From: Candidatus Bathyarchaeia archaeon | GTDB lineage: Archaea > Thermoproteota > Bathyarchaeia > 40CM-2-53-6 | Assembly: GCA_049513715.1 (NCBI GenBank) | Contig: JBEKVV010000004.1 | Coordinates: forward strand, 160,001 to 224,000 | Length of the DNA stretch: 64,000 nucleotides | Reading direction: 5' to 3' | Part shown: positions 1-64,000 of the stretch, piece by piece | Layout of the letters: each line of letters starts with the position of its first letter | Numbering within the stretch: the first letter of the stretch is position 1 | Notes under the pieces: generated by a model | Seen by the model: only the letters and a program-made list of their open reading frames with translations | Told to the model about the DNA's origin: nothing | The model's database searches: none | Made by a program: the position numbers and the translations under genes

Positions 1-438
1 ATCGCGGGTGTACGTCCATGAGGCGCGCTTGAAATCCGGCAGAACTACCTCGTCGCGTTCACGATCGTAGTATGGGGTTGGGGGGAATCCGTCAGTAATA
101 TGCTCCACTTTGAGTTCATCAGGTTTCGGAGCCTTCTGTCCCGGACTCCAGAATCGTCTGATGATTTTCCTTCTTTCTTCCTCTGACGCCTGCTCGATGG
201 CCTTTTTGATGATTGAGGTGACTTCGAAGACTTGCACTCCTTCGTCTTTGAGATATTGACTCAACTGTAGCCACTGTGTGTGCCCGCCGGCGTCGTAATC
301 TGCGTGTGCGCATCTTGGCAGGTACTGAAGGTTTGATTCAGTGCCGGTGAAGGGGAGTTTGTTCTCCCAGAAGTTCATTGCAGTATCCTGTAGTAGCACA
401 GCGTGCATTGTACCTGATTCTGATTTGACAGTCCACAT
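1..438 (-). CDS. Amidinotransferase / arginine deiminase family protein, truncated at window edge, not in the ORF track
   Basis: Manual translation from ATG at 438: MWTVKSESGTMHAVLLQD...ASWTYTRD, open to position 1; the V.SE.G.L..VLL start and (F/Y)TRD motif are typical of the family. Confidence 0.7.
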   Translation of the reverse strand, partial: MWTVKSESGTMHAVLLQDTAMNFWENKLPFTGTESNLQYLPRCAHADYDAGGHTQWLQLSQYLKDEGVQVFEVTSIIKKAIEQASEEERRKIIRRFWSPGQKAPKPDELKVEHITDGFPPTPYYDRERDEVVLPDFKRASWTYTRD

Positions 439-492
439 CTCAAAATCCCAATCTATCGTCCCGGTTCTTTCTTTAAGAGCCTGTTCTGGCCG

Positions 493-1269
493 CTAGAGGT
501 ACGATGACATGCCGCCGTCGACATTGAGCACTTGGCCCGTGACGTAGTCTGATGCTCTTGAAGCCAGAAACAAGATGGCGCCCTTCACATCCTCGGGCAC
601 GCCGAGTCTTCTCATCGGTACCCGTTCAATTATCCTGTCCTTCCTATGCTCGATCACCCATTCAGTCAAGTGCGTCGGGAAAAATGCGAGGGCGAGGGCG
701 TTAACCCTGATTCCGTACTTTGCCCACTTGACCGCTAGGTCTTTCGTGAAACTGATCAGCCCTCCCTTGCTGGCGTTGTAAGAGATCGCGTCGAGAATGT
801 TTTCGTCCGTTCCACTTAATGCCACAACTGAGGTTACGTTGATGATTACGCCACCGCCATCATGGATCATTCTTCGGCCAACCGCCTGGCTGCAGGTAAA
901 GGCTCCAGTCAAGTTCACCTCCAGAACCTTCTTCCAATCTTCCAGAGTCATCTTTTCCGGAGGCGCGGCCCACGCTATGCCTGCGTTGTTCACGAGAATG
1001 TTGATCCGTCCGAATTTCTCGTGTGCTACCGCGACCATTCGTTCCACTTCTTCAGGGTTTGTTACGTCTGCTTTGATGGCGAGCACTGTGCTTCCGGATT
1101 TTCGCAGTTCAGTCGCTGATTGTTCACAACGTGATAGATTTCGTGAGCATATGGCTAGGTTTGATCCGCCTTCGGCCAATGTCTCGGCAATAGTTAGGCC
1201 TATGCCCATTGAGCCGCCTGTGACTATCGCTGACGTTCCGCGTAAGCTAAAGATGTCCTGAGTTTTCAT
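493..1269 (-). CDS. SDR family oxidoreductase (gluconate 5-dehydrogenase-like)
   Basis: TGGSMGIG, NNAG and YNASK motifs. Confidence 0.9.
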   Translation of the reverse strand: MKTQDIFSLRGTSAIVTGGSMGIGLTIAETLAEGGSNLAICSRNLSRCEQSATELRKSGSTVLAIKADVTNPEEVERMVAVAHEKFGRINILVNNAGIAWAAPPEKMTLEDWKKVLEVNLTGAFTCSQAVGRRMIHDGGGVIINVTSVVALSGTDENILDAISYNASKGGLISFTKDLAVKWAKYGIRVNALALAFFPTHLTEWVIEHRKDRIIERVPMRRLGVPEDVKGAILFLASRASDYVTGQVLNVDGGMSSYL

Positions 1270-1338
1270 GGTTTCTCGGTCCCCTTCAGAGCGTAGTGTC
1301 TATTGCGCTTCGGCGGTTGAAGATTGTGGAAGCGCTTG

Positions 1339-2163
1339 CTAGACGCGGATGACGTAGTGTAATGATGAGTAGCCCATGAACTTGAGCGCTAGTATTGCGA
1401 CGGCGAGCGCCACAGTTGTGATTTGAGCAATGTAGTCGCCCGCTCTCAGTTTTGTCTCTTCGAGGTAGGTTCGGGTGGCTGGCGAGCCGAAGGCTCTACA
1501 TTCTAACGCAGTCTGGAGGGTTGTGGAAAGTTTCAGGAGGTATAGCAGAACAGGTGTTAGTGCGGCCGTATACACAGTGGCTTTCTTCGTTATCGGCAGT
1601 TTGTCTATGTCACGACCCCGGAGTTTCTGAGCTTGCATTACATTCCCCCATGTCTGGAAGACAAGTGGAACGAATCGCATACCCGTCACGAAGATTAGCG
1701 TGAACTGGTACGGTACTTTCAACTGTCCCATTTGCGCGGCTATCTTGGTCATTGGTGTCGTCATGGTTAGTATGGGCAGTGAGAAGACTACTGCAAGAAC
1801 TCGCATGAAGATGAGTGTTCCAAAGAGAAATCCCTCTAGGGTATACGCCGCGTAGTTGCGCGGACCAATCATAAGGACGCCCAGTTGGAAGAGTACTGTG
1901 TTGCCGAAGCGGTAAGTGAACCCCTGCAGGATTATGAGGAACAGATATGTCCCGAGGAGGATCTTGAGAATGATTCCTATCCGTCTGAGTTCAATTCCGC
2001 CGATTACCCACCAGACAAGCAAGAAGATTATCCAAATGCCCAGCAGGACATAATCCAAGGCAAAGAGGCTGATGATGAGACTGAGAACCGTCAATAGCAT
2101 CTTGCTGCTTGCTTGCAGCGCGTGGACTGGTGTGTCTTTTCTGATATACTCTAAGGTTGCCAT
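1339..2163 (-). CDS. ecfT: ECF transporter transmembrane component T
   Basis: Hydrophobic; AQKLRG and ALECRAF coupling motifs; adjacent to the ECF ATPase. Confidence 0.9.
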   Translation of the reverse strand: MATLEYIRKDTPVHALQASSKMLLTVLSLIISLFALDYVLLGIWIIFLLVWWVIGGIELRRIGIILKILLGTYLFLIILQGFTYRFGNTVLFQLGVLMIGPRNYAAYTLEGFLFGTLIFMRVLAVVFSLPILTMTTPMTKIAAQMGQLKVPYQFTLIFVTGMRFVPLVFQTWGNVMQAQKLRGRDIDKLPITKKATVYTAALTPVLLYLLKLSTTLQTALECRAFGSPATRTYLEETKLRAGDYIAQITTVALAVAILALKFMGYSSLHYVIRV

Positions 2164-2165
2164 TT

Positions 2166-3890
2166 TTATTTCCCTCCGGTCAGTGACTCAACCATCGAGT
2201 CCACTGTCATAATGTCTCCAGGAACGCCGTAAGGCTCAAGTTCCTTGGCCAAGACTGAAATTGGCGGCGGTTTGATGAAGGTCCTTCTTAACGTCTCGAC
2301 TTGAGTGAATACCTCGTACGTCGGGCCGTCCAAGAGAATTTCACCGTTTCCCATAACGACACTTCGGTCAGCGTATTGTGTAACCAGGTTCATGTCATGG
2401 GTAATCATAATCACGGTGTGTCCGGCCGCGTTCAGCTTCTTTCCCAGCCTTGCAATACGGTGTCTACCGAGATAATCTTGTGCCGTCGTGGGTTCGTCCA
2501 TTATGATTACGTCTGGCCTCATGGCTATCACTGCGGCGACCGTTAGGCTTCTTCGATCTCCGAAACTGAGCCTAAACGGAAAGACTTCTTTTTGTTTCTC
2601 GAGGCCGACGAAACCGAGCGCCTCATCTACTCTTCGTTGAATTTCGTCTTCGGGGAGTTTCAGGTTTCGAAGGCCGAACTCAACTTCTTCTCTGCATGAG
2701 ATCGTGAATAGCTGCTCGTCCGGGTTCTGGAGCACTAGGCCAATTGAGGTGGAGAGCTGACCCGTCGTGAAGGCTGCTATGTCTTTGCCTCTGAACAAGA
2801 CTTTGCCTTGAGTTGGCTTCAGCAATTTGAGAAATTGTTTCACGAGCGTTGTCTTCCCGGAGCCGTTCTGTCCGATAATCCCAATCATCTCGCCTTTGTA
2901 CACTTTCAAGTTCACGTTTCTGAGGGCTGTAACGGGTGGGAAACCTGGGTATGCGAAAGTGAGATTCTCGCATTCAAGGACAACTTCCCCGGAAGATGCT
3001 GTTTTCGGTCGGTTTAGTTTGGTCGGTTTCAGTTTCTTGCTTTCAATTAGAGAAACAATCTGTTTCTTGCTGTCAGGGATTGTAAGTAGGGGCGGTTTCT
3101 CCGGAGCAATCTTGTGTCCGAGTGTTGCTAGCTGAGGAACTTGAACTCCTACTTTTTCCAGTAGGTCAACTTGGGAGAAGACTTCGCTGGGCGTTCCCTG
3201 CGCTACTATGCTTCCTTCACTCAGGATTATTGCGCGATCAGCGAATGATGGTACATCTTCAGAAGCATGGGTTGTCAATATTGTAGTAATCTGATATTTC
3301 TCTTTCAGGTCAACGAGTGCCTGGAATACTTCAGTGGTGCCGATCGGGTCGAGTTGCGACGTAGGTTCGTCAAGGACTAACAATTTTGGTTGCATGCTGA
3401 GGCCAGCTGCAAGGGCAAGTCGCTGTTTTTGTCCACCCGATAGCTCCATCGGCGAGCGCGCTTCATACCCCTGAAGCCCAACTGCTTGCAACGCCCATTT
3501 TGCTCTTCGCATTATTTCCTCTCTAGGGAGGCCGAGGTTCTCCGGACCGAATGCCACCTCCATTAGAACGTCTGGGTTTACGAGTTGGCCTTCTGGGTCC
3601 TGTGTTACGAAACTAATTTTCTGTGCCAATTCATGCACTGGATGTTCGTAGACATCCATTCCGCAGACAATCGCTTTTCCTGCGGTCGTTCCCTGAACTA
3701 TGTGGGGTATGATTCCTGTAAGGTGGCGACACAATGTAGTCTTCCCAGCGCCATTCGGTCCCATCACAGCGATTATCTCGCCCCTTGAAACTTCCAAGCG
3801 TATGTCTTTGATTGCTTGGACATTGTCCGGGTAAGTGAATGTGAGGTTTTGAATCTCCGCTATGGTCTCGTTGCTCATCTCTGCGTTCAC
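2166..3890 (-). CDS. ECF transporter ATPase with two fused ABC domains
   Basis: Two Walker A motifs (GPNGAGKT, GQNGSGKT), signatures LSGGQ and LSFGD, two DEPT motifs. Confidence 0.92.
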   Translation of the reverse strand: MNAEMSNETIAEIQNLTFTYPDNVQAIKDIRLEVSRGEIIAVMGPNGAGKTTLCRHLTGIIPHIVQGTTAGKAIVCGMDVYEHPVHELAQKISFVTQDPEGQLVNPDVLMEVAFGPENLGLPREEIMRRAKWALQAVGLQGYEARSPMELSGGQKQRLALAAGLSMQPKLLVLDEPTSQLDPIGTTEVFQALVDLKEKYQITTILTTHASEDVPSFADRAIILSEGSIVAQGTPSEVFSQVDLLEKVGVQVPQLATLGHKIAPEKPPLLTIPDSKKQIVSLIESKKLKPTKLNRPKTASSGEVVLECENLTFAYPGFPPVTALRNVNLKVYKGEMIGIIGQNGSGKTTLVKQFLKLLKPTQGKVLFRGKDIAAFTTGQLSTSIGLVLQNPDEQLFTISCREEVEFGLRNLKLPEDEIQRRVDEALGFVGLEKQKEVFPFRLSFGDRRSLTVAAVIAMRPDVIIMDEPTTAQDYLGRHRIARLGKKLNAAGHTVIMITHDMNLVTQYADRSVVMGNGEILLDGPTYEVFTQVETLRRTFIKPPPISVLAKELEPYGVPGDIMTVDSMVESLTGGK

Positions 3891-3947
3891 CGCTAACTTG
3901 GGACACGTATTTCGAGAGAATATAGAAAAAGGGAGGTAGGGGAAACC

Positions 3948-4766
3948 CTACCATATCACGTTTGGCGGCTTCGCCATTCCGCTCTTTCCGAGGGCTGTCG
4001 CTATGGGTGCAGCGATTACTGTTGTTAGGATGGCAAACAGTGGCATGTACCATGGGTACACGAACGCGGCTTGGAAGAACAGGAGGGCAGCGGGGTATTG
4101 GTAGATGATCCAGAACGACCAGAAGGTTGGTGTCAGGTAGAATAGGTTGAATCCCATCCAAGTTCCTAGGAACAAGCCGAGAAATCTCCGTGACGGATTA
4201 GTGCTTCGCGCCCATTTGTAGATGTACTTGGTTCCAAGAGGTGATAGCATCACTATGGCCGGCAGTAGCCAGAAGTACATTATTACCATCCCGTATTGTG
4301 TTGGGTCTATTGGCGACCAACCACCACTCAGACATGGCACGCATGGAAAGACGTACACGATCACATAGAATGAAGCTGTTGCGATTGCGAGTACTGCTGC
4401 GTAAATAGCGACCCATTTCTTTGGTCCAGAATTGAGCGTCAGTCCGACCATGATGGCTGGAATTGTGGCGACTTGAAAGGCGTCAAATATCCCGAGGGGG
4501 TATGCCCCGGGTGCAATGAACATGCCAATCAATCCGCCTACGAAAGCACTGATGATTCCTGGAATTGGACCCAAGATAAGAGGTCCTACGGCTGCTAGCA
4601 CTACTGCGAGTGGCCAGTATCCGTTTCCTCCTGGGTATGGTAGCAGTGGGACGAACGAAGTGACGCCGACGAGGGCGCCGTATGCTGCAATCCATGCGAT
4701 TGGTGTTCCCATTATGTAGGATCGGCCTTTTGGTTTCGATGTCATTTTCTTTTCACTTCCGTTCAA
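3948..4766 (-). CDS. Putative ECF substrate-specific (S) component
   Basis: Polytopic membrane protein with LILGPIPGIISAFVGGLIG pattern, upstream of ECF A/T genes. Confidence 0.65.
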   Translation of the reverse strand: MNGSEKKMTSKPKGRSYIMGTPIAWIAAYGALVGVTSFVPLLPYPGGNGYWPLAVVLAAVGPLILGPIPGIISAFVGGLIGMFIAPGAYPLGIFDAFQVATIPAIMVGLTLNSGPKKWVAIYAAVLAIATASFYVIVYVFPCVPCLSGGWSPIDPTQYGMVIMYFWLLPAIVMLSPLGTKYIYKWARSTNPSRRFLGLFLGTWMGFNLFYLTPTFWSFWIIYQYPAALLFFQAAFVYPWYMPLFAILTTVIAAPIATALGKSGMAKPPNVIW

Positions 4767-4775
4767 TGGAGTTGC

Positions 4776-5051
4776 TTACTTTTCCTTAACTGCGTATGAT
4801 GCACCGAAGAGAACTATGCCAAGCACTAGCATGCCGGCGACATACATCCATAGTCGGCCGGGGAATATGTCGACGCCGTTCCAGAAGTAATCAACGACCG
4901 CCGGGTGTTTCGCACACCAAGTGGGGTTCGCTGGACAGGTATAGCCCGTTCTGACTGTGTCCATGAGGTAAGGTAGGATGAACATGACTACGCTGACCAA
5001 GATCAATGCGATGCCGACGTACTTGAGGGCAGCTTTTGTTCCTTTAGCCAA
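4776..5051 (-). CDS. Small two-TM membrane protein
   Basis: Two hydrophobic helices, in operon; TTG start at 5051 is likely. Confidence 0.55.
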   Translation of the reverse strand: MAKGTKAALKYVGIALILVSVVMFILPYLMDTVRTGYTCPANPTWCAKHPAVVDYFWNGVDIFPGRLWMYVAGMLVLGIVLFGASYAVKEK

Positions 5052-5177
5052 TTTTCTATAATTCCTCCATATAGCGGGGTGACTCGGTCGATTCTGATTG
5101 TATATTAAAGAGTGGAAAAGCCTTTCGTTGACTTTCAATTCGACGTAGACCACGAAAGTACTGGTTCTGAGCGGCTG

Positions 5178-6608
5178 TCAGAGGTCGAGTCCTTGGCGCC
5201 GTGCTTGAGAGTACTCGTAGAGTGCTCTCGCGCCTGCGATGGCTGCTTCCGGGGTAAGGTAGACGGGAAGCTTGAACTCTGCTGCTTCCGAGAGGAGTTC
5301 ACGGTGCGTTTCAGAAGTTATCGCCGTAAGTACCGGAAGGATGGGTTTGGAGACTTTGCCGCCAGCGATCTTATGCAGCCGCTCCAGGGCTCTGAGCACA
5401 TCGCTGAAGATTTCTTGCGGCCAGTAGCTGATTCCTAGAATCAGCATGTCGCAGTTCCTGTCTTGAAGAATTATCCGCGCAATCGATTCAAGGGAATCGG
5501 GGAATTCCTTCGGTCCCACGAGCGCGGTGATGTCAAGTGGGTTATTGGCTCTCGCAAGCGACGGTAAGACCTTCGCAAGCTCCTCCCGGGTTTGATCCTC
5601 AAAATCCGGGACCGTGAGTCCCTCTTGATCCGCTTGGTCTGCGAACACTGCCGCTATTCCTCCGGAATCTGCGACGATTCCAAGTCGGTTGCCAGCAGGC
5701 AAGGGCTCCCAAGCCAAGGCCAGGGGCAAATCGACTAATTCTTGGATACTCCTAGCTCGCACAATTCCTAGCTGTCGAAACAGGCCCATATAGACCCCAT
5801 ATTTACCTGCAATAGCCCCGGTGTGTGTAAGAGCGGTCTTCCTGCCCTGTTCCGAGCGACCTACCTTGAGGATGACGAGGGGTTTTCGGGCCTCAAACGC
5901 CGTCTTGGCTGCGCGAATGAACCTAGGTCCATCTCTGACGGCTTCGAGGAAAACCGAGATGACTTTCGTATCGGGGTCTTTCGCAAAGTACTCGATGTAG
6001 TCGGCCACTTGTAAATCCATTTCATTGCCGGAAGAAACCCACCCGCTCGCACCTGCTTTTCTTTCCCAAAGCTTGTGCAGCACGAATTCGCCGACTCCAC
6101 CGCTCTGGGTGACGAAGGCGATGTTGCCCCGGATGGGTGAGGTATGTGACAGGAATGTGGCCCAATTTCTCGCGCCTAAATGGATGACCCCTTCACAGTT
6201 CGGGCCGCAAATCCTCATTCCACTACTGTGCGCCTGGGCCAACAGCTCTGTACGCTCTACTTCTGGTTGGGCGGTCCCGAATTCTACTTCAGCGGTGATT
6301 ACTATGGTTGCTTTCACACCGATTCTGATGCACTCTTGAAGGACCTGCTTCACTCCCGAGCTGGGGATTATGATTATCGCCAGATCAGGAATTTCTGGAA
6401 GATTGCTGATGGAGTCGTAGCATTTGATTCCTGAGATTTCAGGGCGCTTGGGGTTGACTGGAAAAATCTTTCCGCTGTATCCGATTTGTTTCATCCCGGG
6501 AATGATCCAGCTACTGAATTTCAGCGGGTCGTCTGAGACTCCGATGATGGCTACGGATTTGGGTTTGAATAGAGGATCGAGGTTGCTTGGTTCGTCGTCT
6601 GGGGACAT
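5178..6608 (-). CDS. Acyl-CoA synthetase (ADP-forming) alpha subunit
   Basis: PKSVAIIG, GPNCEG, QSGG, SSGNE, THTGAIAG (phospho-His) and NPLD motifs. Confidence 0.9.
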   Translation of the reverse strand: MSPDDEPSNLDPLFKPKSVAIIGVSDDPLKFSSWIIPGMKQIGYSGKIFPVNPKRPEISGIKCYDSISNLPEIPDLAIIIIPSSGVKQVLQECIRIGVKATIVITAEVEFGTAQPEVERTELLAQAHSSGMRICGPNCEGVIHLGARNWATFLSHTSPIRGNIAFVTQSGGVGEFVLHKLWERKAGASGWVSSGNEMDLQVADYIEYFAKDPDTKVISVFLEAVRDGPRFIRAAKTAFEARKPLVILKVGRSEQGRKTALTHTGAIAGKYGVYMGLFRQLGIVRARSIQELVDLPLALAWEPLPAGNRLGIVADSGGIAAVFADQADQEGLTVPDFEDQTREELAKVLPSLARANNPLDITALVGPKEFPDSLESIARIILQDRNCDMLILGISYWPQEIFSDVLRALERLHKIAGGKVSKPILPVLTAITSETHRELLSEAAEFKLPVYLTPEAAIAGARALYEYSQARRQGLDL

Positions 6609-6748
6609 TACTATTTGCTCCTGGCATCTTCCGAGAGTGAAGTGGGCTACTTGTTGCCTTGCGCGGAGTCAGAGTGTGAGAAAATAGATTAGGCAGTGGT
6701 GGGCTGTCTCACTCTTTCTTTTGTGGCTTCTGCTACACTACGGGTTTG

Positions 6749-7678
6749 TTAAGTCATTGTGAGGGCCAGTACCGCTTTCTCCGTATGCATTCGGTTTTCG
6801 GCTTGATCCCAGACCGCGGAGTGTGGTCCTTCGATTATCTCATCCGTCATTTCTTCTCCCCTGTAGCCTGGTAGGCAGTGCATGAAAATGAAGTCACCAG
6901 CCGCGCCCTGGGCCACTGTAGAATTGATCTGGTAGGGTGCGTAGTCTCTCAGCCGCTTCTCCTTTTCCTTCTCGGGCCCTCCCATGCTGTGCCATGTGTT
7001 AGCGTAAAGGACGTCTGCATTCTTCACGGCCAATTTCAAATCGTCAGTGACCACGATTTCAGCGCCCGTCTCCTTCGCTTTAGCGGTTGCAAACTTCATG
7101 ATTGTCTCGTTTGGTTCGTATCCCTTGGGACGCGCAACGCTCAATTTGAATCCGAGGATGGATGCGGCGACAATCAAGCTGTGGCAAACATTCCAAACGT
7201 CCCCAGCGTAACAGACTTTGATATCGTGGAGTCTTCCTTTGTACTCCCGGATGGTGAGAAGGTCAGCAAGGCCTTGGCATGGGTGTGTGAGGTCGGTCAA
7301 GGCATTGATTACGGGGTTCTCCATGTAATTGGCGAACTCCTGAATCCGATCCTGCCCAAACGTTCGCATGACTAGGGCATCACAATATCTGTCAATCACC
7401 CTGGCCGTATCTTTTATCGGCTCTCCCCTTGCGAGCTGCATCTCGTCAGGTCTCATGTAGAAGCTCTGGGCTCCCAAATGTGCAATCGCAGCTTGGAATG
7501 ATGTTCTGGTCCTGGTGGAGGGTTTTTCGAAAAGAACCGCCACTGTTCGGCCGCGTAGGTATTCATGCGGTTCATGTTGTTTCCATTTCTGCTTCAGCTC
7601 TCTTGCCGTATCAAGTATAGCTGATATTTCGACTTTGGAATAATCCATCAAAGAAAGGAAGTCTCTTCCGCGAAACAC
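6749..7678 (-). CDS. argF: Ornithine carbamoyltransferase family enzyme
   Basis: FEKPSTRTR, HPCQ, HCLP and QAENR motifs; could act on another amine substrate. Confidence 0.85.
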   Translation of the reverse strand: MFRGRDFLSLMDYSKVEISAILDTARELKQKWKQHEPHEYLRGRTVAVLFEKPSTRTRTSFQAAIAHLGAQSFYMRPDEMQLARGEPIKDTARVIDRYCDALVMRTFGQDRIQEFANYMENPVINALTDLTHPCQGLADLLTIREYKGRLHDIKVCYAGDVWNVCHSLIVAASILGFKLSVARPKGYEPNETIMKFATAKAKETGAEIVVTDDLKLAVKNADVLYANTWHSMGGPEKEKEKRLRDYAPYQINSTVAQGAAGDFIFMHCLPGYRGEEMTDEIIEGPHSAVWDQAENRMHTEKAVLALTMT

Positions 7679-7688
7679 TCATCATCAC

Positions 7689-8843
7689 CTAGTTCTGCAC
7701 TTTTCGGAAGTCGAACACACTTCCTATTTGTGCGTATTGTGCCCCTCGTCGTTTCTTGAATTCTTCGAAGAACATATCAGGGTCGATCGCGTCAGGGGGA
7801 AGAACACCGTGCTCCTTGATTTTTCCTTCCGCAAGCATCATCGTTCCTATGAAAAGCGGGAGGACCGTTCCGCTCACCATTGTTCCGACCGAAGTGTGAA
7901 TGTGTGTGACTTGTTCGCCGTTAGTTTCTCCGATGACCTCGATTCGTTGTGCGGCGACAGCAGGTATATTCTTCTTGGCCTGCATTATCTTCATTGAAAC
8001 CGCTGTCAGAAAGTCGACCGCGGCAATCTGTGTCCCGTCAATATCGTAGTTGTCCATGAGGCTGGCGCCTGCTTTTACCCAACTCTCTATGAGATCGTGA
8101 ATATCGCCAGGGAAGATGCCGCCTCGAACTGTGACGTTCTTCACCCCTTTCACGTACATTGGGATGGTCAAGATTTCGGGATGGTCGAAGTAAACAACAT
8201 CCACCTTTCCGACGGGGGGTGGAAACTCAACGAACTCTCTTCCAGAGAATGGCGGAACTTGAACGATCTTGCCCTCCAGATATTGATGCGGTTCACCGTA
8301 GCAATGAAGACAATGTTTCATGACAGAAGGACCAAACGGATCTGTTTGGCTTGAGGTCCAGGCGATGTGTACATCGCTCACAGAATCCATTCTCTGCGCA
8401 CTGTACTGCACCTGGATGTTCGAAAGGCCGGGGCTACTTCCAAGCGAGGTTAGAATCGTAGCATTAGCTTCCTTTGCGGCCTTATCGAGCTTCACTATCT
8501 CCTTCGCTGCAACCAACTCATCACAAATGTCCGCGTACTTGACTCCTAGTTCGATGGCTGCTTTGATCGTGTTGACTCCGTACTTGTAGTAGGGGCCTAC
8601 ACAGTTGACGACTATGTCCGTATTCTTCATCGACCTCCTCAATTCGTCAGCGTTCTCAACATCTACTACCTCGGACTTCACAAGGTCGCTCCCAATTCGT
8701 CGGTTAACGTCAGCAGCAGCCTTCGTCGCTCTCTCTCTCGAGCGGTCAGCCACTCGCACCTCGGCTTTGCCGTATTTTGCAAGCAGGTATGTTGCTACAC
8801 TGCCCATCTGACCTGCGCTCAAAACGAGAATCCGCATTCCCAA
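7689..8843 (-). CDS. Saccharopine dehydrogenase-like NAD(P)-binding oxidoreductase
   Basis: Rossmann N-terminus, VVNCVGPY, YADI, LGSSPGLSN and HPE motifs. Confidence 0.8.
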   Translation of the reverse strand: MGMRILVLSAGQMGSVATYLLAKYGKAEVRVADRSRERATKAAADVNRRIGSDLVKSEVVDVENADELRRSMKNTDIVVNCVGPYYKYGVNTIKAAIELGVKYADICDELVAAKEIVKLDKAAKEANATILTSLGSSPGLSNIQVQYSAQRMDSVSDVHIAWTSSQTDPFGPSVMKHCLHCYGEPHQYLEGKIVQVPPFSGREFVEFPPPVGKVDVVYFDHPEILTIPMYVKGVKNVTVRGGIFPGDIHDLIESWVKAGASLMDNYDIDGTQIAAVDFLTAVSMKIMQAKKNIPAVAAQRIEVIGETNGEQVTHIHTSVGTMVSGTVLPLFIGTMMLAEGKIKEHGVLPPDAIDPDMFFEEFKKRRGAQYAQIGSVFDFRKVQN

Positions 8844-8996
8844 TCACAACCTCCTATGTTACGACTCCAATTCCGGATGGCGGACCGATTTGTTACTACT
8901 TATCTCTTCCACGGGTAATGAGAAAATCTCTGCGGCACTTTGGAACCGAAGGCATAGGGCACCAAGAATTTAGAAGACAAATCGCCCTAGTCTACA

Positions 8997-9614
8997 TTGA
9001 GGACACCCATCGAGGATTGGCCTTTGACTTCAACGGACTCATCGAGTGGCCTGCTAACGCGCTTCGCTACACAAGTAAAGGCCGTGGACGGACGTTTCGC
9101 TTCCATCACCCATCTCTCCGAAGCTCAGGAATACATGCTCAAGCTGATCAAATCAAAAAACGTCAAGAGAGTTGTGAGCGTCAACAAAGAACTCTCCTCG
9201 AAGCTCTTTCCGCCCAACAGCCCATTGAAAAACCTCGAAATAACCAGCAACGGGAGCTTGCCACGAGAGGAATTCTTCAAAGCAGTTCAAGTCGCAGAAG
9301 TTGGCATCTCAACCGTCGATACTGCCGTCGCAGAAACCGGCACGCTAGTCATTCTAACTTCAGATGAATCCGACCGGCTGGTTACCGCACTTCCCGAGAT
9401 CCACGTTGCTATTGTCCCTCGTTCCAAGATTGTTTCGTCGCTACATGATGTTGAACCACTTATCACAGAAATGCTCAACCAAACCAAAAGCGGCGCCACT
9501 GTCTCTCTGATCTCAGCCTCAAGCAGGACTGCTGACATAGGCGACAAGACAATTCTCGGAATGCACGGCCCCAAGGAATTGCACGTCCTGGTGCTCGACG
9601 AGGAGCTGCTCTGA
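8997..9614 (+). CDS. lutC: LutC/YkgG (LUD domain) protein
   Basis: AVAETGTLV, LPEIHVA, SRTADI and GMHGP motifs. Confidence 0.85.
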   Translation: MRTPIEDWPLTSTDSSSGLLTRFATQVKAVDGRFASITHLSEAQEYMLKLIKSKNVKRVVSVNKELSSKLFPPNSPLKNLEITSNGSLPREEFFKAVQVAEVGISTVDTAVAETGTLVILTSDESDRLVTALPEIHVAIVPRSKIVSSLHDVEPLITEMLNQTKSGATVSLISASSRTADIGDKTILGMHGPKELHVLVLDEELL

Positions 9615-9625
9615 GGTAGAAAGCC

Positions 9626-11755
9626 TTGGACGAAGCCAGCAGAAAAGCCCACTCGCAGCTGCTTGAAAAAATCGCTCTAGGCCTAAGAAACAAGCGCCAG
9701 AGAGCAGCTCTCTACGTCGGAACGGAAGGCGGCCGCGAACTGGTTGAAAAGGCGTACTCAGAGGTAGCTGACAGTGGCGAAATGCTCGTTGAGGCAAGAC
9801 GCATCAAACGGGATGCTATCGAGAGACTTGATGAAAATCTTGAGCGATTCATGAATGCGGCGAAATCTGCTGGAGTCACCGTTCATCTTGCGCCGGATGC
9901 CTCGGCAGCAGTCCAACTGGTTGTTGAGTTGGCCCGTCGGGCGAATGCCAAACGAATCGTCAAATCGAAATCTATGACTGGTGAGGAAATCGAGCTTCGC
10001 GACCGCCTTGAGAGCGAGGGCTTTGATGTTGTCGAAACTGATCTCGGAGAGAGAATAGTTCAGCTTGCTCACCAACGACCCTCACACATGGTTGCACCAG
10101 CGATCCACCTCGACGTGGAAGACGTAACCGAACTGTTCTCGAGGACACTCGGCAAAAAGATTCCACCTGATCCTGAGCAAATGACAGCTATCGCCCGCAA
10201 TTCCTTGCGGCAGAAGTTCCTAGAGGCGGATATGGGAATCACAGGAGCCAACTTTGCCGTAGCTGATTCAGGAGCCATCGTCCTTGTAACGAACGAGGGC
10301 AATGCTAGACTCGTCACGGCTCTTCCCAAAACGAACGTTGCCATCTTCGGCATGGAGAAAATCGTTCCCAACCTAGCCGACGCATTCACTCTGATTCAGG
10401 CATTGACTATGAGCGGTGCTGGCCGCAAAATGACCAGCTACGTAACGATTCAGAGAGGTGGGAGCAACCTTGCACAGACTGGTCAGAAGCAAGAGCAGCA
10501 CGTAATCATCATTGACAATGGCAGATCCAAAATGCGGGAAGACGCCACGTTTCGCCAGGCCCTGTACTGCCTCAGGTGCGGCTCATGTCTGGATATTTGT
10601 CCCACATTTCGAATATTCGGAGGGCATACATTCGGACACATCTACACGGGGCCGATCGGGGTCCCGTGGACCAAGTATACGGCTACACTGGACGCTGCCG
10701 GCGAAATTGCACCGCTATGCATCTCCTGCGGACTCTGCAAACATGCCTGCCCAGAAGACATCGACATCCCACTACTCATCGCTCGCGTCAAAGAAGAATA
10801 CACGAAGCAACATGGCCAACTATCAATCAACCGCACCCTGTGCAACTATGAAGCGTTCATCAACTTTGCGAGCATGACCGCCCCGCTATCCAATTTCGTA
10901 CTGGGGCTTCCAGGCTTCAGGCGGCTTCTCCAGGTACTCGTGGGAATCGACGCACGTAGACCGTTCCCAAAGTTTACTCGTCGCACTTTCAAGAAATGGT
11001 TCGCCGAACATACAACGACTGGTACTAGGCAAGTTGCTTACTTCGTTGACACGTTTGCAGATCAATGCGAAACGGACATAGGCAAAGCGGTTGTCGGAAT
11101 TCTTGAACCATACGGCTGCAAAGTAACTGTTCCCACCCAGATGGGAAGTGGGATGCCTGCTTTCCTCTATGGCGATCTGAAGCAGACCAAAAAGTCCGCG
11201 GAATTCAATGTTCTCAATCTAGCGAAATCAGTCCGTGATGGCTGCGAAATCATCTCAACTGAGCCTACCGCAACCTACTGCCTGAAGGATCTGTATCCTC
11301 ACCTTCTGCAATCTTCCGACGCGGAACTTGTTGCAGCTCATTCGCATGACCTCTTCGAATACTTGCTCCAACTGAGTAAGGATGGGATGGTAAATCTTGG
11401 AGTTCATAGAGATCAGACAGAGCCAGTGGCATACTACCCACCCTGTCATACACGTAGCACTTACGGGAATTCCCCTGTTCTGGAAGTATTGAAGGCCGCA
11501 GGCGTCGATGCTCGGGTTGTGAGGTACAATACGTGCTGTGGAATCGCTGGCACCTTTGGTTTCAAGAAAGGGCGCGAAGGTTACGATGTCTCGATGGCGG
11601 TTGGTGAGACCCTCTTCGAAAGACTGAAGGAACTAGATTGCCAACTTGTCCTCACGGAGAGTAGCGTCTGCAAGATGCAGATCGAACACGGAACAGGGAT
11701 GCGAGTTGTCCACCCAGCTGTATTCCTGTGGGAATTATTGCAGACTAGAGTTTGA
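9626..11755 (+). CDS. lutB: LutB-like LUD + 4Fe-4S protein fused to C-terminal Cys-rich (CCG) domains
   Basis: KSKSMT, ETDLGE, PSHMVAPAIH, NEGN, CLRCGSCLDICP, CISCGLCKHACP and CCGIAG motifs. Confidence 0.85.
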   Translation: MDEASRKAHSQLLEKIALGLRNKRQRAALYVGTEGGRELVEKAYSEVADSGEMLVEARRIKRDAIERLDENLERFMNAAKSAGVTVHLAPDASAAVQLVVELARRANAKRIVKSKSMTGEEIELRDRLESEGFDVVETDLGERIVQLAHQRPSHMVAPAIHLDVEDVTELFSRTLGKKIPPDPEQMTAIARNSLRQKFLEADMGITGANFAVADSGAIVLVTNEGNARLVTALPKTNVAIFGMEKIVPNLADAFTLIQALTMSGAGRKMTSYVTIQRGGSNLAQTGQKQEQHVIIIDNGRSKMREDATFRQALYCLRCGSCLDICPTFRIFGGHTFGHIYTGPIGVPWTKYTATLDAAGEIAPLCISCGLCKHACPEDIDIPLLIARVKEEYTKQHGQLSINRTLCNYEAFINFASMTAPLSNFVLGLPGFRRLLQVLVGIDARRPFPKFTRRTFKKWFAEHTTTGTRQVAYFVDTFADQCETDIGKAVVGILEPYGCKVTVPTQMGSGMPAFLYGDLKQTKKSAEFNVLNLAKSVRDGCEIISTEPTATYCLKDLYPHLLQSSDAELVAAHSHDLFEYLLQLSKDGMVNLGVHRDQTEPVAYYPPCHTRSTYGNSPVLEVLKAAGVDARVVRYNTCCGIAGTFGFKKGREGYDVSMAVGETLFERLKELDCQLVLTESSVCKMQIEHGTGMRVVHPAVFLWELLQTRV

Positions 11756-11801
11756 AACATGTTTTCGTGGATTGTGTGGTCACACGTGCGACCAGTCTCG
11801 C

Positions 11802-12917
11802 CTAAATAGAGTATATAGAGTTGCCCTCGTCTTCATTATACACTCTGCGCCTAACGACCCGAAGAAGAACCCGCTGCTCGCTGCTTGCAACAACTTTCAA
11901 GTTCAAAGTGAGCAACCCTTCCAGATATCCCCTCAGAAAATCCACGTTCTTGAGAATTGGGTTCCGCAACTCGACCGCTCCACCTAGAAGGTTCAACACG
12001 CCCCAACCCGATCGAATGTTAAACTCGCGAACCCGTTTTTCCTGGCTACGAATTCTGCATTTCTTCATGCCGTCCTTGCTCGTTGGAGAGAGTTTCTTCA
12101 AAGTGCTTCTTCCGCAAGCCATACCTACAGCATGCGCCCTCTCGCCGAGCCCGTCAACAATCATATTGAAGGTTTCAGAACGCAAGATCGAAATTCGCCC
12201 ATCCGGGCCAGGGAAAATCCCTTCGGTCCAACGATCCAAATTGAAGGTTTTGAATCTTCGAATAAGCTCCGCCAAACCCAACTCGGGATGTCTGTTGGAT
12301 TTGTACAGGGCGATTATGCGCTCCAGTTCGCGAACACTGATCTTCTCGCTTCGAACAAGATTTGCCAATTCAAGCTGTTCGTCGTGGTCAGAAACGTATG
12401 CAATGCGAATTACGTGTGAGGCCGTGAGGTGAGAATTGATGACTGCTTCTTTCGCCAAATCAGGTCGCAGTTTCTCAACGACTCGAACCCGGTCGAGAAC
12501 GTAGCTGTCGCTCTTGCCTATTGCTTTGGAGACCTGTGAAACTGTCCAGCCCTTTTGCATTAGGTTCTTGTACGCTTTTCCCTCTTCGAGGACATTCATT
12601 GACACGTTCCGCTGAATGTTCTCCACAATTCGAAACAGGAGAACTTCATCTGTACTCATCTCTTTGATGACTGCAGGTATGTCGATCCAACCTAACTGCC
12701 TACATGCCAACATTCTGTGGAAACCGAAAACGAGCTGATATCCCCCTTTTTCAGGCCTAACCATGATTGGTTGTAGAAGGCCTGAGCTCATGATAGATTT
12801 CGCCAGGTCGCTAACAACTGCTTGGCTGATTGGTCTAAGTGTCACGGTGGGCTCTTCAATGGAAGCAAGCGGCAGGTTCTGGATTTCCAGCATGGGGAAC
12901 GCACAACAATCCATCAA
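11802..12917 (-). CDS. ParB/Srx-domain + HTH protein with V4R-like C-terminal domain
   Basis: GLLQPIMVRP, VFGFHR and ENIQR ParB motifs; HTH TVSQVSKAIGKS; C-terminal SGWG and FLRGYLEGLL. Confidence 0.75.
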   Translation of the reverse strand: MMDCCAFPMLEIQNLPLASIEEPTVTLRPISQAVVSDLAKSIMSSGLLQPIMVRPEKGGYQLVFGFHRMLACRQLGWIDIPAVIKEMSTDEVLLFRIVENIQRNVSMNVLEEGKAYKNLMQKGWTVSQVSKAIGKSDSYVLDRVRVVEKLRPDLAKEAVINSHLTASHVIRIAYVSDHDEQLELANLVRSEKISVRELERIIALYKSNRHPELGLAELIRRFKTFNLDRWTEGIFPGPDGRISILRSETFNMIVDGLGERAHAVGMACGRSTLKKLSPTSKDGMKKCRIRSQEKRVREFNIRSGWGVLNLLGGAVELRNPILKNVDFLRGYLEGLLTLNLKVVASSEQRVLLRVVRRRVYNEDEGNSIYSI

Positions 12918-13035
12918 GCTTGGCGGATTTAATGGTTCCCAGTAAGAAGCAGCCTAGAAACTAGCTCCTTACTGGGCAGGAAGGCACACCTCGATCCTTT
13001 ATGGACTATTTTGGCCCATGGGAACATGAACCCCA

Positions 13036-13737
13036 ATGCAAGAACCTGTGGCGGCTGCGATCAAGATTGCTCGTAATGAAGGCCGGAAAATCCTGTTGGA
13101 GAATGAATCGAAACCACTGTGCGAAACATATGGCATACAGACACCGATGTCCCGTATCGCTAGCAGCCCGAATGACGCAGCAAAAGCGGCAGCTGGCATA
13201 GGATTCCCGGTGGCGCTCAAAGTAATCTCACCCGACATATCACACAAAACTGACGCGGGCTGCGTTAGACTCGGGCTTGGAAACGCGACAGAGGTCAGGC
13301 ATGCGTATGACGAGATTTGCGTAAACGCAAAACGCTACAACCCCAACGTGGATCTGCGCGGCGTATTAGTTGAGAGACTACAGCCAGAAGGCGTCGAAGT
13401 AATTGTGGGCGGCCTTAGAGACCCCCAATTCGGACCTGCAGTAATGTTCGGATTAGGAGGTATTCTCGTAGAGCTTTTCGCAGACTTCTCTTTCCGAGTC
13501 GCGCCACTTACGGAACCTGCCGTAAAGAGAATGATCGCGGAAGTCAAAGGATACGAGATCTTGAAGGGCTACAGGGGAAGGGAGCCAGTCGATCAAGACA
13601 GCCTCGTCAAAATCATCTTGGCCTCATCGAAACTCTTAGTTGACCACCCTGAGATTTCGGAGATGGACTTGAATCCCGTTATCCTCTACCCGAAAGGAGC
13701 GGTGGCTGTAGACGTGCGCATACGCCTGGCCTCTTAG
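13036..13737 (+). CDS. Acyl-CoA synthetase (ADP-forming) beta subunit, ATP-grasp
   Basis: GFPVALKVISPDISHKTD, DPQFGPAVMFGLGG and EMDLNP motifs. Confidence 0.9.
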   Translation: MQEPVAAAIKIARNEGRKILLENESKPLCETYGIQTPMSRIASSPNDAAKAAAGIGFPVALKVISPDISHKTDAGCVRLGLGNATEVRHAYDEICVNAKRYNPNVDLRGVLVERLQPEGVEVIVGGLRDPQFGPAVMFGLGGILVELFADFSFRVAPLTEPAVKRMIAEVKGYEILKGYRGREPVDQDSLVKIILASSKLLVDHPEISEMDLNPVILYPKGAVAVDVRIRLAS

Positions 13738-13799
13738 CATTCCATCGTAAACCGCCGGCCTTTCGCTGCCGCTTATATTGATTCAGATAACAGAATTTC

Positions 13800-15740
13800 T
13801 TGGAATCCATGGCTAAATCCTCTCTGGAACAAATGCTCCTTTCTCCCGATGCGGGTCAAAGCGCCCTCTTGATGACGAACCATGCCATTGCGCGCGCAGC
13901 AATCGAGGCCGGCGCTCGGATTGTCACAGGTTATCCTGGTACGCCCTCATCGGAAATCATAGAATCCATCGGTTCCGTGGCTGACTCTCTAGGTATTCAC
14001 GTCGAATGGGCCGTAAACGAAAAAGTTGCACTAGAGGTTGCCTCGGCTGGCGCAATTGCAGGAATTCGAGCGATGACGGTAATGAAGCATGTGGGCCTCA
14101 ACGTCGCATCAGACATATTGATGGTTCTTGGCCTGAGCGGAGTGAACGGTGGCATGGTCATAGTTGTTGGTGATGACCCTGGCGGTTGGGTCTCACAAAA
14201 CGAGCAGGACAGTCGTCTCTACGCTCGAATGGCTGATGTTCCGATGTTCGAACCGTCAAATCCACAGGAAGCATTGCGTATGACTGTTCAGGCATTCGAG
14301 GTGTCAGAACGGGTTCAACTTCCAGTGATAGTTCGAACCACATTGAAAGTAAGCCATGGAAGCGGAATCGTCACATTCGGACCCATTGCGAACTCGAAGA
14401 AACGCGGAGAGTACGTGAAAGATGTGAACCGATACTACGTCGCGGACGTCGTTGCTCAGTCACGCCACGAATGGCAACATCAACAAATGAAGAAAATGCG
14501 GAGTCTGCTTCGATCTCTCAAACTCAATCCGCTCACGCTGAAGAAAGGGCAAAGCATTGGGATTGTCTCCTCCGGCGGCGCGTACAACTTTGCCGCAGAA
14601 TCCATTCGAAACCTGGACCTGCAAGACAGGGTCGCCATGTTGAAGGTCGAAACCTCCCACCCATTACCTGATGACAAGATGAGAAGAATCCTAACCAAAA
14701 CCAGAGAGGTGCTGGTTGTCGAGGAAACCGAGCCCGTAATGGAAGACCACTTGCGAATGCTCACGTACGGTCTGAAACGGCACGCAGTAATTCACGGCAA
14801 GCGAACGGGAGCCTTACCGGGCACGAACGAACTTACTTACGAGATTGTTGCCTCTTCACTAGCGAAGCTTGCAGGAATACATATTCGGCGAAACAAGAAG
14901 GAAACTGAGGTGCGCGCTGCGATTGCCGACGCGGTTCCCCCGCGAGGGTGGACCTTGTGCGCCGGCTGCCCTCACATTGGAACTTTCTACGCCCTGAAAC
15001 GATTGACAAAGAAGACCGGAAAAGGGAAGATTGCGAATCTTGGGGATATTGGATGCATAGGCCTCGCGGCTCTTCCTCCCCTAGAGAATGTTGACACTAG
15101 CTTCTGCATGGGGTCTAGCATCGCACAAGCAGCCGGATTGGCCTATGCTGGAGTCGACATGCCCATTGTAGCCTCGATAGGTGACTCAACATTCTTTCAT
15201 TCAGGAATAGCGCCGCTCATAGACGCTGTTGCAAACGACGCTCACATATGTGTTCTGATATGTGACAATGAAACAACCGCCATGACTGGTCACCAACCGC
15301 ACCCCGGCACGGGCATAACTGCGAGTGGTAAGTCCACCAAGAAAATCAGAATTGAAGATGTTGTCCGAGCGGTCGGTGTTGAGTTCCTGGAGATAACGGA
15401 CGCATTCAACGTGACGGAAACGTACCGAGCAATTGAACGCGCATTGAAGCACCCGGGACCATCAGTGGTCATTGCCAGAGGGCCATGCGCGGAATTGACG
15501 AGGCGCCAGGCAAGACGATTGGGAACAAAACCGCGAGCATACGTGATTCATTCAGAAAAATGCAAAGGTTACGACTGCAGGGTTTGTCTTCGAGAGTTCG
15601 GATGCCCGGCAATACTGTGGGACAACGATCTGCAGAAAGCCACAATTGACTCCACGCTTTGTAACGGCTGCGGCCTTTGCACTCAAGTGTGTGTCTTCCA
15701 AGCCATTACGCAACCAGTAGGAGCAGACGCGTTACAATGA
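13800..15740 (+). CDS. iorA: Indolepyruvate:ferredoxin oxidoreductase alpha subunit
   Basis: GYPGTPSSE, NEKVALE, MKHVGLNVA, SQNEQDSR, CAGCPH, GDSTFFHSG and a C-terminal ferredoxin domain. Confidence 0.93.
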   Translation: MESMAKSSLEQMLLSPDAGQSALLMTNHAIARAAIEAGARIVTGYPGTPSSEIIESIGSVADSLGIHVEWAVNEKVALEVASAGAIAGIRAMTVMKHVGLNVASDILMVLGLSGVNGGMVIVVGDDPGGWVSQNEQDSRLYARMADVPMFEPSNPQEALRMTVQAFEVSERVQLPVIVRTTLKVSHGSGIVTFGPIANSKKRGEYVKDVNRYYVADVVAQSRHEWQHQQMKKMRSLLRSLKLNPLTLKKGQSIGIVSSGGAYNFAAESIRNLDLQDRVAMLKVETSHPLPDDKMRRILTKTREVLVVEETEPVMEDHLRMLTYGLKRHAVIHGKRTGALPGTNELTYEIVASSLAKLAGIHIRRNKKETEVRAAIADAVPPRGWTLCAGCPHIGTFYALKRLTKKTGKGKIANLGDIGCIGLAALPPLENVDTSFCMGSSIAQAAGLAYAGVDMPIVASIGDSTFFHSGIAPLIDAVANDAHICVLICDNETTAMTGHQPHPGTGITASGKSTKKIRIEDVVRAVGVEFLEITDAFNVTETYRAIERALKHPGPSVVIARGPCAELTRRQARRLGTKPRAYVIHSEKCKGYDCRVCLREFGCPAILWDNDLQKATIDSTLCNGCGLCTQVCVFQAITQPVGADALQ

Positions 15741-16369
15741 TTGGAAACTTGAACGTTGCAGTGGTCGGCGTTGGTGGCCAGGGAAACGTCCTCCTCTCAA
15801 GGATACTCGGTGAAACGGCGTTGAAGGTGGGGATCAAGGTGAGGATATCTGACACTTTTGGCGCTGCCCAGAGGGGGGCGGCGGTTCTCAGTCTCGTTAG
15901 GTTTGGGAGCAGTTATTCGCCCGTCATTCCATTAGGAAAAGCCGATGCGCTCGTGGCATTAGAGCCGAGCGAGGCCCTTCGTCAGTCACGTTTCCTTCGA
16001 CCGAACGGCTACGCCTTGATAAACACCAGAAGAATACTGCCCGTCGAAGTCCTCACGGGCAAGGCGGCGTATCCATCCACCGACAAGATTAGCGGGCTCT
16101 TGTCGGCTCTGACATCGAACTTGTACATGTTCGATGCCGCGAAACTGGCTGAACAGGCCGGCGATAGCAGAACCACAAACATGGTGATGCTCGGTGCATT
16201 AGACGGGTGTGACTGTCTGCCATTCGAGACAGAAGCGATCAAGGAAACAATAATGGATTTGGTTCCAGAGAAGATGCTCGATTCTAACCTCAAATCTTTC
16301 GAATTGGGAAGATCGTATCTTCAAAACCATCGAAAGATGGAGCCCGATCTAGGAATCGCTCTGCTGTGA
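15737..16369 (+). CDS. iorB: Indolepyruvate:ferredoxin oxidoreductase beta subunit
   Basis: GVGGQG, GAAQRG and NMVMLGAL motifs; ATG overlaps the iorA stop. Confidence 0.9.
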   Translation: MIGNLNVAVVGVGGQGNVLLSRILGETALKVGIKVRISDTFGAAQRGAAVLSLVRFGSSYSPVIPLGKADALVALEPSEALRQSRFLRPNGYALINTRRILPVEVLTGKAAYPSTDKISGLLSALTSNLYMFDAAKLAEQAGDSRTTNMVMLGALDGCDCLPFETEAIKETIMDLVPEKMLDSNLKSFELGRSYLQNHRKMEPDLGIALL

Positions 16370-17620
16370 ATTTAGAACGGGCATCGTCGTAGACCCGTGA
16401 GGCAAAACTAGAATCTTCGCACCGGCCCCTCTTTCTGCAACGGTTTCATCGATAGTCTTCTGCAAGTTCGTGCTGGATTTTAGTCCGATCATACGAAGCG
16501 TCGACGGCTTCAAGCCTTCAGTGTGCGCTATGATGTTTGCTCGGCTTCTGAGGCAGGCAACTTGGTACGCCACAATTGCGGTCACCAGATTTCGTTTCGG
16601 GTTCTGCTTGATTGATTCCAAGATTGTTTCTGGAGATGGTTTGGAGAGGAAGTACTCCAGATCCTTGGATCCTATTCCTCCTCTACATGGCGACACTAGG
16701 ATAACGGTGCTTCCATCTTTCACGATGCTTCCAGTATTCTCAAGGGGTTTTGAGCAATAGTAGAAATCACGATCATACGGAAACGCGCTCGCCACAATTA
16801 GATCAGGCTTCTCCTTCACCGGTACGGAGTAGATACTGGCGCAAACTGTGGCACCTGCTCTATGCGCTTCAAGAGGGTCGCCGGCTACAACTCTCACTAG
16901 GTCACCATCGGCGTTCTGAATTGTGTTAACGATGAAGTCTAGGTGAAGGAGTCTCGCGGCTTCATCTATCTCCTCACGGACTGGATTGTTGCTCATCTGG
17001 CCAATATTCAATTCCGCTTTCACCATCAGATGATTTTTCATCACGGTGTTGCGTCCAGCGAGACCCGGCATTACTGCTTTGCCTCCACCTGAGAAGCCAG
17101 CGTAGGGGTGTGGAACGATGTCGCCCGTGGCGATTTTGACGTCAGCTTGCACCATAGTTGAATTGATTTGAATCTCGTTCCCAAACCGAGAAACCCCTAC
17201 CGAGACTAAGTCTCTATCAGCGTCATGCTGCACTACGCGGACTCGTTTGCGGATAGCGGGTCCAACTTTTTCGTGAACCTCACCCGGTTTCATTCGCGCG
17301 TGCAGGCCGCCTCCAATTATGATGCAAATGTTCGGGTCTGCGATTCCGCCCACATTGAGTTCGTCGAGGAGCTGCGGGAGAATTTCACGATCGAAGGTTG
17401 GCCTGCTGAAATCGGAGATGGCAATCGCAGCGGTTTTCTTCCCTTTCGCGAACTCCGCTATTCTAGCCGTGCCGATTGGATTGAGCAATGCCCGGCGTAT
17501 CTCGGCGGCGTTACTGTCAACAGGAGTTGTCTTAGAAATGTCGCGAACGGTTACGTCGACGGCGTCATCGAAGGAGATCGGAAGTTGTTTCTTTCCGTAG
17601 GGTATCTTAACTTGAACCAT
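16349..17620 (-). CDS. larA: LarA family nickel-pincer racemase/epimerase
   Basis: SDFSRP, GGGLH, PHPYAGFSGGGK and NH motifs. Confidence 0.88.
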   Translation of the reverse strand: MVQVKIPYGKKQLPISFDDAVDVTVRDISKTTPVDSNAAEIRRALLNPIGTARIAEFAKGKKTAAIAISDFSRPTFDREILPQLLDELNVGGIADPNICIIIGGGLHARMKPGEVHEKVGPAIRKRVRVVQHDADRDLVSVGVSRFGNEIQINSTMVQADVKIATGDIVPHPYAGFSGGGKAVMPGLAGRNTVMKNHLMVKAELNIGQMSNNPVREEIDEAARLLHLDFIVNTIQNADGDLVRVVAGDPLEAHRAGATVCASIYSVPVKEKPDLIVASAFPYDRDFYYCSKPLENTGSIVKDGSTVILVSPCRGGIGSKDLEYFLSKPSPETILESIKQNPKRNLVTAIVAYQVACLRSRANIIAHTEGLKPSTLRMIGLKSSTNLQKTIDETVAERGAGAKILVLPHGSTTMPVLNSQQSDS

Positions 17621-17694
17621 AACTGCTTGAAACCTCGAACTTGACCGGATACATGCACTTACCAGAACTCACTGAAAGCTTCATCCGGTTGTCC

Positions 17695-18135
17695 CTATTC
17701 CGGGCGTAAGGTAAATGCGTAGCTCGGCCCATACTCAGAAATCCCTGTCACCAGACTCACCCGCGCTCCAACTTTCACATCATCCGGCTTGGCGTCGTTC
17801 AACCAAGCTAGAACTCTGACGCCTTCCTTCATCTTGACGAGCACAACTGTATATGTTGCTTGACCTGCAAAACTCGCAGGCTTTATGGCAATGCGTGTGA
17901 AGCTCTCGATCTCGCCGGTTCCATCGAGTTTTACCCATTTCGGTTCCGAGTTGAGGCAACGTGGGCAATCGGCCACAGGCGGGAAGCTAGTGTATCCGCA
18001 TTTGCTGCATTTTGACGCGCATAATTCACCTTTCTCAAGCCGGCTCCAGAACTCGGAGAGCTTCTGAGTTGGGATTTCTGAAGCAAAAGTTAAGGGCCTG
18101 GTCTTGCGTGCAGCCTTTGGTTGATTGAGCGTCAT
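17695..18135 (-). CDS. DUF35 Zn-ribbon/OB-fold thiolase partner
   Basis: CSKCG...PPVADCPRC followed by an OB fold, downstream of thiolase. Confidence 0.88.
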   Translation of the reverse strand: MTLNQPKAARKTRPLTFASEIPTQKLSEFWSRLEKGELCASKCSKCGYTSFPPVADCPRCLNSEPKWVKLDGTGEIESFTRIAIKPASFAGQATYTVVLVKMKEGVRVLAWLNDAKPDDVKVGARVSLVTGISEYGPSYAFTLRPE

Positions 18136-18139
18136 TTTC

Positions 18140-19297
18140 TCAGCTCCTCAGGATTGTCACGTAGCAGTAATGCCCTGTACCACCCACATTATGCGCTAAC
18201 GCTAAACCATTCTTGATTGGTGCTTGACTTTTCCCAGCCTGGTTACGTAGCTGTCGAGTCAGTCCCACTATCATTGAAGTTCCCGTAGCCCCGAGAGGGT
18301 GTCCTTTGGACTTGAGGCCCCCGTCTAAATTAACGGGAATCTTTCCCCCGATCTCTGTTTGGCCCTCATCTATCATTTGCCCGCCTTTGCCCCTTTCGCA
18401 GAATCCTAAATCCTCATAGGCAAGAATCTCGGCTATCGTGAAGCAATCATGCACATCCGCAACGTCAAGTTGCTTAGGCTGGACATGGGCTTTCTTGAAT
18501 GCACTCTGTGCCGCATTCACAGACGCACGTAGCCCGAGCAAATCCCCGCGCTTGGTGATATTTGCGGTATCCGACGAAATTCCCGTTGCCTCAACCCAAA
18601 CCGGGCTGTCGGTTAATGACTTTGCCTTCTCCTCTGAGGCCACTATCACCGCGGCAGCCCCATCGCTGACCGGGCAGCAGTCATAGAGTTTCAGCGGCCA
18701 CGCCACAACACGTGAGGAAAGAGCATCCTGCAGGGTCAACGGTCGCTGGAAATGGGCGTTCGGGTTAAGGGCGCCATACTTATGGTTCTTGACGGCCACC
18801 TCCGCCAACTGTTTCTCAGTTGTTCCGTACCTCTTCATGTGCTCAGTTGCATAGAGAGCATAGTAGCCTGGGAACGTCATTCCAAAGTTGTGAAACTCCC
18901 ACAAGTAGTAGCCAGCGCGCCCTATCACCTCGGTCATTGTCGGCCCATCGATGCCGAACATTTTCTCGACGCCTAACGCCATCGCGACGTCACTCTGGCC
19001 GCCCCTGATCATGTTGCAGGCCGTGACCAATGCAGCACTCCCCGTGGCGCAGGCTGCCTCACACCTGACAAGCCCCTTGCCCTCCAAGCCCAAGTATTCT
19101 GAAACAAGTACCGCGGGCAGGAAATCCTCGTACCATGTACCGGCGATGCCAACGCTCAGAAAGTCAACATCTTTTGGAGTTAGGTTAGCATCCTGGAACG
19201 CCGGTTTGGCTGCTTCGAATGCGAGCTCAGGAAGGCTCACATCACGCCGGTCACCGAACTTTGAGTGACCCACGCCCACAATTGCCACGCGAGTCAA
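18140..19297 (-). CDS. Thiolase-domain protein (archaeal/SCP2-type)
   Basis: EAACATG, HDCFT and KGHPLGATG motifs. Confidence 0.92.
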   Translation of the reverse strand: MTRVAIVGVGHSKFGDRRDVSLPELAFEAAKPAFQDANLTPKDVDFLSVGIAGTWYEDFLPAVLVSEYLGLEGKGLVRCEAACATGSAALVTACNMIRGGQSDVAMALGVEKMFGIDGPTMTEVIGRAGYYLWEFHNFGMTFPGYYALYATEHMKRYGTTEKQLAEVAVKNHKYGALNPNAHFQRPLTLQDALSSRVVAWPLKLYDCCPVSDGAAAVIVASEEKAKSLTDSPVWVEATGISSDTANITKRGDLLGLRASVNAAQSAFKKAHVQPKQLDVADVHDCFTIAEILAYEDLGFCERGKGGQMIDEGQTEIGGKIPVNLDGGLKSKGHPLGATGTSMIVGLTRQLRNQAGKSQAPIKNGLALAHNVGGTGHYCYVTILRS

Positions 19298-19400
19298 GAA
19301 TTATCCCGCCGTTTCGCTGAGCCGATTCTAAGGATTTAAAGCCCTAAGGCTCGGGAGCCATTCTTCGATTGAATAAGTCGGAAATTGTAGGTCCAAGATT

Positions 19401-21335
19401 TTGTCGGCGCCTGAGTCAGGTCCACGGGGTGGAAGAATTGAATATCCTCCTGAATTGAAGTCGATGCTCAAGCGTGCCCTTGAAGATCCAGAAGGATTTT
19501 GGGGCGACGCAGCGAAGGAATTGCACTGGTTCAGGCGCTGGGACCGCGTATTTGAATGGAACTATCCGAATTTCTCATGGTACAAAGGAGCAACCACAAA
19601 CCTAGCCTACAACTGCCTAGAACGCAACATCGATAATGGAAGAGGCAACCACCCAGCCATAATATGGGAGAACGGCGAGGGGTTTCCTTCGCGCTCCTTA
19701 ACCTACAGTCAACTGTTGGATGAAGTCAAACGATTCGCCAATGCGCTGAAAGCCCTTGGAGTAAACCGAGGCGACAGAGTAACAATCTACATGCCTATGG
19801 TGCCTGAAGCTGCAATCGCGATGCTGGCGACGGTAAGAATTGGCGCGATACACTCCGTTGTGTTTGGAGGTTTCGGGTACGGAGCCTTGTCGGACAGATT
19901 ATTGGACGCAGGTTCCACGCTTATCGTTACAGCGGATGTTGGCTACAGACGCGGAAGCCCAATTAAACTCAAGGAAGTTGTCGACGAATCCCTCAGAACC
20001 AGCGCGACCAAAGTACGGAAGGTCATAGTGCTAAAACGAGCCGAGAACGACTTACCGATGGTCTCGGGGAGAGACATCCTCTGGCAAGACGCGTTGGAAC
20101 AGGGGAAGGGAGCTGATGCTCAAGTCGAGAAGGTGCGTGCTGAAGAACCAGTCTTCATCCTTTACACTTCTGGAACCATGGCTAAACCGAAGGGCACCGT
20201 TCAGCCTCACGGGAGTTACCAAGTTTACATCCATGCCATGGGCAAATGGGTCTACAACATGGATGAGACCGATATCTGGTGGTCCACCTCGGACATTGGC
20301 TGGATCGTCGGTCATAGCTACGTTGTGTATGCACCATTGCTCTTCGGTTGCACGACGATAATGTATGAGGGACTGCCGGACCATCCTTCACCTGACATAT
20401 GGTGGCGGATAATCGAAAGGAACAAGGTATCGAGGTTCTGGATCTCACCTACGGGTGTTCGTGCCCTAATGAAGTACGGGGACGACTACCCGAAGAAATA
20501 CGACCTAAGCTCACTCAAACTCGTCGCGTGCGCCGGTGAAGTTCTCAACCCACCTGCATGGGAATGGCTCCAGAAGAAAGTGCTCGCGGACAGAATCCCC
20601 GTAATCGATCATATGTGGCAGACGGAAACAAGCGGCCCAATAGTCGGAAACCCGGCTGGGATTGCACTGCTGCCAATAAAGCCCGGCTCAGCAGCAATCC
20701 CACTCCCAGGGGTAGATGCAGAAATTGTCGACGACGAGGGAAAGCCAGTTGCACCCGGAATCGAAGGGACCTTCGTCCTGAAGAAACCTTTCCCCGGGTT
20801 GACCCCAACTCTATGGTGCGACCACGAACGATACGTGGAAAGCTACTGGAACAGATTTCCAGGCCTCTACACGACTGGCGACGCAGCCATGAAAGACGAG
20901 GACGGTTACATCTGGTTCCTAGGGCGAGTTGACGAGGTCATCAAGATCTCCTCACACAGGATCGGAACGATCGAAATTGAAAGCGCGCTACTTCAAGACT
21001 CGAACGTGGCTGAAACCGCGGTTGTGGGGCGCCCCGACCCTCTCAGGGGAGAGACTGCATGTGCATTCGTTGTTCTGAAAGAAAGCTCAAAGGCAACGGA
21101 CGATTTGAAGCAGGCGCTGAGAAGCCTCGTTAGAAAGACCTTGGGACCCATAGTCGTAATTAGCGACATTTACTTCGTCAACAAGCTACCCAAAACACGA
21201 AGTGGTAAAATCATGCGACGCCTGATCAAGGCTGTAATTTCGAACAAGCCCCTTGGAGACTACTCTACGATAGAAGATGAATCTTCAATAGAGGAACTCA
21301 AGAAAGCTGCTTCGAATTCTCACAACCGGTCATAG
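19401..21335 (+). CDS. acs: Acetyl-CoA synthetase (AMP-forming)
   Basis: YTSGTMAKPKG, WQTETSG, TGD and PKTRSGKIMRR motifs. Confidence 0.92.
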   Translation: MSAPESGPRGGRIEYPPELKSMLKRALEDPEGFWGDAAKELHWFRRWDRVFEWNYPNFSWYKGATTNLAYNCLERNIDNGRGNHPAIIWENGEGFPSRSLTYSQLLDEVKRFANALKALGVNRGDRVTIYMPMVPEAAIAMLATVRIGAIHSVVFGGFGYGALSDRLLDAGSTLIVTADVGYRRGSPIKLKEVVDESLRTSATKVRKVIVLKRAENDLPMVSGRDILWQDALEQGKGADAQVEKVRAEEPVFILYTSGTMAKPKGTVQPHGSYQVYIHAMGKWVYNMDETDIWWSTSDIGWIVGHSYVVYAPLLFGCTTIMYEGLPDHPSPDIWWRIIERNKVSRFWISPTGVRALMKYGDDYPKKYDLSSLKLVACAGEVLNPPAWEWLQKKVLADRIPVIDHMWQTETSGPIVGNPAGIALLPIKPGSAAIPLPGVDAEIVDDEGKPVAPGIEGTFVLKKPFPGLTPTLWCDHERYVESYWNRFPGLYTTGDAAMKDEDGYIWFLGRVDEVIKISSHRIGTIEIESALLQDSNVAETAVVGRPDPLRGETACAFVVLKESSKATDDLKQALRSLVRKTLGPIVVISDIYFVNKLPKTRSGKIMRRLIKAVISNKPLGDYSTIEDESSIEELKKAASNSHNRS

Positions 21336-21438
21336 TTCCTCTATTCCACATCGTGCCTGGTTCTGCCTCTCGAAGGGCTCCTCCACTGACAAGTTATCGT
21401 ATCCCTTTTACTTGTCAAGCGCTGGATAATCCATCCAG

Positions 21439-21984
21439 GTGTATCTGATGCTGAACAAGACGAAAACTCTCACTTTGATCGCAGCCCTCTCCGCAGCGAA
21501 TGTGGCTTTCAGGTTTGCGTTGGCGGGCGGTCCCCCTAATGTCAAACCAACAGCGTTCTTGGTTATTGTTGCAGGTATCATTGGGGGGCCGATTTCCGGT
21601 TTTGCTGTTGGTTGGCTCAGTATGACTGTCAGCGATTTGGCGGCTTTCGGCGCAGGAATCTGGACAATCGAGACCTCTGGGGGTATGGCAATTGTTGGAC
21701 TGCTGGCCGGGTTCATATGGCACCGCGTCGCCCTACTCAACCGCTGGAAAATGGCGTTAGGGGGATTTCTTCTAACCGTAGTCTATGATGTTGGTACGTC
21801 TATTGTGGATGCGTTGCTCTTCAGCTACCCAGTAAGGTCAGCTATTCTCGGCCTATACGTTCCATTTCTGGCTGGAAGCGTAAGCCCATACCCATTCGGC
21901 CTGGTCCATGAGCTCACAACTGCTATCCTGCTTGGCACAATCGGCCCGTCGCTCATCACACAAATCAGAAGAGTCTACCGCTAG
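21439..21984 (+). CDS. ECF transporter S component
   Basis: PPNVKPT and GIIGGPISGFAVG patterns; about 6 TM helices. Confidence 0.7.
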   Translation: MYLMLNKTKTLTLIAALSAANVAFRFALAGGPPNVKPTAFLVIVAGIIGGPISGFAVGWLSMTVSDLAAFGAGIWTIETSGGMAIVGLLAGFIWHRVALLNRWKMALGGFLLTVVYDVGTSIVDALLFSYPVRSAILGLYVPFLAGSVSPYPFGLVHELTTAILLGTIGPSLITQIRRVYR

Positions 21985-22077
21985 GTCTCACCGATTCTGA
22001 ATGTATCCGAATGCTTTCAATGAGGAGCAACACCTAAACACCGGCAAAGTCGGGTTCTCGCTGAGTTTGGTGGGAGC

Positions 22078-22545
22078 TTGCCTAAAGTTGGAGATAAGGC
22101 GCCTCGTTTCCATTTGTTGTCAGGTCGGGGGGAGTATGTATCTCTGGATGATTTTCTCGGTAAACGAAGCCTTGTGGTGTATTTCTATCCGAAGGATTAC
22201 ACGGCCGGCTGCGTAAGAGAAGCGGTTTCGTTCCGGGATGCTTACTCGACATTGGTGGCGTTGGGTGCCGAGGTTGTTGGAATAAGCAGAGATCCTCCGA
22301 GCTCTCACGAACGATTTGCGAGAGACGAGCGCTTGCAGTTTCCTCTCGTGAGCGACACGGATGGCTCAGTTAGGAAAGCCTATGGTGTGAAGTCAACTTT
22401 CGGAATTAGTGGCCGGGTCACCTTTGTAATCGATAAGCAGGGAATCATTAGGCACGTATACTCGTCCCAAGTGCATCCGAGTAAGCATGTTGAGGAAGCG
22501 GTCCGTGCGTTGAATCGTTTGGTTGAGTCTGCCAAAACAGATTGA
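22078..22545 (+). CDS. bcp: Peroxiredoxin (BCP/PrxQ)
   Basis: YFYPKDYTAGCVREA motif. Confidence 0.92.
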   Translation: MPKVGDKAPRFHLLSGRGEYVSLDDFLGKRSLVVYFYPKDYTAGCVREAVSFRDAYSTLVALGAEVVGISRDPPSSHERFARDERLQFPLVSDTDGSVRKAYGVKSTFGISGRVTFVIDKQGIIRHVYSSQVHPSKHVEEAVRALNRLVESAKTD

Positions 22546-22574
22546 AAACCAAAAGCTGGCGTGAATAGTTCTCT

Positions 22575-23735
22575 TCAAGCTGGCTTGGTTTTCTTCCATT
22601 CTTCAGCCAGCCTGATTCGCCTCGATGAAGAAGGATGGGTGTAGAAGAAGAATTCAACAGCCGGGTTCGGCTTATCAACTGAGAGGCTCAAGTCTGCCAG
22701 CCGTTTCTCGGCTGATGCCTGGGCATCGGCGTCGTCCGCGGCCCGTAGAGCGAACTCGTCCGCTTGGCGTTCAACAACCCTGGAATACGAGTTGGAGATT
22801 GGTTGCAGAATGAAATTCACACAAATCAACACAGCGAAGATTATCGGGGCGCCCGCAGGATCCGCTATTCCACTGAAGCCGAGGCTGACGGCGTTTTGTC
22901 TGAGCACGTAGTCTGCGAGAAAGAAAGGTGGAATCGCTAACAAACCTGATGCGACCGCTTCCTTCCAAATATCCCTGTTCACATAATGCCCAAGCTCATG
23001 TGCGACGACCGTGACGACTTCTCTCCGGGTAAATTTGTCGATCAGAGTGTCAAACAGGACGATTGTCTTGCTCTTTCCAATTCCGGAAAACATGGCGTTC
23101 GCGCGGATAGACTTCCGGCTTTCATCTGCCACCAGAACTCGATCGATGTTTCTTGCACCCATCTTCCGAGATATCTCAAGTAGGTTGTCCTTGAGTGCGG
23201 AGTCAGTGAGGGGTGTGACTTTGTAAAAGATCGGCATGATCACGTACGGCAGTATTATCGAAATTAGAATCGAGAATATGGCGAAGAGGGCTGCTGCCAC
23301 AAGCCACCAAATATCCGTTGACAGGATCAGATAATACAGAAGCGACCCTGCAAGAATCCCTATTGCCAGTTCAAGTCCTAGGCCCTTCAGCTCATCCATG
23401 AGCCAATCCTTCACCCCTTGCATGGAGAGGCCGAATTTGTGGTCCAGAATGTATCCGGAATAGAATGAGAGGGGTGACTCTAAGAGTCCAAGGAAGAGAA
23501 AGAAGACCAGGAAATATGCGACGACCGTCATCCAGTAGGAGCCTGAAATCAGTTGAAGGGACTTACTAAGGATGAGTGAGGCACCGGAGAAAACCAAGAG
23601 CAAGCAAATAACGACGGGAACAACCGTTCCGCCCACGATGTCCAAAGCTAGCCTCACATTTTCGTATCTGTTTGCGAGGGCCCGCTTTTTCTCATCGTAC
23701 TGGTAGGATGGCTCTCCTTGCTCCGGTTCTTGCAT
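22575..23735 (-). CDS. M48 (Ste24-like) membrane metalloprotease
   Basis: ANA, AHELGH, ERQAD and THP motifs; multiple TM helices. Confidence 0.9.
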   Translation of the reverse strand: MQEPEQGEPSYQYDEKKRALANRYENVRLALDIVGGTVVPVVICLLLVFSGASLILSKSLQLISGSYWMTVVAYFLVFFLFLGLLESPLSFYSGYILDHKFGLSMQGVKDWLMDELKGLGLELAIGILAGSLLYYLILSTDIWWLVAAALFAIFSILISIILPYVIMPIFYKVTPLTDSALKDNLLEISRKMGARNIDRVLVADESRKSIRANAMFSGIGKSKTIVLFDTLIDKFTRREVVTVVAHELGHYVNRDIWKEAVASGLLAIPPFFLADYVLRQNAVSLGFSGIADPAGAPIIFAVLICVNFILQPISNSYSRVVERQADEFALRAADDADAQASAEKRLADLSLSVDKPNPAVEFFFYTHPSSSRRIRLAEEWKKTKPA

Positions 23736-24050
23736 CTGGTACCATTCCGGTGGCTGGGCGAATCGCCCAAGACTGACTAGAGACTGTCGTAGATAAGGAC
23801 GAATCCTCTGAGATCGTTCGGATAGTTGTGTTCAGCTCGGTGAAGAGTGTGAGGCGCCCGGACGTGGTTCCTCTCTCTTTTTCTTCGGCTTTCTGACCAT
23901 TTTTGGGTTTCCCAATCTAAATCACATTAAGTGTTGTTCGAAGGTGATAAAATAGGTATTGGCATTTGATATGGCGGCTTTGTCGTCGGGTGCTGTGAGG
24001 GATGGCACTAGCCTCAATGGCCTCTGCTCTCCCATGGAAGCGCTGGCTCG

Positions 24051-24518
24051 TCAAGATAGTGCGGAGGCATAAACGTACTCCTGCTCGGGCCCTCCGTTGC
24101 TGGCAATTTTGTAGGTTATGTGCACTTTCACGGAGTCGTTCAGCATCGCTCTCACTGAGCAGTACTTCTCTTGTGAGAGACGTATTGCTCTCTCAACGTC
24201 ATCCTTTCGGAGGTTGGGTCCAGCAATTGTGTACTCCAAATCTACCTCATCGTAGTACTTTGGATCCTCGTCGCGTCGCGTGCCTGTCGCGCAAACCTCG
24301 AACTTGTCAACTTTCTGCCTTTGCCTTTCCATGATCCATTGCACGTCCATTGCTGTGCATCCGGCCAACGCGGCCAGAAAGAGTTCCATGGGCGTGAACG
24401 ATTGGCCCATCTGTTCAGATGAGTCTAGTTTCACCATGCGGCCGTCGTGCAGTTCCACACTGAATTTCATTTCATCGATGTGCTTGAGCTTCAACTCGAC
24501 TGACGGTGTCGTTTTCAA
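24051..24518 (-). CDS. OsmC/YhfA family protein
   Basis: PMELFLAALAGC and KYCSV motifs. Confidence 0.88.
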   Translation of the reverse strand: MKTTPSVELKLKHIDEMKFSVELHDGRMVKLDSSEQMGQSFTPMELFLAALAGCTAMDVQWIMERQRQKVDKFEVCATGTRRDEDPKYYDEVDLEYTIAGPNLRKDDVERAIRLSQEKYCSVRAMLNDSVKVHITYKIASNGGPEQEYVYASALS

Positions 24519-24623
24519 TCAACCCACAGAATCTATACTAGCATTGAGAATATCAATTGATGACGCGTTGAAGCATCAAAGTAAGTATTGATATAAGCAC
24601 CCTCCAAAGCACGCTCGGATGAC

Positions 24624-25400
24624 TTGGAATTGGAATCACTCAGGGATCGCATTGTTCTGATCACGGGTGCAAGTAGCGGTATTGGGGCGGCCTGTGCACG
24701 TGTCCTTGGGAAGGATGGGGCGCGGCTAATTCTTAACGCGCGCCGGAAGGAACGGTTGGATGCGTTGGCCTCTGAGCTACGCGAACGTTATGGAACCGCC
24801 ACTCACGTGTGCTCGTTCGACGTGCGGGATTTCGCACAAGTGAAAGGCGTCGTTGAGAAGCTGCCCGCGGAATGGCAGGCTATTGACGTTCTGGTTAACA
24901 ACGCGGGGCTGGCGCGGGGTTTCGATACACTACATGAGGGTCAAATTGAGGATTGGGATGAGATGATTGACTGCAATGTCAAAGGGCTTCTCTACATGAC
25001 CCGTTTGGTGGTTCCCGGCATGGTCAAGCGTGGCCGGGGCCATGTTGTGAACATAGCCTCCATTGCGGGCATTCAGACCTATCCGAAGGGGAACGTGTAC
25101 TGCGCGTCGAAAGCGGCTGTGAGGGCTATTTCAGATGGTTTGAAACAGGATTTGACGGGGACCCCAGTACGAGTCACAACCATCAGCCCCGGGCTTGTTG
25201 AGACGGAATTCGCTGAGGTAAGGTTCCGAGGCAACAAGGAACGTGCCGCCCAAACCTACAAGGGCCTCACACCGTTGACAGGAAATGACGTCGCCGACGC
25301 GGTGCATTACTGCCTAACAAGGCCGCCACACGTGAACATTAACGAAGTTGTCCTTATGCCCGTAGATCAGTCAAGTGCAACCTTGGTCCACCGCAGGTGA
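24624..25400 (+). CDS. SDR oxidoreductase, YdfG-like
   Basis: TGASSGIG, NNAGLA, YCASK and PGLVETEF motifs. Confidence 0.88.
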   Translation: MELESLRDRIVLITGASSGIGAACARVLGKDGARLILNARRKERLDALASELRERYGTATHVCSFDVRDFAQVKGVVEKLPAEWQAIDVLVNNAGLARGFDTLHEGQIEDWDEMIDCNVKGLLYMTRLVVPGMVKRGRGHVVNIASIAGIQTYPKGNVYCASKAAVRAISDGLKQDLTGTPVRVTTISPGLVETEFAEVRFRGNKERAAQTYKGLTPLTGNDVADAVHYCLTRPPHVNINEVVLMPVDQSSATLVHRR

Positions 25401-25646
25401 ACGGGACAGGAGTAGTAGGTGTCCGGCACCTTCCTCAAAAGTAATTAGGCACTTACCACGTACTGTTGAGCTGTCGAGAAAACTTCCGGGCTTAATTTGC
25501 ACAGGCTTGAGGGGCTCGGTTGTTTAGCGGAGCACTTGTACTGGCCCAACCTTTATTAGCGTGGGTCCGGTGGTTCTATGGAAAGTTTCTGAAAGGCTCA
25601 TGCTAAGAGCTGGATGAATCTTTTCTCCGCGGAGAGAACACTTAGA

Positions 25647-25907
25647 TTGAAAGATACCGAAAAAGAAGAGAGGCCATACGATCTTTTCGCGCACGATTTC
25701 GTTCCAAAGCATGAACTTCTCTCAAAGAAGGAGGCTGAGGAATTGATGCGCGAGTTCCATATCAAGCCGTACCAACTCCCATACGTCAGAACAAGCGATC
25801 CTGCGGCTGAGACCTTGGGCGCTAAGATGGGAGATGTTTTACGTGTAACGAGAAAAAGCGCGACTGCTGGCCAAGTTGTCGTTTACCGTTATGTCGTTGA
25901 TGGGTAA
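25647..25907 (+). CDS. rpoH: RNA polymerase subunit H (Rpo5)
   Basis: VPKHELL, SDPAA, RKSATAG and YRYV motifs; TTG start at 25647 is likely. Confidence 0.93.
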   Translation: MKDTEKEERPYDLFAHDFVPKHELLSKKEAEELMREFHIKPYQLPYVRTSDPAAETLGAKMGDVLRVTRKSATAGQVVVYRYVVDG

Positions 25908-25916
25908 TGTGATTTC

Positions 25917-28900
25917 ATGACAATGACATCAACCGCAACCGTGAGCCCACAAATATGGGACCTGATCAAACATTTCCTTGAAGAGAAAGGACTGGTCAGG
26001 CAGCATGTCGATTCCTACAACGAATTTATTGAGACTGGGCTGCAAGCCATAGTCGACGAATCATCCGAAATCCCTATCGAGATCGAAGACTACCCGCTCA
26101 AAATCAAATTGGGTAAGATTGAGATCGGGACGCCGCGAGTAACCGAAGTTGACGGCTCGGAACGGCAAATATTTCCGACCGAAGCGAGGATTCGTAATCT
26201 TACTTACGCAGCCCCACTCCATTTGGAGATGACCCCTGTCATCGGGGAGAGGGAAGGCCAAACTGAGATTGTGTATATTGGCGATTTTCCCGTCATGCTT
26301 CGTTCTAAGATCTGCCCGTTGTCGCGCATGACCCCAGAGGAACTCATCAGCATTGGAGAGGACCCGCTGGACCCTGGTGGTTATTTCATCGTAAACGGGG
26401 CAGAGAGGGTCGTAGTTGCTCTGGAGGATTTGGCGGCTAACCGAATCTTGGTGGATAAGGAGCAGACGGGCGTTCACCCAACCTACAAAGCTAAGATTTT
26501 CTCGACGACAGTTGGTTTCAGGGCACGCACGGAAGTCACCATGAAGACTGATGGCGCAATTTACGTCACCATGCCAGGCGTCCCAACCGACATTCCAATA
26601 GTCGTCATGATGAAGACACTGGGCTACGAAGAGGATTCGAAGATTGCGGAGTTGATCTCCACCGCTGATCCTCTCCAAAACCAACTCGCCTCAACCTTCG
26701 AGAAATCCATTGGAGTCGTAACCCAACGGGACGCGCTCCTCTACATTGGTAACAGGTTAGCGCCAGGCCAAGTCGAAGACTACAGGCTGAAGAAAGCAGA
26801 AGCGGCTATAGACAGAAACTTCCTACCCCACATAGGGCGCAACCCAGAAGACCGGAAAGAGAAAGCTGCGTGCCTTGCTGAAGTTGGCTGTCGCGTAATT
26901 GAACTCAAACTCAAAATGCGACAACCCGACGACAAAGACCATTACGCGAACAAACGTCTAAAACTCGCAGGATCACTGCTCGCGGAGCTTTTCCGAATCT
27001 CATTCAGAAACCTCATCCGCGATCTCAAGTACCAGCTTGAGCGGATCACTATACGCAGACACGCAGAGCTCTCAATCAGTAACGCAATCCGACCGGGCAT
27101 AATCACTGAAAGGATACAACACGCAATTGCCACGGGCAATTGGGTTCGCGGGCGCGTTGGCGTGACGCAACTACTTGACCGCACAAACTTCTCCTCCACC
27201 CTAAGCCACCTACGCAGGCTCCAATCACCCCTAAGCCGAAGCCAGCCAAACCTTGAGGCCAGAGACCTACACCCAACACACTGGGGAAGGCTCTGCCCGA
27301 GCGAAACACCTGAAGGATCAAACTGCGGCCTCGTCAAAAACTTGGCATTGAGCGCGGTCATCTCCATAGGAGTTGACTCACATGAATTCGTCTCCAAACT
27401 TAGAAGAATGGAAGTCGTCGGAATGGAAGTGGCCGACAGAAAGCTCCGGGAAACAGGAGCGAAGGTTTTCGTTGACGGCTTGATAGCAGGTTATGTGAAC
27501 GATGCAGAGAAGTTAGCTCAAGAACTCGTCAGAATGCGAAGAAACGGCGAGATAAGCTCCGAAGTCAACATCGCCCACTCGCCGCCACAATTCGAGGGCG
27601 CTCGGCCCGAGTTGTATGTGAACTGCGACCAAGGCCGAGTGAGAAGACCGATCATAATTGTTGAAAATCAAAAGCCACGGCTTACCAGGGAACATGTGGA
27701 ATCGATTCAGCGTGGCGAGATGCGTTGGGAGGACCTGATCGACCGTGGAATCGTCGAATACCTCGACGCCGATGAAGAAGAGAACGCCCTTATTGCGCCC
27801 GCACCTAACCGCATCAACGAGAAGACAACTCACCTAGAGATAGCGCCTTACACGATACTCGGGATCGCCGCGTCGCTCATTCCATACCCAGAGCACAACC
27901 AGTCACCCCGAAACGCCTACGAATCAGCAATGGCGAAGCAGGCGTTGGGAGTTTTCTGTGTCAATTACGCTAACCGAGTCGATTCACGCGCCCACATCCT
28001 ACACTACCCACAGGTGCCCGTGGTTCGAACTAAGCCCATGGACATCATCAAGTACGACAGCCGCCCCGCAGGCCAGAACTGCGTCGTCGCTCTTCTCTGC
28101 TACCAAGGCTACAACATGGAGGACGCCATCATCATCAACAAATCCTCCGTGGACCGAGGCCTCTTCCGCTCAACATTCTACCGTGTCTACGAAGGTGAAT
28201 GCAGACAATACCTCGGAGGTCTGAGAGACAAATTCGAAGTGCCTGAAGCAGGAATCAGAGGCTATAGAGGGGACAGGTACTACCGACTCCTAGAAGAAGA
28301 CGGCGTGATCTCAGTCGAATCAGAAGTCACAGGCAACAGCGTACTAATTGGAAGGACAAGCCCACCGAGATTCCTCGAAGAATATAGAGAGTTCGAAGTC
28401 AAAGGCCCAACCAAGAGAGACTCATCCGTCGGCATGCGCCCCTCAGAGGAAGGAATTGTAGACGCCGTTTTTCTAAGCGAATCAATTGAAGGAAACCGCC
28501 TAGTCAAATGCAGAGTCCGAGACATAAGAATCCCCGAATTAGGCGACAAATTCGCGTCACGGCACGGACAGAAAGGAGTCATCGGAACCCTGATCCCACA
28601 CGAGAACATGCCCTTCACCGAGCAAGGCGTCGTCCCGGATGTCATAATCAACCCGCACGCAATCCCGTCACGTATGACCATCGGCCAATTTGTAGAGGCA
28701 ATCGCGGGCAAAGTCGCAAGCTTGCGCGGCGAAGCAGTCGACGGGACCGCCTTCAGCAACGAAAGGCCTGGAACACTCCGCGAAATGCTTCTTGAATTGG
28801 GCTTCCAACACAGCGGGCGAGAGGTTCTCTATAACGGAGTCGACGGCAGAAAACTCGTTGCCGACGTCTTCGTGGGCGTAGTGTACTACCAAAAGTTGCA

Positions 28901-29279
28901 CCACATGGTCGCAGACAAGATGCACGCAAGGGCCCGCGGCCAAGTGCAAATGCTCACTCGCCAACCAACCGAAGGGCGCGCAAGAGGCGGAGGGCTTAGG
29001 TTTGGCGAAATGGAACGTGACTGCTTGATCGGTCACGGCGCGTCAGCATTGCTTAGAGACCGCCTGCTGGAAGAGTCGGACAAGTACATGGTCATGATTT
29101 GCGAAACCTGCGGCCTCATAGCGTACCATGATGTGAAGCAGAACAAGTACATCTGCCGTATAGACGGCGACAAAGCGGTAGTCTCTCCAGTTCAACTCTC
29201 GTACGCATTCAAACTGCTATTGCAGGAACTGATGGCGCTGGGGATTGCCCCGCGCCTAGAAGTATCGGAGCGTGCATAG
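25917..29279 (+). CDS. rpoB: RNA polymerase subunit B (Rpo2), unsplit
   Basis: GDKFASRHGQKG, GGLRFGEMERD and YYQKLHHMV motifs. Confidence 0.98.
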   Translation: MTMTSTATVSPQIWDLIKHFLEEKGLVRQHVDSYNEFIETGLQAIVDESSEIPIEIEDYPLKIKLGKIEIGTPRVTEVDGSERQIFPTEARIRNLTYAAPLHLEMTPVIGEREGQTEIVYIGDFPVMLRSKICPLSRMTPEELISIGEDPLDPGGYFIVNGAERVVVALEDLAANRILVDKEQTGVHPTYKAKIFSTTVGFRARTEVTMKTDGAIYVTMPGVPTDIPIVVMMKTLGYEEDSKIAELISTADPLQNQLASTFEKSIGVVTQRDALLYIGNRLAPGQVEDYRLKKAEAAIDRNFLPHIGRNPEDRKEKAACLAEVGCRVIELKLKMRQPDDKDHYANKRLKLAGSLLAELFRISFRNLIRDLKYQLERITIRRHAELSISNAIRPGIITERIQHAIATGNWVRGRVGVTQLLDRTNFSSTLSHLRRLQSPLSRSQPNLEARDLHPTHWGRLCPSETPEGSNCGLVKNLALSAVISIGVDSHEFVSKLRRMEVVGMEVADRKLRETGAKVFVDGLIAGYVNDAEKLAQELVRMRRNGEISSEVNIAHSPPQFEGARPELYVNCDQGRVRRPIIIVENQKPRLTREHVESIQRGEMRWEDLIDRGIVEYLDADEEENALIAPAPNRINEKTTHLEIAPYTILGIAASLIPYPEHNQSPRNAYESAMAKQALGVFCVNYANRVDSRAHILHYPQVPVVRTKPMDIIKYDSRPAGQNCVVALLCYQGYNMEDAIIINKSSVDRGLFRSTFYRVYEGECRQYLGGLRDKFEVPEAGIRGYRGDRYYRLLEEDGVISVESEVTGNSVLIGRTSPPRFLEEYREFEVKGPTKRDSSVGMRPSEEGIVDAVFLSESIEGNRLVKCRVRDIRIPELGDKFASRHGQKGVIGTLIPHENMPFTEQGVVPDVIINPHAIPSRMTIGQFVEAIAGKVASLRGEAVDGTAFSNERPGTLREMLLELGFQHSGREVLYNGVDGRKLVADVFVGVVYYQKLHHMVADKMHARARGQVQMLTRQPTEGRARGGGLRFGEMERDCLIGHGASALLRDRLLEESDKYMVMICETCGLIAYHDVKQNKYICRIDGDKAVVSPVQLSYAFKLLLQELMALGIAPRLEVSERA

Positions 29280-29280
29280 A

Positions 29281-32200
29281 ATGGCAATGGCTGAAGAAGC
29301 GACAAAAGTAATCGGCAGTATACACTTCACACTAATATCCCCAAGCGAAATCCGGAAACTTTCGGCTGTTGAAGTTCAAACGGCCGACACGTACGACGAA
29401 GATGGAGTTCCTATCGTATCGGGTTTAATGGACGGACGACTTGGCACACTTGAGCCGCGCCAGAAATGCAAAACCTGCGGCAACACGGCTTCAGCCTGCC
29501 CGGGTCACTTTGGGCACATTGAACTCGCAGAACCCGTTGTACACGTTGCCTTCGCGAAACTCCTTCACAAGCTGCTGCAGGTAACGTGCCGAAACTGTGG
29601 ACGGGTTCTTCTCTCGGCAGACAAGATCAAAGCTTACAATGAGAGGATGCAACGGGAGCAGAAGCAGCTTAACGAAATCCCTTCCACCTTTTACGAGGCC
29701 GTAATGAAGGACGCGAAGAAAAGCCAAGAGTGCCCGAACTGCGGAGCCCGCCAATACCCAATAGAGCACGCTAAGCCCACCACATTCCACGAAATGATAG
29801 AGGGCGGCGCCTCGAGACTGAACCCGAGTCAGATCAGGGAGCGCTTAGAACGCATTCCCGACGACGACCTTCGGCTTCTTGGAATGGAGTCCACCGCCGC
29901 CAGACCTGAATGGATGATTCTACAAGTTCTTCCTGTTCCAGCAGTCACCGTACGCCCCTCGATCACCCTTGAATCCGGTATCCGCTCAGAAGATGACCTC
30001 ACCCACAAGCTAGTCGACATTATCCGAATCAACCAGAAGCTAAAGGAAGCCCTAGATTCAGGTGTCCCCGTAAACATCATCCAAGAACTACACGAACTCC
30101 TACAATACCACGTCACAACTTACTTTGACAACGAAGTCTCCGGCCTTCCACCAGCCCGCCACAGATCCGGCAGAGCCCTCAAGACTCTGAGCCAACGCCT
30201 CAAAGGCAAGGAAGGAAGGTTCAGAGGTAACCTGTCAGGGAAACGTGTTGACTTCTCGGCTAGAACTGTCATATCCCCCGACCCTAACATTGACATTAAC
30301 GAAGTTGGCGTGCCAATTGATGTTGCGCAACGTCTCACCATCCCAGAACGTGTCAACCCTTGGAACATTGAAGACCTGAAGAACCTCATCAGGTCCGGCC
30401 CCGACCAGTATCCGGGTGCACTTTACATTGTGCGCCCCGACGGCCGAAGGGTAAGGCTTGAGTTCGTTACAGAGCGCGAGAGCCTAGCAGAGGCACTGCA
30501 ACCAGGTTTCATAGTGGAACGCCACATCAGAGACGGCGACATTGTACTCTTCAACCGACAACCCTCGCTGCACCGCATGTCCATAATGGCGCACACCGTG
30601 AAAGTTCTACCCTACAAGACCTTTAGGCTCAACCCGTGCGTTTGCCCACCCTACAACGCCGACTTCGACGGAGACGAGATGAACCTACACGTCCCGCAGG
30701 GAGAGGAGGCGCGCACCGAAGCCAAGTTGCTAATGCAAGTACAAGACCAGATTTTGTCCCCACGCTACGGAGGACCCATCATAGGAGCAAAGACGGACCT
30801 GCTCACAGCCGCTTACCTCTTGACGAGAAAATCAACTTACCTTCCGAAGGAAGAGGTGGGGAAGCTCATAACCGCGGCCGGGTACATGGGTGAACTTCCA
30901 ACCCCAGAAATCAAGAAACCCGTTGAGCTCTGGAGTGGCAAACAAATATTCAGCCTGTTTCTACCAGCTGGTTTCAACTTCGTCGCAAAATCAAGCATGG
31001 TCACAAAGGAAGACGGCGCCTCAGTCGTTGTGAAAGACGGGCGGCTTGTTGAAGGCGTAATCGACAAGAACACAATTGGCGCAGAGCGTTCTGAGACCCT
31101 CTTCCACCGCGTCGTCAAGGACGCCGGGTCTGAAACTGGCAAGAATTTCCTGAACGGCCTAATCAAACTCTTAGACAGGTTCATCACACTGCGCGGATTC
31201 TCATACGGAATCAACGAACTCGACATTCCAGAATCTGTGCGAGACAAAATATCCAAAGCAATCAAGAAGGCCGAGGACCATGTTCAAGAGCTGATAGACC
31301 AATACAAGAGAAGAACCTTAGAAAGGCTTCCAGGACGCTCCTTGGAAGAATCGCTTGAACTCCGAATTATGGATGAGTTGTCGAAAGCACGCGACCAAGC
31401 AGGCGAATTGGCGGAACAGTACCTGATGACGGAGACCGACAATGCGGGTGTAATCATGACCAAAACGGGCGCCCGTGGGTCAATGCTCAACATAGCGCAA
31501 ATGGTTGCCAGCGTGGGACAGCAGTCAATTCGAGGTCAGCGAATTCGACGGGGGTACAGAGGCAGAGCCCTCTCATTCTTCGACCGAGGCGATGCAGGAG
31601 CTGAAGCCCGAGGGTTCGTTTACGCCTCATACCAAGAGGGGCTGACGCCTGTTGAGTTCTTCTTCCACTCCATGGGAGGCAGAGAAGGCCTAGTCGACAC
31701 GGCAGTACGAACACAGCAAAGCGGCTACATGCAACGTCGACTCATCAATGCCCTCGAACACATACGAGTCGAATACGACGGAACAGTCCGAGACTCTAGA
31801 GGAGACATAATCCAATTCAGGTACGGCGAAGACGGCGTAGACACAGCGAAGAGCGACCACGGCAAGGCCGTGAACACGGAGCGCCTCGTTGAGCGTGTCG
31901 AACTCACAATCGAAAAAGGAGCGAAGGCAAGCAAGGCCTACATTGAGAAGAAGGTCGATGATGTCGAGGACGACCTTACCCCGAGTTTATCTCAGCAGCT
32001 TAAGGGCAGCCTCACCAAAGCGAAGCTAACGCGCAAGGGCGTCGATCAAGCAGTTAAGGAGGCAGTGAAGAACTACGGGAAGTCAATGATCGAGCCCGGC
32101 GAAGCGGCCGGTATTGTATCGGCTCAGTCCATCGGTGAACCGGGTACTCAGATGACCCTGAGAACTTTCCACTTCGCTGGTGTAAGAGAGCAAAACGTCA

Positions 32201-33093
32201 CCTTGGGCCTGCCAAGGCTGATCGAGATAGTTGATGCAAGAAAGATTCCTTCCACTCCAAGCATGATTGTTTACTTGGACAAGAGATATCGCGCCAGCCG
32301 TGAGAAAGCGCAAGAAGTGGCCACGAGCATAACGCACACAAATCTCGCCGACATCGCCTCAAGCATCGAATCAGACATCACCAAGATGCGCATCATTGTG
32401 ACCCTGAACACGGAGGCCATGAAGGAGAGGGATGTAGGCCTGAAGGATGTGAAGGCCGCGGTGACTCCGGGCGGATGCAAAGTGGAGGTTGAAAGGAACA
32501 CAGTGCATATCACACCGCAGGAAATGGAGATCGCACAATTCAACAGGCTCGTCTTGCGCTTACCGTTGATGCATATCAAAGGGCTACCACAAGTCAAACG
32601 CGCACTTGTCATGGAAGAGAAGGCGGGCGACAAGAACGAATGGGTAATCCGCACCGAAGGATCGAACCTTGACCTAACCCTCCGGACCCCAGGCGTCGAT
32701 ACCGTGAGGACAATATCGAACAACATGCACGAAGTGGCGGAGGTACTTGGAATAGAGGCAGCCCGCAACGTAATCATAAAGGAAGCAACGGCGGTGCTCG
32801 AAGAACAAGGCCTCGACGTTGACGTAAGGCATGTAATGCTCGTTGCTGACGCAATGACCGCCTCAGGTGAAGTTCTTCAAGTCGGAAGGCACGGTGTCAG
32901 CGGGGAGAAAGCGAGCACCTTAGCCAAAGCCGCATTCGAAATCACAATACCAACGATCGTCGACGCAGCAATCAAAGGAACCCGAGACACACTACGTGGC
33001 GTCGCCGAGAACGTCATAGTAGGGCAACAGGTTCCAATGGGAACAGGTTTAATCGAAGTCTACATGTCTATGCCAGAGAAGGCGAAGAAGTAA
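29281..33093 (+). CDS. rpoA: RNA polymerase largest subunit (Rpo1), A' and A'' fused
   Basis: NADFDGD catalytic motif and the A''-type SIGEPGTQMTLRTFH in one ORF. Confidence 0.97.
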   Translation: MAMAEEATKVIGSIHFTLISPSEIRKLSAVEVQTADTYDEDGVPIVSGLMDGRLGTLEPRQKCKTCGNTASACPGHFGHIELAEPVVHVAFAKLLHKLLQVTCRNCGRVLLSADKIKAYNERMQREQKQLNEIPSTFYEAVMKDAKKSQECPNCGARQYPIEHAKPTTFHEMIEGGASRLNPSQIRERLERIPDDDLRLLGMESTAARPEWMILQVLPVPAVTVRPSITLESGIRSEDDLTHKLVDIIRINQKLKEALDSGVPVNIIQELHELLQYHVTTYFDNEVSGLPPARHRSGRALKTLSQRLKGKEGRFRGNLSGKRVDFSARTVISPDPNIDINEVGVPIDVAQRLTIPERVNPWNIEDLKNLIRSGPDQYPGALYIVRPDGRRVRLEFVTERESLAEALQPGFIVERHIRDGDIVLFNRQPSLHRMSIMAHTVKVLPYKTFRLNPCVCPPYNADFDGDEMNLHVPQGEEARTEAKLLMQVQDQILSPRYGGPIIGAKTDLLTAAYLLTRKSTYLPKEEVGKLITAAGYMGELPTPEIKKPVELWSGKQIFSLFLPAGFNFVAKSSMVTKEDGASVVVKDGRLVEGVIDKNTIGAERSETLFHRVVKDAGSETGKNFLNGLIKLLDRFITLRGFSYGINELDIPESVRDKISKAIKKAEDHVQELIDQYKRRTLERLPGRSLEESLELRIMDELSKARDQAGELAEQYLMTETDNAGVIMTKTGARGSMLNIAQMVASVGQQSIRGQRIRRGYRGRALSFFDRGDAGAEARGFVYASYQEGLTPVEFFFHSMGGREGLVDTAVRTQQSGYMQRRLINALEHIRVEYDGTVRDSRGDIIQFRYGEDGVDTAKSDHGKAVNTERLVERVELTIEKGAKASKAYIEKKVDDVEDDLTPSLSQQLKGSLTKAKLTRKGVDQAVKEAVKNYGKSMIEPGEAAGIVSAQSIGEPGTQMTLRTFHFAGVREQNVTLGLPRLIEIVDARKIPSTPSMIVYLDKRYRASREKAQEVATSITHTNLADIASSIESDITKMRIIVTLNTEAMKERDVGLKDVKAAVTPGGCKVEVERNTVHITPQEMEIAQFNRLVLRLPLMHIKGLPQVKRALVMEEKAGDKNEWVIRTEGSNLDLTLRTPGVDTVRTISNNMHEVAEVLGIEAARNVIIKEATAVLEEQGLDVDVRHVMLVADAMTASGEVLQVGRHGVSGEKASTLAKAAFEITIPTIVDAAIKGTRDTLRGVAENVIVGQQVPMGTGLIEVYMSMPEKAKK

Positions 33094-33407
33094 TGCAAAC
33101 CGCCAAGGTCGATGTGAATAAGCAAATTCAGATTACAGTGAAGACTGGCAAAGTTTCCTTTGGGGTCAAGGAGGCCATTGATGCTGCAAGGTTCGCGAAA
33201 GCGAAGCTCCTAATACTCGCCGCCAATTGCCCCGCACAAGGTAGGACAGACATAGCCCAATACGCCAAGCAATCAGAAGTTCCAATCTTCAACTACGCAG
33301 GAACAAGCTTGGACTTGGGAGCAGCATGTCTGAAACGTTTCGTCGTTGCTGCATTGACTGTCAAAGAACCAGGGGATTCCGAGATACTGAAACTGGTAGC
33401 GCGCTAA
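33093..33407 (+). CDS. rpl30e: 50S ribosomal protein L30e
   Basis: KTGKVSFG, LGAAC and PGDSEIL motifs; conserved position. Confidence 0.95.
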   Translation: MQTAKVDVNKQIQITVKTGKVSFGVKEAIDAARFAKAKLLILAANCPAQGRTDIAQYAKQSEVPIFNYAGTSLDLGAACLKRFVVAALTVKEPGDSEILKLVAR

Positions 33408-33410
33408 AAC

Positions 33411-33848
33411 ATGTCCACTTCAAGAATAAAGCTGGGCGGAGAAGAGATGCGGCTCATCGCCCTCTTCGAGAACATCACCGGTGCAACAGCCAACGACTGC
33501 GTAATCGACGCCGAAGACGACCGAATAATCTTCATCGCCAAACCCGGCGAAATGGGATTAGCCATCGGCAAAGCGGGCAAGAACATCAACATGCTTCGCC
33601 AAATGACCGGGAAGCCAATTGAAGTTGTGGAATTCTCCGAAACCGCCGAGGGCTTGGTTAGGAATTGCTTGGCCCCAGCTAAAATCAAAGAGATCAGGGT
33701 CACCGAACGCCCTGACAGGAAGATCATCGTGGTCGAAGTCGACCCCAAGGACAAGGCGCTAGCCATCGGCAAAAACGGGAGAACGATCGACAAAACCCGA
33801 ATGCTCGCCAAGCGTTACTATCAAATCGACCACGTCCAAATCGCCTAA
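33411..33848 (+). CDS. nusA: Archaeal NusA (KH domains)
   Basis: AIGKAGKNI and AIGKNG motifs; conserved position. Confidence 0.95.
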   Translation: MSTSRIKLGGEEMRLIALFENITGATANDCVIDAEDDRIIFIAKPGEMGLAIGKAGKNINMLRQMTGKPIEVVEFSETAEGLVRNCLAPAKIKEIRVTERPDRKIIVVEVDPKDKALAIGKNGRTIDKTRMLAKRYYQIDHVQIA

Positions 33849-33982
33849 CCCTCACACAGACAAGGTTTTGCGGCTCCACACGGCCGTTAATCGTGTGAAT
33901 GACCGATAACTGCTTGCCCTATTTTGTGGGCATTTGAGCTTTTATCGCACTACGAACCGCTTAGGCAAAGAGGCCTGCGATA

Positions 33983-34897
33983 GTGGATAAGGTAAGCAAG
34001 ATTTGGATTAACGGCAACCTCGTTAACTGGGACGATGCTAAGATTCATGTCCTAACCCACGCGCTGCATTATGCGACAGCGGTCTTTGAAGGACTTAGAT
34101 GCTACAAGACAGACCGTGGGCCAGCAATTTTCAGACTCTATGACCACGTTTGGCGGCTCATTAACAGCGCGAAGATTTACCTCATGGCCCTTCAATACAA
34201 GCCTGATGAGATCGCAAGCGCAATCAAATCAGTCGTTAAGGCCAACGGCCTCGAACAGTGCTACATACGCCCAATTGCCTTCTACGGCTACGGTGAAATG
34301 GGCGTAAACCCGCTACCCAACAAGGTGGAGATGGCAATTGCGGCTTGGCAATGGGATGCCTATCTCGGAAAAGACGCCGCCACGAAGGGAGTTCGATGCA
34401 TGGTTTCCTCCTGGCGTAGGATCAGCCCCCTAACTTTGCCGCCCCAGGCCAAATCGTCAGCGAACTATGCCAACGGCGCACTGGCCAAGATTGAGGCTCT
34501 AAAGGGAGGATACGATGAGGCCATACTGCTCAACTCCAATGGCATGGTTTCGGAGGCCACTGGGGAAAACATATTCCGCGTCAAACGAGGCGCTCTCTCC
34601 ACGCCACCAGCATCGGCCGGTATACTCCGTGGAATCACGAGAGACAGCGTGATTCAACTTGCCTCAGATGTCGGCGTCGAGTGTAGGCGCATAGACATCT
34701 CCCGCGAAGAACTGTACACGTCTGACGAGCTATTCCTCTGCGGGACCGCAGCGGAGCTCACTCCCATCCGAGAAGTTGATGGAAGGAGTGTCAGCGATGA
34801 CACCTATCCTATCACACGCAAACTCCAAGCTGCCTACAACGATGCTGTCCGGGGAAGAAACCAGAAATATTCGCAGTGGCTAGATTACGTGACCTAG
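33983..34897 (+). CDS. ilvE: Branched-chain amino acid aminotransferase
   Basis: HALHY, FEGLR, YIRP, EATGENIF, GITR and GTAAE motifs. Confidence 0.95.
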   Translation: MDKVSKIWINGNLVNWDDAKIHVLTHALHYATAVFEGLRCYKTDRGPAIFRLYDHVWRLINSAKIYLMALQYKPDEIASAIKSVVKANGLEQCYIRPIAFYGYGEMGVNPLPNKVEMAIAAWQWDAYLGKDAATKGVRCMVSSWRRISPLTLPPQAKSSANYANGALAKIEALKGGYDEAILLNSNGMVSEATGENIFRVKRGALSTPPASAGILRGITRDSVIQLASDVGVECRRIDISREELYTSDELFLCGTAAELTPIREVDGRSVSDDTYPITRKLQAAYNDAVRGRNQKYSQWLDYVT

Positions 34898-34924
34898 CCG
34901 CCAGGATCATCTGTGGTTAGGAAA

Positions 34925-35430
34925 TCGCTGTGGGGGATTGGGTTAACCCTACAACACCTAGATGCCTTGGCCAAGCGCCTTCAACTCCAAGGCCCAAAAT
35001 TCGGCAATTAGGTGTTGCCTGTTCCACCACAGGTGTCGCAGGCGAGTTTTCTCCCGCACAATCTGGCCGCGAACGGGGGCCGGGGTCATTCGCTATTTCA
35101 GAAAATTCTCTTGTGCGGTCTTGACGACATGCTCGTAATCACTTTCGGACGCGAGTGCTACCCTCGGTATCACCGAGCCATCGATCGAGGTTACAACAGG
35201 GAGAAGTTCACGGTCTCGGGTGTCGTTCCAGTAGTCTGGGCCAGCGCATGCGCCAGAGTTCGTTTCTTGGATCCCTAACTCTCGAAGGAACGGGAACCTC
35301 TCTTGGTTTGAGATTAGAGTCGTCTTGATGATCGGGCAGACTCCTGTACCGGGACATTGCGCCCGGCTTTATCCTTGCCTCCCAGTTCCGCTTACGAGTA
35401 CGCTAACCTCACGCATGGGGCGGTTATGTT
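34925..35430 (-). ncRNA. Candidate large structured non-coding RNA (~500 nt), family unknown
   Basis: At least ten inverted-repeat helices in a gap with no credible ORF, e.g. 34952-34960/35009-35017, 35054-35061/35111-35118, 35163-35168/35172-35177, 35224-35229/35287-35292, 35187-35193/35404-35410; most G-U extensions favour the minus strand. Confidence 0.6.
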
Positions 35431-35442
35431 TTCTTCGCAGCC

Positions 35443-35721
35443 TTACTCAGGCGGGACCTCTATGTCGCTCTCTTTGCCCCCGGTTCCGCCGCATGCTTCA
35501 CAAACGAGTTTTCCGCCACCGAAACACTCGTTACACTTGATGGACACGACGCCGCTGCCATTGCAAATATCGCATTCCAATACACCCTTCTCAGTGGTCA
35601 GTTTCCCAGTGGCCTTACATTCGTCACATTTGGAAGGGACAGAACCGGTGCCCTTGCATTTGCTGCAACTAACTTCGCCCGTACCATTACAAGTGGTGCA
35701 TACCAAAATGGAAAACCTCAC
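35443..35721 (-). CDS. Stand-alone DnaJ-type zinc-finger protein
   Basis: Six CxxCx(G/A)xG repeats and no J domain. Confidence 0.75.
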   Translation of the reverse strand: MRFSILVCTTCNGTGEVSCSKCKGTGSVPSKCDECKATGKLTTEKGVLECDICNGSGVVSIKCNECFGGGKLVCEACGGTGGKESDIEVPPE

Positions 35722-35837
35722 TCTGACTTATCCGGTCAGTAGGCTTACAGGGGGTTCGCAGTCAACGCTTTTGAACTTTACGTAACCGACCGAAATACCT
35801 CAACCAATTCGCCATTGGTCAACTTCCTCAATTCCTC

Positions 35838-36155
35838 TTGGTCAATTCCGAAGACGGCGTTGTAAGGAGAATTCCTAAAATCTGCTTGGATCATTGTAAT
35901 ACTAATCTTAGCCTTCTCGAGCTTATTCGCACGGCTCTGAAGGACGCGCTGGGTATTGAAGGAAGGTTCTCCTCTCAGAAGGACACAAGGTCAAATCGGA
36001 AGGTAATCTATCAGTTGCGCATATACCGAAAGGATGCCGTCAGAAAATTCCTATTGAACGTCGAGACTCCAAAGCTTAAGCGCGAGAAGATGAAATATGT
36101 GGAAAATTGGTTGCAAGAAAAAAAGGAGAGAAAGGAAGTAGAAATTACTTCCTAG
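35838..36155 (+). pseudogene. LAGLIDADG-like homing endonuclease domain, short and probably a remnant
   Basis: NTNLSLLELIRTALKDALGI and YQLRIYRKDAVRKFL resemble the LAGLIDADG fold; the N-terminal motif is degenerate (FLLVNSEDG). Confidence 0.5.
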
Positions 36156-36753
36156 CTTTTTCGAATCTGGCTGCCACATCGTCCCAGTTTGTAACCTTCC
36201 ACCACTCATCGACGTATTTTGCCCGGTCGTTTTTATAGACCAAATAATACGCGTGTTCCCATACGTCGAGGCCTAGGAGGATTGGGAGTTGGGCTAGATG
36301 CATGAAGTTTTGCTTCTCGACTTGGGTGAGTAGCAGTTGATCGGACATGTTGTCGTAGAGTAGGAGTGCCCAGCCTGAGCCTTCGACGGTTTTGGCTGCG
36401 TCGGAGAATTGTTGCTTGAACTTGTCGAAGCCGCCGAAGTCTGCTTTGACTTTGTCTCCTAGTGCTCCGCCTGGTGTGCTGCCGCCTTTGCCTGGTGGTG
36501 CCATGTTGGGCCAGAAGATGCTGTGGAGCACGTGGCCGCCGAAGTTGAAGCTGAAGTCTCTCAAGGTTGCTTTCATGTCGACCTGCAATTCGCCTTTTCT
36601 TGCTTTGTCGAGTTTCTCGAGTGCTGCGTTGGCGCCGTTAACGTATGCAGCGTGGTGTTTGTCGTGGTGGAGCATCATGATTTGTTCAGAGATTACTGGT
36701 TCGAGGGCATTGTACTTGTATGGTAATTCCGGAAGAACGTATTTGTTTGACAT
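36145..36753 (-). CDS. sod: Fe/Mn superoxide dismutase
   Basis: HHDKHH, GGHVLHSIFW and DVWEHAYY motifs. Confidence 0.97.
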   Translation of the reverse strand: MSNKYVLPELPYKYNALEPVISEQIMMLHHDKHHAAYVNGANAALEKLDKARKGELQVDMKATLRDFSFNFGGHVLHSIFWPNMAPPGKGGSTPGGALGDKVKADFGGFDKFKQQFSDAAKTVEGSGWALLLYDNMSDQLLLTQVEKQNFMHLAQLPILLGLDVWEHAYYLVYKNDRAKYVDEWWKVTNWDDVAARFEKARK

Positions 36754-36776
36754 GGGCGCTCACGTTTGCCACGTCC

Positions 36777-36790
36777 AATTTAACCTTTTC
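36777..36790 (-). promoter_or_regulatory. Putative BRE/TATA promoter of sod
   Basis: Minus strand GAAAAGGTTAAATT about 25 nt upstream of the ATG. Confidence 0.5.
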
Positions 36791-36835
36791 ATTAAACTAA
36801 GAAAACTATTTGACGTGAAAAATCTGCAGAGTTGC

Positions 36836-37243
36836 CTAGACCAGTTGCTTCACGTCGTCTGTGACGGCTTGGCCTAGGAATCCGTAGACCCCGAGCTTCA
36901 GAACCTTCAACCCTAGAAGGGCGCATTTGATTCTTGTTGGTCCAGGGTCGATTCCGAGCAGGTTAAGGACGTCGGGTTTGCTTAGGGCTTTGACTTGGTC
37001 GAGTGTCTTGCCTTTGGCGGCTTCGGTCAGCATTGAGGCGGATGCTTGGCTGATGGCGCAGCCTCTGCCCTTGAACCGCAGATCCTCAACCTTTCCATCC
37101 TTGATCTTCAGTTGCATTTCGATGATGTCGCCGCAGAGGGGGTTTGAGTCTTTGACGCGAACATCAGGGTCTTGAAGGTCGCCGAAGTTGCGCGGGTTTC
37201 GGTAGTAGTCGAGGATAATATCCTTGTAGATGTCCGAACTCAT
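36836..37243 (-). CDS. sufU: SufU/IscU Fe-S scaffold
   Basis: NPLCGD, GCAISQAS and RIKCA motifs. Confidence 0.92.
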   Translation of the reverse strand: MSSDIYKDIILDYYRNPRNFGDLQDPDVRVKDSNPLCGDIIEMQLKIKDGKVEDLRFKGRGCAISQASASMLTEAAKGKTLDQVKALSKPDVLNLLGIDPGPTRIKCALLGLKVLKLGVYGFLGQAVTDDVKQLV

Positions 37244-38484
37244 CTGTCGAATAGCTTCCTGGCTTTCTCGAGGGCGTTGATGAACACATCAACTTCCTCT
37301 TTAGTGTTATAGATGTAGAAGCTGGCCCTAGTCGCTGCGGGTATGTCCAAGAATTCCATTAGCGGTTGGGCGCAATGGTGCCCCGACCTCACCGCAATCC
37401 CATCCTCGTCGAGGATTGAGGCAAGATCGTGGGCGTGGATGTCCCCCAAGTTGAAGGAGAGTACACCGACTCTGCGATTGACATCTTTGGAGCCGTATAC
37501 AACTGTGCCCTTGACACCTGCCATTTTGTCCAGCGCGTAAGCGGTAATCTGCTTTTCGTGGTCGAGCACATTCTGCATGCCTATCTTCCGGAGATAGTCG
37601 ACTGCAGCTCCAAGTCCTATGGCACCGGCGATGTTCGGCGTCCCAGCCTCGAATTTGTACGGAATCTCCTTCCAGGATGCGCCGGTCGTGTGAACCTCCT
37701 TAATCATCTCCCCCCCACCGAGAAACGGGGGCATCTTCTCCAAAATGTCACGCTTGCCGTAGAGGACGCCGATTCCTGTAGGCCCCAGCATCTTATGCCC
37801 AGAGAACGCCATGAAGTCACAATCAATATCTTTGGCGTCGACGCGCATGTGCGGAACGGACTGGGCTGCATCAACGAAACACAGGGCGCCTACCCGGTGC
37901 GCTGCTTTCGCAATATCCTTTACAGGGTTAATTGTTCCGATCACATTAGATGCGTGAACCACGCAAACAATCTTGGTTTTCTCATCGATTAGTTCCTGAA
38001 TTTCGTTCTCCCGTAGGAATCCGTTTTGGTCAATTTTGATGAATTCGACCTGAGCCTCCTTCTCTTGAGCGAGTAACTGCCATGGAACAATGTTGCTGTG
38101 GTGTTCCATTATGGTTAGAACTATTTTGTCGCCTTTCTCAATGTTGGTGCGGCCCCAGGCGTAGGCCACTAGGTTCATGGCCTCAGTCGCATTTCGGGTA
38201 AATACAATCTCCTCGGTGTGCTTGGCGTTTATGAACTTCCCAACGTTCTCCCGAGCATTCTCATGTGCGACTGTCGCTTCCTCAGCAAGTTTGTGGATGC
38301 CGCGGTGAATGTTTGCGTTGTACTCCAGGTAGAACTTATCCATGGCATCGATTACGCAGGTTGGTTTTTGGGAAGTTGCGGCGTTGTCGAAGTATACGAG
38401 AGGTTTCCCGTTGACGTGCCGCTTGAGTATTGGGAAGTCCTCTCGAATTTTGAGAACGTTTATGGTTTCGAGCTTCTCCACCAA
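37240..38484 (-). CDS. sufS: SufS-type cysteine desulfurase
   Basis: DNAATSQKP, EHHSN, SGHKM and RSGHHCAQP motifs. Confidence 0.95.
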   Translation of the reverse strand: MVEKLETINVLKIREDFPILKRHVNGKPLVYFDNAATSQKPTCVIDAMDKFYLEYNANIHRGIHKLAEEATVAHENARENVGKFINAKHTEEIVFTRNATEAMNLVAYAWGRTNIEKGDKIVLTIMEHHSNIVPWQLLAQEKEAQVEFIKIDQNGFLRENEIQELIDEKTKIVCVVHASNVIGTINPVKDIAKAAHRVGALCFVDAAQSVPHMRVDAKDIDCDFMAFSGHKMLGPTGIGVLYGKRDILEKMPPFLGGGEMIKEVHTTGASWKEIPYKFEAGTPNIAGAIGLGAAVDYLRKIGMQNVLDHEKQITAYALDKMAGVKGTVVYGSKDVNRRVGVLSFNLGDIHAHDLASILDEDGIAVRSGHHCAQPLMEFLDIPAATRASFYIYNTKEEVDVFINALEKARKLFDR

Positions 38485-38501
38485 AGCTTAGGCCTACTGG
38501 T

Positions 38502-38843
38502 TCACGTAATACTCGTTGAAATAACGTACGGCATACCCCTATAAACACTCAACTTAACGGTTCTGTCAAGTCTGTGGTTGGTGTTGTCGTCTCGGTCGGG
38601 TGTAAATTTCCGTTTGGCAGGTACAGGCATTACCTCAAGCCACAGCACATCATCGGCGAATGTTCGGGCATATATGACGGCGTGCCCCTCCTTTGATTTC
38701 ATCTCGAAGTAGTATTGGATGGGTATGTTCTTGACTTGCATTAGTCTGGGCTTTCTGCTGCATTCGTGTGCTTCAAGTTGTTCTGCGATTAAGGTCTCTC
38801 CACACGTTTGACACTTTACCATGTTGCCGTGAATGTCAATCAT
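38502..38843 (-). CDS. Small Zn-finger protein (passenger); reads through the left TIR
   Basis: CQTCGE...HEC motif; ATG lies next to the stop of the upstream ORF. Confidence 0.6.
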   Translation of the reverse strand: MIDIHGNMVKCQTCGETLIAEQLEAHECSRKPRLMQVKNIPIQYYFEMKSKEGHAVIYARTFADDVLWLEVMPVPAKRKFTPDRDDNTNHRLDRTVKLSVYRGMPYVISTSIT

Positions 38844-39426
38844 TTTTCTTCTCACCTCTTTCAAGACCTGTTGTAAACTTGTCTTTGTTGAGTTGGTCGA
38901 GGAAATCATGTTTCTCTTTCAAATCTTGGTAATCGGCTTTCAACTTTTGAATCTCAACCTTAAGCTGCTCATTCTCTGTTCTCAGTGCCTTGTTCTCGCC
39001 TCGCAGATGATCAATGTCTGAATCAGATATTTCGTCGAGAACTCCTAGAACTCGCGCTTGCTCCACAGCTTTGTTGAGGTAGTCCGTCATTCTAGAGAGC
39101 CCTGCATCCTCGCGATTGAACAGTATTCTGTAGTGATGTTTCCACTCATCATCCGTTGCCTCTTTGAATTTCTGTAGGTGCTGCTCGCGAGCATTTCTGA
39201 GTTCCTTGAAGTCTGCAATCAGGTCGCCAAGCAGTTTCGCGAGGTTTACACGGTCTCTCATGTCGAGCTGGTTGGGATTTTCAACCTCATGTTTCGCTGC
39301 TTCTGGTTTGACCTTAGTTAAGTGCGCGTCATATCTTCTACAAAACTCCGACGCTGTATTGAGTGATGCTTCCACTATTATTGAGTGGAGTTCCAACAGG
39401 CTATCACTTGTGTTTCGGTTTTGCAT
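38836..39426 (-). CDS. Coiled-coil hypothetical protein (passenger)
   Basis: Heptad-rich C-terminus LRGENKALRTENEQLKVEIQKLK. Confidence 0.6.
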   Translation of the reverse strand: MQNRNTSDSLLELHSIIVEASLNTASEFCRRYDAHLTKVKPEAAKHEVENPNQLDMRDRVNLAKLLGDLIADFKELRNAREQHLQKFKEATDDEWKHHYRILFNREDAGLSRMTDYLNKAVEQARVLGVLDEISDSDIDHLRGENKALRTENEQLKVEIQKLKADYQDLKEKHDFLDQLNKDKFTTGLERGEKKND

Positions 39427-39616
39427 TTTTGGCTGGGGCTTGAGGAAGTGGAGCTTTGCGTACTATTGCTATTCGTTCTCCGCTTTGTACGTCCATTCGC
39501 CATTCGAGTTTGTCGCCTTCCGTGAGTTGGAGGAACGCTACCATGCCTTCTGGTACGGTTGCGCGAAGCGACTTAGCCCCTGTTCTTGCTATTCCCACTG
39601 TAGATTGTAGGCTCAT
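39404..39616 (-). CDS. AbrB/MazE/SpoVT-family DNA-binding protein
   Basis: SLRATVPEGMVAFLQLTEGDKLEW; divergent from the transposase. Confidence 0.8.
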   Translation of the reverse strand: MSLQSTVGIARTGAKSLRATVPEGMVAFLQLTEGDKLEWRMDVQSGERIAIVRKAPLPQAPAKNAKPKHK

Positions 39617-39755
39617 AGCTGCTAGGTATGTGGATTGTAGTTCTTAAATTTACCTACCAGAGCGCACTTAGGGCGTATGGTAGAGCGATAGATGTGTAGA
39701 TGTGTTTTAATACCAGATGTATACAATATGTAGGTAGATAGGAAGGCGCACCGAT

Positions 39756-40898
39756 ATGATGGCTATAACACGAGAACTCAGGGGCAAAGAAATAGCGGCT
39801 GCACCCAACCAAATCGAGCGTGTTGGCAATGTTTCGTACAAAGTGAAGTCTCAATCGGGTAACGGCTGCTATGATGTTACATTCTCGACTGTGAATGGTT
39901 GGGATTGCACTTGCCCCGACCATGTATTCCGCTTGGTGGAGTGTAAGCACATTTGGGCCGTAATGTGCAGCTTCGCCATCAGAAAGGAAGTTGAAGCCAA
40001 CGTAATCGAACCGATAGTAGATGTTCACGCTTGCGTATTCTGCAAATCTGAAAATCTCATACGATTTGGTTTGAGACATAACAAGTGCGGCGATCTACAG
40101 AAGTTCTCCTGCAAGTCATGCGGAAAAATATTCACGGTAAATCTGGGTTTCGAGCGCATGAAGCACAATCCACAAGGAATCACAACCGCTATGCAACTCT
40201 ACTTCAGCGGAGAAAGTCTACGGAACGTAGCCAAATCACTCAAGCTAATCGGCGTTCAAGTAAGCCACCAAACGGTCTACAACTGGATATCTAAATACAC
40301 CACCCTAATGGAAAAGTACCTAGACAAAATCACTCCACAGGTCGGCAATACTTGGAGAGCCGATGAACTATTCCTCAAAGTCAAAGGGAACATGAAGTAT
40401 CTCTACGCCCTCATGGACGACCAAACACGATTCTGGATAGCACAAGAAGTAATGAACACCAAATACGTTGCAGATGTTCAACCGCTATTTGCAGAAGGCA
40501 AACGCAGAACAGGCATAGAACCAAAATACATCATAACTGACGGTGCAAGAAATTATGACAAAGCGATTCGGAAAGAGTTTCACGGCAACTTCCGCTACGC
40601 TGGCCCGAAACACATTCGGGACATCAGATTCGATGGAACAACCCACAACAACAAAATGGAACGCATGAATGGAGAAATCCGAGACCGAGAAAAAGTCATG
40701 CGGTCACTCAAGAAAGCGGACACGCCAATCCTAACAGGGCTCCAAATCTATCACAACTACGTGCGCCCACACATGGGCTTAAATGGAAAGACACCCGCAG
40801 ACCTATCGGGAATAACCATCCAAGGTAACGACAAATGGTTGACAATGATACAAAACGCTGCACAGCGCACCCCAAGGGAGAAGAAAAGTGAAAGTTAG
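39756..40898 (+). CDS. IS6-family-like DDE transposase with N-terminal SWIM and Zn-ribbon domains
   Basis: SWIM CTCPDH...CKH; CVFC...CKSC; HTH SLRNVA...SHQTVYNW; catalytic WRADE, ITDG and NNKMER. Confidence 0.88.
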   Translation: MMAITRELRGKEIAAAPNQIERVGNVSYKVKSQSGNGCYDVTFSTVNGWDCTCPDHVFRLVECKHIWAVMCSFAIRKEVEANVIEPIVDVHACVFCKSENLIRFGLRHNKCGDLQKFSCKSCGKIFTVNLGFERMKHNPQGITTAMQLYFSGESLRNVAKSLKLIGVQVSHQTVYNWISKYTTLMEKYLDKITPQVGNTWRADELFLKVKGNMKYLYALMDDQTRFWIAQEVMNTKYVADVQPLFAEGKRRTGIEPKYIITDGARNYDKAIRKEFHGNFRYAGPKHIRDIRFDGTTHNNKMERMNGEIRDREKVMRSLKKADTPILTGLQIYHNYVRPHMGLNGKTPADLSGITIQGNDKWLTMIQNAAQRTPREKKSES

Positions 40899-41229
40899 CG
40901 CAACTGGCATAGAGGCCACATCCGAACCTACAGACAAAGAGTTCGAGGGTCTCCTTAGAGATGAATTGAAGAGATACTTGCAAGAAAAACTTGGAGCTAT
41001 GAAAACAATCAAACTAGATAGAACTCAGAGTTTCGACCTCAAGACCGTGAGGCTGAAAATGTCGGAACAAATCACCAAGCCTGAGTTCGCCTCAGTTGTT
41101 GCTGCCTATGTCTCGCTACTGTCACAAGAGAAGCAGGCAAGAACGAACATGATGCTGGAAGGGATGATGCTTCTGCTTACTGGCGCAAGTGTGTTAATCT
41201 TGATAGTGCAACTTTTTGGTCACCGCTGA
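40888..41229 (+). CDS. Hypothetical protein with C-terminal TM helix (passenger)
   Basis: Overlaps the transposase stop; hydrophobic C-terminus. Confidence 0.55.
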   Translation: MKVSATGIEATSEPTDKEFEGLLRDELKRYLQEKLGAMKTIKLDRTQSFDLKTVRLKMSEQITKPEFASVVAAYVSLLSQEKQARTNMMLEGMMLLLTGASVLILIVQLFGHR

Positions 41230-41305
41230 GTCCCGAAGACGAAACAGAACCGAGGAAATAGTTCTTTTTAGGCAGCCATGTTGGTCTTTCCTCTGGGAAG
41301 CAACA

Positions 41306-41563
41306 ATGCCGAAAGTCACCTTCAAGGTTCACAAGGCAGGATTTCAGCCGGAAACAGAGGATTTGACCAGATTAGTGGATAAAGAAGTGGAACTGTCAGA
41401 GCTGAACGCTAAACGTTTCTTACTAGACCCACATCAAGAGACGCTGTGGGACACTTGCCGATTCTCTGAAACTAAGTTGCCCTTTGACGAGTGGTTGACA
41501 AAGTGCGGCAACTGGAATAATGAAACGAAAATGTTCCAAGTTACAAGAACCCCGTCAAGGTAA
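41306..41563 (+). CDS. Hypothetical protein (passenger)
   Basis: ORF from ATG 41306 ending just inside the right TIR. Confidence 0.45.
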   Translation: MPKVTFKVHKAGFQPETEDLTRLVDKEVELSELNAKRFLLDPHQETLWDTCRFSETKLPFDEWLTKCGNWNNETKMFQVTRTPSR

Positions 41564-41874
41564 GCCCACCAAACGAAAGTTGACAGCCCTAAGAATCACT
41601 CTTACCAACCATAGACTTGACAGTACCAACTTAACGGTTCTGTTAAGTTCTAGGATGTTGGTTCGACTGTTAAGCATCGGGTGATGCCCCCTATCTTAGA
41701 CTATTAGTTGTTTGTTTAGTCGGCTCTGTTCGGTTTATGGCTGTTCGATGAAGCTGTTCGGGCATCGGTGGATGTCCATTCAGAACACCCTGTATCGTGC
41801 GCACAAAAATCATGGTTCAAATTTGGCTGCCCGCACCAGTAGACCCACACACACGAAAGACCCAAGCTGTTGCC

Positions 41875-42573
41875 CTACTTCTCTACAGCGACTTCGAACT
41901 TATCGCTGACTTTCAAGTGATGCCATCGTGAGTCAAAGCCTACGTTGCGCATATTTCTGACTCGGATGAGGTTCCGAGTCTCGTCACCTGCTTCCTCAAG
42001 TTTGAAATCGACGGTGCCATCTAGCGCAGCCTCCAGCTGTTTGCATGCCCAGTCACTATGAACGCCTCTGATAATTCCCATGATTCCTATTTCTCCTCCC
42101 GGGAGGACCGCTGGAATGGCTCGGGTGAGCGCGAACTCGACCCACGCTTTCTCATCGTTGAATCTGGCTATTGTCGAAAAGTTGTCCACGATGTTCAGCC
42201 AAGCCCCGGTGGGTGGACCTTTCAGGAATTGCGAGAACCAGATGCTCAGATCTGCGACCCTCAATGAATCACGCGCGAACTTCTCCTGGGACTTTCGGCC
42301 AAGCGTGACCGTGTACCAGTCGATGATTCTCAGAAGGTCATCTCTTTCGAGAACATCTGTATTCAGTCCTAACTGTTTCAGTCGCAAGCGAACCTTGTCA
42401 GGAGGTTGAGTGCTAACATAGTACGCGAGGGGGCCTCCAGTTCTTAGCCATTCAGCCGCGATTGTTAGGGAGGCATTGTACCATTGCGATGATGCGTCAT
42501 ACTCCACCAGGATAGAAGAACCGGGCTGAATTGGCCCAGTGGTCAAATCTTCGATTAACGGAATCTTGGGCAC
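41875..42573 (-). CDS. RAD55/KaiC-like protein with degenerate P-loop
   Basis: MPKIPLIEDLTTGPIQPGSSILVEY, DGTVDFK and RVRNMRN; GTG start at 42573. Confidence 0.7.
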   Translation of the reverse strand: MPKIPLIEDLTTGPIQPGSSILVEYDASSQWYNASLTIAAEWLRTGGPLAYYVSTQPPDKVRLRLKQLGLNTDVLERDDLLRIIDWYTVTLGRKSQEKFARDSLRVADLSIWFSQFLKGPPTGAWLNIVDNFSTIARFNDEKAWVEFALTRAIPAVLPGGEIGIMGIIRGVHSDWACKQLEAALDGTVDFKLEEAGDETRNLIRVRNMRNVGFDSRWHHLKVSDKFEVAVEK

Positions 42574-42726
42574 GGCATAAACACAGAAACAGGATGGAAG
42601 GAACTGCAAGTTGTGGCTTTTGGTTGTGTGTGTGGGAATGGTGGTGCGCACGCACACTTTTTCCAACGACGGACGATGACGATTCGTTTTCAGAAGTACT
42701 GCACAAACAAGAACAATGATCGGTGG

Positions 42727-42924
42727 CTATTGCGGTCGTTCGCCTATTTCTAGGTGAACGAGCTTGTTCCAGTGTCGTTGGCCACAGATAGGGCATTTGA
42801 CATAATACCATGCGTAGCCGGGAATTCCTCCGATGCCTGCTCTCGCTCCGATAATCCAGCCGGTCTTTTCGAATGAAGTGCGACATTTGGCACATAGCAG
42901 GGTCCATTTCGGGGGCAATTTCAC
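42727..42924 (-). CDS. Small Zn-ribbon protein
   Basis: CAKC and CPIC pairs. Confidence 0.6.
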   Translation of the reverse strand: MKLPPKWTLLCAKCRTSFEKTGWIIGARAGIGGIPGYAWYYVKCPICGQRHWNKLVHLEIGERPQ

Positions 42925-43108
42925 TAGCTCTTTGTTTTCGAATGGGCGTCTGCGCGCAATTAGCGTTACTTCGTCTAGTCGTGTGCGGCTACCAGTGGGG
43001 GGGGAGCACCATAATTTGAACGGTCGTTTCAGGCGTTTTTCGTGTGTGTGCGCACCACAACTAGGCCACTAACACAAAGTCATACGAAAACCGTTAGACT
43101 CATTCTGA

Positions 43109-43930
43109 CTAGACTGAATGAGGGCGGCTTGAATATGCCCCGCTCAGCGAGGATTTTCTAGTCCTCCTCAAGAAAGTCGCCACGACTAAGAGTGCTAATA
43201 AGAGAACTGGCACAACTTCGGGGAATTCGGAAATTGGCACCGACGTAGTCTGCAGACTACCCCAAGTACTTGGAATCTTGAAGTTCGCATCGCCGGGATA
43301 ATCAGCCGCGAGGTCGGTGTGAGTGGCGTCTTTCATGTAAAGATAGAGACCGATTGTTCCAGGAACATGCGTCTTCAAGCTTGCAAAAGCCAGGGCAATT
43401 CGCGCTTCTACGATCATGTGAGTTGTTTTTGAATTCGGAGAGAAGCTGTACGATAGTGCCGCCTTGATGTCAGTGCCTGTGTACGTAGTCCAGTCGGTCC
43501 AGCCCCCGGAGCTTGTTCCTTCAGAGGCATAGATATTGACCAGAAATCCTCCGACATCAGCGAAGTCCAAGCGATACACATTCTGATTCAGTGAGTTTGA
43601 CTTCTGATTTGACGGATCTAGGTACATACCGACCTCATTCCGATCGTCGGTCCCGCCGTAAGGAGCTTGGCAGCCAACGAAATCCCAAACAACATACAAG
43701 TAGTTCGAATCGTACTTCGCCGCGAAGTATCCTACAATCCCAGAGACTCCGGCCTCCATGGGGAGGGCAATTGTATCACTCCATTCCTTCGCCGTCGTAT
43801 ACGTTCCGTCAAGTATAACCAGATTGACGAGTGGATACAGAACGAGCGTCCCTTGTGAGTGCGCGTGAGGAATTTGTATGGCGAGAAACAGTATGGCTAC
43901 GATAGCCAGTTTGGCCACGCGTAATTTCAT
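43109..43930 (-). CDS. Secreted surface protein with PEF-CTERM-like anchor
   Basis: Signal peptide; beta-rich domain; C-terminal ISEFP, TM helix and basic tail RRTRK. Confidence 0.7.
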   Translation of the reverse strand: MKLRVAKLAIVAILFLAIQIPHAHSQGTLVLYPLVNLVILDGTYTTAKEWSDTIALPMEAGVSGIVGYFAAKYDSNYLYVVWDFVGCQAPYGGTDDRNEVGMYLDPSNQKSNSLNQNVYRLDFADVGGFLVNIYASEGTSSGGWTDWTTYTGTDIKAALSYSFSPNSKTTHMIVEARIALAFASLKTHVPGTIGLYLYMKDATHTDLAADYPGDANFKIPSTWGSLQTTSVPISEFPEVVPVLLLALLVVATFLRRTRKSSLSGAYSSRPHSV

Positions 43931-44132
43931 GCTACGCCGCCAGATTCTCAAGTAAATTCCTAAAGCCGTTAAAAGCCTTCTCGTGTGCGTACTGTATTAC
44001 AAGACACCAATATTGGATCGCAATTCTTCGTGTGTGTGCGCACCATTAGACCCGCGCCCACAAGATTTGAACCTGACATAGCCGCGATGGGAATTAGCCC
44101 AACGTTATGACAGAACGCACACATAGCCTGAG

Positions 44133-44594
44133 TTAGGCGTCTCTCTTTTCATCTTTGTAGTTACTTTCCGCTTGGGTCTTGAGGTTTCGCAACCACGTAT
44201 CCAGCGAATTATCGAGAAACTTTGGCATTATGAGTTTCAACAACCTAACCGACCAGCCTTCCATGGACTCTTCTGTCGTAACCAGCGTGCCGTTGTTTTG
44301 CGGTGTGAATTTCCAAATATGTTTGGCTTGGGCACCCAGCGATTTGCCTGTCCAGCCAATCAAGTCATTCGGCTCGAGCACTTGGACAGTGGAAGTTACA
44401 TTCAGACCCCCGGTTCTCCACCGAAAGACAGAGCCGACGGCGAGAGGGCTTCCGAGCTTGGATGCTGTTGTGGCAGGTTGCCACTTACTCCAATTGTTGA
44501 TGTCTGTTTGGATGTTCCAGACGGTTTGAGGCGGCGCCTCGATGAAGATATCCTTGTGGGCGAACAAGGGAGCATCCTTATTGACTTCCATCAA
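44133..44594 (-). CDS. SRPBCC/START-like family protein
   Basis: IEAPPQTVWNIQTDINNWSKWQP motif. Confidence 0.82.
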   Translation of the reverse strand: MMEVNKDAPLFAHKDIFIEAPPQTVWNIQTDINNWSKWQPATTASKLGSPLAVGSVFRWRTGGLNVTSTVQVLEPNDLIGWTGKSLGAQAKHIWKFTPQNNGTLVTTEESMEGWSVRLLKLIMPKFLDNSLDTWLRNLKTQAESNYKDEKRDA

Positions 44595-44597
44595 TTT

Positions 44598-44873
44598 TCA
44601 CTCTGTTCGCTGTCCGTGTTGCCGCCGAGATATGAAGCGTGTGTGCGCACCAGTAGACCTCCTGTATCGTGGACGCCAATACAGATAGTTGATTGCTATT
44701 GCGAGTGTCGCGGGAACAATGATTGCAAAAACCATTACAGGCACAACATTCCATGTCGCTCCGAACTTCTGTATCAGCAGAATCGCCGTCACCACTGAAA
44801 TCGACACAGTAACGGCGCTCACGATAAGCAATCTAGCAACGAGACTTATCATATGCTCCTTTGACTTTGTCAT
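44598..44873 (-). CDS. Small two-TM membrane protein
   Basis: Two hydrophobic segments; the 3' end overlaps a repeat copy. Confidence 0.5.
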   Translation of the reverse strand: MTKSKEHMISLVARLLIVSAVTVSISVVTAILLIQKFGATWNVVPVMVFAIIVPATLAIAINYLYWRPRYRRSTGAHTRFISRRQHGQRTE

Positions 44874-44991
44874 TCGGCCTCACTTCTCCTTCTGCTCTTC
44901 TTCCCTACATTCCATGTTTGATATCCACCGAAGGTTAACAACAATGCCAAAGGCTCATCCACTTAACAGAACCAACTTAACAGGAGGCAGC

Positions 44992-45007
44992 TTTCCAATG
45001 TTGGAAA
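44992..45007. promoter_or_regulatory. Palindromic operator TTTCCAA-TG-TTGGAAA
   Basis: Perfect inverted repeat upstream of 45051; second copy at 50705-50718. Confidence 0.6.
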
Positions 45008-45050
45008 ACGTGTTGGCGCTTAATAGTGCGATTCTTCTCTCCGACCACGC

Positions 45051-45728
45051 ATGAACGACAGGACTCTATTGGGCGTCGCAATCCTCACATTAGTGATCGC
45101 AGGCGCGTCCCTGACGCAAACTTTTCTCCTAACCGCGGCGGTGACCGACCAAAATAGGCATATCAATCAGCTGGCCTCACAATTTGGAGACCTTGCAGGT
45201 CTAGTATCGTCTCTCATGACGCAGAGCAGTCCCAACACTTCATCGAACAACGTCGTATACTTGGAGGTCGTTCCCGATTTCGGTGGGTCCACTTATGACG
45301 CTTTTGTTCTGCCCACATCCCTCAGTGGTAACACGCCAAACGCATCATCTAATGTCGGCGCCGCGCCAAACAACAACATAACTGTACAGCACGGTGTACC
45401 GATCAAATTCGTTATCAGCAACTTAGATACCGCACTGCTACAGAACTTCACCAGTCAAGTCTCAGTGCCCTTCACACTCTACAACAATACCGATTCCGGC
45501 CAAGTGGCCCTACAGTACACCCAGGGTGAGACAGTATCCAACATGGCGATCAGCCACACGTTCAGCATCCCCGATCTGCAGGTGAACATCCCCATACCCC
45601 CTGACACAATGGTCGTGTTCACTTACACCTTCACCACACCCGGTGTCTACGCATACGTCTGTGTTACTCCATGCGGGCCGGGTATGGGATTAGCGGGCTA
45701 CATGCTAGGTTACGTAACAGTCACGTAA
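45051..45728 (+). CDS. Membrane-anchored cupredoxin-fold protein
   Basis: N-terminal TM helix; SHTF and PGVYAYVCVTPCGPGMGLAGYM motifs. Confidence 0.75.
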   Translation: MNDRTLLGVAILTLVIAGASLTQTFLLTAAVTDQNRHINQLASQFGDLAGLVSSLMTQSSPNTSSNNVVYLEVVPDFGGSTYDAFVLPTSLSGNTPNASSNVGAAPNNNITVQHGVPIKFVISNLDTALLQNFTSQVSVPFTLYNNTDSGQVALQYTQGETVSNMAISHTFSIPDLQVNIPIPPDTMVVFTYTFTTPGVYAYVCVTPCGPGMGLAGYMLGYVTVT

Positions 45729-45747
45729 CCACGATCGGTGGCTCCAG

Positions 45748-46557
45748 ATGGGGTTCTCTAGGCGTCAATTCCTCACAGTTGCGGCTTCAGCCGCGGGAGG
45801 AGCTGCATTTGTCAGCATAATGGAAAACCTTCGGCCCTTGACCGCTGCAGAAACAACCCAGCTTACTAGCGTCCAGGATCCAAGCGTCAAGAAATGGATC
45901 TGGGTAATCGATCTGGGGAAATGCAACGGATGCATGAAATGCACGGAAGCTTGCACAGTTGAGATGCGAGTTCCGCCGGCTTGGGGCGAACCAGAATATG
46001 AAGGCTACCAACCATGGATACAAGTCTTCGGCACAGTAGGTTCGGATCAACGAGCCTTCTTCATGCCTGTTCCATGCCAGAACTGCCAGAACGCGCCCTG
46101 CGTGAAGGTGTGCCCCGTGGGGGCTAATTACTACAGTGATGACGGTATCGTTCTCGTCGACCAGCTTAGATGCGTGGGAACCAGGATTTGTATAGGCGCA
46201 TGTCCGTACCAGAGACGTTTCTTCAACTGGTTCGATCCTCCCGTTTCTGAAGAAGAGAAGAGCATACCGTACTCACCCGACTACAACATTCCCCACCGGA
46301 GGGGTGTTGTGGAAAAGTGCATTTGGTGCAGGCACCGTATCGTTGACGGTAAAGTTCCTGCATGCGTAGAAGGTTGCGCGAAAGCTGGAATGAAGGTACT
46401 GTGGTTTGGAGACGCTGCCCAAGACGCTGTAAGTGACGGGGAGGAAGTGGTTAGCCTGTCCCAGATGATCAAAGATAGAGGAGCATACCGACTGAAGGAG
46501 GACCTTGGGACGGACCCGCGAGTACTCTACCTCCCGCCCCAGGGAGGCTCTAGCTGA
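45748..46557 (+). CDS. Tat-exported 4Fe-4S dicluster protein (NrfC/DmsB/PsrB-like)
   Basis: SRRQFL signal; CNGCMKC, CQNCQNAPCVKVCP and KCIWC motifs. Confidence 0.88.
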   Translation: MGFSRRQFLTVAASAAGGAAFVSIMENLRPLTAAETTQLTSVQDPSVKKWIWVIDLGKCNGCMKCTEACTVEMRVPPAWGEPEYEGYQPWIQVFGTVGSDQRAFFMPVPCQNCQNAPCVKVCPVGANYYSDDGIVLVDQLRCVGTRICIGACPYQRRFFNWFDPPVSEEEKSIPYSPDYNIPHRRGVVEKCIWCRHRIVDGKVPACVEGCAKAGMKVLWFGDAAQDAVSDGEEVVSLSQMIKDRGAYRLKEDLGTDPRVLYLPPQGGSS

Positions 46558-48485
46558 TGCACCAGGCAAAGGATAACACCGAACTGCTCCTAGATCCACT
46601 CACCCGTCGTTCGAATAGCTACTACCTGTTAGTTTCCGTGCTCCTCGCCATAGTCGGCTGGGGAGCCTACGCCTATGCTGTCCAAGTTACAAGCGGCATC
46701 GGCGTAGCGGGCATTAGGAGCGAAGTGATGTGGGCGATTTACATAACAAACTTCGTTTTCTTCATAGGCATAAGTCACGTTGGCGCATTAATGTCCGCTA
46801 TACTTCGACTGACGAGCGCCGATTGGAGAAAACCAATCACAAGGCTTGCTGAGGTTGTGACATTTGCGTCTCTGATCGTAGCTGTCACGTTTCCCATTAT
46901 TCATTTAGGAAGACCCGATCGTTGGATTAACCTATTCATCTACCCGAAACTCCAGTCTCCGCTCGTGTGGGACCTACTTTGCATAGGAACTTACATGATA
47001 GGCAGCACCATTTTCCTTTACCTACCGTTGATACCTGATATCGCAACGTGCAGGGACAGACTGCCAAACGTCTCAAGATTCAGGCGACGAATCTACTCTG
47101 TCCTCTCACTTGGTTGGACAGGCTCAGAATCTGAAATGCAATCCTTGGAGAAAGCCATTGGGATCATGACGATCCTGATCATACCCATCGCGATTTCAGT
47201 TCATACGATCGTATCGTGGGATTTTGCGATGCAGCTTAGGACAGGATGGAACAGCACGATATTCGGACCGTACTTCGTGGCTGGGGCACTCCTGTCCGGC
47301 GTCGCTACTGTACTTCTGGTAATGGCAGCGTTAACCAAATTCTACCATCTTAATGACTTCATTACGCGTAAGCATTTCGACAACATTGCAACACTCCTGC
47401 TTGCGCTTGACATCGTGATGGTATACCTCACGATTAACGAGTATATGGTTCCAGGGTACAAGGTATTAGGCCAAAATAACTTGGAAGGGCAATGGCTCAG
47501 CAGTCTTCTTTGGGGACTTTATTGGCCCAGATTCTGGTTCCAGATACTAGCCGGGTTGATCATGCCCGCCATCATTTTAGCAGTACCCAAAACTAGGACA
47601 ATCACAGGTTACTTGGTAGCTGCGCTTCTTGTTGATATTGGGATGTGGGTAGAGCGATTTGACATAGTGGTCCCAACCCTGGCATTACCACAGTTACCCT
47701 ACGCGTGGGGACAATATTCGCCTAGTTGGGTCGAGATCTCGATAACGGCAGCCGCATTCGCAGGCTTCGCACTTATCTATCTAGTTTTCACCAGAAACTT
47801 CCCCATAGTCTCAATGTGGGAGACTGCCGACCAGTCACCGCACGAGGAATTCTCCGCGAAAACCCTCCCTGAACCTACCAGAACTCTGATCGGGAGGAGC
47901 GATTCTGCTTTCGCCTCCCGCAGACGCTTCCTGAGCTATGGCGCCATGATGGTAGCAGGATTCGCGCTTGGCTCCCTTTCACCTAGCATTGCAACAGCTA
48001 TGGTTCGCGGTGTGAAAAAGAGCTCATCTGATGTCATCGTACCGATTTCGAACCTTGGCGAAAGTGTTTCGGTCAACGATGTCAGGTCGATGGCGAAGTT
48101 TCAGGTGGAGAAACCGGCGAGAATGCCGACGGGAAGCAGGCTCGACGACGTAAGAGTTGGAAATAACGGGGAACTAGTTACATTGCTTTACGTCAACCCA
48201 ACCGTTCCAACGATCCCTACGTATTCCTCCGCCGTGGGCTTTGCAATCCTAGAGATGCTTGATCCTAAGCTGGATAGTCCACCAACGTATTTACCGAATG
48301 GGTTCAAGCGAGTCAAAGTCAACTTGAACAGTGGTTTCGCAAGGGAATCCAGTGACGCAGAATTCGACAACAGAGGCGAGCCTGGCCAGCTTCAATGGTG
48401 GCAGGGCGGAGTACACTTCGTGATGCTCGCGAACATTCCCATCGAACAACTCAGGCAGATAGCGGAATCGATGGAGCCAATCTAA
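46557..48485 (+). CDS. NrfD/PsrC (ActC-like) membrane subunit with C-terminal extension
   Basis: NFVFFIGISH, HLGRPDR, SPLVWD, SVHTIVSW, GPYFVAGA and MWVERF motifs; internal SRRRFL. Confidence 0.88.
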   Translation: MHQAKDNTELLLDPLTRRSNSYYLLVSVLLAIVGWGAYAYAVQVTSGIGVAGIRSEVMWAIYITNFVFFIGISHVGALMSAILRLTSADWRKPITRLAEVVTFASLIVAVTFPIIHLGRPDRWINLFIYPKLQSPLVWDLLCIGTYMIGSTIFLYLPLIPDIATCRDRLPNVSRFRRRIYSVLSLGWTGSESEMQSLEKAIGIMTILIIPIAISVHTIVSWDFAMQLRTGWNSTIFGPYFVAGALLSGVATVLLVMAALTKFYHLNDFITRKHFDNIATLLLALDIVMVYLTINEYMVPGYKVLGQNNLEGQWLSSLLWGLYWPRFWFQILAGLIMPAIILAVPKTRTITGYLVAALLVDIGMWVERFDIVVPTLALPQLPYAWGQYSPSWVEISITAAAFAGFALIYLVFTRNFPIVSMWETADQSPHEEFSAKTLPEPTRTLIGRSDSAFASRRRFLSYGAMMVAGFALGSLSPSIATAMVRGVKKSSSDVIVPISNLGESVSVNDVRSMAKFQVEKPARMPTGSRLDDVRVGNNGELVTLLYVNPTVPTIPTYSSAVGFAILEMLDPKLDSPPTYLPNGFKRVKVNLNSGFARESSDAEFDNRGEPGQLQWWQGGVHFVMLANIPIEQLRQIAESMEPI

Positions 48486-48487
48486 CA

Positions 48488-49486
48488 ATGATCAGAAACA
48501 TCGCCCGCGTACTTGTTCTGCTTCTGCTCGCAATAATGGCAATGGGGTTTTCCACACTTTCGGGTTACGCCACCGGAATCGCCTCCCATTCAGGATCAAT
48601 GACCATAATCACCGGTCAAACGACCGGAGAAGTTCCCGGGTTCAAAATATTCACCGTGATCGTTAGTAGCCGCGGATTCAACGGTTCATCCAACACGCTC
48701 AACCTCCCTGTTTCCCAGGGAGACCAGGTCAGCATAACATTCGTGTACGACGACCCGACAGTCAATACCGCTCACGAGATGGCAATCGTAGGTTACAACA
48801 TTCGGACCGCTATAATCGACCAGGCCAACCCGATTAGCAAAATTCAGTTCGTAGCCGGACAGGTAGGAAGTTTCCAGATCCAATGCATTATTCCATGCGT
48901 GGGAATGGACAACCTTCAAAACGCATGGCTACTCGTCAAACGATCAACCGGGACGTCAATAGGAACGACTTTAACGTTACGAAATGGGCTCTCACTGGCT
49001 CTCAATGGCTCTCTACTCAACATCAAAGCACGTGTGACTGACAGAGCAGGAAACCCGATAACCGGCCTTATCGTCAGCTTCTATGTTAGCACCGACTTCG
49101 GTATGATGAAAATCGGCGACAACGTAACTGACACAAGTGGTTTGGCTCACTTTGCTTACCCGTTACCCTCAGTTCGCAATATGACGGTTGCAGCGTACTT
49201 CCCCGGAAGCGGCATCTACCAGAGCGGAAATGCAACCGCTTCCTTAATCCCACCATCGAACTCAGGCACAGGTCTCGTTTCCATTGGCGGTGACACTAAC
49301 CATCCCCCCGGCGGGGAAGGCGCCTTTTTCGATCCCCGACTGATCGGTGTCCCCACCGATGTTAGTGTGGTTTTGGCTGCGCTCGTGTTGGTTGTCATCA
49401 TCTGCGTTTGGTCAACATTCGCATACGTGATAAGTCTGGTCTTGAAAATAAAGAGACAAAACTCGAGGAAGATTGGAGGCAGCTAG
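48488..49486 (+). CDS. Cupredoxin + Ig-like domain membrane protein
   Basis: Signal peptide; AHEM and CIIPCVGM motifs; Ig-like region; C-terminal TM helix. Confidence 0.65.
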   Translation: MIRNIARVLVLLLLAIMAMGFSTLSGYATGIASHSGSMTIITGQTTGEVPGFKIFTVIVSSRGFNGSSNTLNLPVSQGDQVSITFVYDDPTVNTAHEMAIVGYNIRTAIIDQANPISKIQFVAGQVGSFQIQCIIPCVGMDNLQNAWLLVKRSTGTSIGTTLTLRNGLSLALNGSLLNIKARVTDRAGNPITGLIVSFYVSTDFGMMKIGDNVTDTSGLAHFAYPLPSVRNMTVAAYFPGSGIYQSGNATASLIPPSNSGTGLVSIGGDTNHPPGGEGAFFDPRLIGVPTDVSVVLAALVLVVIICVWSTFAYVISLVLKIKRQNSRKIGGS

Positions 49487-49490
49487 TGAC

Positions 49491-50033
49491 ATGAAGTCGA
49501 ACATTCTGTCCGACAAGAATAGGAAGTATATTGTACTCGCACCAATCGTCGTTCTAGCCCTAATGATGCTCTTTACTCAAGGGTTCTTCCTGAGCCCCTG
49601 GCTCAATGAGCGGAAGATGTCCAATGAGGCCGATTTCTGCCCGCAGACCTTATGCTTAGTCAACTACAACTACAACAGGGATCTCATCCAAATCTCCGTA
49701 ACACTGTACAACGCCGGCACCGAGCCTCTGACGATAATGGATGTATTCTATGACGGAAACAGGCTTACGGAAGGTTTTGTGGGAGCGCCTAATGACCCTA
49801 CGATCATGCCTCTCCCGGGGCCTTCCATGAATTCTAACGACATCATTTTTCCAGCGGCTAGCCAGTGGAACATGAACACAGAAGGCCCCACGACTCCAAC
49901 TATATTGCCCGGAGGCATCGCAACTCTATACCTCGGCGTTGCCACCTTCAACACGGGGTCGCCACATATCCTGAAGATCGTTGTACAAGGTGGAAGCTAT
50001 GCGTTCATCATCGAGTCCAAGCCATTGGGCTGA
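49491..50033 (+). CDS. Membrane-anchored hypothetical protein
   Basis: N-terminal TM helix; LYNAGTEPLTI beta-sandwich-like region; last gene of the operon. Confidence 0.6.
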   Translation: MKSNILSDKNRKYIVLAPIVVLALMMLFTQGFFLSPWLNERKMSNEADFCPQTLCLVNYNYNRDLIQISVTLYNAGTEPLTIMDVFYDGNRLTEGFVGAPNDPTIMPLPGPSMNSNDIIFPAASQWNMNTEGPTTPTILPGGIATLYLGVATFNTGSPHILKIVVQGGSYAFIIESKPLG

Positions 50034-50219
50034 AGTTGGGCTAGTTCCGAGTGCTTAGGTGCAGATTCTGCATTCCACAGGCTGACTTTCTAAAGCAAGC
50101 GTTATTCACAACAGTTGTCGAAGTATGAACCAACCCGTGTTTCGCTACTGAATCAGTTGCAGAAATTCCACTTCTTTTGAATGTAAGTTATGAAGTGACC
50201 TTCAGGAAATCGGTCGACA

Positions 50220-50573
50220 CTAGCCTCCCGCAACGATCGGTATGAAATTAACCACGTCTCCGTCGTTCAAGGTAGAATCCAGCCCTGTGGCAGGAGCATT
50301 GTTTACGAGTATTAGCATCGTGGTCATCATCTGTGGCGATAGGGACGAGTGCCTCTGCACGATGGTATTCAACAGGTTACGAAGTGAAGCATGGTCCGGC
50401 AGGTCATAGTACTCATCGCTTATGTTAACAAACTGCTGCATCTGGAAGTAGATGACTTTGACGGTGACGAGTGCAGGCCGTTGAAGAAAACTAATCAAGT
50501 TAACCGTAGTAAGAGCGGCTCCTCCCGCGATTACCGAACCAATTACCCATCGCAGGAAACTTCGTCTCTCCAA
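50220..50573 (-). CDS. MoaD/ThiS (ubiquitin-like) protein with N-terminal twin-arginine/TM segment
   Basis: ERRSFLRW plus a hydrophobic helix; C-terminus LNDGDVVNFIPIVAGG. Confidence 0.7.
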   Translation of the reverse strand: MERRSFLRWVIGSVIAGGAALTTVNLISFLQRPALVTVKVIYFQMQQFVNISDEYYDLPDHASLRNLLNTIVQRHSSLSPQMMTTMLILVNNAPATGLDSTLNDGDVVNFIPIVAGG

Positions 50574-50704
50574 TTGCCAACCCCAGCTTTCGTCAGCGAG
50601 GCAACGCGCTCCGCCGAACCATATTAGCCTATTGAATGGGTTAATAGTCAACCTACATAATGCAGGATGACATATAGGCGAATACGAAGACCGATGTAAC
50701 CTAA

Positions 50705-50718
50705 TTCCAAGTTTGGAA
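50705..50718. promoter_or_regulatory. Palindromic operator TTCCAA-GT-TTGGAA
   Basis: Inverted repeat 13 bp upstream of the wHTH gene; matches the 44992 site. Confidence 0.6.
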
Positions 50719-50731
50719 ATCAGCGATTACG

Positions 50732-51094
50732 ATGCAAATCAACGAAGACGATCGAAAGAAGGCTGTAATCCGAGCCTTGCTAGATGATCACTCAAGATTA
50801 ATACTTACTTCGACGATGCTTGTTCCCAAATCAGTGATCGACATCACGCGCGAGCATGAAATTCCGATAACGTCGGCTTATAGGAAAGTCAAGGAGCTGA
50901 AAGAATTCGGGTTGTTGAAAGTTGACCGCATCGTACTGACCCCGGATGGCAAGAAATTCGAGATGGTGAGGAGCACGATAAGGTCAGCCAGCGTTCAATT
51001 TGATAAGGGAACGTTAAGTGTAGATGTAACAGCTGGCATTGAGGCAGACGAGAAGCTGGTAAAACGATTCTTTGCGCTCAGAGAGGTGAGATAA
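50732..51094 (+). CDS. ArsR-like winged-HTH transcriptional regulator
   Basis: ALLDDHSRLIL...SVIDI...ITSAYRKVKELKEFGLL...PDGK. Confidence 0.8.
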   Translation: MQINEDDRKKAVIRALLDDHSRLILTSTMLVPKSVIDITREHEIPITSAYRKVKELKEFGLLKVDRIVLTPDGKKFEMVRSTIRSASVQFDKGTLSVDVTAGIEADEKLVKRFFALREVR

Positions 51095-51369
51095 TGCAGG
51101 ACATTTACGTGCTGCGCGCCCTCAAACTCGTCATAGTTATCCTCGGATCAATTTTGGTGTATCTGGGTGTCAAGGGTTATCGTAAGAACCGGGGTAAGGA
51201 CATGGTATTCTTGACGGTTGGATTCGCGCTCATCACCGCGGGGTCAGTCGCTGCTGGTGTGCTGTTCGAATTTCTGGGGTTCCAGTTAATCGACGTTGAG
51301 ATCGTCGAATCAACGATGGTAATTCTTGGGTTTGCTTCTTTGATCTATTCGATTTTTGGGTTTGACTAA
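51094..51369 (+). CDS. Small three-TM membrane protein coupled to the regulator
   Basis: GYRKNR...LTVGFALIT pattern; start overlaps the regulator stop. Confidence 0.65.
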   Translation: MQDIYVLRALKLVIVILGSILVYLGVKGYRKNRGKDMVFLTVGFALITAGSVAAGVLFEFLGFQLIDVEIVESTMVILGFASLIYSIFGFD

Positions 51370-51371
51370 AC

Positions 51372-51638
51372 TTGCCTGACTTTTTCGAACTCACAAGCTT
51401 TCTTCTAATGTTTTACGCAGCCGGGATTTCATTCTACATTGCGAAGCGGGCTGTTATTGTGGGACGCCGGTACCTGTTCCTGTCTCTTTTGCTCGCTTTT
51501 ATGGTTCTGTCCCATGGCATCCACCACCTATTCACTTTTCTTCAGTACGTAGACTTGGAACAGGTTTTCGAATTCGCCGCTTCCGTGTTTGCGTTGGCCT
51601 TGGCGCTTGATTACGTGTATGTTTCGAGGCGACCATGA
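51372..51638 (+). CDS. Small membrane protein with His cluster
   Basis: Three TM helices; SHGIHH motif. Confidence 0.55.
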   Translation: MPDFFELTSFLLMFYAAGISFYIAKRAVIVGRRYLFLSLLLAFMVLSHGIHHLFTFLQYVDLEQVFEFAASVFALALALDYVYVSRRP

Positions 51639-51642
51639 AACC

Positions 51643-51921
51643 ATGGAGCAGTTAATCGTTAGTGCAACATTGGTACTGCTCATAACGGCTGCTCTGATTT
51701 TCGCGTTTCAAACGTTCCGTCAGGCCAAGAGAAGTTCGCATAAAGACGCAAGCTTCCCTACTGTACTTCTGCTTGCCCTGGTGGGTTGGATTGCTACTGA
51801 AGCAGTAAGTGATTCAGTCGGGGCCTCCTTAGGAGATGTCGGAAGATGGACGCACATGTCGGTAATGATTCTTTTTGCTGGAGCTGTGACATTTCAACTG
51901 AAACGCGCTCGAGAAGCATGA
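51643..51921 (+). CDS. Small membrane protein
   Basis: Three hydrophobic segments; ATG at 51643. Confidence 0.5.
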   Translation: MEQLIVSATLVLLITAALIFAFQTFRQAKRSSHKDASFPTVLLLALVGWIATEAVSDSVGASLGDVGRWTHMSVMILFAGAVTFQLKRAREA

Positions 51922-51950
51922 ACAGCCATGCGGACGGTTAATGCCGCGGC

Positions 51951-52289
51951 TCATCTGCGGCCTGACAGCGTTTTCTTTGCCTGCTCTATGTAGTCTTCGA
52001 GCGCATAGTTGGGCGTCTGAACGAACGTCAAATTCAGCCTACCGTAGAGCTTTCTCGCCACGTCGTCTCCGATTGTTTTTGCTCCAATCACATCGAATTT
52101 GGTCTCAAGAACCTGATAGAGCACACTAAGTCGGTAGGGAATCTCGTCTGGACCTATGTCGTAATGATCTTTCAAATGCGCGTACAGAGTTTCCAAATTA
52201 CGACGCCCCAACAGTTCTGAAAGGAGATCATCTATTGACTTCAGGACCTTTTGGTTGAAGTCCCTCTGAGAACTGAATGGTATTGACAA
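51951..52289 (-). CDS. Small helical archaeal hypothetical protein
   Basis: 112-aa ORF with protein-like composition. Confidence 0.55.
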   Translation of the reverse strand: MSIPFSSQRDFNQKVLKSIDDLLSELLGRRNLETLYAHLKDHYDIGPDEIPYRLSVLYQVLETKFDVIGAKTIGDDVARKLYGRLNLTFVQTPNYALEDYIEQAKKTLSGRR

Positions 52290-52401
52290 GATTTGAAGTT
52301 CGAAGATTCCTTCTCAATAATAAACGGGTACTCCCTAGAATGTCGCAGATAACGAAACTTCAGGTTAATTACCCAGAGAATCGTTTGGCGGATTACGTTA
52401 G

Positions 52402-53112
52402 TTACTCACGGAATGCCTCGACGCTCTCCTTTCCGACAAACGCTAGAATTATAGCTGTAGCCAAATAATCGACCCAGCCTAGTTTGAAGAAATAGTTAAC
52501 GAGCAAGCCTCCAAGCAAGGCAAGAGCCATGAGGAAGCAGGTGGCGGATTCTATGGCATCGATAGAAAGAGGTACGCAGTTTGTCTCCCTTCCTATCTTT
52601 CTCTTCTCAATCCATAGGATAGGCATGATTAACACCGCACCTATGGCCACCGCTATACCGAGAGGAGAGGATTCAGGTCGTATGCCCGCGAAGTACGAAT
52701 AAGCAGCACCCAAGCTGATTACTGGAATCAATGCAACGAGAAGCAGTTTCGTAAGTTTCTCGGCTCTTTCACCTCGCTCGCTCGAACCCCCAGAATTACC
52801 TTTCAGATGACTTAGAACTATGAACCCAGAAATCAATTCGACAAGGCTATCGCTTCCAAATGCGATCAGAGCCAAACTACTCAAAAACAACCCGACACCA
52901 ATTGAACCGATAACCTCAACAGCCATCCACCCCAAACTAAAATATTCCACCACAATCCCAAGATGAATCCTTCCAAGCCTCCAAGAGATGTGAGTCGGCG
53001 AACAGCAACAAGAGACACAGCTTGCACATTCGCTAGGGTTCAGGCAATTCTCGCATGACTCAGCCTCACACTCACAAATCGTGCAGGTGGAGCCATCTTG
53101 CATGGGGGCCAT
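52402..53112 (-). CDS. Cation diffusion facilitator-type transporter with Cys-rich N-terminus
   Basis: AFGSDSLVE, DAIES and WVD motifs; N-terminal CTICECE...CCC. Confidence 0.75.
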   Translation of the reverse strand: MAPMQDGSTCTICECEAESCENCLNPSECASCVSCCCSPTHISWRLGRIHLGIVVEYFSLGWMAVEVIGSIGVGLFLSSLALIAFGSDSLVELISGFIVLSHLKGNSGGSSERGERAEKLTKLLLVALIPVISLGAAYSYFAGIRPESSPLGIAVAIGAVLIMPILWIEKRKIGRETNCVPLSIDAIESATCFLMALALLGGLLVNYFFKLGWVDYLATAIILAFVGKESVEAFRE

Positions 53113-53154
53113 TTTCTAGAATGCCTCGGCTCCCTCTCTTCCTCAATGGATCGT

Positions 53155-53994
53155 TTAAGCGCCCCCAAGTGTCACTATGAGATCTGTTAGAAATCCTGCG
53201 CACAATCCGACGAAGATTCCAAGCATAAGAAGGTCGTTTGCTGCCTGTCTCCTTGCCACATTGTACATCAGCAGGGAAACGTAAATCAGCGAACCGCCCG
53301 CAATTGACAGGAACAGTATGTATGCCTGAGTGGAAATCCACAGGCTGCCGACAACCGTTCCGATGAATGTTGGGCCTCCGCCAATAAGTCCCGCCTTCAA
53401 CAGGAAACTTATGCTTGGCCTTTCCGCAAGTCCTGTTAGAGGTCCCGCTATCCCAAACCCCTCTGTGGTATTGTGGGCTCCGAAACCAATGATCAGGAGT
53501 ACTGCCAGACCCATTGCTCCAGAGGCGTATGACTGGCCTATGGCAAGCCCCTCACTGAAGTTGTGAGCCCCGATTCCTATGGCAATCATCATTGCAAACC
53601 TGTATGCGTTTCTTCGTTCCAGTATTAGCGACTCCGATGGACTACCGGCAGCTTTCGGTGAAACGGGCAATCTTTCCTTCATCATGTACCGGGTTTCATA
53701 CCACACCAACCCCAAGAGTCCAATTGCAAGCCCACCAAACACAGCCAGGAGGTCCAAAACAGCATCGCTTGGCGGTAACTGCCCCGCAAAAGCTCCAGCA
53801 GCAACGTTAGCCGCTGATTCCCAACCATGACTGAAAACATCGATGATGAGGAAGATCAGAATACCTATCGCAAGTGCGTTGAGAAACCCCTTCTTTCTCA
53901 AACTGATGTTCTGGAGAACTACAAGAGGTAAACCAAGAAATATCGTAAAGCCAGCGATAGCTCCGAGTAACAGCAAATCTGTGTAGTTCATCAA
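53155..53994 (-). CDS. ZIP family metal transporter
   Basis: AHNFSEGLAIG and AHNTTEG motifs. Confidence 0.9.
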   Translation of the reverse strand: MMNYTDLLLLGAIAGFTIFLGLPLVVLQNISLRKKGFLNALAIGILIFLIIDVFSHGWESAANVAAGAFAGQLPPSDAVLDLLAVFGGLAIGLLGLVWYETRYMMKERLPVSPKAAGSPSESLILERRNAYRFAMMIAIGIGAHNFSEGLAIGQSYASGAMGLAVLLIIGFGAHNTTEGFGIAGPLTGLAERPSISFLLKAGLIGGGPTFIGTVVGSLWISTQAYILFLSIAGGSLIYVSLLMYNVARRQAANDLLMLGIFVGLCAGFLTDLIVTLGGA

Positions 53995-54148
53995 CTTCTC
54001 TTTTCAACGAATCCGCATATGACATAAGCCATATTTAGGAGCGTGGGGGGGATGAAATCACGGGACCTGCCGAACTCTCGTTGCCGATAAAACTGACATT
54101 TTCTATCACTGCCAGCCACTTGTTTTCTACCTCAACTGTGATAACCGT

Positions 54149-54196
54149 AGACCTACAGAACCAACTAGACGGTTCTGTCAAGTGTTAGTTTGGTAG
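54149..54196. mobile_element. Back-to-back IS6-type TIR junction
   Basis: AGACCTACAGAACC (54149-54162), AACTAGAC (54163-54170), GGTTCTGTCAAGT (54171-54183). Confidence 0.7.
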
Positions 54197-54248
54197 CATA
54201 GGGTTTGGGGAGAAGCTGTCAAGGATCGTGTGGTCAAGCTCCCACCTA

Positions 54249-54479
54249 TCAAGTGTCGAAGAGATGTAAGATAGGGAACACTGGACGCCAGTGTTTAGTA
54301 ACTTTCTTCGTTTTCTTGTCGCTCTCTAATTTGTTGTAGCAGTCTCCGCAGTAGCCAGAGTATTCGGCTGGGTTCTTATGGCACATTTTGCAGAGAGAAA
54401 GCTCTCGTTCCCGCCTAAGTTCTTCTATAAACGCTTGTCCTAAGTTGATGTTCCACTGCGTTTGAGGATTGCCACTCAA
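54249..54479 (-). CDS. Small Zn-finger protein, probably a passenger of a truncated element
   Basis: CKMC...CGDC; points toward the TIR at 54171, as the Zn-finger gene of element 1 does. Confidence 0.55.
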   Translation of the reverse strand: MSGNPQTQWNINLGQAFIEELRRERELSLCKMCHKNPAEYSGYCGDCYNKLESDKKTKKVTKHWRPVFPILHLFDT

Positions 54480-54802
54480 TCTGAGTACTAGCTACTTGTT
54501 CTTTGTGAGATGTTGTTGTATTAGGGTTGTTTGTCTGTGCCTCTTTTGGTGTGGTTGCGAGCGCTTGACCCCTGGGCTAAGGGATGCTGGAATCATACAG
54601 TCGAGAGCAGAACTTCGAGTATGGCAAATGCTCCTTCAAAGACCGGGGGGTCGGTATTTCTCCCCATGTTTTCCAGTTTGTTCCCTGCTTTTTGTGCTAT
54701 CGTTGGCTAGTGAATCTCACGTTTGGGCATAGTATTTTCAGTATTTACAATGCTTTCCCAATTCTTGAATGACCAATTCGCAACCAGTTCCACCGTGGAA
54801 CA

Positions 54803-55939
54803 ATGGATTTCTCACGCAGCAAACGGCAGGAAGACGTCGCGAGAAAGGCTAGACGTTTCGTTGAGGACCACGTTCAGGCTAAGGCTGACCGTTGGGACAA
54901 GAGCAACAAGTTCCCGCTTGAAGCATGGCGCGCTCTAGCAAAGGCAGGACTGGCAGGGATACCCATTCCTCGTAAGTATGGGGGAGGTGGGGAGGACGTC
55001 GTCAGCTATGCTCAGGTTGTGGAAGAAATCTCGCGTGCCTCAGCAGCGCTGGGGGTCACGTTGGCTGTGCATGTATCACTCGTCAGCCAACCGCTGCTGT
55101 GGTATGGAACTGAGAGACAGAAGATGCGCCACCTCAAACCCCTCGCCCAAGGAAAGCAGTTCGGATCCTTCTGCCTAACCGAACCCGGGGCGGGCAGTGA
55201 TGTTGTTTCCATGGAAACCAAAGCAGTCCCGGACGGGGAGGATTATGTCATTACTGGCCGGAAGTATTTCATCGTCAACGCGCCCTTGGCAAGCACGTAC
55301 TTAGTGTTCGCGATGACCGACAAATCCCTCGCACACCGTGGCATGTCATGCTTCATTGTCAAACGAGAGATGCCTGGCGTTAAGATTGGGAAGATATTCG
55401 ACAAGATGGGCATTCGTTCATCGATGGTCTCGGAGGTTATCCTAGATCATGTTCACGTCCCAGCCGAGAACATGCTCGGCCAACGCGGGGACGGATTCAA
55501 AATTGCAATGGACACACTGGATTGTGGACGAATCAGCATCGCCGCGCAGGCGGTTGGAATCGCTCAAGCTTCACTTGATGCAGCCGTCCGATATGCTCGG
55601 TCGAGGGTTCAGTTCGGCAAACCCATCTCGGACTTGGAGGCGATCAAATGGATGATTGCCGATATGGCCACCGATATTGAAGCAGCCCGCCTCCTCACGT
55701 ACAAAGCAGCGTACCTCACTGATCGGGGGCGCAAGCATACGAAGGAAGCTAGCATGGCGAAATTGTTCGCTGCGTCGACGGCTGTTGAGGCGACGAGGAA
55801 GGCGCTTCAGATTCACGGCGGGTACGGTTACATGACCGACCTACCACTGGAGCGGTACTACCGGGACGCTAAGATTACGGAAATTTACGAGGGCACCTCA
55901 GAAATTCAGCGACTGATTATCTCCAACGAACTCCTCTAA
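54803..55939 (+). CDS. Acyl-CoA dehydrogenase (butyryl-CoA type)
   Basis: LTEPGAGSD, KMGIR, RVQFGKP, HGGYGY and IYEGTSEIQ motifs. Confidence 0.95.
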   Translation: MDFSRSKRQEDVARKARRFVEDHVQAKADRWDKSNKFPLEAWRALAKAGLAGIPIPRKYGGGGEDVVSYAQVVEEISRASAALGVTLAVHVSLVSQPLLWYGTERQKMRHLKPLAQGKQFGSFCLTEPGAGSDVVSMETKAVPDGEDYVITGRKYFIVNAPLASTYLVFAMTDKSLAHRGMSCFIVKREMPGVKIGKIFDKMGIRSSMVSEVILDHVHVPAENMLGQRGDGFKIAMDTLDCGRISIAAQAVGIAQASLDAAVRYARSRVQFGKPISDLEAIKWMIADMATDIEAARLLTYKAAYLTDRGRKHTKEASMAKLFAASTAVEATRKALQIHGGYGYMTDLPLERYYRDAKITEIYEGTSEIQRLIISNELL

Positions 55940-55955
55940 GGAGCAAAAAGCAGCC

Positions 55956-57380
55956 ATGAAAACAAAACAACAGTACTTGCAAAGCATGAGGAAACTGAAC
56001 GCAGAAGCCTACATGCGCGGCAAGCGCATCTCGGATGTGACCAAGAATTCGTTCACGCGGTTGGCTTTGGAGGGGATCGGCCAAATCTACGACCTATCAG
56101 AGAAGAAAAGATTCGCCAGCCTGTTGACCAGAAAAAGAGAGAATGGGGCATGGATTAGTGCGTACTGTTCAATTCACCGGTCCAAGGAGGATCTAGTGAA
56201 CCGCGTTCGCGCCGCGCGGCTTGTCTGTCAAGAGACGGGGGTTTGTACTGCCAGCCGTTGTTGCGGGTGGGACGCTTTGAATGCCTTGTGGTATACGACC
56301 CATGAAATCGACACGCACCTTGGGACGAATTATCACAAGCGGCTCAGGCGTTATGTGGCGATGGTGCAAAACAAAGACCTGACCTGCGCAGGGGCGTTGA
56401 CGGACCCGAAGGGAAACCGATCCCTGAAGCCCAAGCATCAGCCAGACAAGGACGTCTACCTCAGGGTGGTTGACGAGAACAAGAAGGGAATCGTTGTGCG
56501 AGGGGCCAAGAGCATGATTGGTGGAGCCATTGGCTCGCACGAAATCATCATCCTGCCAGGAACCGGGTTCACTGAGGCTGAGAAGGAGCACGCCGTTGCC
56601 TTCGCTATACCGCTCAACACCAAAGGGATCGTTCAGGTTGTGAACATGCAAGCGGGCGCGGAGAGAAAGATGCAGAACGGTTTCGATAAGGGTAATGTGA
56701 ACTTCGGCTCCTCCGAATCCCTAGTCATCTTCGACGACGTCTTCATTCCCAAGGAACGCGTGTTCATGAACGGTGAGTACGAGTACGCTGCAGAGGCTGT
56801 TGCGAAGTTCGTTTTGTTGCACCGCATGGTGCTGGGTGGCTGCTTGGCCGGCTGCGGAGACGTACTAACAGGCGCGGCTGCGCTCCTCGCCGAATACAAT
56901 GGCCTTTCCCGGCAACAGTCGGAACGGTTAACGGAGATGACGTACCTGTCGGAGGCGTTGTACTCGCAGGCTTTGGGCTCTGCCCATGAAGGACAGGGAA
57001 CGCCTTCAGGCGCGTGGTTCCCCGACCCACTCCTTGCAAACGTCACCAAGATCAGTGTGGCACGCCTGCCCTACGAGATTCAGAAGATAGCCGAAGACAT
57101 TGGAGGCGGCATGGTCTCCAGCATGCCATCAGAACTGGACCTGAAGAATGCTCGAGTCGGCCCCTTGGTTGAGAAATATTACCGAGGAACGGGCGGTGTT
57201 GCTGCTGAGAAGAAGCTGAGGGCGGCTAAATTGATTGAGAGCATGATCGCAGGCCCCGGAAGGCTTGGAGCCTTATGCATGCACGGAGGCGGGTCCCCCG
57301 CAGCGGCCCAAATGACCGTCAGGCAGCTTGCGGAACTAGAGCGAAAGAAGGAACTGGCCAAGAAACTCTCAGGAATCTAA
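55956..57380 (+). CDS. 4-hydroxybutyryl-CoA dehydratase-like protein (HpaB/AbfD family)
   Basis: CTASRCCGWD, TDPKGNRS, VRGAK and MHGGGSP motifs. Confidence 0.82.
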   Translation: MKTKQQYLQSMRKLNAEAYMRGKRISDVTKNSFTRLALEGIGQIYDLSEKKRFASLLTRKRENGAWISAYCSIHRSKEDLVNRVRAARLVCQETGVCTASRCCGWDALNALWYTTHEIDTHLGTNYHKRLRRYVAMVQNKDLTCAGALTDPKGNRSLKPKHQPDKDVYLRVVDENKKGIVVRGAKSMIGGAIGSHEIIILPGTGFTEAEKEHAVAFAIPLNTKGIVQVVNMQAGAERKMQNGFDKGNVNFGSSESLVIFDDVFIPKERVFMNGEYEYAAEAVAKFVLLHRMVLGGCLAGCGDVLTGAAALLAEYNGLSRQQSERLTEMTYLSEALYSQALGSAHEGQGTPSGAWFPDPLLANVTKISVARLPYEIQKIAEDIGGGMVSSMPSELDLKNARVGPLVEKYYRGTGGVAAEKKLRAAKLIESMIAGPGRLGALCMHGGGSPAAAQMTVRQLAELERKKELAKKLSGI

Positions 57381-57904
57381 CCCTACACCCGGGTCAAGAG
57401 TTCGGATCCTCCCGGACCCGCCACATCACCCGTCATTTCTGCCGGCAAGTTGGGTTCAGCTCTCCTCCCCCGCACCACAAATTGGACGCCGCACCGACTT
57501 GAGACGCGGTTCGAAATCCCTGCCCCATCTCTCTCAATATTCCCCTAGAATTGGTGGAACTTTCTTCCTAAGCACGCTATGAGTTTCGGATCGAGTTTGC
57601 TGTTTCATATCCCATGATTCTACCCATTTCGCGGAATATGTCCCCAGCTTAGATCGAAAAGTATGAGACCTTAACGTGTGCCCAGCTCTTGCTTGATTAC
57701 TTAGGAAACATCATTCGAACAGTTTTATCTTTGCGGGACCCTTGTCTCAAGCTGAGTCGATAGATGATGGGCATGTTAGCTTTCACGCTCCTAGGGGCAG
57801 TGATCGCAGAAGTGCTTGCAAGATATTTGATCTGGCGCGGCCGGTCAGAAACTTAGTTCATGAGAGAGAGTCGTTTTCCGATTTTCCAAATGGAGATGGG
57901 ACGA

Positions 57905-58867
57905 ATGAAGAGGATAGCCGTGGTTACAACTGGTGGAGATGCGCCTGGCATGAATGCTGCTATCAGAGGCGTTGTCCGTATTGCGTGTTCAAAGAAGTTT
58001 CAAGTTGTGGGTTTCAGGAGAGGGTGGGAAGGCTTGATTACAAATACGTTTACCCAGTTGACGCCTCGATCCGTAGGCGGCATTCTACAGTTAGGTGGAA
58101 CAATTCTGCATACATCAAGATGCCAGGAGTTCGAAAAGAGAGAAGGAATCAGGAAAGCTGCGGAAACTCTCGCATTGAATCATATTGACGGACTTGTGAT
58201 CATTGGCGGTAACGGCTCTTTCAAGGGCGCTCTTGACCTTAGCGCATACACGGATACAATGATGGTTGGAATTCCTGCGTCAATCGACAACGATGTCTTT
58301 GGAACAGATGAAACCATAGGTTTTGACACGGCTGCAAACACAGCAGTCGCCGAAATCGATAAGATCCGAGACACGGCAGTTTCCCATGAGAGAGTTTTCA
58401 TGATTGAAGTGATGGGGCGAGAAAGAGGTTTTCTCGCGTTGGAGATCGGCCTCACCGTTGGCGCGGAGATAATTCTAGTTCCAGAAGTGAAATATCAAAA
58501 CGAGAACCTCTTCGAGACCGTAAGAGAAAACATGGCCAAAGGAAAGAAGTCAGGCCTGATCGTGGCGGCTGAAGGAATAGGAGACACTCGTCTTCTTGCA
58601 GGGCAGATCCAGCGAAACACAAAGGCAGAGGTCAGATTGAGCATCATAGGCTACGCTCAAAGAGGCGGCAATCCCACGGCGAGGAGCAGGCTCTTGGCGA
58701 GCTTGTTCGCAGACAAAGCGATCCAGCTATTGTCACAGAAAGACGGTGGCAGAGTAGTCGGATTGCAAGATGGCGAGATTGGAAGTGTGGAGCTTCAGAA
58801 ATCATGTAATACGAAGAAGGTTTTGGATCCAAATCTACTTAGACTGGCTAATTTACTTGCAACATGA
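57905..58867 (+). CDS. pfkA: ATP-dependent 6-phosphofructokinase (bacterial PfkA type)
   Basis: TGGDAPGMNA, GGTILHTSR, SIDND, EVMGR and QRGG motifs. Confidence 0.93.
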   Translation: MKRIAVVTTGGDAPGMNAAIRGVVRIACSKKFQVVGFRRGWEGLITNTFTQLTPRSVGGILQLGGTILHTSRCQEFEKREGIRKAAETLALNHIDGLVIIGGNGSFKGALDLSAYTDTMMVGIPASIDNDVFGTDETIGFDTAANTAVAEIDKIRDTAVSHERVFMIEVMGRERGFLALEIGLTVGAEIILVPEVKYQNENLFETVRENMAKGKKSGLIVAAEGIGDTRLLAGQIQRNTKAEVRLSIIGYAQRGGNPTARSRLLASLFADKAIQLLSQKDGGRVVGLQDGEIGSVELQKSCNTKKVLDPNLLRLANLLAT

Positions 58868-58978
58868 AAACACAACCAACGCCTTCGCGTAGGGTCTTGA
58901 TACGATAGCGAAGCTATGTCAGACTGAGATAATGATATAGAGAAGACCTCGGTTCAATGGAGAAGGAAGTATTATTTC

Positions 58979-59746
58979 TTGAGCATGAATGTCTTCCTCA
59001 CTAAAAATAGGGGTTTGCTCCTTGCATATGATCAGGGGCTCGAGCATGGGCCTACGGATTTCAATGAAAAGAATGTTGATCCAGCCTTCATCATGAACCT
59101 CGCAGTTGAGGGGAGGTTCAGTGGAGTAATATTCCAGAAGGGATTGGCTGAGAAGTACTACGACGGTAAGGTACCCCTAATCGTTAAGGTCAACGGGAAG
59201 ACGAACCTCGTCAAAGGAGAACCATTGGCAAGACAATTATGCAGTGTAAAAAGGGCAGCCGAGATTGGTGCGAAGGCGGTCGGATACACGATTTTTGCAG
59301 GTAGCGCTCACGAGAGCCTCATGTTTGAGGAGTTTGGAAGAATACAGGAAGAGGCTCATAGACTCAATATGGCAGCGGTCACGTGGGTTTACCCTCGTGG
59401 AGCAGCAATAAAGAATGATACGGCTCCTGAGATTGTTGCCTACGCCGCGAGGATAGGTCTAGAGGTCGGCGCCGACGCTGTCAAGATAAAGTATCCGGGT
59501 GATGTTGAATCGTTCAAATGGGCGGTAAAGTCCGCCGGAAAAGTGAAGGTCTTCATGTCGGGCGGACCGAAAGCTGCGTCGGAAACTGACTTCCTAAAGC
59601 AGGTTAGAGGGGCGCTCGACGCTGGTGCCACAGGGCTGGCAGTGGGTCGCAACGTATGGCAAAGTTCGGATCCTGTAAGAATGGCCCACGCGCTGAGAAG
59701 ATTAGTTATTGAAAATCGTTCTGTGAAGGAAGCGCTTCGGGCTTGA
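58979..59746 (+). CDS. Class I (DhnA-type) fructose-bisphosphate aldolase
   Basis: AYDQGLEHGP, WVYPRG, AVKIKY, SGGPK and GRNVWQ motifs. Confidence 0.9.
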   Translation: MSMNVFLTKNRGLLLAYDQGLEHGPTDFNEKNVDPAFIMNLAVEGRFSGVIFQKGLAEKYYDGKVPLIVKVNGKTNLVKGEPLARQLCSVKRAAEIGAKAVGYTIFAGSAHESLMFEEFGRIQEEAHRLNMAAVTWVYPRGAAIKNDTAPEIVAYAARIGLEVGADAVKIKYPGDVESFKWAVKSAGKVKVFMSGGPKAASETDFLKQVRGALDAGATGLAVGRNVWQSSDPVRMAHALRRLVIENRSVKEALRA

Positions 59747-59787
59747 AGATTGGAAGGCTTCAAGCATGGACATAATGAAGTGACGAT

Positions 59788-60717
59788 ATGAGAGTCAAGC
59801 TGGTCCGAAGCCCCAAGAATCCCATCATTGAACCAAGATCCGAGGTAGCATGGGAAATCATGGCCACCTTCAATCCCGGAGCTGCAAAAAACGGTGAGGT
59901 TATTCACATACTGTATAGGGCGGTCAACGAACACAACATTTCGTCCCTTGGCCATGCAACAACGAAAGACGGCGAAACGATCGTTGACCGATCTCTGGAA
60001 CCTGCCCTCGCCCCGGTTGACACTTGGGAAGAACTTGGCTGTGAAGACCCGCGCATAACAGCCTTCGATGGAGGATTCTACGTTTTCTATACGGCGTATT
60101 CGCGACGAGGCCCTCGAATTGCCTTGGTCTCGACAAATGACTTTAGGAGATACGAACGCTACGGATTGGTAGGTCCGAACTACGACGACAAGGACGCCGC
60201 CCTCTTTCCTCAGCTCATCCGCGGGAAATTCGCCGTTGTACACAGAATAGAACCAAACATCGAATTGGCTTTCTATGATAGCATCAAGCAGATGGAGAAA
60301 GTTTCGCAAAATCCATACTCGAAGAACTACCTCAAACGCATCGAAGCAGACACTATCATGAAACCAAAGTGGAAGTGGGAAGAGAAGAAGGTTGGAATTG
60401 GCCCCCCGCCGATCCGAACCAACGCTGGATGGATAGTCATCTATCACGGCGTGGATTCTAACACTGTATATCGTGCAGGGGCAGCCCTCCTTGATCTTGA
60501 AAACCCATTCCGAGTGATCGCCCGAACTCCGGAACCCATCCTAGAACCGGAAGAAGAATTCGAAAGGGTCGGAGTGGTACCTAATGTTGTTTTCCCGGAA
60601 GGTGCAGTCGTGGTAAAGGATGACCTCAAGGTCTTCTACGGCGGAGCAGACAGAATCTGCTGTGTCGCGAGTGTCCCAATGAAATTGCTGATAGAAGCCT
60701 TAGAAAGCTACAGCTAG
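59788..60717 (+). CDS. Glycoside hydrolase family 130 (mannoside phosphorylase-like)
   Basis: FNPGA, EDPRIT, KDAALFP, YHGV, VPNVVFP and YGGAD motifs. Confidence 0.88.
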   Translation: MRVKLVRSPKNPIIEPRSEVAWEIMATFNPGAAKNGEVIHILYRAVNEHNISSLGHATTKDGETIVDRSLEPALAPVDTWEELGCEDPRITAFDGGFYVFYTAYSRRGPRIALVSTNDFRRYERYGLVGPNYDDKDAALFPQLIRGKFAVVHRIEPNIELAFYDSIKQMEKVSQNPYSKNYLKRIEADTIMKPKWKWEEKKVGIGPPPIRTNAGWIVIYHGVDSNTVYRAGAALLDLENPFRVIARTPEPILEPEEEFERVGVVPNVVFPEGAVVVKDDLKVFYGGADRICCVASVPMKLLIEALESYS

Positions 60718-60734
60718 AATCCGTCCTATCAAAG

Positions 60735-61517
60735 CTGGTAAATTCCATATCGCATAGGAAAATCATCATCTTCGATCTTGACGGTACTCTGACAAAGAGC
60801 AAGTCAGACCTTGATCATGAAATGGCTTCGCTGATTTGCGAACTGCTCCGGCTAAGATACGTTGCAGTGACCTCAGGCTGTTCTTTTCAACAGTTTGAAA
60901 GCCAATTCCTGAGTGGACTGCCAGGGAGCAGCAACCTACGCAACTTGCTCATGTTTCCGACCTGCTCGGCCAGTGGTTACTATTTTGACAGAAAACGGCG
61001 TCGTTTCTCTCAAGCTTACACTAATCTCCTGTCCGCACAGGACATCAAGAAAATACTCAGATCATTCCAAAGAGTCTTCGCGGAAACCGACTATGTTCAC
61101 CCAGCAAAGACATACGGACCAGTTTTCGAGAACCGGGGGAGTCAGCTCACATTCTCCGCCCTAGGCCAGAAGGCTCCGCTGCGTTTCAAACGTAAATGGG
61201 ATCCCAATCAGCAGAAGCGTCTGAAGATCAGAAGGCTCCTGAGAACGCGGCTGCCCGACTTCGAGATATCTATTGGCGGAACCACCTCCATCGACGTCAC
61301 GAGAAAAGGCGTTGACAAGACATTATGCGTAAAGAAGCTGAAAGAACATCTCGGTGTGGAACGGAAAGACATGTTGTTTGTCGGGGATGCTCTGTTCAGA
61401 GGTGGGAACGACTACATCATGAAGAGCACGGGTATTAGGTGCATATCAGTCTCGGGCCCGAAGGAAACGAAGGAACTGATAAGAAGGATAATTCAGAACG
61501 TCAAAGTCGTACCTTGA
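60735..61517 (+). CDS. HAD-IIB phosphomannomutase-like phosphatase
   Basis: In-frame IIIFDLDGTLT upstream of the tracked ATG; ENRGSQ, GGTTSID and GDALFRGGND motifs; start inferred (CTG). Confidence 0.75.
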   Translation: MVNSISHRKIIIFDLDGTLTKSKSDLDHEMASLICELLRLRYVAVTSGCSFQQFESQFLSGLPGSSNLRNLLMFPTCSASGYYFDRKRRRFSQAYTNLLSAQDIKKILRSFQRVFAETDYVHPAKTYGPVFENRGSQLTFSALGQKAPLRFKRKWDPNQQKRLKIRRLLRTRLPDFEISIGGTTSIDVTRKGVDKTLCVKKLKEHLGVERKDMLFVGDALFRGGNDYIMKSTGIRCISVSGPKETKELIRRIIQNVKVVP

Positions 61518-61854
61518 TGTTGAAGGTAAAGACGCATGAATCCAAGCCGTACCTCGACCTGTTCACCAAGTTCAAAAGCCATCCTTGCCTACATCGATGG
61601 AAACCACGATATGTGAGGTGTCGTATCCCATTGGCCCCATGGCAGCTTCATCCTCAAAACATGTCTAAAAGCCCCTGACTTTCAGGATAACGAAACTAAA
61701 CTCTATTGTTAAATGAATGGGAAGGTGCGTTTAGTTCAGGTAACTCGTGACTAACGGTAGCACTTCAGCGGCTTCTGGCTTGAGAACTAGGGTTTCCACT
61801 GGTTACTCTGCGCGAAGCGGCTTCGGAGACCAAACGATTCCCCTTCGATCAGGC

Positions 61855-62808
61855 TCAGGCTTCGACGTGAAGGCATTGTCGTACTTTGTTTTTCTCAAGG
61901 TCGATGACGTATCCTCTCAAGATTCCGCTCTGGTACTCGCTCCCAGCGTTGAAACAAATTGTCTTGCCTATCTTCACTTCTCCCGGTGACTCATGAATAT
62001 GTCCATGCATGCCGACCAAGGGCTGGTATTCTTCGATGGCCTTCAGAACCGCCGTGCTTCCTACAGGTATCTTCATCAGTTCTCCTGTGGCGACGACTGG
62101 TCGCAAATCTTTGTCAAGTTTGGGCGCTGTATCTAGGCCAGTGCCAAATGGGGGGCAGTGGAAGTTGAATATGCTGTTCTTGGCGTCTTTCAGCATTGAC
62201 GCCATGTGGTCGATTTTCGCTTTGAGTTCTTCTTCTGAACATTCACGGGGTGTTTTCCATGGGGTCGGATTACTGTAGCCTGTGCTTATCATTTCATGGC
62301 CTTCGCCAATCTCAAGGGCTTTGTCCTCCGGGTTCACAATGAAACCCGACTTGTTGATAATTTCTCCAATCTCAGTTGTATCGTCGTTTCCGGGCATCAT
62401 GTAGCAGGCAACGCCGGTGCCTTTCAATCTCTCTTCGGCGATTCGAACCCAGCGTTCCATTTCCTCAAGCACGTGTTTATGCAAGGTGGCCCCCTGCTGA
62501 GCAGGGTTTGCCCAAATTTCTTCGTGCCGCTGTTTAGTTACAGTGTCATAGTAGTAGCCGACGTTCCTAATTCGTTTGATGAGATCTTGGAGTTCTTGCT
62601 TCGAGGTGACAATTTCCTTCGAGCCTAGAAACGTGGTTTCATACGTCCCATTCTCCAAATCGACAATCGGTACCATTGCCTTCCCGGTTAGATCTCCTGA
62701 AGCGATTACGACTTGGGCTTTGTAAATCTTCAATTTGGCTGCGTTCACGAATTTCAGGAACGTGCTCTCAGAGCCATGAAGGTCACAGGCGTAGTAGATT
62801 CTTATCAT
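61855..62808 (-). CDS. Calcineurin-like metallophosphoesterase
   Basis: DLHG, GDLTGK, PGNDD, HCPP and HGHIHE motifs. Confidence 0.88.
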   Translation of the reverse strand: MIRIYYACDLHGSESTFLKFVNAAKLKIYKAQVVIASGDLTGKAMVPIVDLENGTYETTFLGSKEIVTSKQELQDLIKRIRNVGYYYDTVTKQRHEEIWANPAQQGATLHKHVLEEMERWVRIAEERLKGTGVACYMMPGNDDTTEIGEIINKSGFIVNPEDKALEIGEGHEMISTGYSNPTPWKTPRECSEEELKAKIDHMASMLKDAKNSIFNFHCPPFGTGLDTAPKLDKDLRPVVATGELMKIPVGSTAVLKAIEEYQPLVGMHGHIHESPGEVKIGKTICFNAGSEYQSGILRGYVIDLEKNKVRQCLHVEA

Positions 62809-62889
62809 CCGACTGGCCTTTCCAATTCATGTGATTGATGAATCGTTTATACCGGTTATGGTTGAGTTGCAGGGATAACAGGGTTGGCT

Positions 62890-63999
62890 TCACACGCAGA
62901 ACTCAACAGCAGTTCTGAAATATGTTTTGGCGAATCCCGTTAGCTCTTTCGCATCAACGTTCTCATCGTAGCCGTGGATTACTGTCATGTTGCCTGGGCC
63001 GAACCAAACAGTAGGTATTCCTCTGAGCCTGAAGGCGTGGGCGTCGCTTGTTCCGGTTGAAAGAAAGGGCTTCGGATCGCTTCCCATGATTGAGTGAGAA
63101 GCCTTCCCCAAGATGTTGATGAATTCAAGTTTGGGAGAAGTGAAATTTGGATCCGACTCGAGCAGTTTCTCGACCACAACACCAGTGTTTGCTAGGAGCT
63201 CTGTTGTGCGCTCCATCGCCTTGGCCGCCGTGATGCTGGGCGCAAGACAAAGTGCAATATCGGCTTCCGCGCTGTCTGGTACCATGTTGATCATCGTTCC
63301 TCCTCGTATTGTTCCTATGTTCACGGAGGTGTGAGTGAGTAGCTTTTTCGCCTCCATAAGTCGCCCTGCCGCTCCCATCATGGTTGCGTATTGTTCCACT
63401 AATTCCTCTGAGAATGGAAGAACCTCTTTTACCTCTCCTGGGATGGGTGGTTCATCGTTCCAAATGGCAGCGAGTGCGTCGAGTGCCCCATTTAACCTCA
63501 GAATCGCGCTGTCCCCGAGGACTGGTGAGGAACCATGAGCCGGTTTGCCAGTGGCTTTCAACCTTAACCAAAGGTCTCCTCTATCCCCCACCCCAATCGC
63601 ATCCTGGCCTGTGGGCTCTCCCATGATGCAACCCTCGCCAGCAACAACTCCGGCGTCTATCAGTTTATAGAGAAGTTTTCGAGCAGGATCGAAGTTCTCT
63701 TCGTCAGGTACTGTAATTAACTGCAGGTTCTTTCGAAGCTTGATGTCCAGTTGTCCTAATACCTTGAAGGCTAAGAGGAGCGCCGCTAAGCCCCCCTTCA
63801 TGTCTGAGGCTCCTCGTCCCAGAACCTTTCCATCAGTTGTTGTCTTCCCCGAGTATGGGGGAAAGCTCCACCGCTTCCGGTCCCCTGCAGGAACAACATC
63901 AGCATGGCCGTAGAAGACGAGGCCGGGCTCGGCTTTTCTGCCGAGGTTCGAGACGAGATGTTCCTTGCCTTTCTCTTTCGAGTGGATTCGTGAGGAGAC
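62890..63999 (-). CDS. M20 (ArgE/DapE) family metallopeptidase/deacylase, 5' end outside window
   Basis: Frame open to the edge; GHADVVP, GRGASDMKGG, PDEE, GEPT and AHGS motifs. Confidence 0.88.
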   Translation of the reverse strand, partial: VSSRIHSKEKGKEHLVSNLGRKAEPGLVFYGHADVVPAGDRKRWSFPPYSGKTTTDGKVLGRGASDMKGGLAALLLAFKVLGQLDIKLRKNLQLITVPDEENFDPARKLLYKLIDAGVVAGEGCIMGEPTGQDAIGVGDRGDLWLRLKATGKPAHGSSPVLGDSAILRLNGALDALAAIWNDEPPIPGEVKEVLPFSEELVEQYATMMGAAGRLMEAKKLLTHTSVNIGTIRGGTMINMVPDSAEADIALCLAPSITAAKAMERTTELLANTGVVVEKLLESDPNFTSPKLEFINILGKASHSIMGSDPKPFLSTGTSDAHAFRLRGIPTVWFGPGNMTVIHGYDENVDAKELTGFAKTYFRTAVEFCV

Positions 64000-64000
64000 G

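Follow-up and report, generated by a model that had tools for sequence, protein, structure and literature searches.

Tandem IS6-like elements at the sufS promoter of a Bathyarchaeia archaeon point to insertion that keeps a constant spacing from TATA boxes

The window analyzed here, a 64,000-nucleotide stretch of DNA from a Candidatus Bathyarchaeia archaeon, contains a stack of two mobile elements, E1 and E2, next to sufS, a host cysteine desulfurase gene (37240..38484, minus strand; Pfam PF00266, E = 5.9e-157). The gene reads away from the stack, which is anchored by its promoter, and it is conserved in 22 of 22 congeners. A predicted TATA box (38540..38545, minus strand; TATAAA on the plus strand, TTTATA on the promoter strand) was recognized by its consensus and, judged from the sequence, probably acts as the sufS TATA box. 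The octamer AACTTAAC lies 5 nt from this box in a promoter-proximal copy (38551..38558), the predicted target of the next insertion, and recurs as the 8-bp junction between the terminal inverted repeats (TIRs) of the two elements (41628..41635) and as a distal copy (44974..44981); no further copy occurs in the window. The TIRs of E1 and E2 directly abut these octamers with zero spacer at either element. The interiors of the two elements are unrelated in sequence, and their ends agree over only 12 of the outer 13 bp. Likeness to congeners, which mostly carry a ferredoxin-like gene beyond the sufS promoter, resumes 6 nt past the stack, at the start of an accessory cupredoxin-like/4Fe-4S oxidoreductase operon (44987..45728, plus strand). 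All three junctions were bridged, at the depth of the flanks, by assembled contigs from four of four public runs, which are possibly the source of the window and hence not independent, and whose contigs drop rare variants. In these contigs no joints skipping E1 or E2 were listed, and neither an E2-only allele nor an empty allele of the same species was seen. Overall, the stack was confirmed as real, with E1 and E2 bracketed by three octamer copies. The preliminary description had proposed two elements of unlike content sharing one 8-bp duplication without spacer, and both could be delimited; the assembly artefact that it had considered at the junctions was not observed.

E1 (38559..41627, plus strand) is an autonomous element of 3,069 bp, delimited by its TIR pair and the duplication. 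Arm comparison placed its left TIR at 38559..38582 (plus strand), with a second, TGTNAA-like box starting 43 nt in, and its right TIR at 41604..41627 (minus strand); the 24-nt arms are 92% complementary. The element encodes a 380-aa transposase (39756..40898, plus strand) with SWIM, zinc-ribbon, helix-turn-helix, and DDE parts, and at least four further ORFs, some of which were compared with a set of 88 elements of the family chosen by transposase alone. Divergent from the transposase gene lies that of a 70-aa AbrB/MazE-like protein (39404..39616, minus strand; PF04014, E = 0.012, below the cut-off), a candidate autoregulator with homologues in 15 of the 88 elements and in a non-autonomous element at C1:639218. 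A 196-aa coiled-coil ORF of unknown function (38836..39426, minus strand) matched no family above the cut-off and has homologues in none of the 88 elements, and a 113-aa ORF with a hydrophobic C-terminus, also of unknown function (40888..41229, plus strand), had no Pfam or NCBIfam match. The ORF list further contains a 135-aa ORF with a Cys-rich motif (38502..38909, minus strand; homologues in 4 of 88 elements), whose frame crosses the left TIR and the octamer into the sufS promoter region. Inside E1, a relic right end of another family member (41230..41251, minus strand; profile score 22.3) sits 8+5 nt from a TATA-like run preceding an internal ORF.

E2 (41636..44973) measures 3,338 bp and has no match to a transposase at E ≤ 0.001; its TIRs, its duplication, and comparison with congeners divide it into a core of ~470 bp and an inserted block. 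The TIRs are perfect over 13 bp (41636–41648 with 44961–44973, the right one on the minus strand with its second box 33–34 nt in), and over 47 nt the left end is 79% like its counterpart in the element at C1:639218, which is 894 bp long. The single native gene of E2, which encodes a small membrane protein, is interrupted by a 2.87-kb block bearing a 10-bp duplication of its own. Its 5' part (44598..44873, minus strand) belongs to an ORF that now runs on into the block, its 3' end is displaced to 41722..41799 (minus strand), and the counterparts of 41722–41799 and 44661–44875 are directly joined in three congeners. A profile match at 41722, considered as a relic TIR, was rejected, as it corresponds to this 3' end. 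The copies of the 10-bp direct repeat (41790..41799 and 44662..44671) border the block (41800..44661, minus strand), in which ORFs and profile searches revealed four modules, namely, a KaiC-like ATPase (41875–42666), a zinc-finger ORF (42727–42924), a secreted 280-aa ORF (43109–43951), and an SRPBCC protein (44133–44594). Three of the four were found singly in congeners with the same borders, and none occurs in the 88 autonomous elements. The block also holds a tRNA-3'-end-like repeat (41814..41838, plus strand), identical in 19 of 25 nt to the 3' end of a tRNA-Val of the same genome, with related copies at 42642–42657 (minus strand), 43036–43057, 44024–44045, and 44631–44652; the motif has 55 matches genome-wide. 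We propose that the block was delivered by a separate tRNA-tail-repeat system, different from the E1 family, and that E2 is a short non-autonomous element of this family, for which one of the family's transposases would have supplied mobility in trans. Mobilization of transposase-free cargo units in trans, as put forward before, is in line with five transposase-free units with perfect duplications in the genome, but the cargo of E2 was mostly not gathered by this transposase, given the separate duplication of the block.

The E1 transposase is a DDE_Tnp_IS240 protein (PF13610, 53 bits against a cut-off of 27). Its best-scoring family is the NCBIfam IS6 equivalog NF033587, yet the 111.3 bits obtained are below the cut-off of 125; the IS256 model scored far lower (29.9 bits against a cut-off of 150). 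The SWIM residues are C51, C53, C63, and H65, the zinc ribbon is formed by C93, C96, C119, and C122, and the catalytic triad (D203, D262, E302) is invariant in 100 sequences. A structure model from a deeper alignment gave an RNase H/integrase fold, whereas for an earlier model made from close homologues only (pLDDT 62) the fold search was empty at E ≤ 0.001. Homologues of the transposase number 5,212 at E ≤ 0.001. The family elements are 1,983–6,159 bp long (median, 3.3 kb), and 25 of 25 SWIM-bearing elements have an 8-bp duplication (lengths tried in the order 8, 9, 7, 10), in agreement with the large, cargo-bearing IS6-like family postulated earlier. The ends of E1 and E2 begin with GG and have G at position 7, a feature that the 88-element set cannot test because it was the calling rule for that set. 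Identical element copies at two sites indicate copying. The spacing of the inner box (33 or 43 nt) was concordant within elements in 58 of 63 cases; as a marker of separate transposase clades it was rejected, being scattered on a quick tree, and it is therefore not used to argue that E1 cannot move E2.

Among known systems, IS6/IS26, especially the long zinc-finger clades and ISDsp3, have in common with the E1 family the DDE_Tnp_IS240 domain, GG TIRs with G at position 7, the 8-bp duplication, a zinc finger ahead of the helix-turn-helix, and non-autonomous derivatives, according to the available parts of PMC7986276 and PMC6807381. In the same parts, IS6 members are mostly 700–890 bp, the longest intact group has 1,710–1,760 bp, and one member carries a passenger gene; a typical element is ~0.8 kb with only a transposase of 213–254 aa (PMC7986276). 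In contrast, the E1 family has elements of 2–6 kb with several passenger genes, an extra SWIM, and two-box ends. The available text of PMC6807381 contains zero mentions of SWIM, and fixed-distance promoter targeting and polar stacks are absent from the portions of both accounts at hand.

Insertion sites of the 88 elements were searched with a strict (YWTAWA) and a loose (TATA-like hexamer) motif. In 35 of the 88 elements the strict hexamer was separated from the duplication by precisely 5 nt, and in 27 it was at 7 nt, the latter representing the other register of the same TATA box, and each offset from 8 to 44 nt had at most two matches. The loose motif, which was written after the data were seen, lay at 5 nt in 60 of 88 elements, with at most five matches per offset from 8 to 44 nt. 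On the promoter strand, a conserved AA(T) is found between box and target in this set, which we take to be placed like a BRE. When a later set with distant transposases was searched with the same motifs, the loose one lay at 5 nt in 13 of 25 elements (at most two per offset from 8 to 39 nt), and the strict one was most frequent at 7 nt, in 10 of 25 elements, while no more than 3 had it at 5 nt. A variable-gap scan of 59 genomes gave a gap of 13 in 28 of 62 matches. An outward ORF is present at 44 of the 60 TATA sites, forming 29 clusters, 22 of whose representatives received Pfam names, including Hsp20, chaperonin, SufB, ribosomal proteins, TBP, TFB, and proteasome; the sites are not independent, since related species share occupied promoters, with Hsp20 accounting for 6 and chaperonin for 5 of the 44. 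All six elements at Hsp20 promoters are of one TIR type, which a tether to general factors alone does not predict. Anchoring to TATA is scattered over the transposase tree and is thus family-wide. Only two SWIM-less elements were delimited, one of which lies at a TATA at 5 nt, and scanning 36 sources for tRNA genes as targets gave 3 tRNA calls. At 20 of the 88 elements, both a loose TATA and a junction are missing. In the genome of the window, all five of the other closed elements that lack a transposase lie off TATA boxes, and so does one copy of an autonomous element. Targeting is not absolute, and a second, untargeted route also operates.

Overall, these sequence comparisons indicate that the target is positional, with the 8-bp target starting 5 nt upstream of the predicted TATA box of the host gene, here that of sufS. 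Of 20 sufS loci compared, 13 have a TATA box in the corresponding position, 11 of them unoccupied, and in congener G006 another element, flanked by another octamer, sits at this same position. An empty site upstream of sufS in relatives had been anticipated; the position is indeed free in the 11 congeners, but the exact empty allele was not found among them, as they are other species with 66–77% identity at sufS.

The same architecture recurs in many other genomes, which supports the earlier view of arrays built up by successive insertions at a single octamer. Of 74 distinct TIR-TIR junctions, 69 are spaced by 8 bp. Among the 69, 46 trace to a TATA at the stack end, 22 are unresolved, and 1 lacks a TATA; this sole resolved exception (1/47) ends at a missed degenerate TIR. 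Within stacks, one and the same octamer can serve as target five or more times. By place, 23 junction elements are TATA-proximal, 3 internal, and 2 other, and rank-1 elements are found in both orientations (35 versus 23). In stack loci that were selected for having an intact transposase, this gene is intact in 21 of 24 promoter-proximal elements versus 4 of 24 second elements, or 4 of 19 without the five second-rank elements cut by contig ends. From the intactness of rank-1 elements, we infer that E1, by its position, is the youngest element of the stack.

We consider it highly probable that the E1 family comprises widespread archaeal IS6-like DDE transposons which choose a TATA-offset position and whose promoter-proximal copies build stacks. 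Since the target lies upstream of the TATA box, on the BRE side, promoter and gene stay intact. Insertion would duplicate 8 bp, and the TATA-proximal copy would keep the same distance, recreating the site; a later element, in either orientation, would then enter the proximal copy and push the resident outward. Because the family lands at a fixed distance from the TATA box, the octamer would be reused by each new arrival, and a duplication-element-duplication-element-duplication stack would grow at the promoter end. Such architecture and polarity are evident in the stacks counted above, and at sufS the ends of E2 would have arrived first and E1 second. The transpososome may be recruited by TBP and/or TFB sitting on the promoter, in analogy to Ty3; we lean slightly toward such recruitment as the most likely targeting device. 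A predicted complex of TBP, the TFB core, and transposase residues 1–135 scored 0.00 against a mark of 0.32, a result that counts neither way.

The targeting step might operate without a protein tether, with the N-terminal SWIM or zinc ribbon of the transposase reading TATA/BRE directly, or with bent or opened promoter DNA being captured. The base-pair precision is as compatible with direct readout as with a tether, the single TIR type at all six Hsp20 sites hints at sequence readout, and a casposase achieves offset recognition without a host tether (PMC5137440, in the part available). However, the targets are housekeeping and stress promoters with a BRE-like motif, and TATA-like hexamers should be common elsewhere; the SWIM-less element at a TATA argues, weakly, against SWIM as the reader. 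We regard a tether-free step as possible but rather doubtful. Insertion might instead be guided by resident ends, the transpososome capturing a resident TIR and the donor going 8 bp beyond, as in IS911/IS30 or IS26, so that any first copy could seed a stack. Exactly 8 bp at 69 of 74 junctions and Hsp20 stacks uniform in TIR type would suit this, and IS26 and IS911 are known to target resident ends (PMC7986276, available part). Yet 40 of 88 elements lie at a TATA without a neighbouring end (classes -T and TT), stacks are polar rather than growing at any end, and only the one junction with a degenerate TIR lacks a TATA among those resolved. Moreover, targeted IS26 integration needs identical ends in the available part of the same source, in contrast to the imperfect agreement between E1 and E2. 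End guidance was accordingly demoted, on the occupied position in G006, the TATA offsets, the polarity, and the junction tally, and appears improbable.

The preliminary description had favored choice of the octamer itself, or a preference for targets that look like the site bound by the transposase. Its observation that the empty site resembles the E2 left TIR is correct, as a 10-nt match at this one site, and octamers like TTACGTAA are found repeatedly together with TIRs of the GGTAACG type. Nevertheless, these octamers mark one orthologous promoter and drift between species, and there are 79 distinct duplications among the 88 elements, which also differ at the same promoter between species, as in G006; such variety of the flanking octamers is an outcome that the preliminary description had itself named as refuting. 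With 60 occurrences genome-wide, AACTTAAC is not a unique site, and it was used as a target once. As a general rule, TIR mimicry failed, since in 60 single sites the longest match to the own TIR averaged no excess (4.28 nt versus 4.24 shuffled; 95 of 300 shuffles as high). A sequence-specific choice is thus very unlikely. Random insertion followed by selection sparing only insertions upstream of promoters would draw on the intergenic survival bias expected in gene-dense genomes and on the off-TATA insertions. Selection would, however, tolerate any position further upstream, at odds with at most two strict matches per offset from 8 to 44 nt versus 35 at 5 nt, and the same octamer is reused repeatedly; we give this explanation hardly any credence. 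The genome was assembled from a metagenome and its contamination is estimated at 8.8%, but an assembly artefact or tandem duplication can practically be dismissed given the unrelated interiors, the bridged junctions, and the same architecture elsewhere.

The TATA-offset insertion that we favor has partial parallels. TnGBS, ISLre2 (p-MULT 3), and the ISKra4 group insert 15–17 bp upstream of the -35 box, and a tether to the initiation complex has been proposed (PMC3942029, available part); like the E1 family, they are prokaryotic DDE transposases whose insertions keep a set spacing upstream of core promoters. They differ in being Mutator-like enzymes which use bacterial sigma-A promoters and are mostly oriented, whereas the E1 family is IS6-like, uses TATA/BRE in both orientations, and forms multi-element stacks; the IS256 and IS6 model scores place the E1 transposase outside the Mutator-like (p-MULT) group. 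ISH6, the archaeal case in the accessible part of PMC3942029, does not land at an offset but duplicates a motif rich in AT. Yeast Ty3 resembles the E1 family in its base-precise, harmless integration beside a TBP-containing initiation complex, TFIIIB (PMC8632968, available part). According to the same part, it is an LTR retrotransposon that docks between TATA box and start site of Pol III genes via CTD and chromodomain; the E1 family, in contrast, consists of DNA transposons inserting upstream of TATA at protein-coding genes, with putative factor contact. Casposon arrays and CRISPR-like polar integration are alike in their duplication-element arrays growing at one end with the anchor outside the duplicated segment, but casposons use a Cas1 enzyme, a ~15-bp duplication, and one specific tRNA or gene target (PMC5137440 and PMC6563490, available parts), unlike the 8-bp duplication and at least 29 kinds of promoter seen here. 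Neither Cas1 integrase nor PolB genes were found in E1 or E2 by ORF list and profile search. In the literature searched, with subscription journals, ISfinder, and supplements outside the search, no report of TATA-anchored archaeal transposons was found.

These elements would be a first candidate for transposition guided by the transcription machinery in Archaea, linking two separate known cases, the sigma-A-anchored TnGBS/ISLre2 and yeast Ty3-TFIIIB. We see an even chance that cargo transposons of Bathyarchaeia, Nitrososphaeria, and Asgard archaea dock on TBP-TFB and integrate in a constant register upstream of core promoters, as an archaeal DNA-transposon counterpart of Ty3-TFIIIB. Strong promoters would then be reusable landing sites, the order of insertions would be readable from the stacks, much as from a CRISPR array, and the elements' own internal promoters would take nested insertions that reshuffle cargo. 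The question of guidance can be tested using purified TBP, TFB, and a single transposase, and the family is large and present in abundant uncultured and in cultured archaea. In organisms without mapped promoters, its insertion points would locate active TATA boxes with single-base accuracy, and the relative age of insertions can be read from its stacks. For archaeal genetics, a delivery tool could be developed from a transposase that integrates several kilobases next to strong promoters without harm.

Three copies of the octamer AACTTAAC are present in the window, which lies on contig C4 of a 2.79-Mb genome (G000); they start at 38551, 41628 and 44974. The copies bracket E1, the autonomous IS6-like element (38559-41627), and E2, the transposase-free element (41636-44973), and the GG-starting terminal inverted repeats (TIRs) of both elements abut the octamers directly. 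The stack of two elements sharing one 8-bp duplication without a spacer is real. An assembly artefact is disfavored, since contigs of four of four public runs, possibly the window's own source, span every junction. No joint skipping E1 or E2 was listed among these contigs, which drop rare alleles. Most congeners have ferredoxin-like and sufD-like genes (names from translations) ahead of sufS; here sufS, beside the stack (38484), does not adjoin such genes, and the best sufD-like match in this genome, also named from its translation, lies on a different contig (G000:C3:26070).

The E1 transposase (380 aa; 39756-40898) matches PF13610 above cut-off, and one of its close homologues carries a Bathyarchaeia label. 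Its catalytic residues D203, D262 and E302 and its SWIM ligands C51, C53, C63 and H65 are invariant across 100 aligned homologues, as are three of the four zinc-ribbon cysteines, and its structural model (pLDDT 90.6) matches the fold of the ISCth4 transposase and retroviral integrases. The family of E1 is IS6-like, yet its size falls outside that of IS6, and the best NCBIfam family of the transposase, the IS6 equivalog, scores below cut-off (111.3 versus 125). One review argues that archaeal and long members stand outside IS6/IS26 (PMC6807381; PMC7986276). E1 also carries 3 or 4 ORFs without assigned function and an AbrB-like gene, a homologue of which is present in 15 of the 88 elements of the family set. 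A relic right end inside E1, at 41251, lies 8+5 nt from a TATA-like run ahead of an internal ORF, suggesting that another element once inserted there, nested at a promoter within E1. The leftward operon of E1 (38502-39616) is directed toward sufS, and transcriptional read-through into sufS is possible because its last frame passes through the TIR and the TATA box.

The preliminary description had proposed selectivity for one octamer and targets resembling the transposase's own TIR, and neither proposal held. Of 151 loci chosen by transposase alone (titles: Bathyarchaeia, Nitrososphaeria, Asgard archaea and Methanoperedens), 91 could be delimited by paired TIRs flanked by a perfect 8-bp repeat, and 88 elements (1,983-6,159 bp) were retained after dropping duplicates and short flanks. 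Tabulation of their flanking 8-mers gave 79 distinct duplications, which rules out the octamer itself as the target; duplications of other elements in this genome are unrelated to that of the window. The longest match between empty site and own TIR averaged 4.28 nt in 60 single insertions, against 4.24 nt for shuffled pairings, a value reached in 95 of 300 shuffles. In the window, the empty site matches the left TIR of E2 over 10 nt, which exceeds the maximum of 6 in that set.

What recurs beside the duplication is a TATA box. Read from sufS toward the stack, the order is TATAAA, 5 nt, octamer, TIR. This TATA box was present at 13 of 20 sufS loci examined; the insertion position beside it was empty in 11 congeners and occupied in another by a different element with a different octamer. 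In 35 of the 88 elements a strict YWTAWA is separated from the duplication by 5 nt, in 27 by 7 nt and in 8 by 3 nt, which are registers of one box, and offsets of 8 to 44 nt have at most 2 elements each. A looser motif, defined after data inspection, places 60 of 88 at 5 nt versus at most 5 per offset at 8 to 44 nt. With motifs unaltered, a set of distant transposases collected afterwards (56 matches in 53 loci, 27 delimited) yielded 25 SWIM-bearing calls, one of them (L321) false; here the loose motif was found at 5 nt in 13, at 7 nt in 14 and at any greater offset in at most 2, and the strict motif at 5 nt in 3 and at 7 nt in 10. A variable-gap pattern gave 62 matches in 59 genomes, with gap 13 in 28, gap 15 in 7, gap 27 in 7 and at most 3 matches for every remaining gap; the gap-27 matches appear to be a conserved stretch, which we read as coding. 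Between target and box, the promoter strand has a conserved AA(T), at the position expected of a BRE. An outward ORF follows at 44 of 60 TATA sites, in 29 clusters, and Pfam names 22 of the 29 representatives, mainly chaperones, ribosomal proteins, SufB, TBP, TFB, proteasome and tRNA synthetase; since related species reuse the same promoters, site counts overstate independence. On a quick transposase tree the TATA label is scattered (25 changes versus 23.2 shuffled). As judged from sequence, the TATA box is the probable anchor of the insertion site.

A fixed-pattern search of 23 genomes found three end-to-end junctions between stacked elements, each with an 8-bp spacer. Across the full set of loci, this spacer recurred at 69 of the 74 distinct junctions, as called with an end profile trained on family elements with spacers excluded. 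Forty-six of the 69 trace to a TATA box at one stack end, 22 are untraced and one, which ends at a degenerate end, lacks the box. Two or more elements occupy 24 of 61 TATA-anchored sites, in both orientations, and an intact transposase is carried by 21 of 24 elements proximal to the box versus 4 of 24 at the second position, or 4 of 19 once those cut by contig ends are set aside. The window fits this pattern, with intact E1 proximal and transposase-free E2 distal; E2 would have arrived first and E1 later. In some stacks (L029, L030) the shared octamer is reverse-complemented at one junction, a sign of inversions between copies in opposite orientation; other stacks show the octamer drifting by one base along their length. 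A second, decayed junction at 54151-54230 consists of a relic right end, 8 bp and then, at 54171, a strong left end that has its inner box, and neither a matching far end nor a transposase remnant was found for it. Stacks at Hsp20 promoters (G000:C2:146960-149734, L025, L031, L034, L035) reach five or more elements, all with GGTAACG-type ends, and Hsp20 and other heat-shock promoters carry, downstream of TATA, a GTTAC-N4-GTAAC palindrome similar to the inner TIR box.

Insertion away from TATA boxes also occurs. Neither TATA nor junction was found at 20 of 88 elements, several with near-matches. Five closed elements of this genome that lack a transposase lie away from TATA boxes, as does one copy of a 2,748-bp autonomous element present in two identical copies; an untargeted route therefore exists, seemingly dominant here for non-autonomous copies. 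All six Hsp20 sites are occupied by one TIR type, hinting at an additional sequence or end preference beyond TATA anchoring. Separately, multi-copy elements of the same TIR type, apparently without a DDE transposase, lie at the ends of contigs C4, C5, C6, C7 and C8 of this genome; one octamer is common to two of the ends, the elements have no TATA next to them, and their gene, by the look of its translation, is presumably TnpB-like (IS605 OrfB-like).

No transposase match was found in E2, in agreement with its original description, and its left end is similar to the left ends of two other, small elements of this genome that also lack a transposase. Three congeners have the counterparts of 41722-41799 and 44661-44875 joined without a gap into one small membrane-protein gene, which in E2 is interrupted by a 2.87-kb block with a 10-bp direct repeat at its borders (41790, 44662). 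Without the block, a core of about 470 bp is left, which may have been mobilised in trans. Three of the four block modules occur singly in congeners with identical borders, none of the five E2 genes was found among the 88 autonomous elements, and the border repeat has 55 motif matches in the genome, one copy sharing 19 of 25 nt with the 3' end of a tRNA-Val; these observations indicate that the bulk of the E2 cargo was acquired by another route. A search of 23 genomes gave no other complete copy of E2. Such tRNA-3'-end-like repeats (41814-44652 in the window) flank single-gene modules, and the genome has two tyrosine recombinases above cut-off. One E2 gene (43109-43951) encodes a secreted 280-aa protein without a Pfam or NCBIfam match, ending in a PEF-like motif, a hydrophobic helix and a basic tail, a layout resembling that of archaeosortase substrates. 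Among the basal factor genes, two for TBP and four for TFB (listed at G000:C2:4238-4840; C5:204483; C9:3-869), the second TBP gene is flanked by two tRNA-tail repeats, which raises the possibility that basal factors are cargo in their own right.

The sequence comparisons show the architecture, the register, the polarity and the split gene in E2. How the box is recognised is a further step: we lean slightly toward a model in which TBP/TFB would recruit the transposition machinery and thereby set the insertion site, and regard direct readout of promoter DNA, or capture of bent DNA, without such recruitment as a less probable alternative. Recruitment by TBP/TFB would resemble the working mode of Ty3, which contacts TBP and Brf1 (PMC8632968). 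TnGBS, ISLre2 and ISKra4 land 15-17 bp upstream of the -35 box in bacteria (PMC3942029), likewise anchored upstream of a promoter, with a TATA box here instead of a -35 box, and tandem casposons share the array layout (PMC5137440, PMC6563490). Neither "TATA" nor "promoter" appears in the main text of a thaumarchaeal mobile-element survey, and in the main texts and listings of the open literature searched we found no account of TATA-anchored transposition in archaea. Overall, the comparisons indicate that this IS6-like archaeal family probably transposes in a promoter-anchored manner, and its polar stacks, which follow because the TATA box anchors insertion, would be a by-product of that anchoring.
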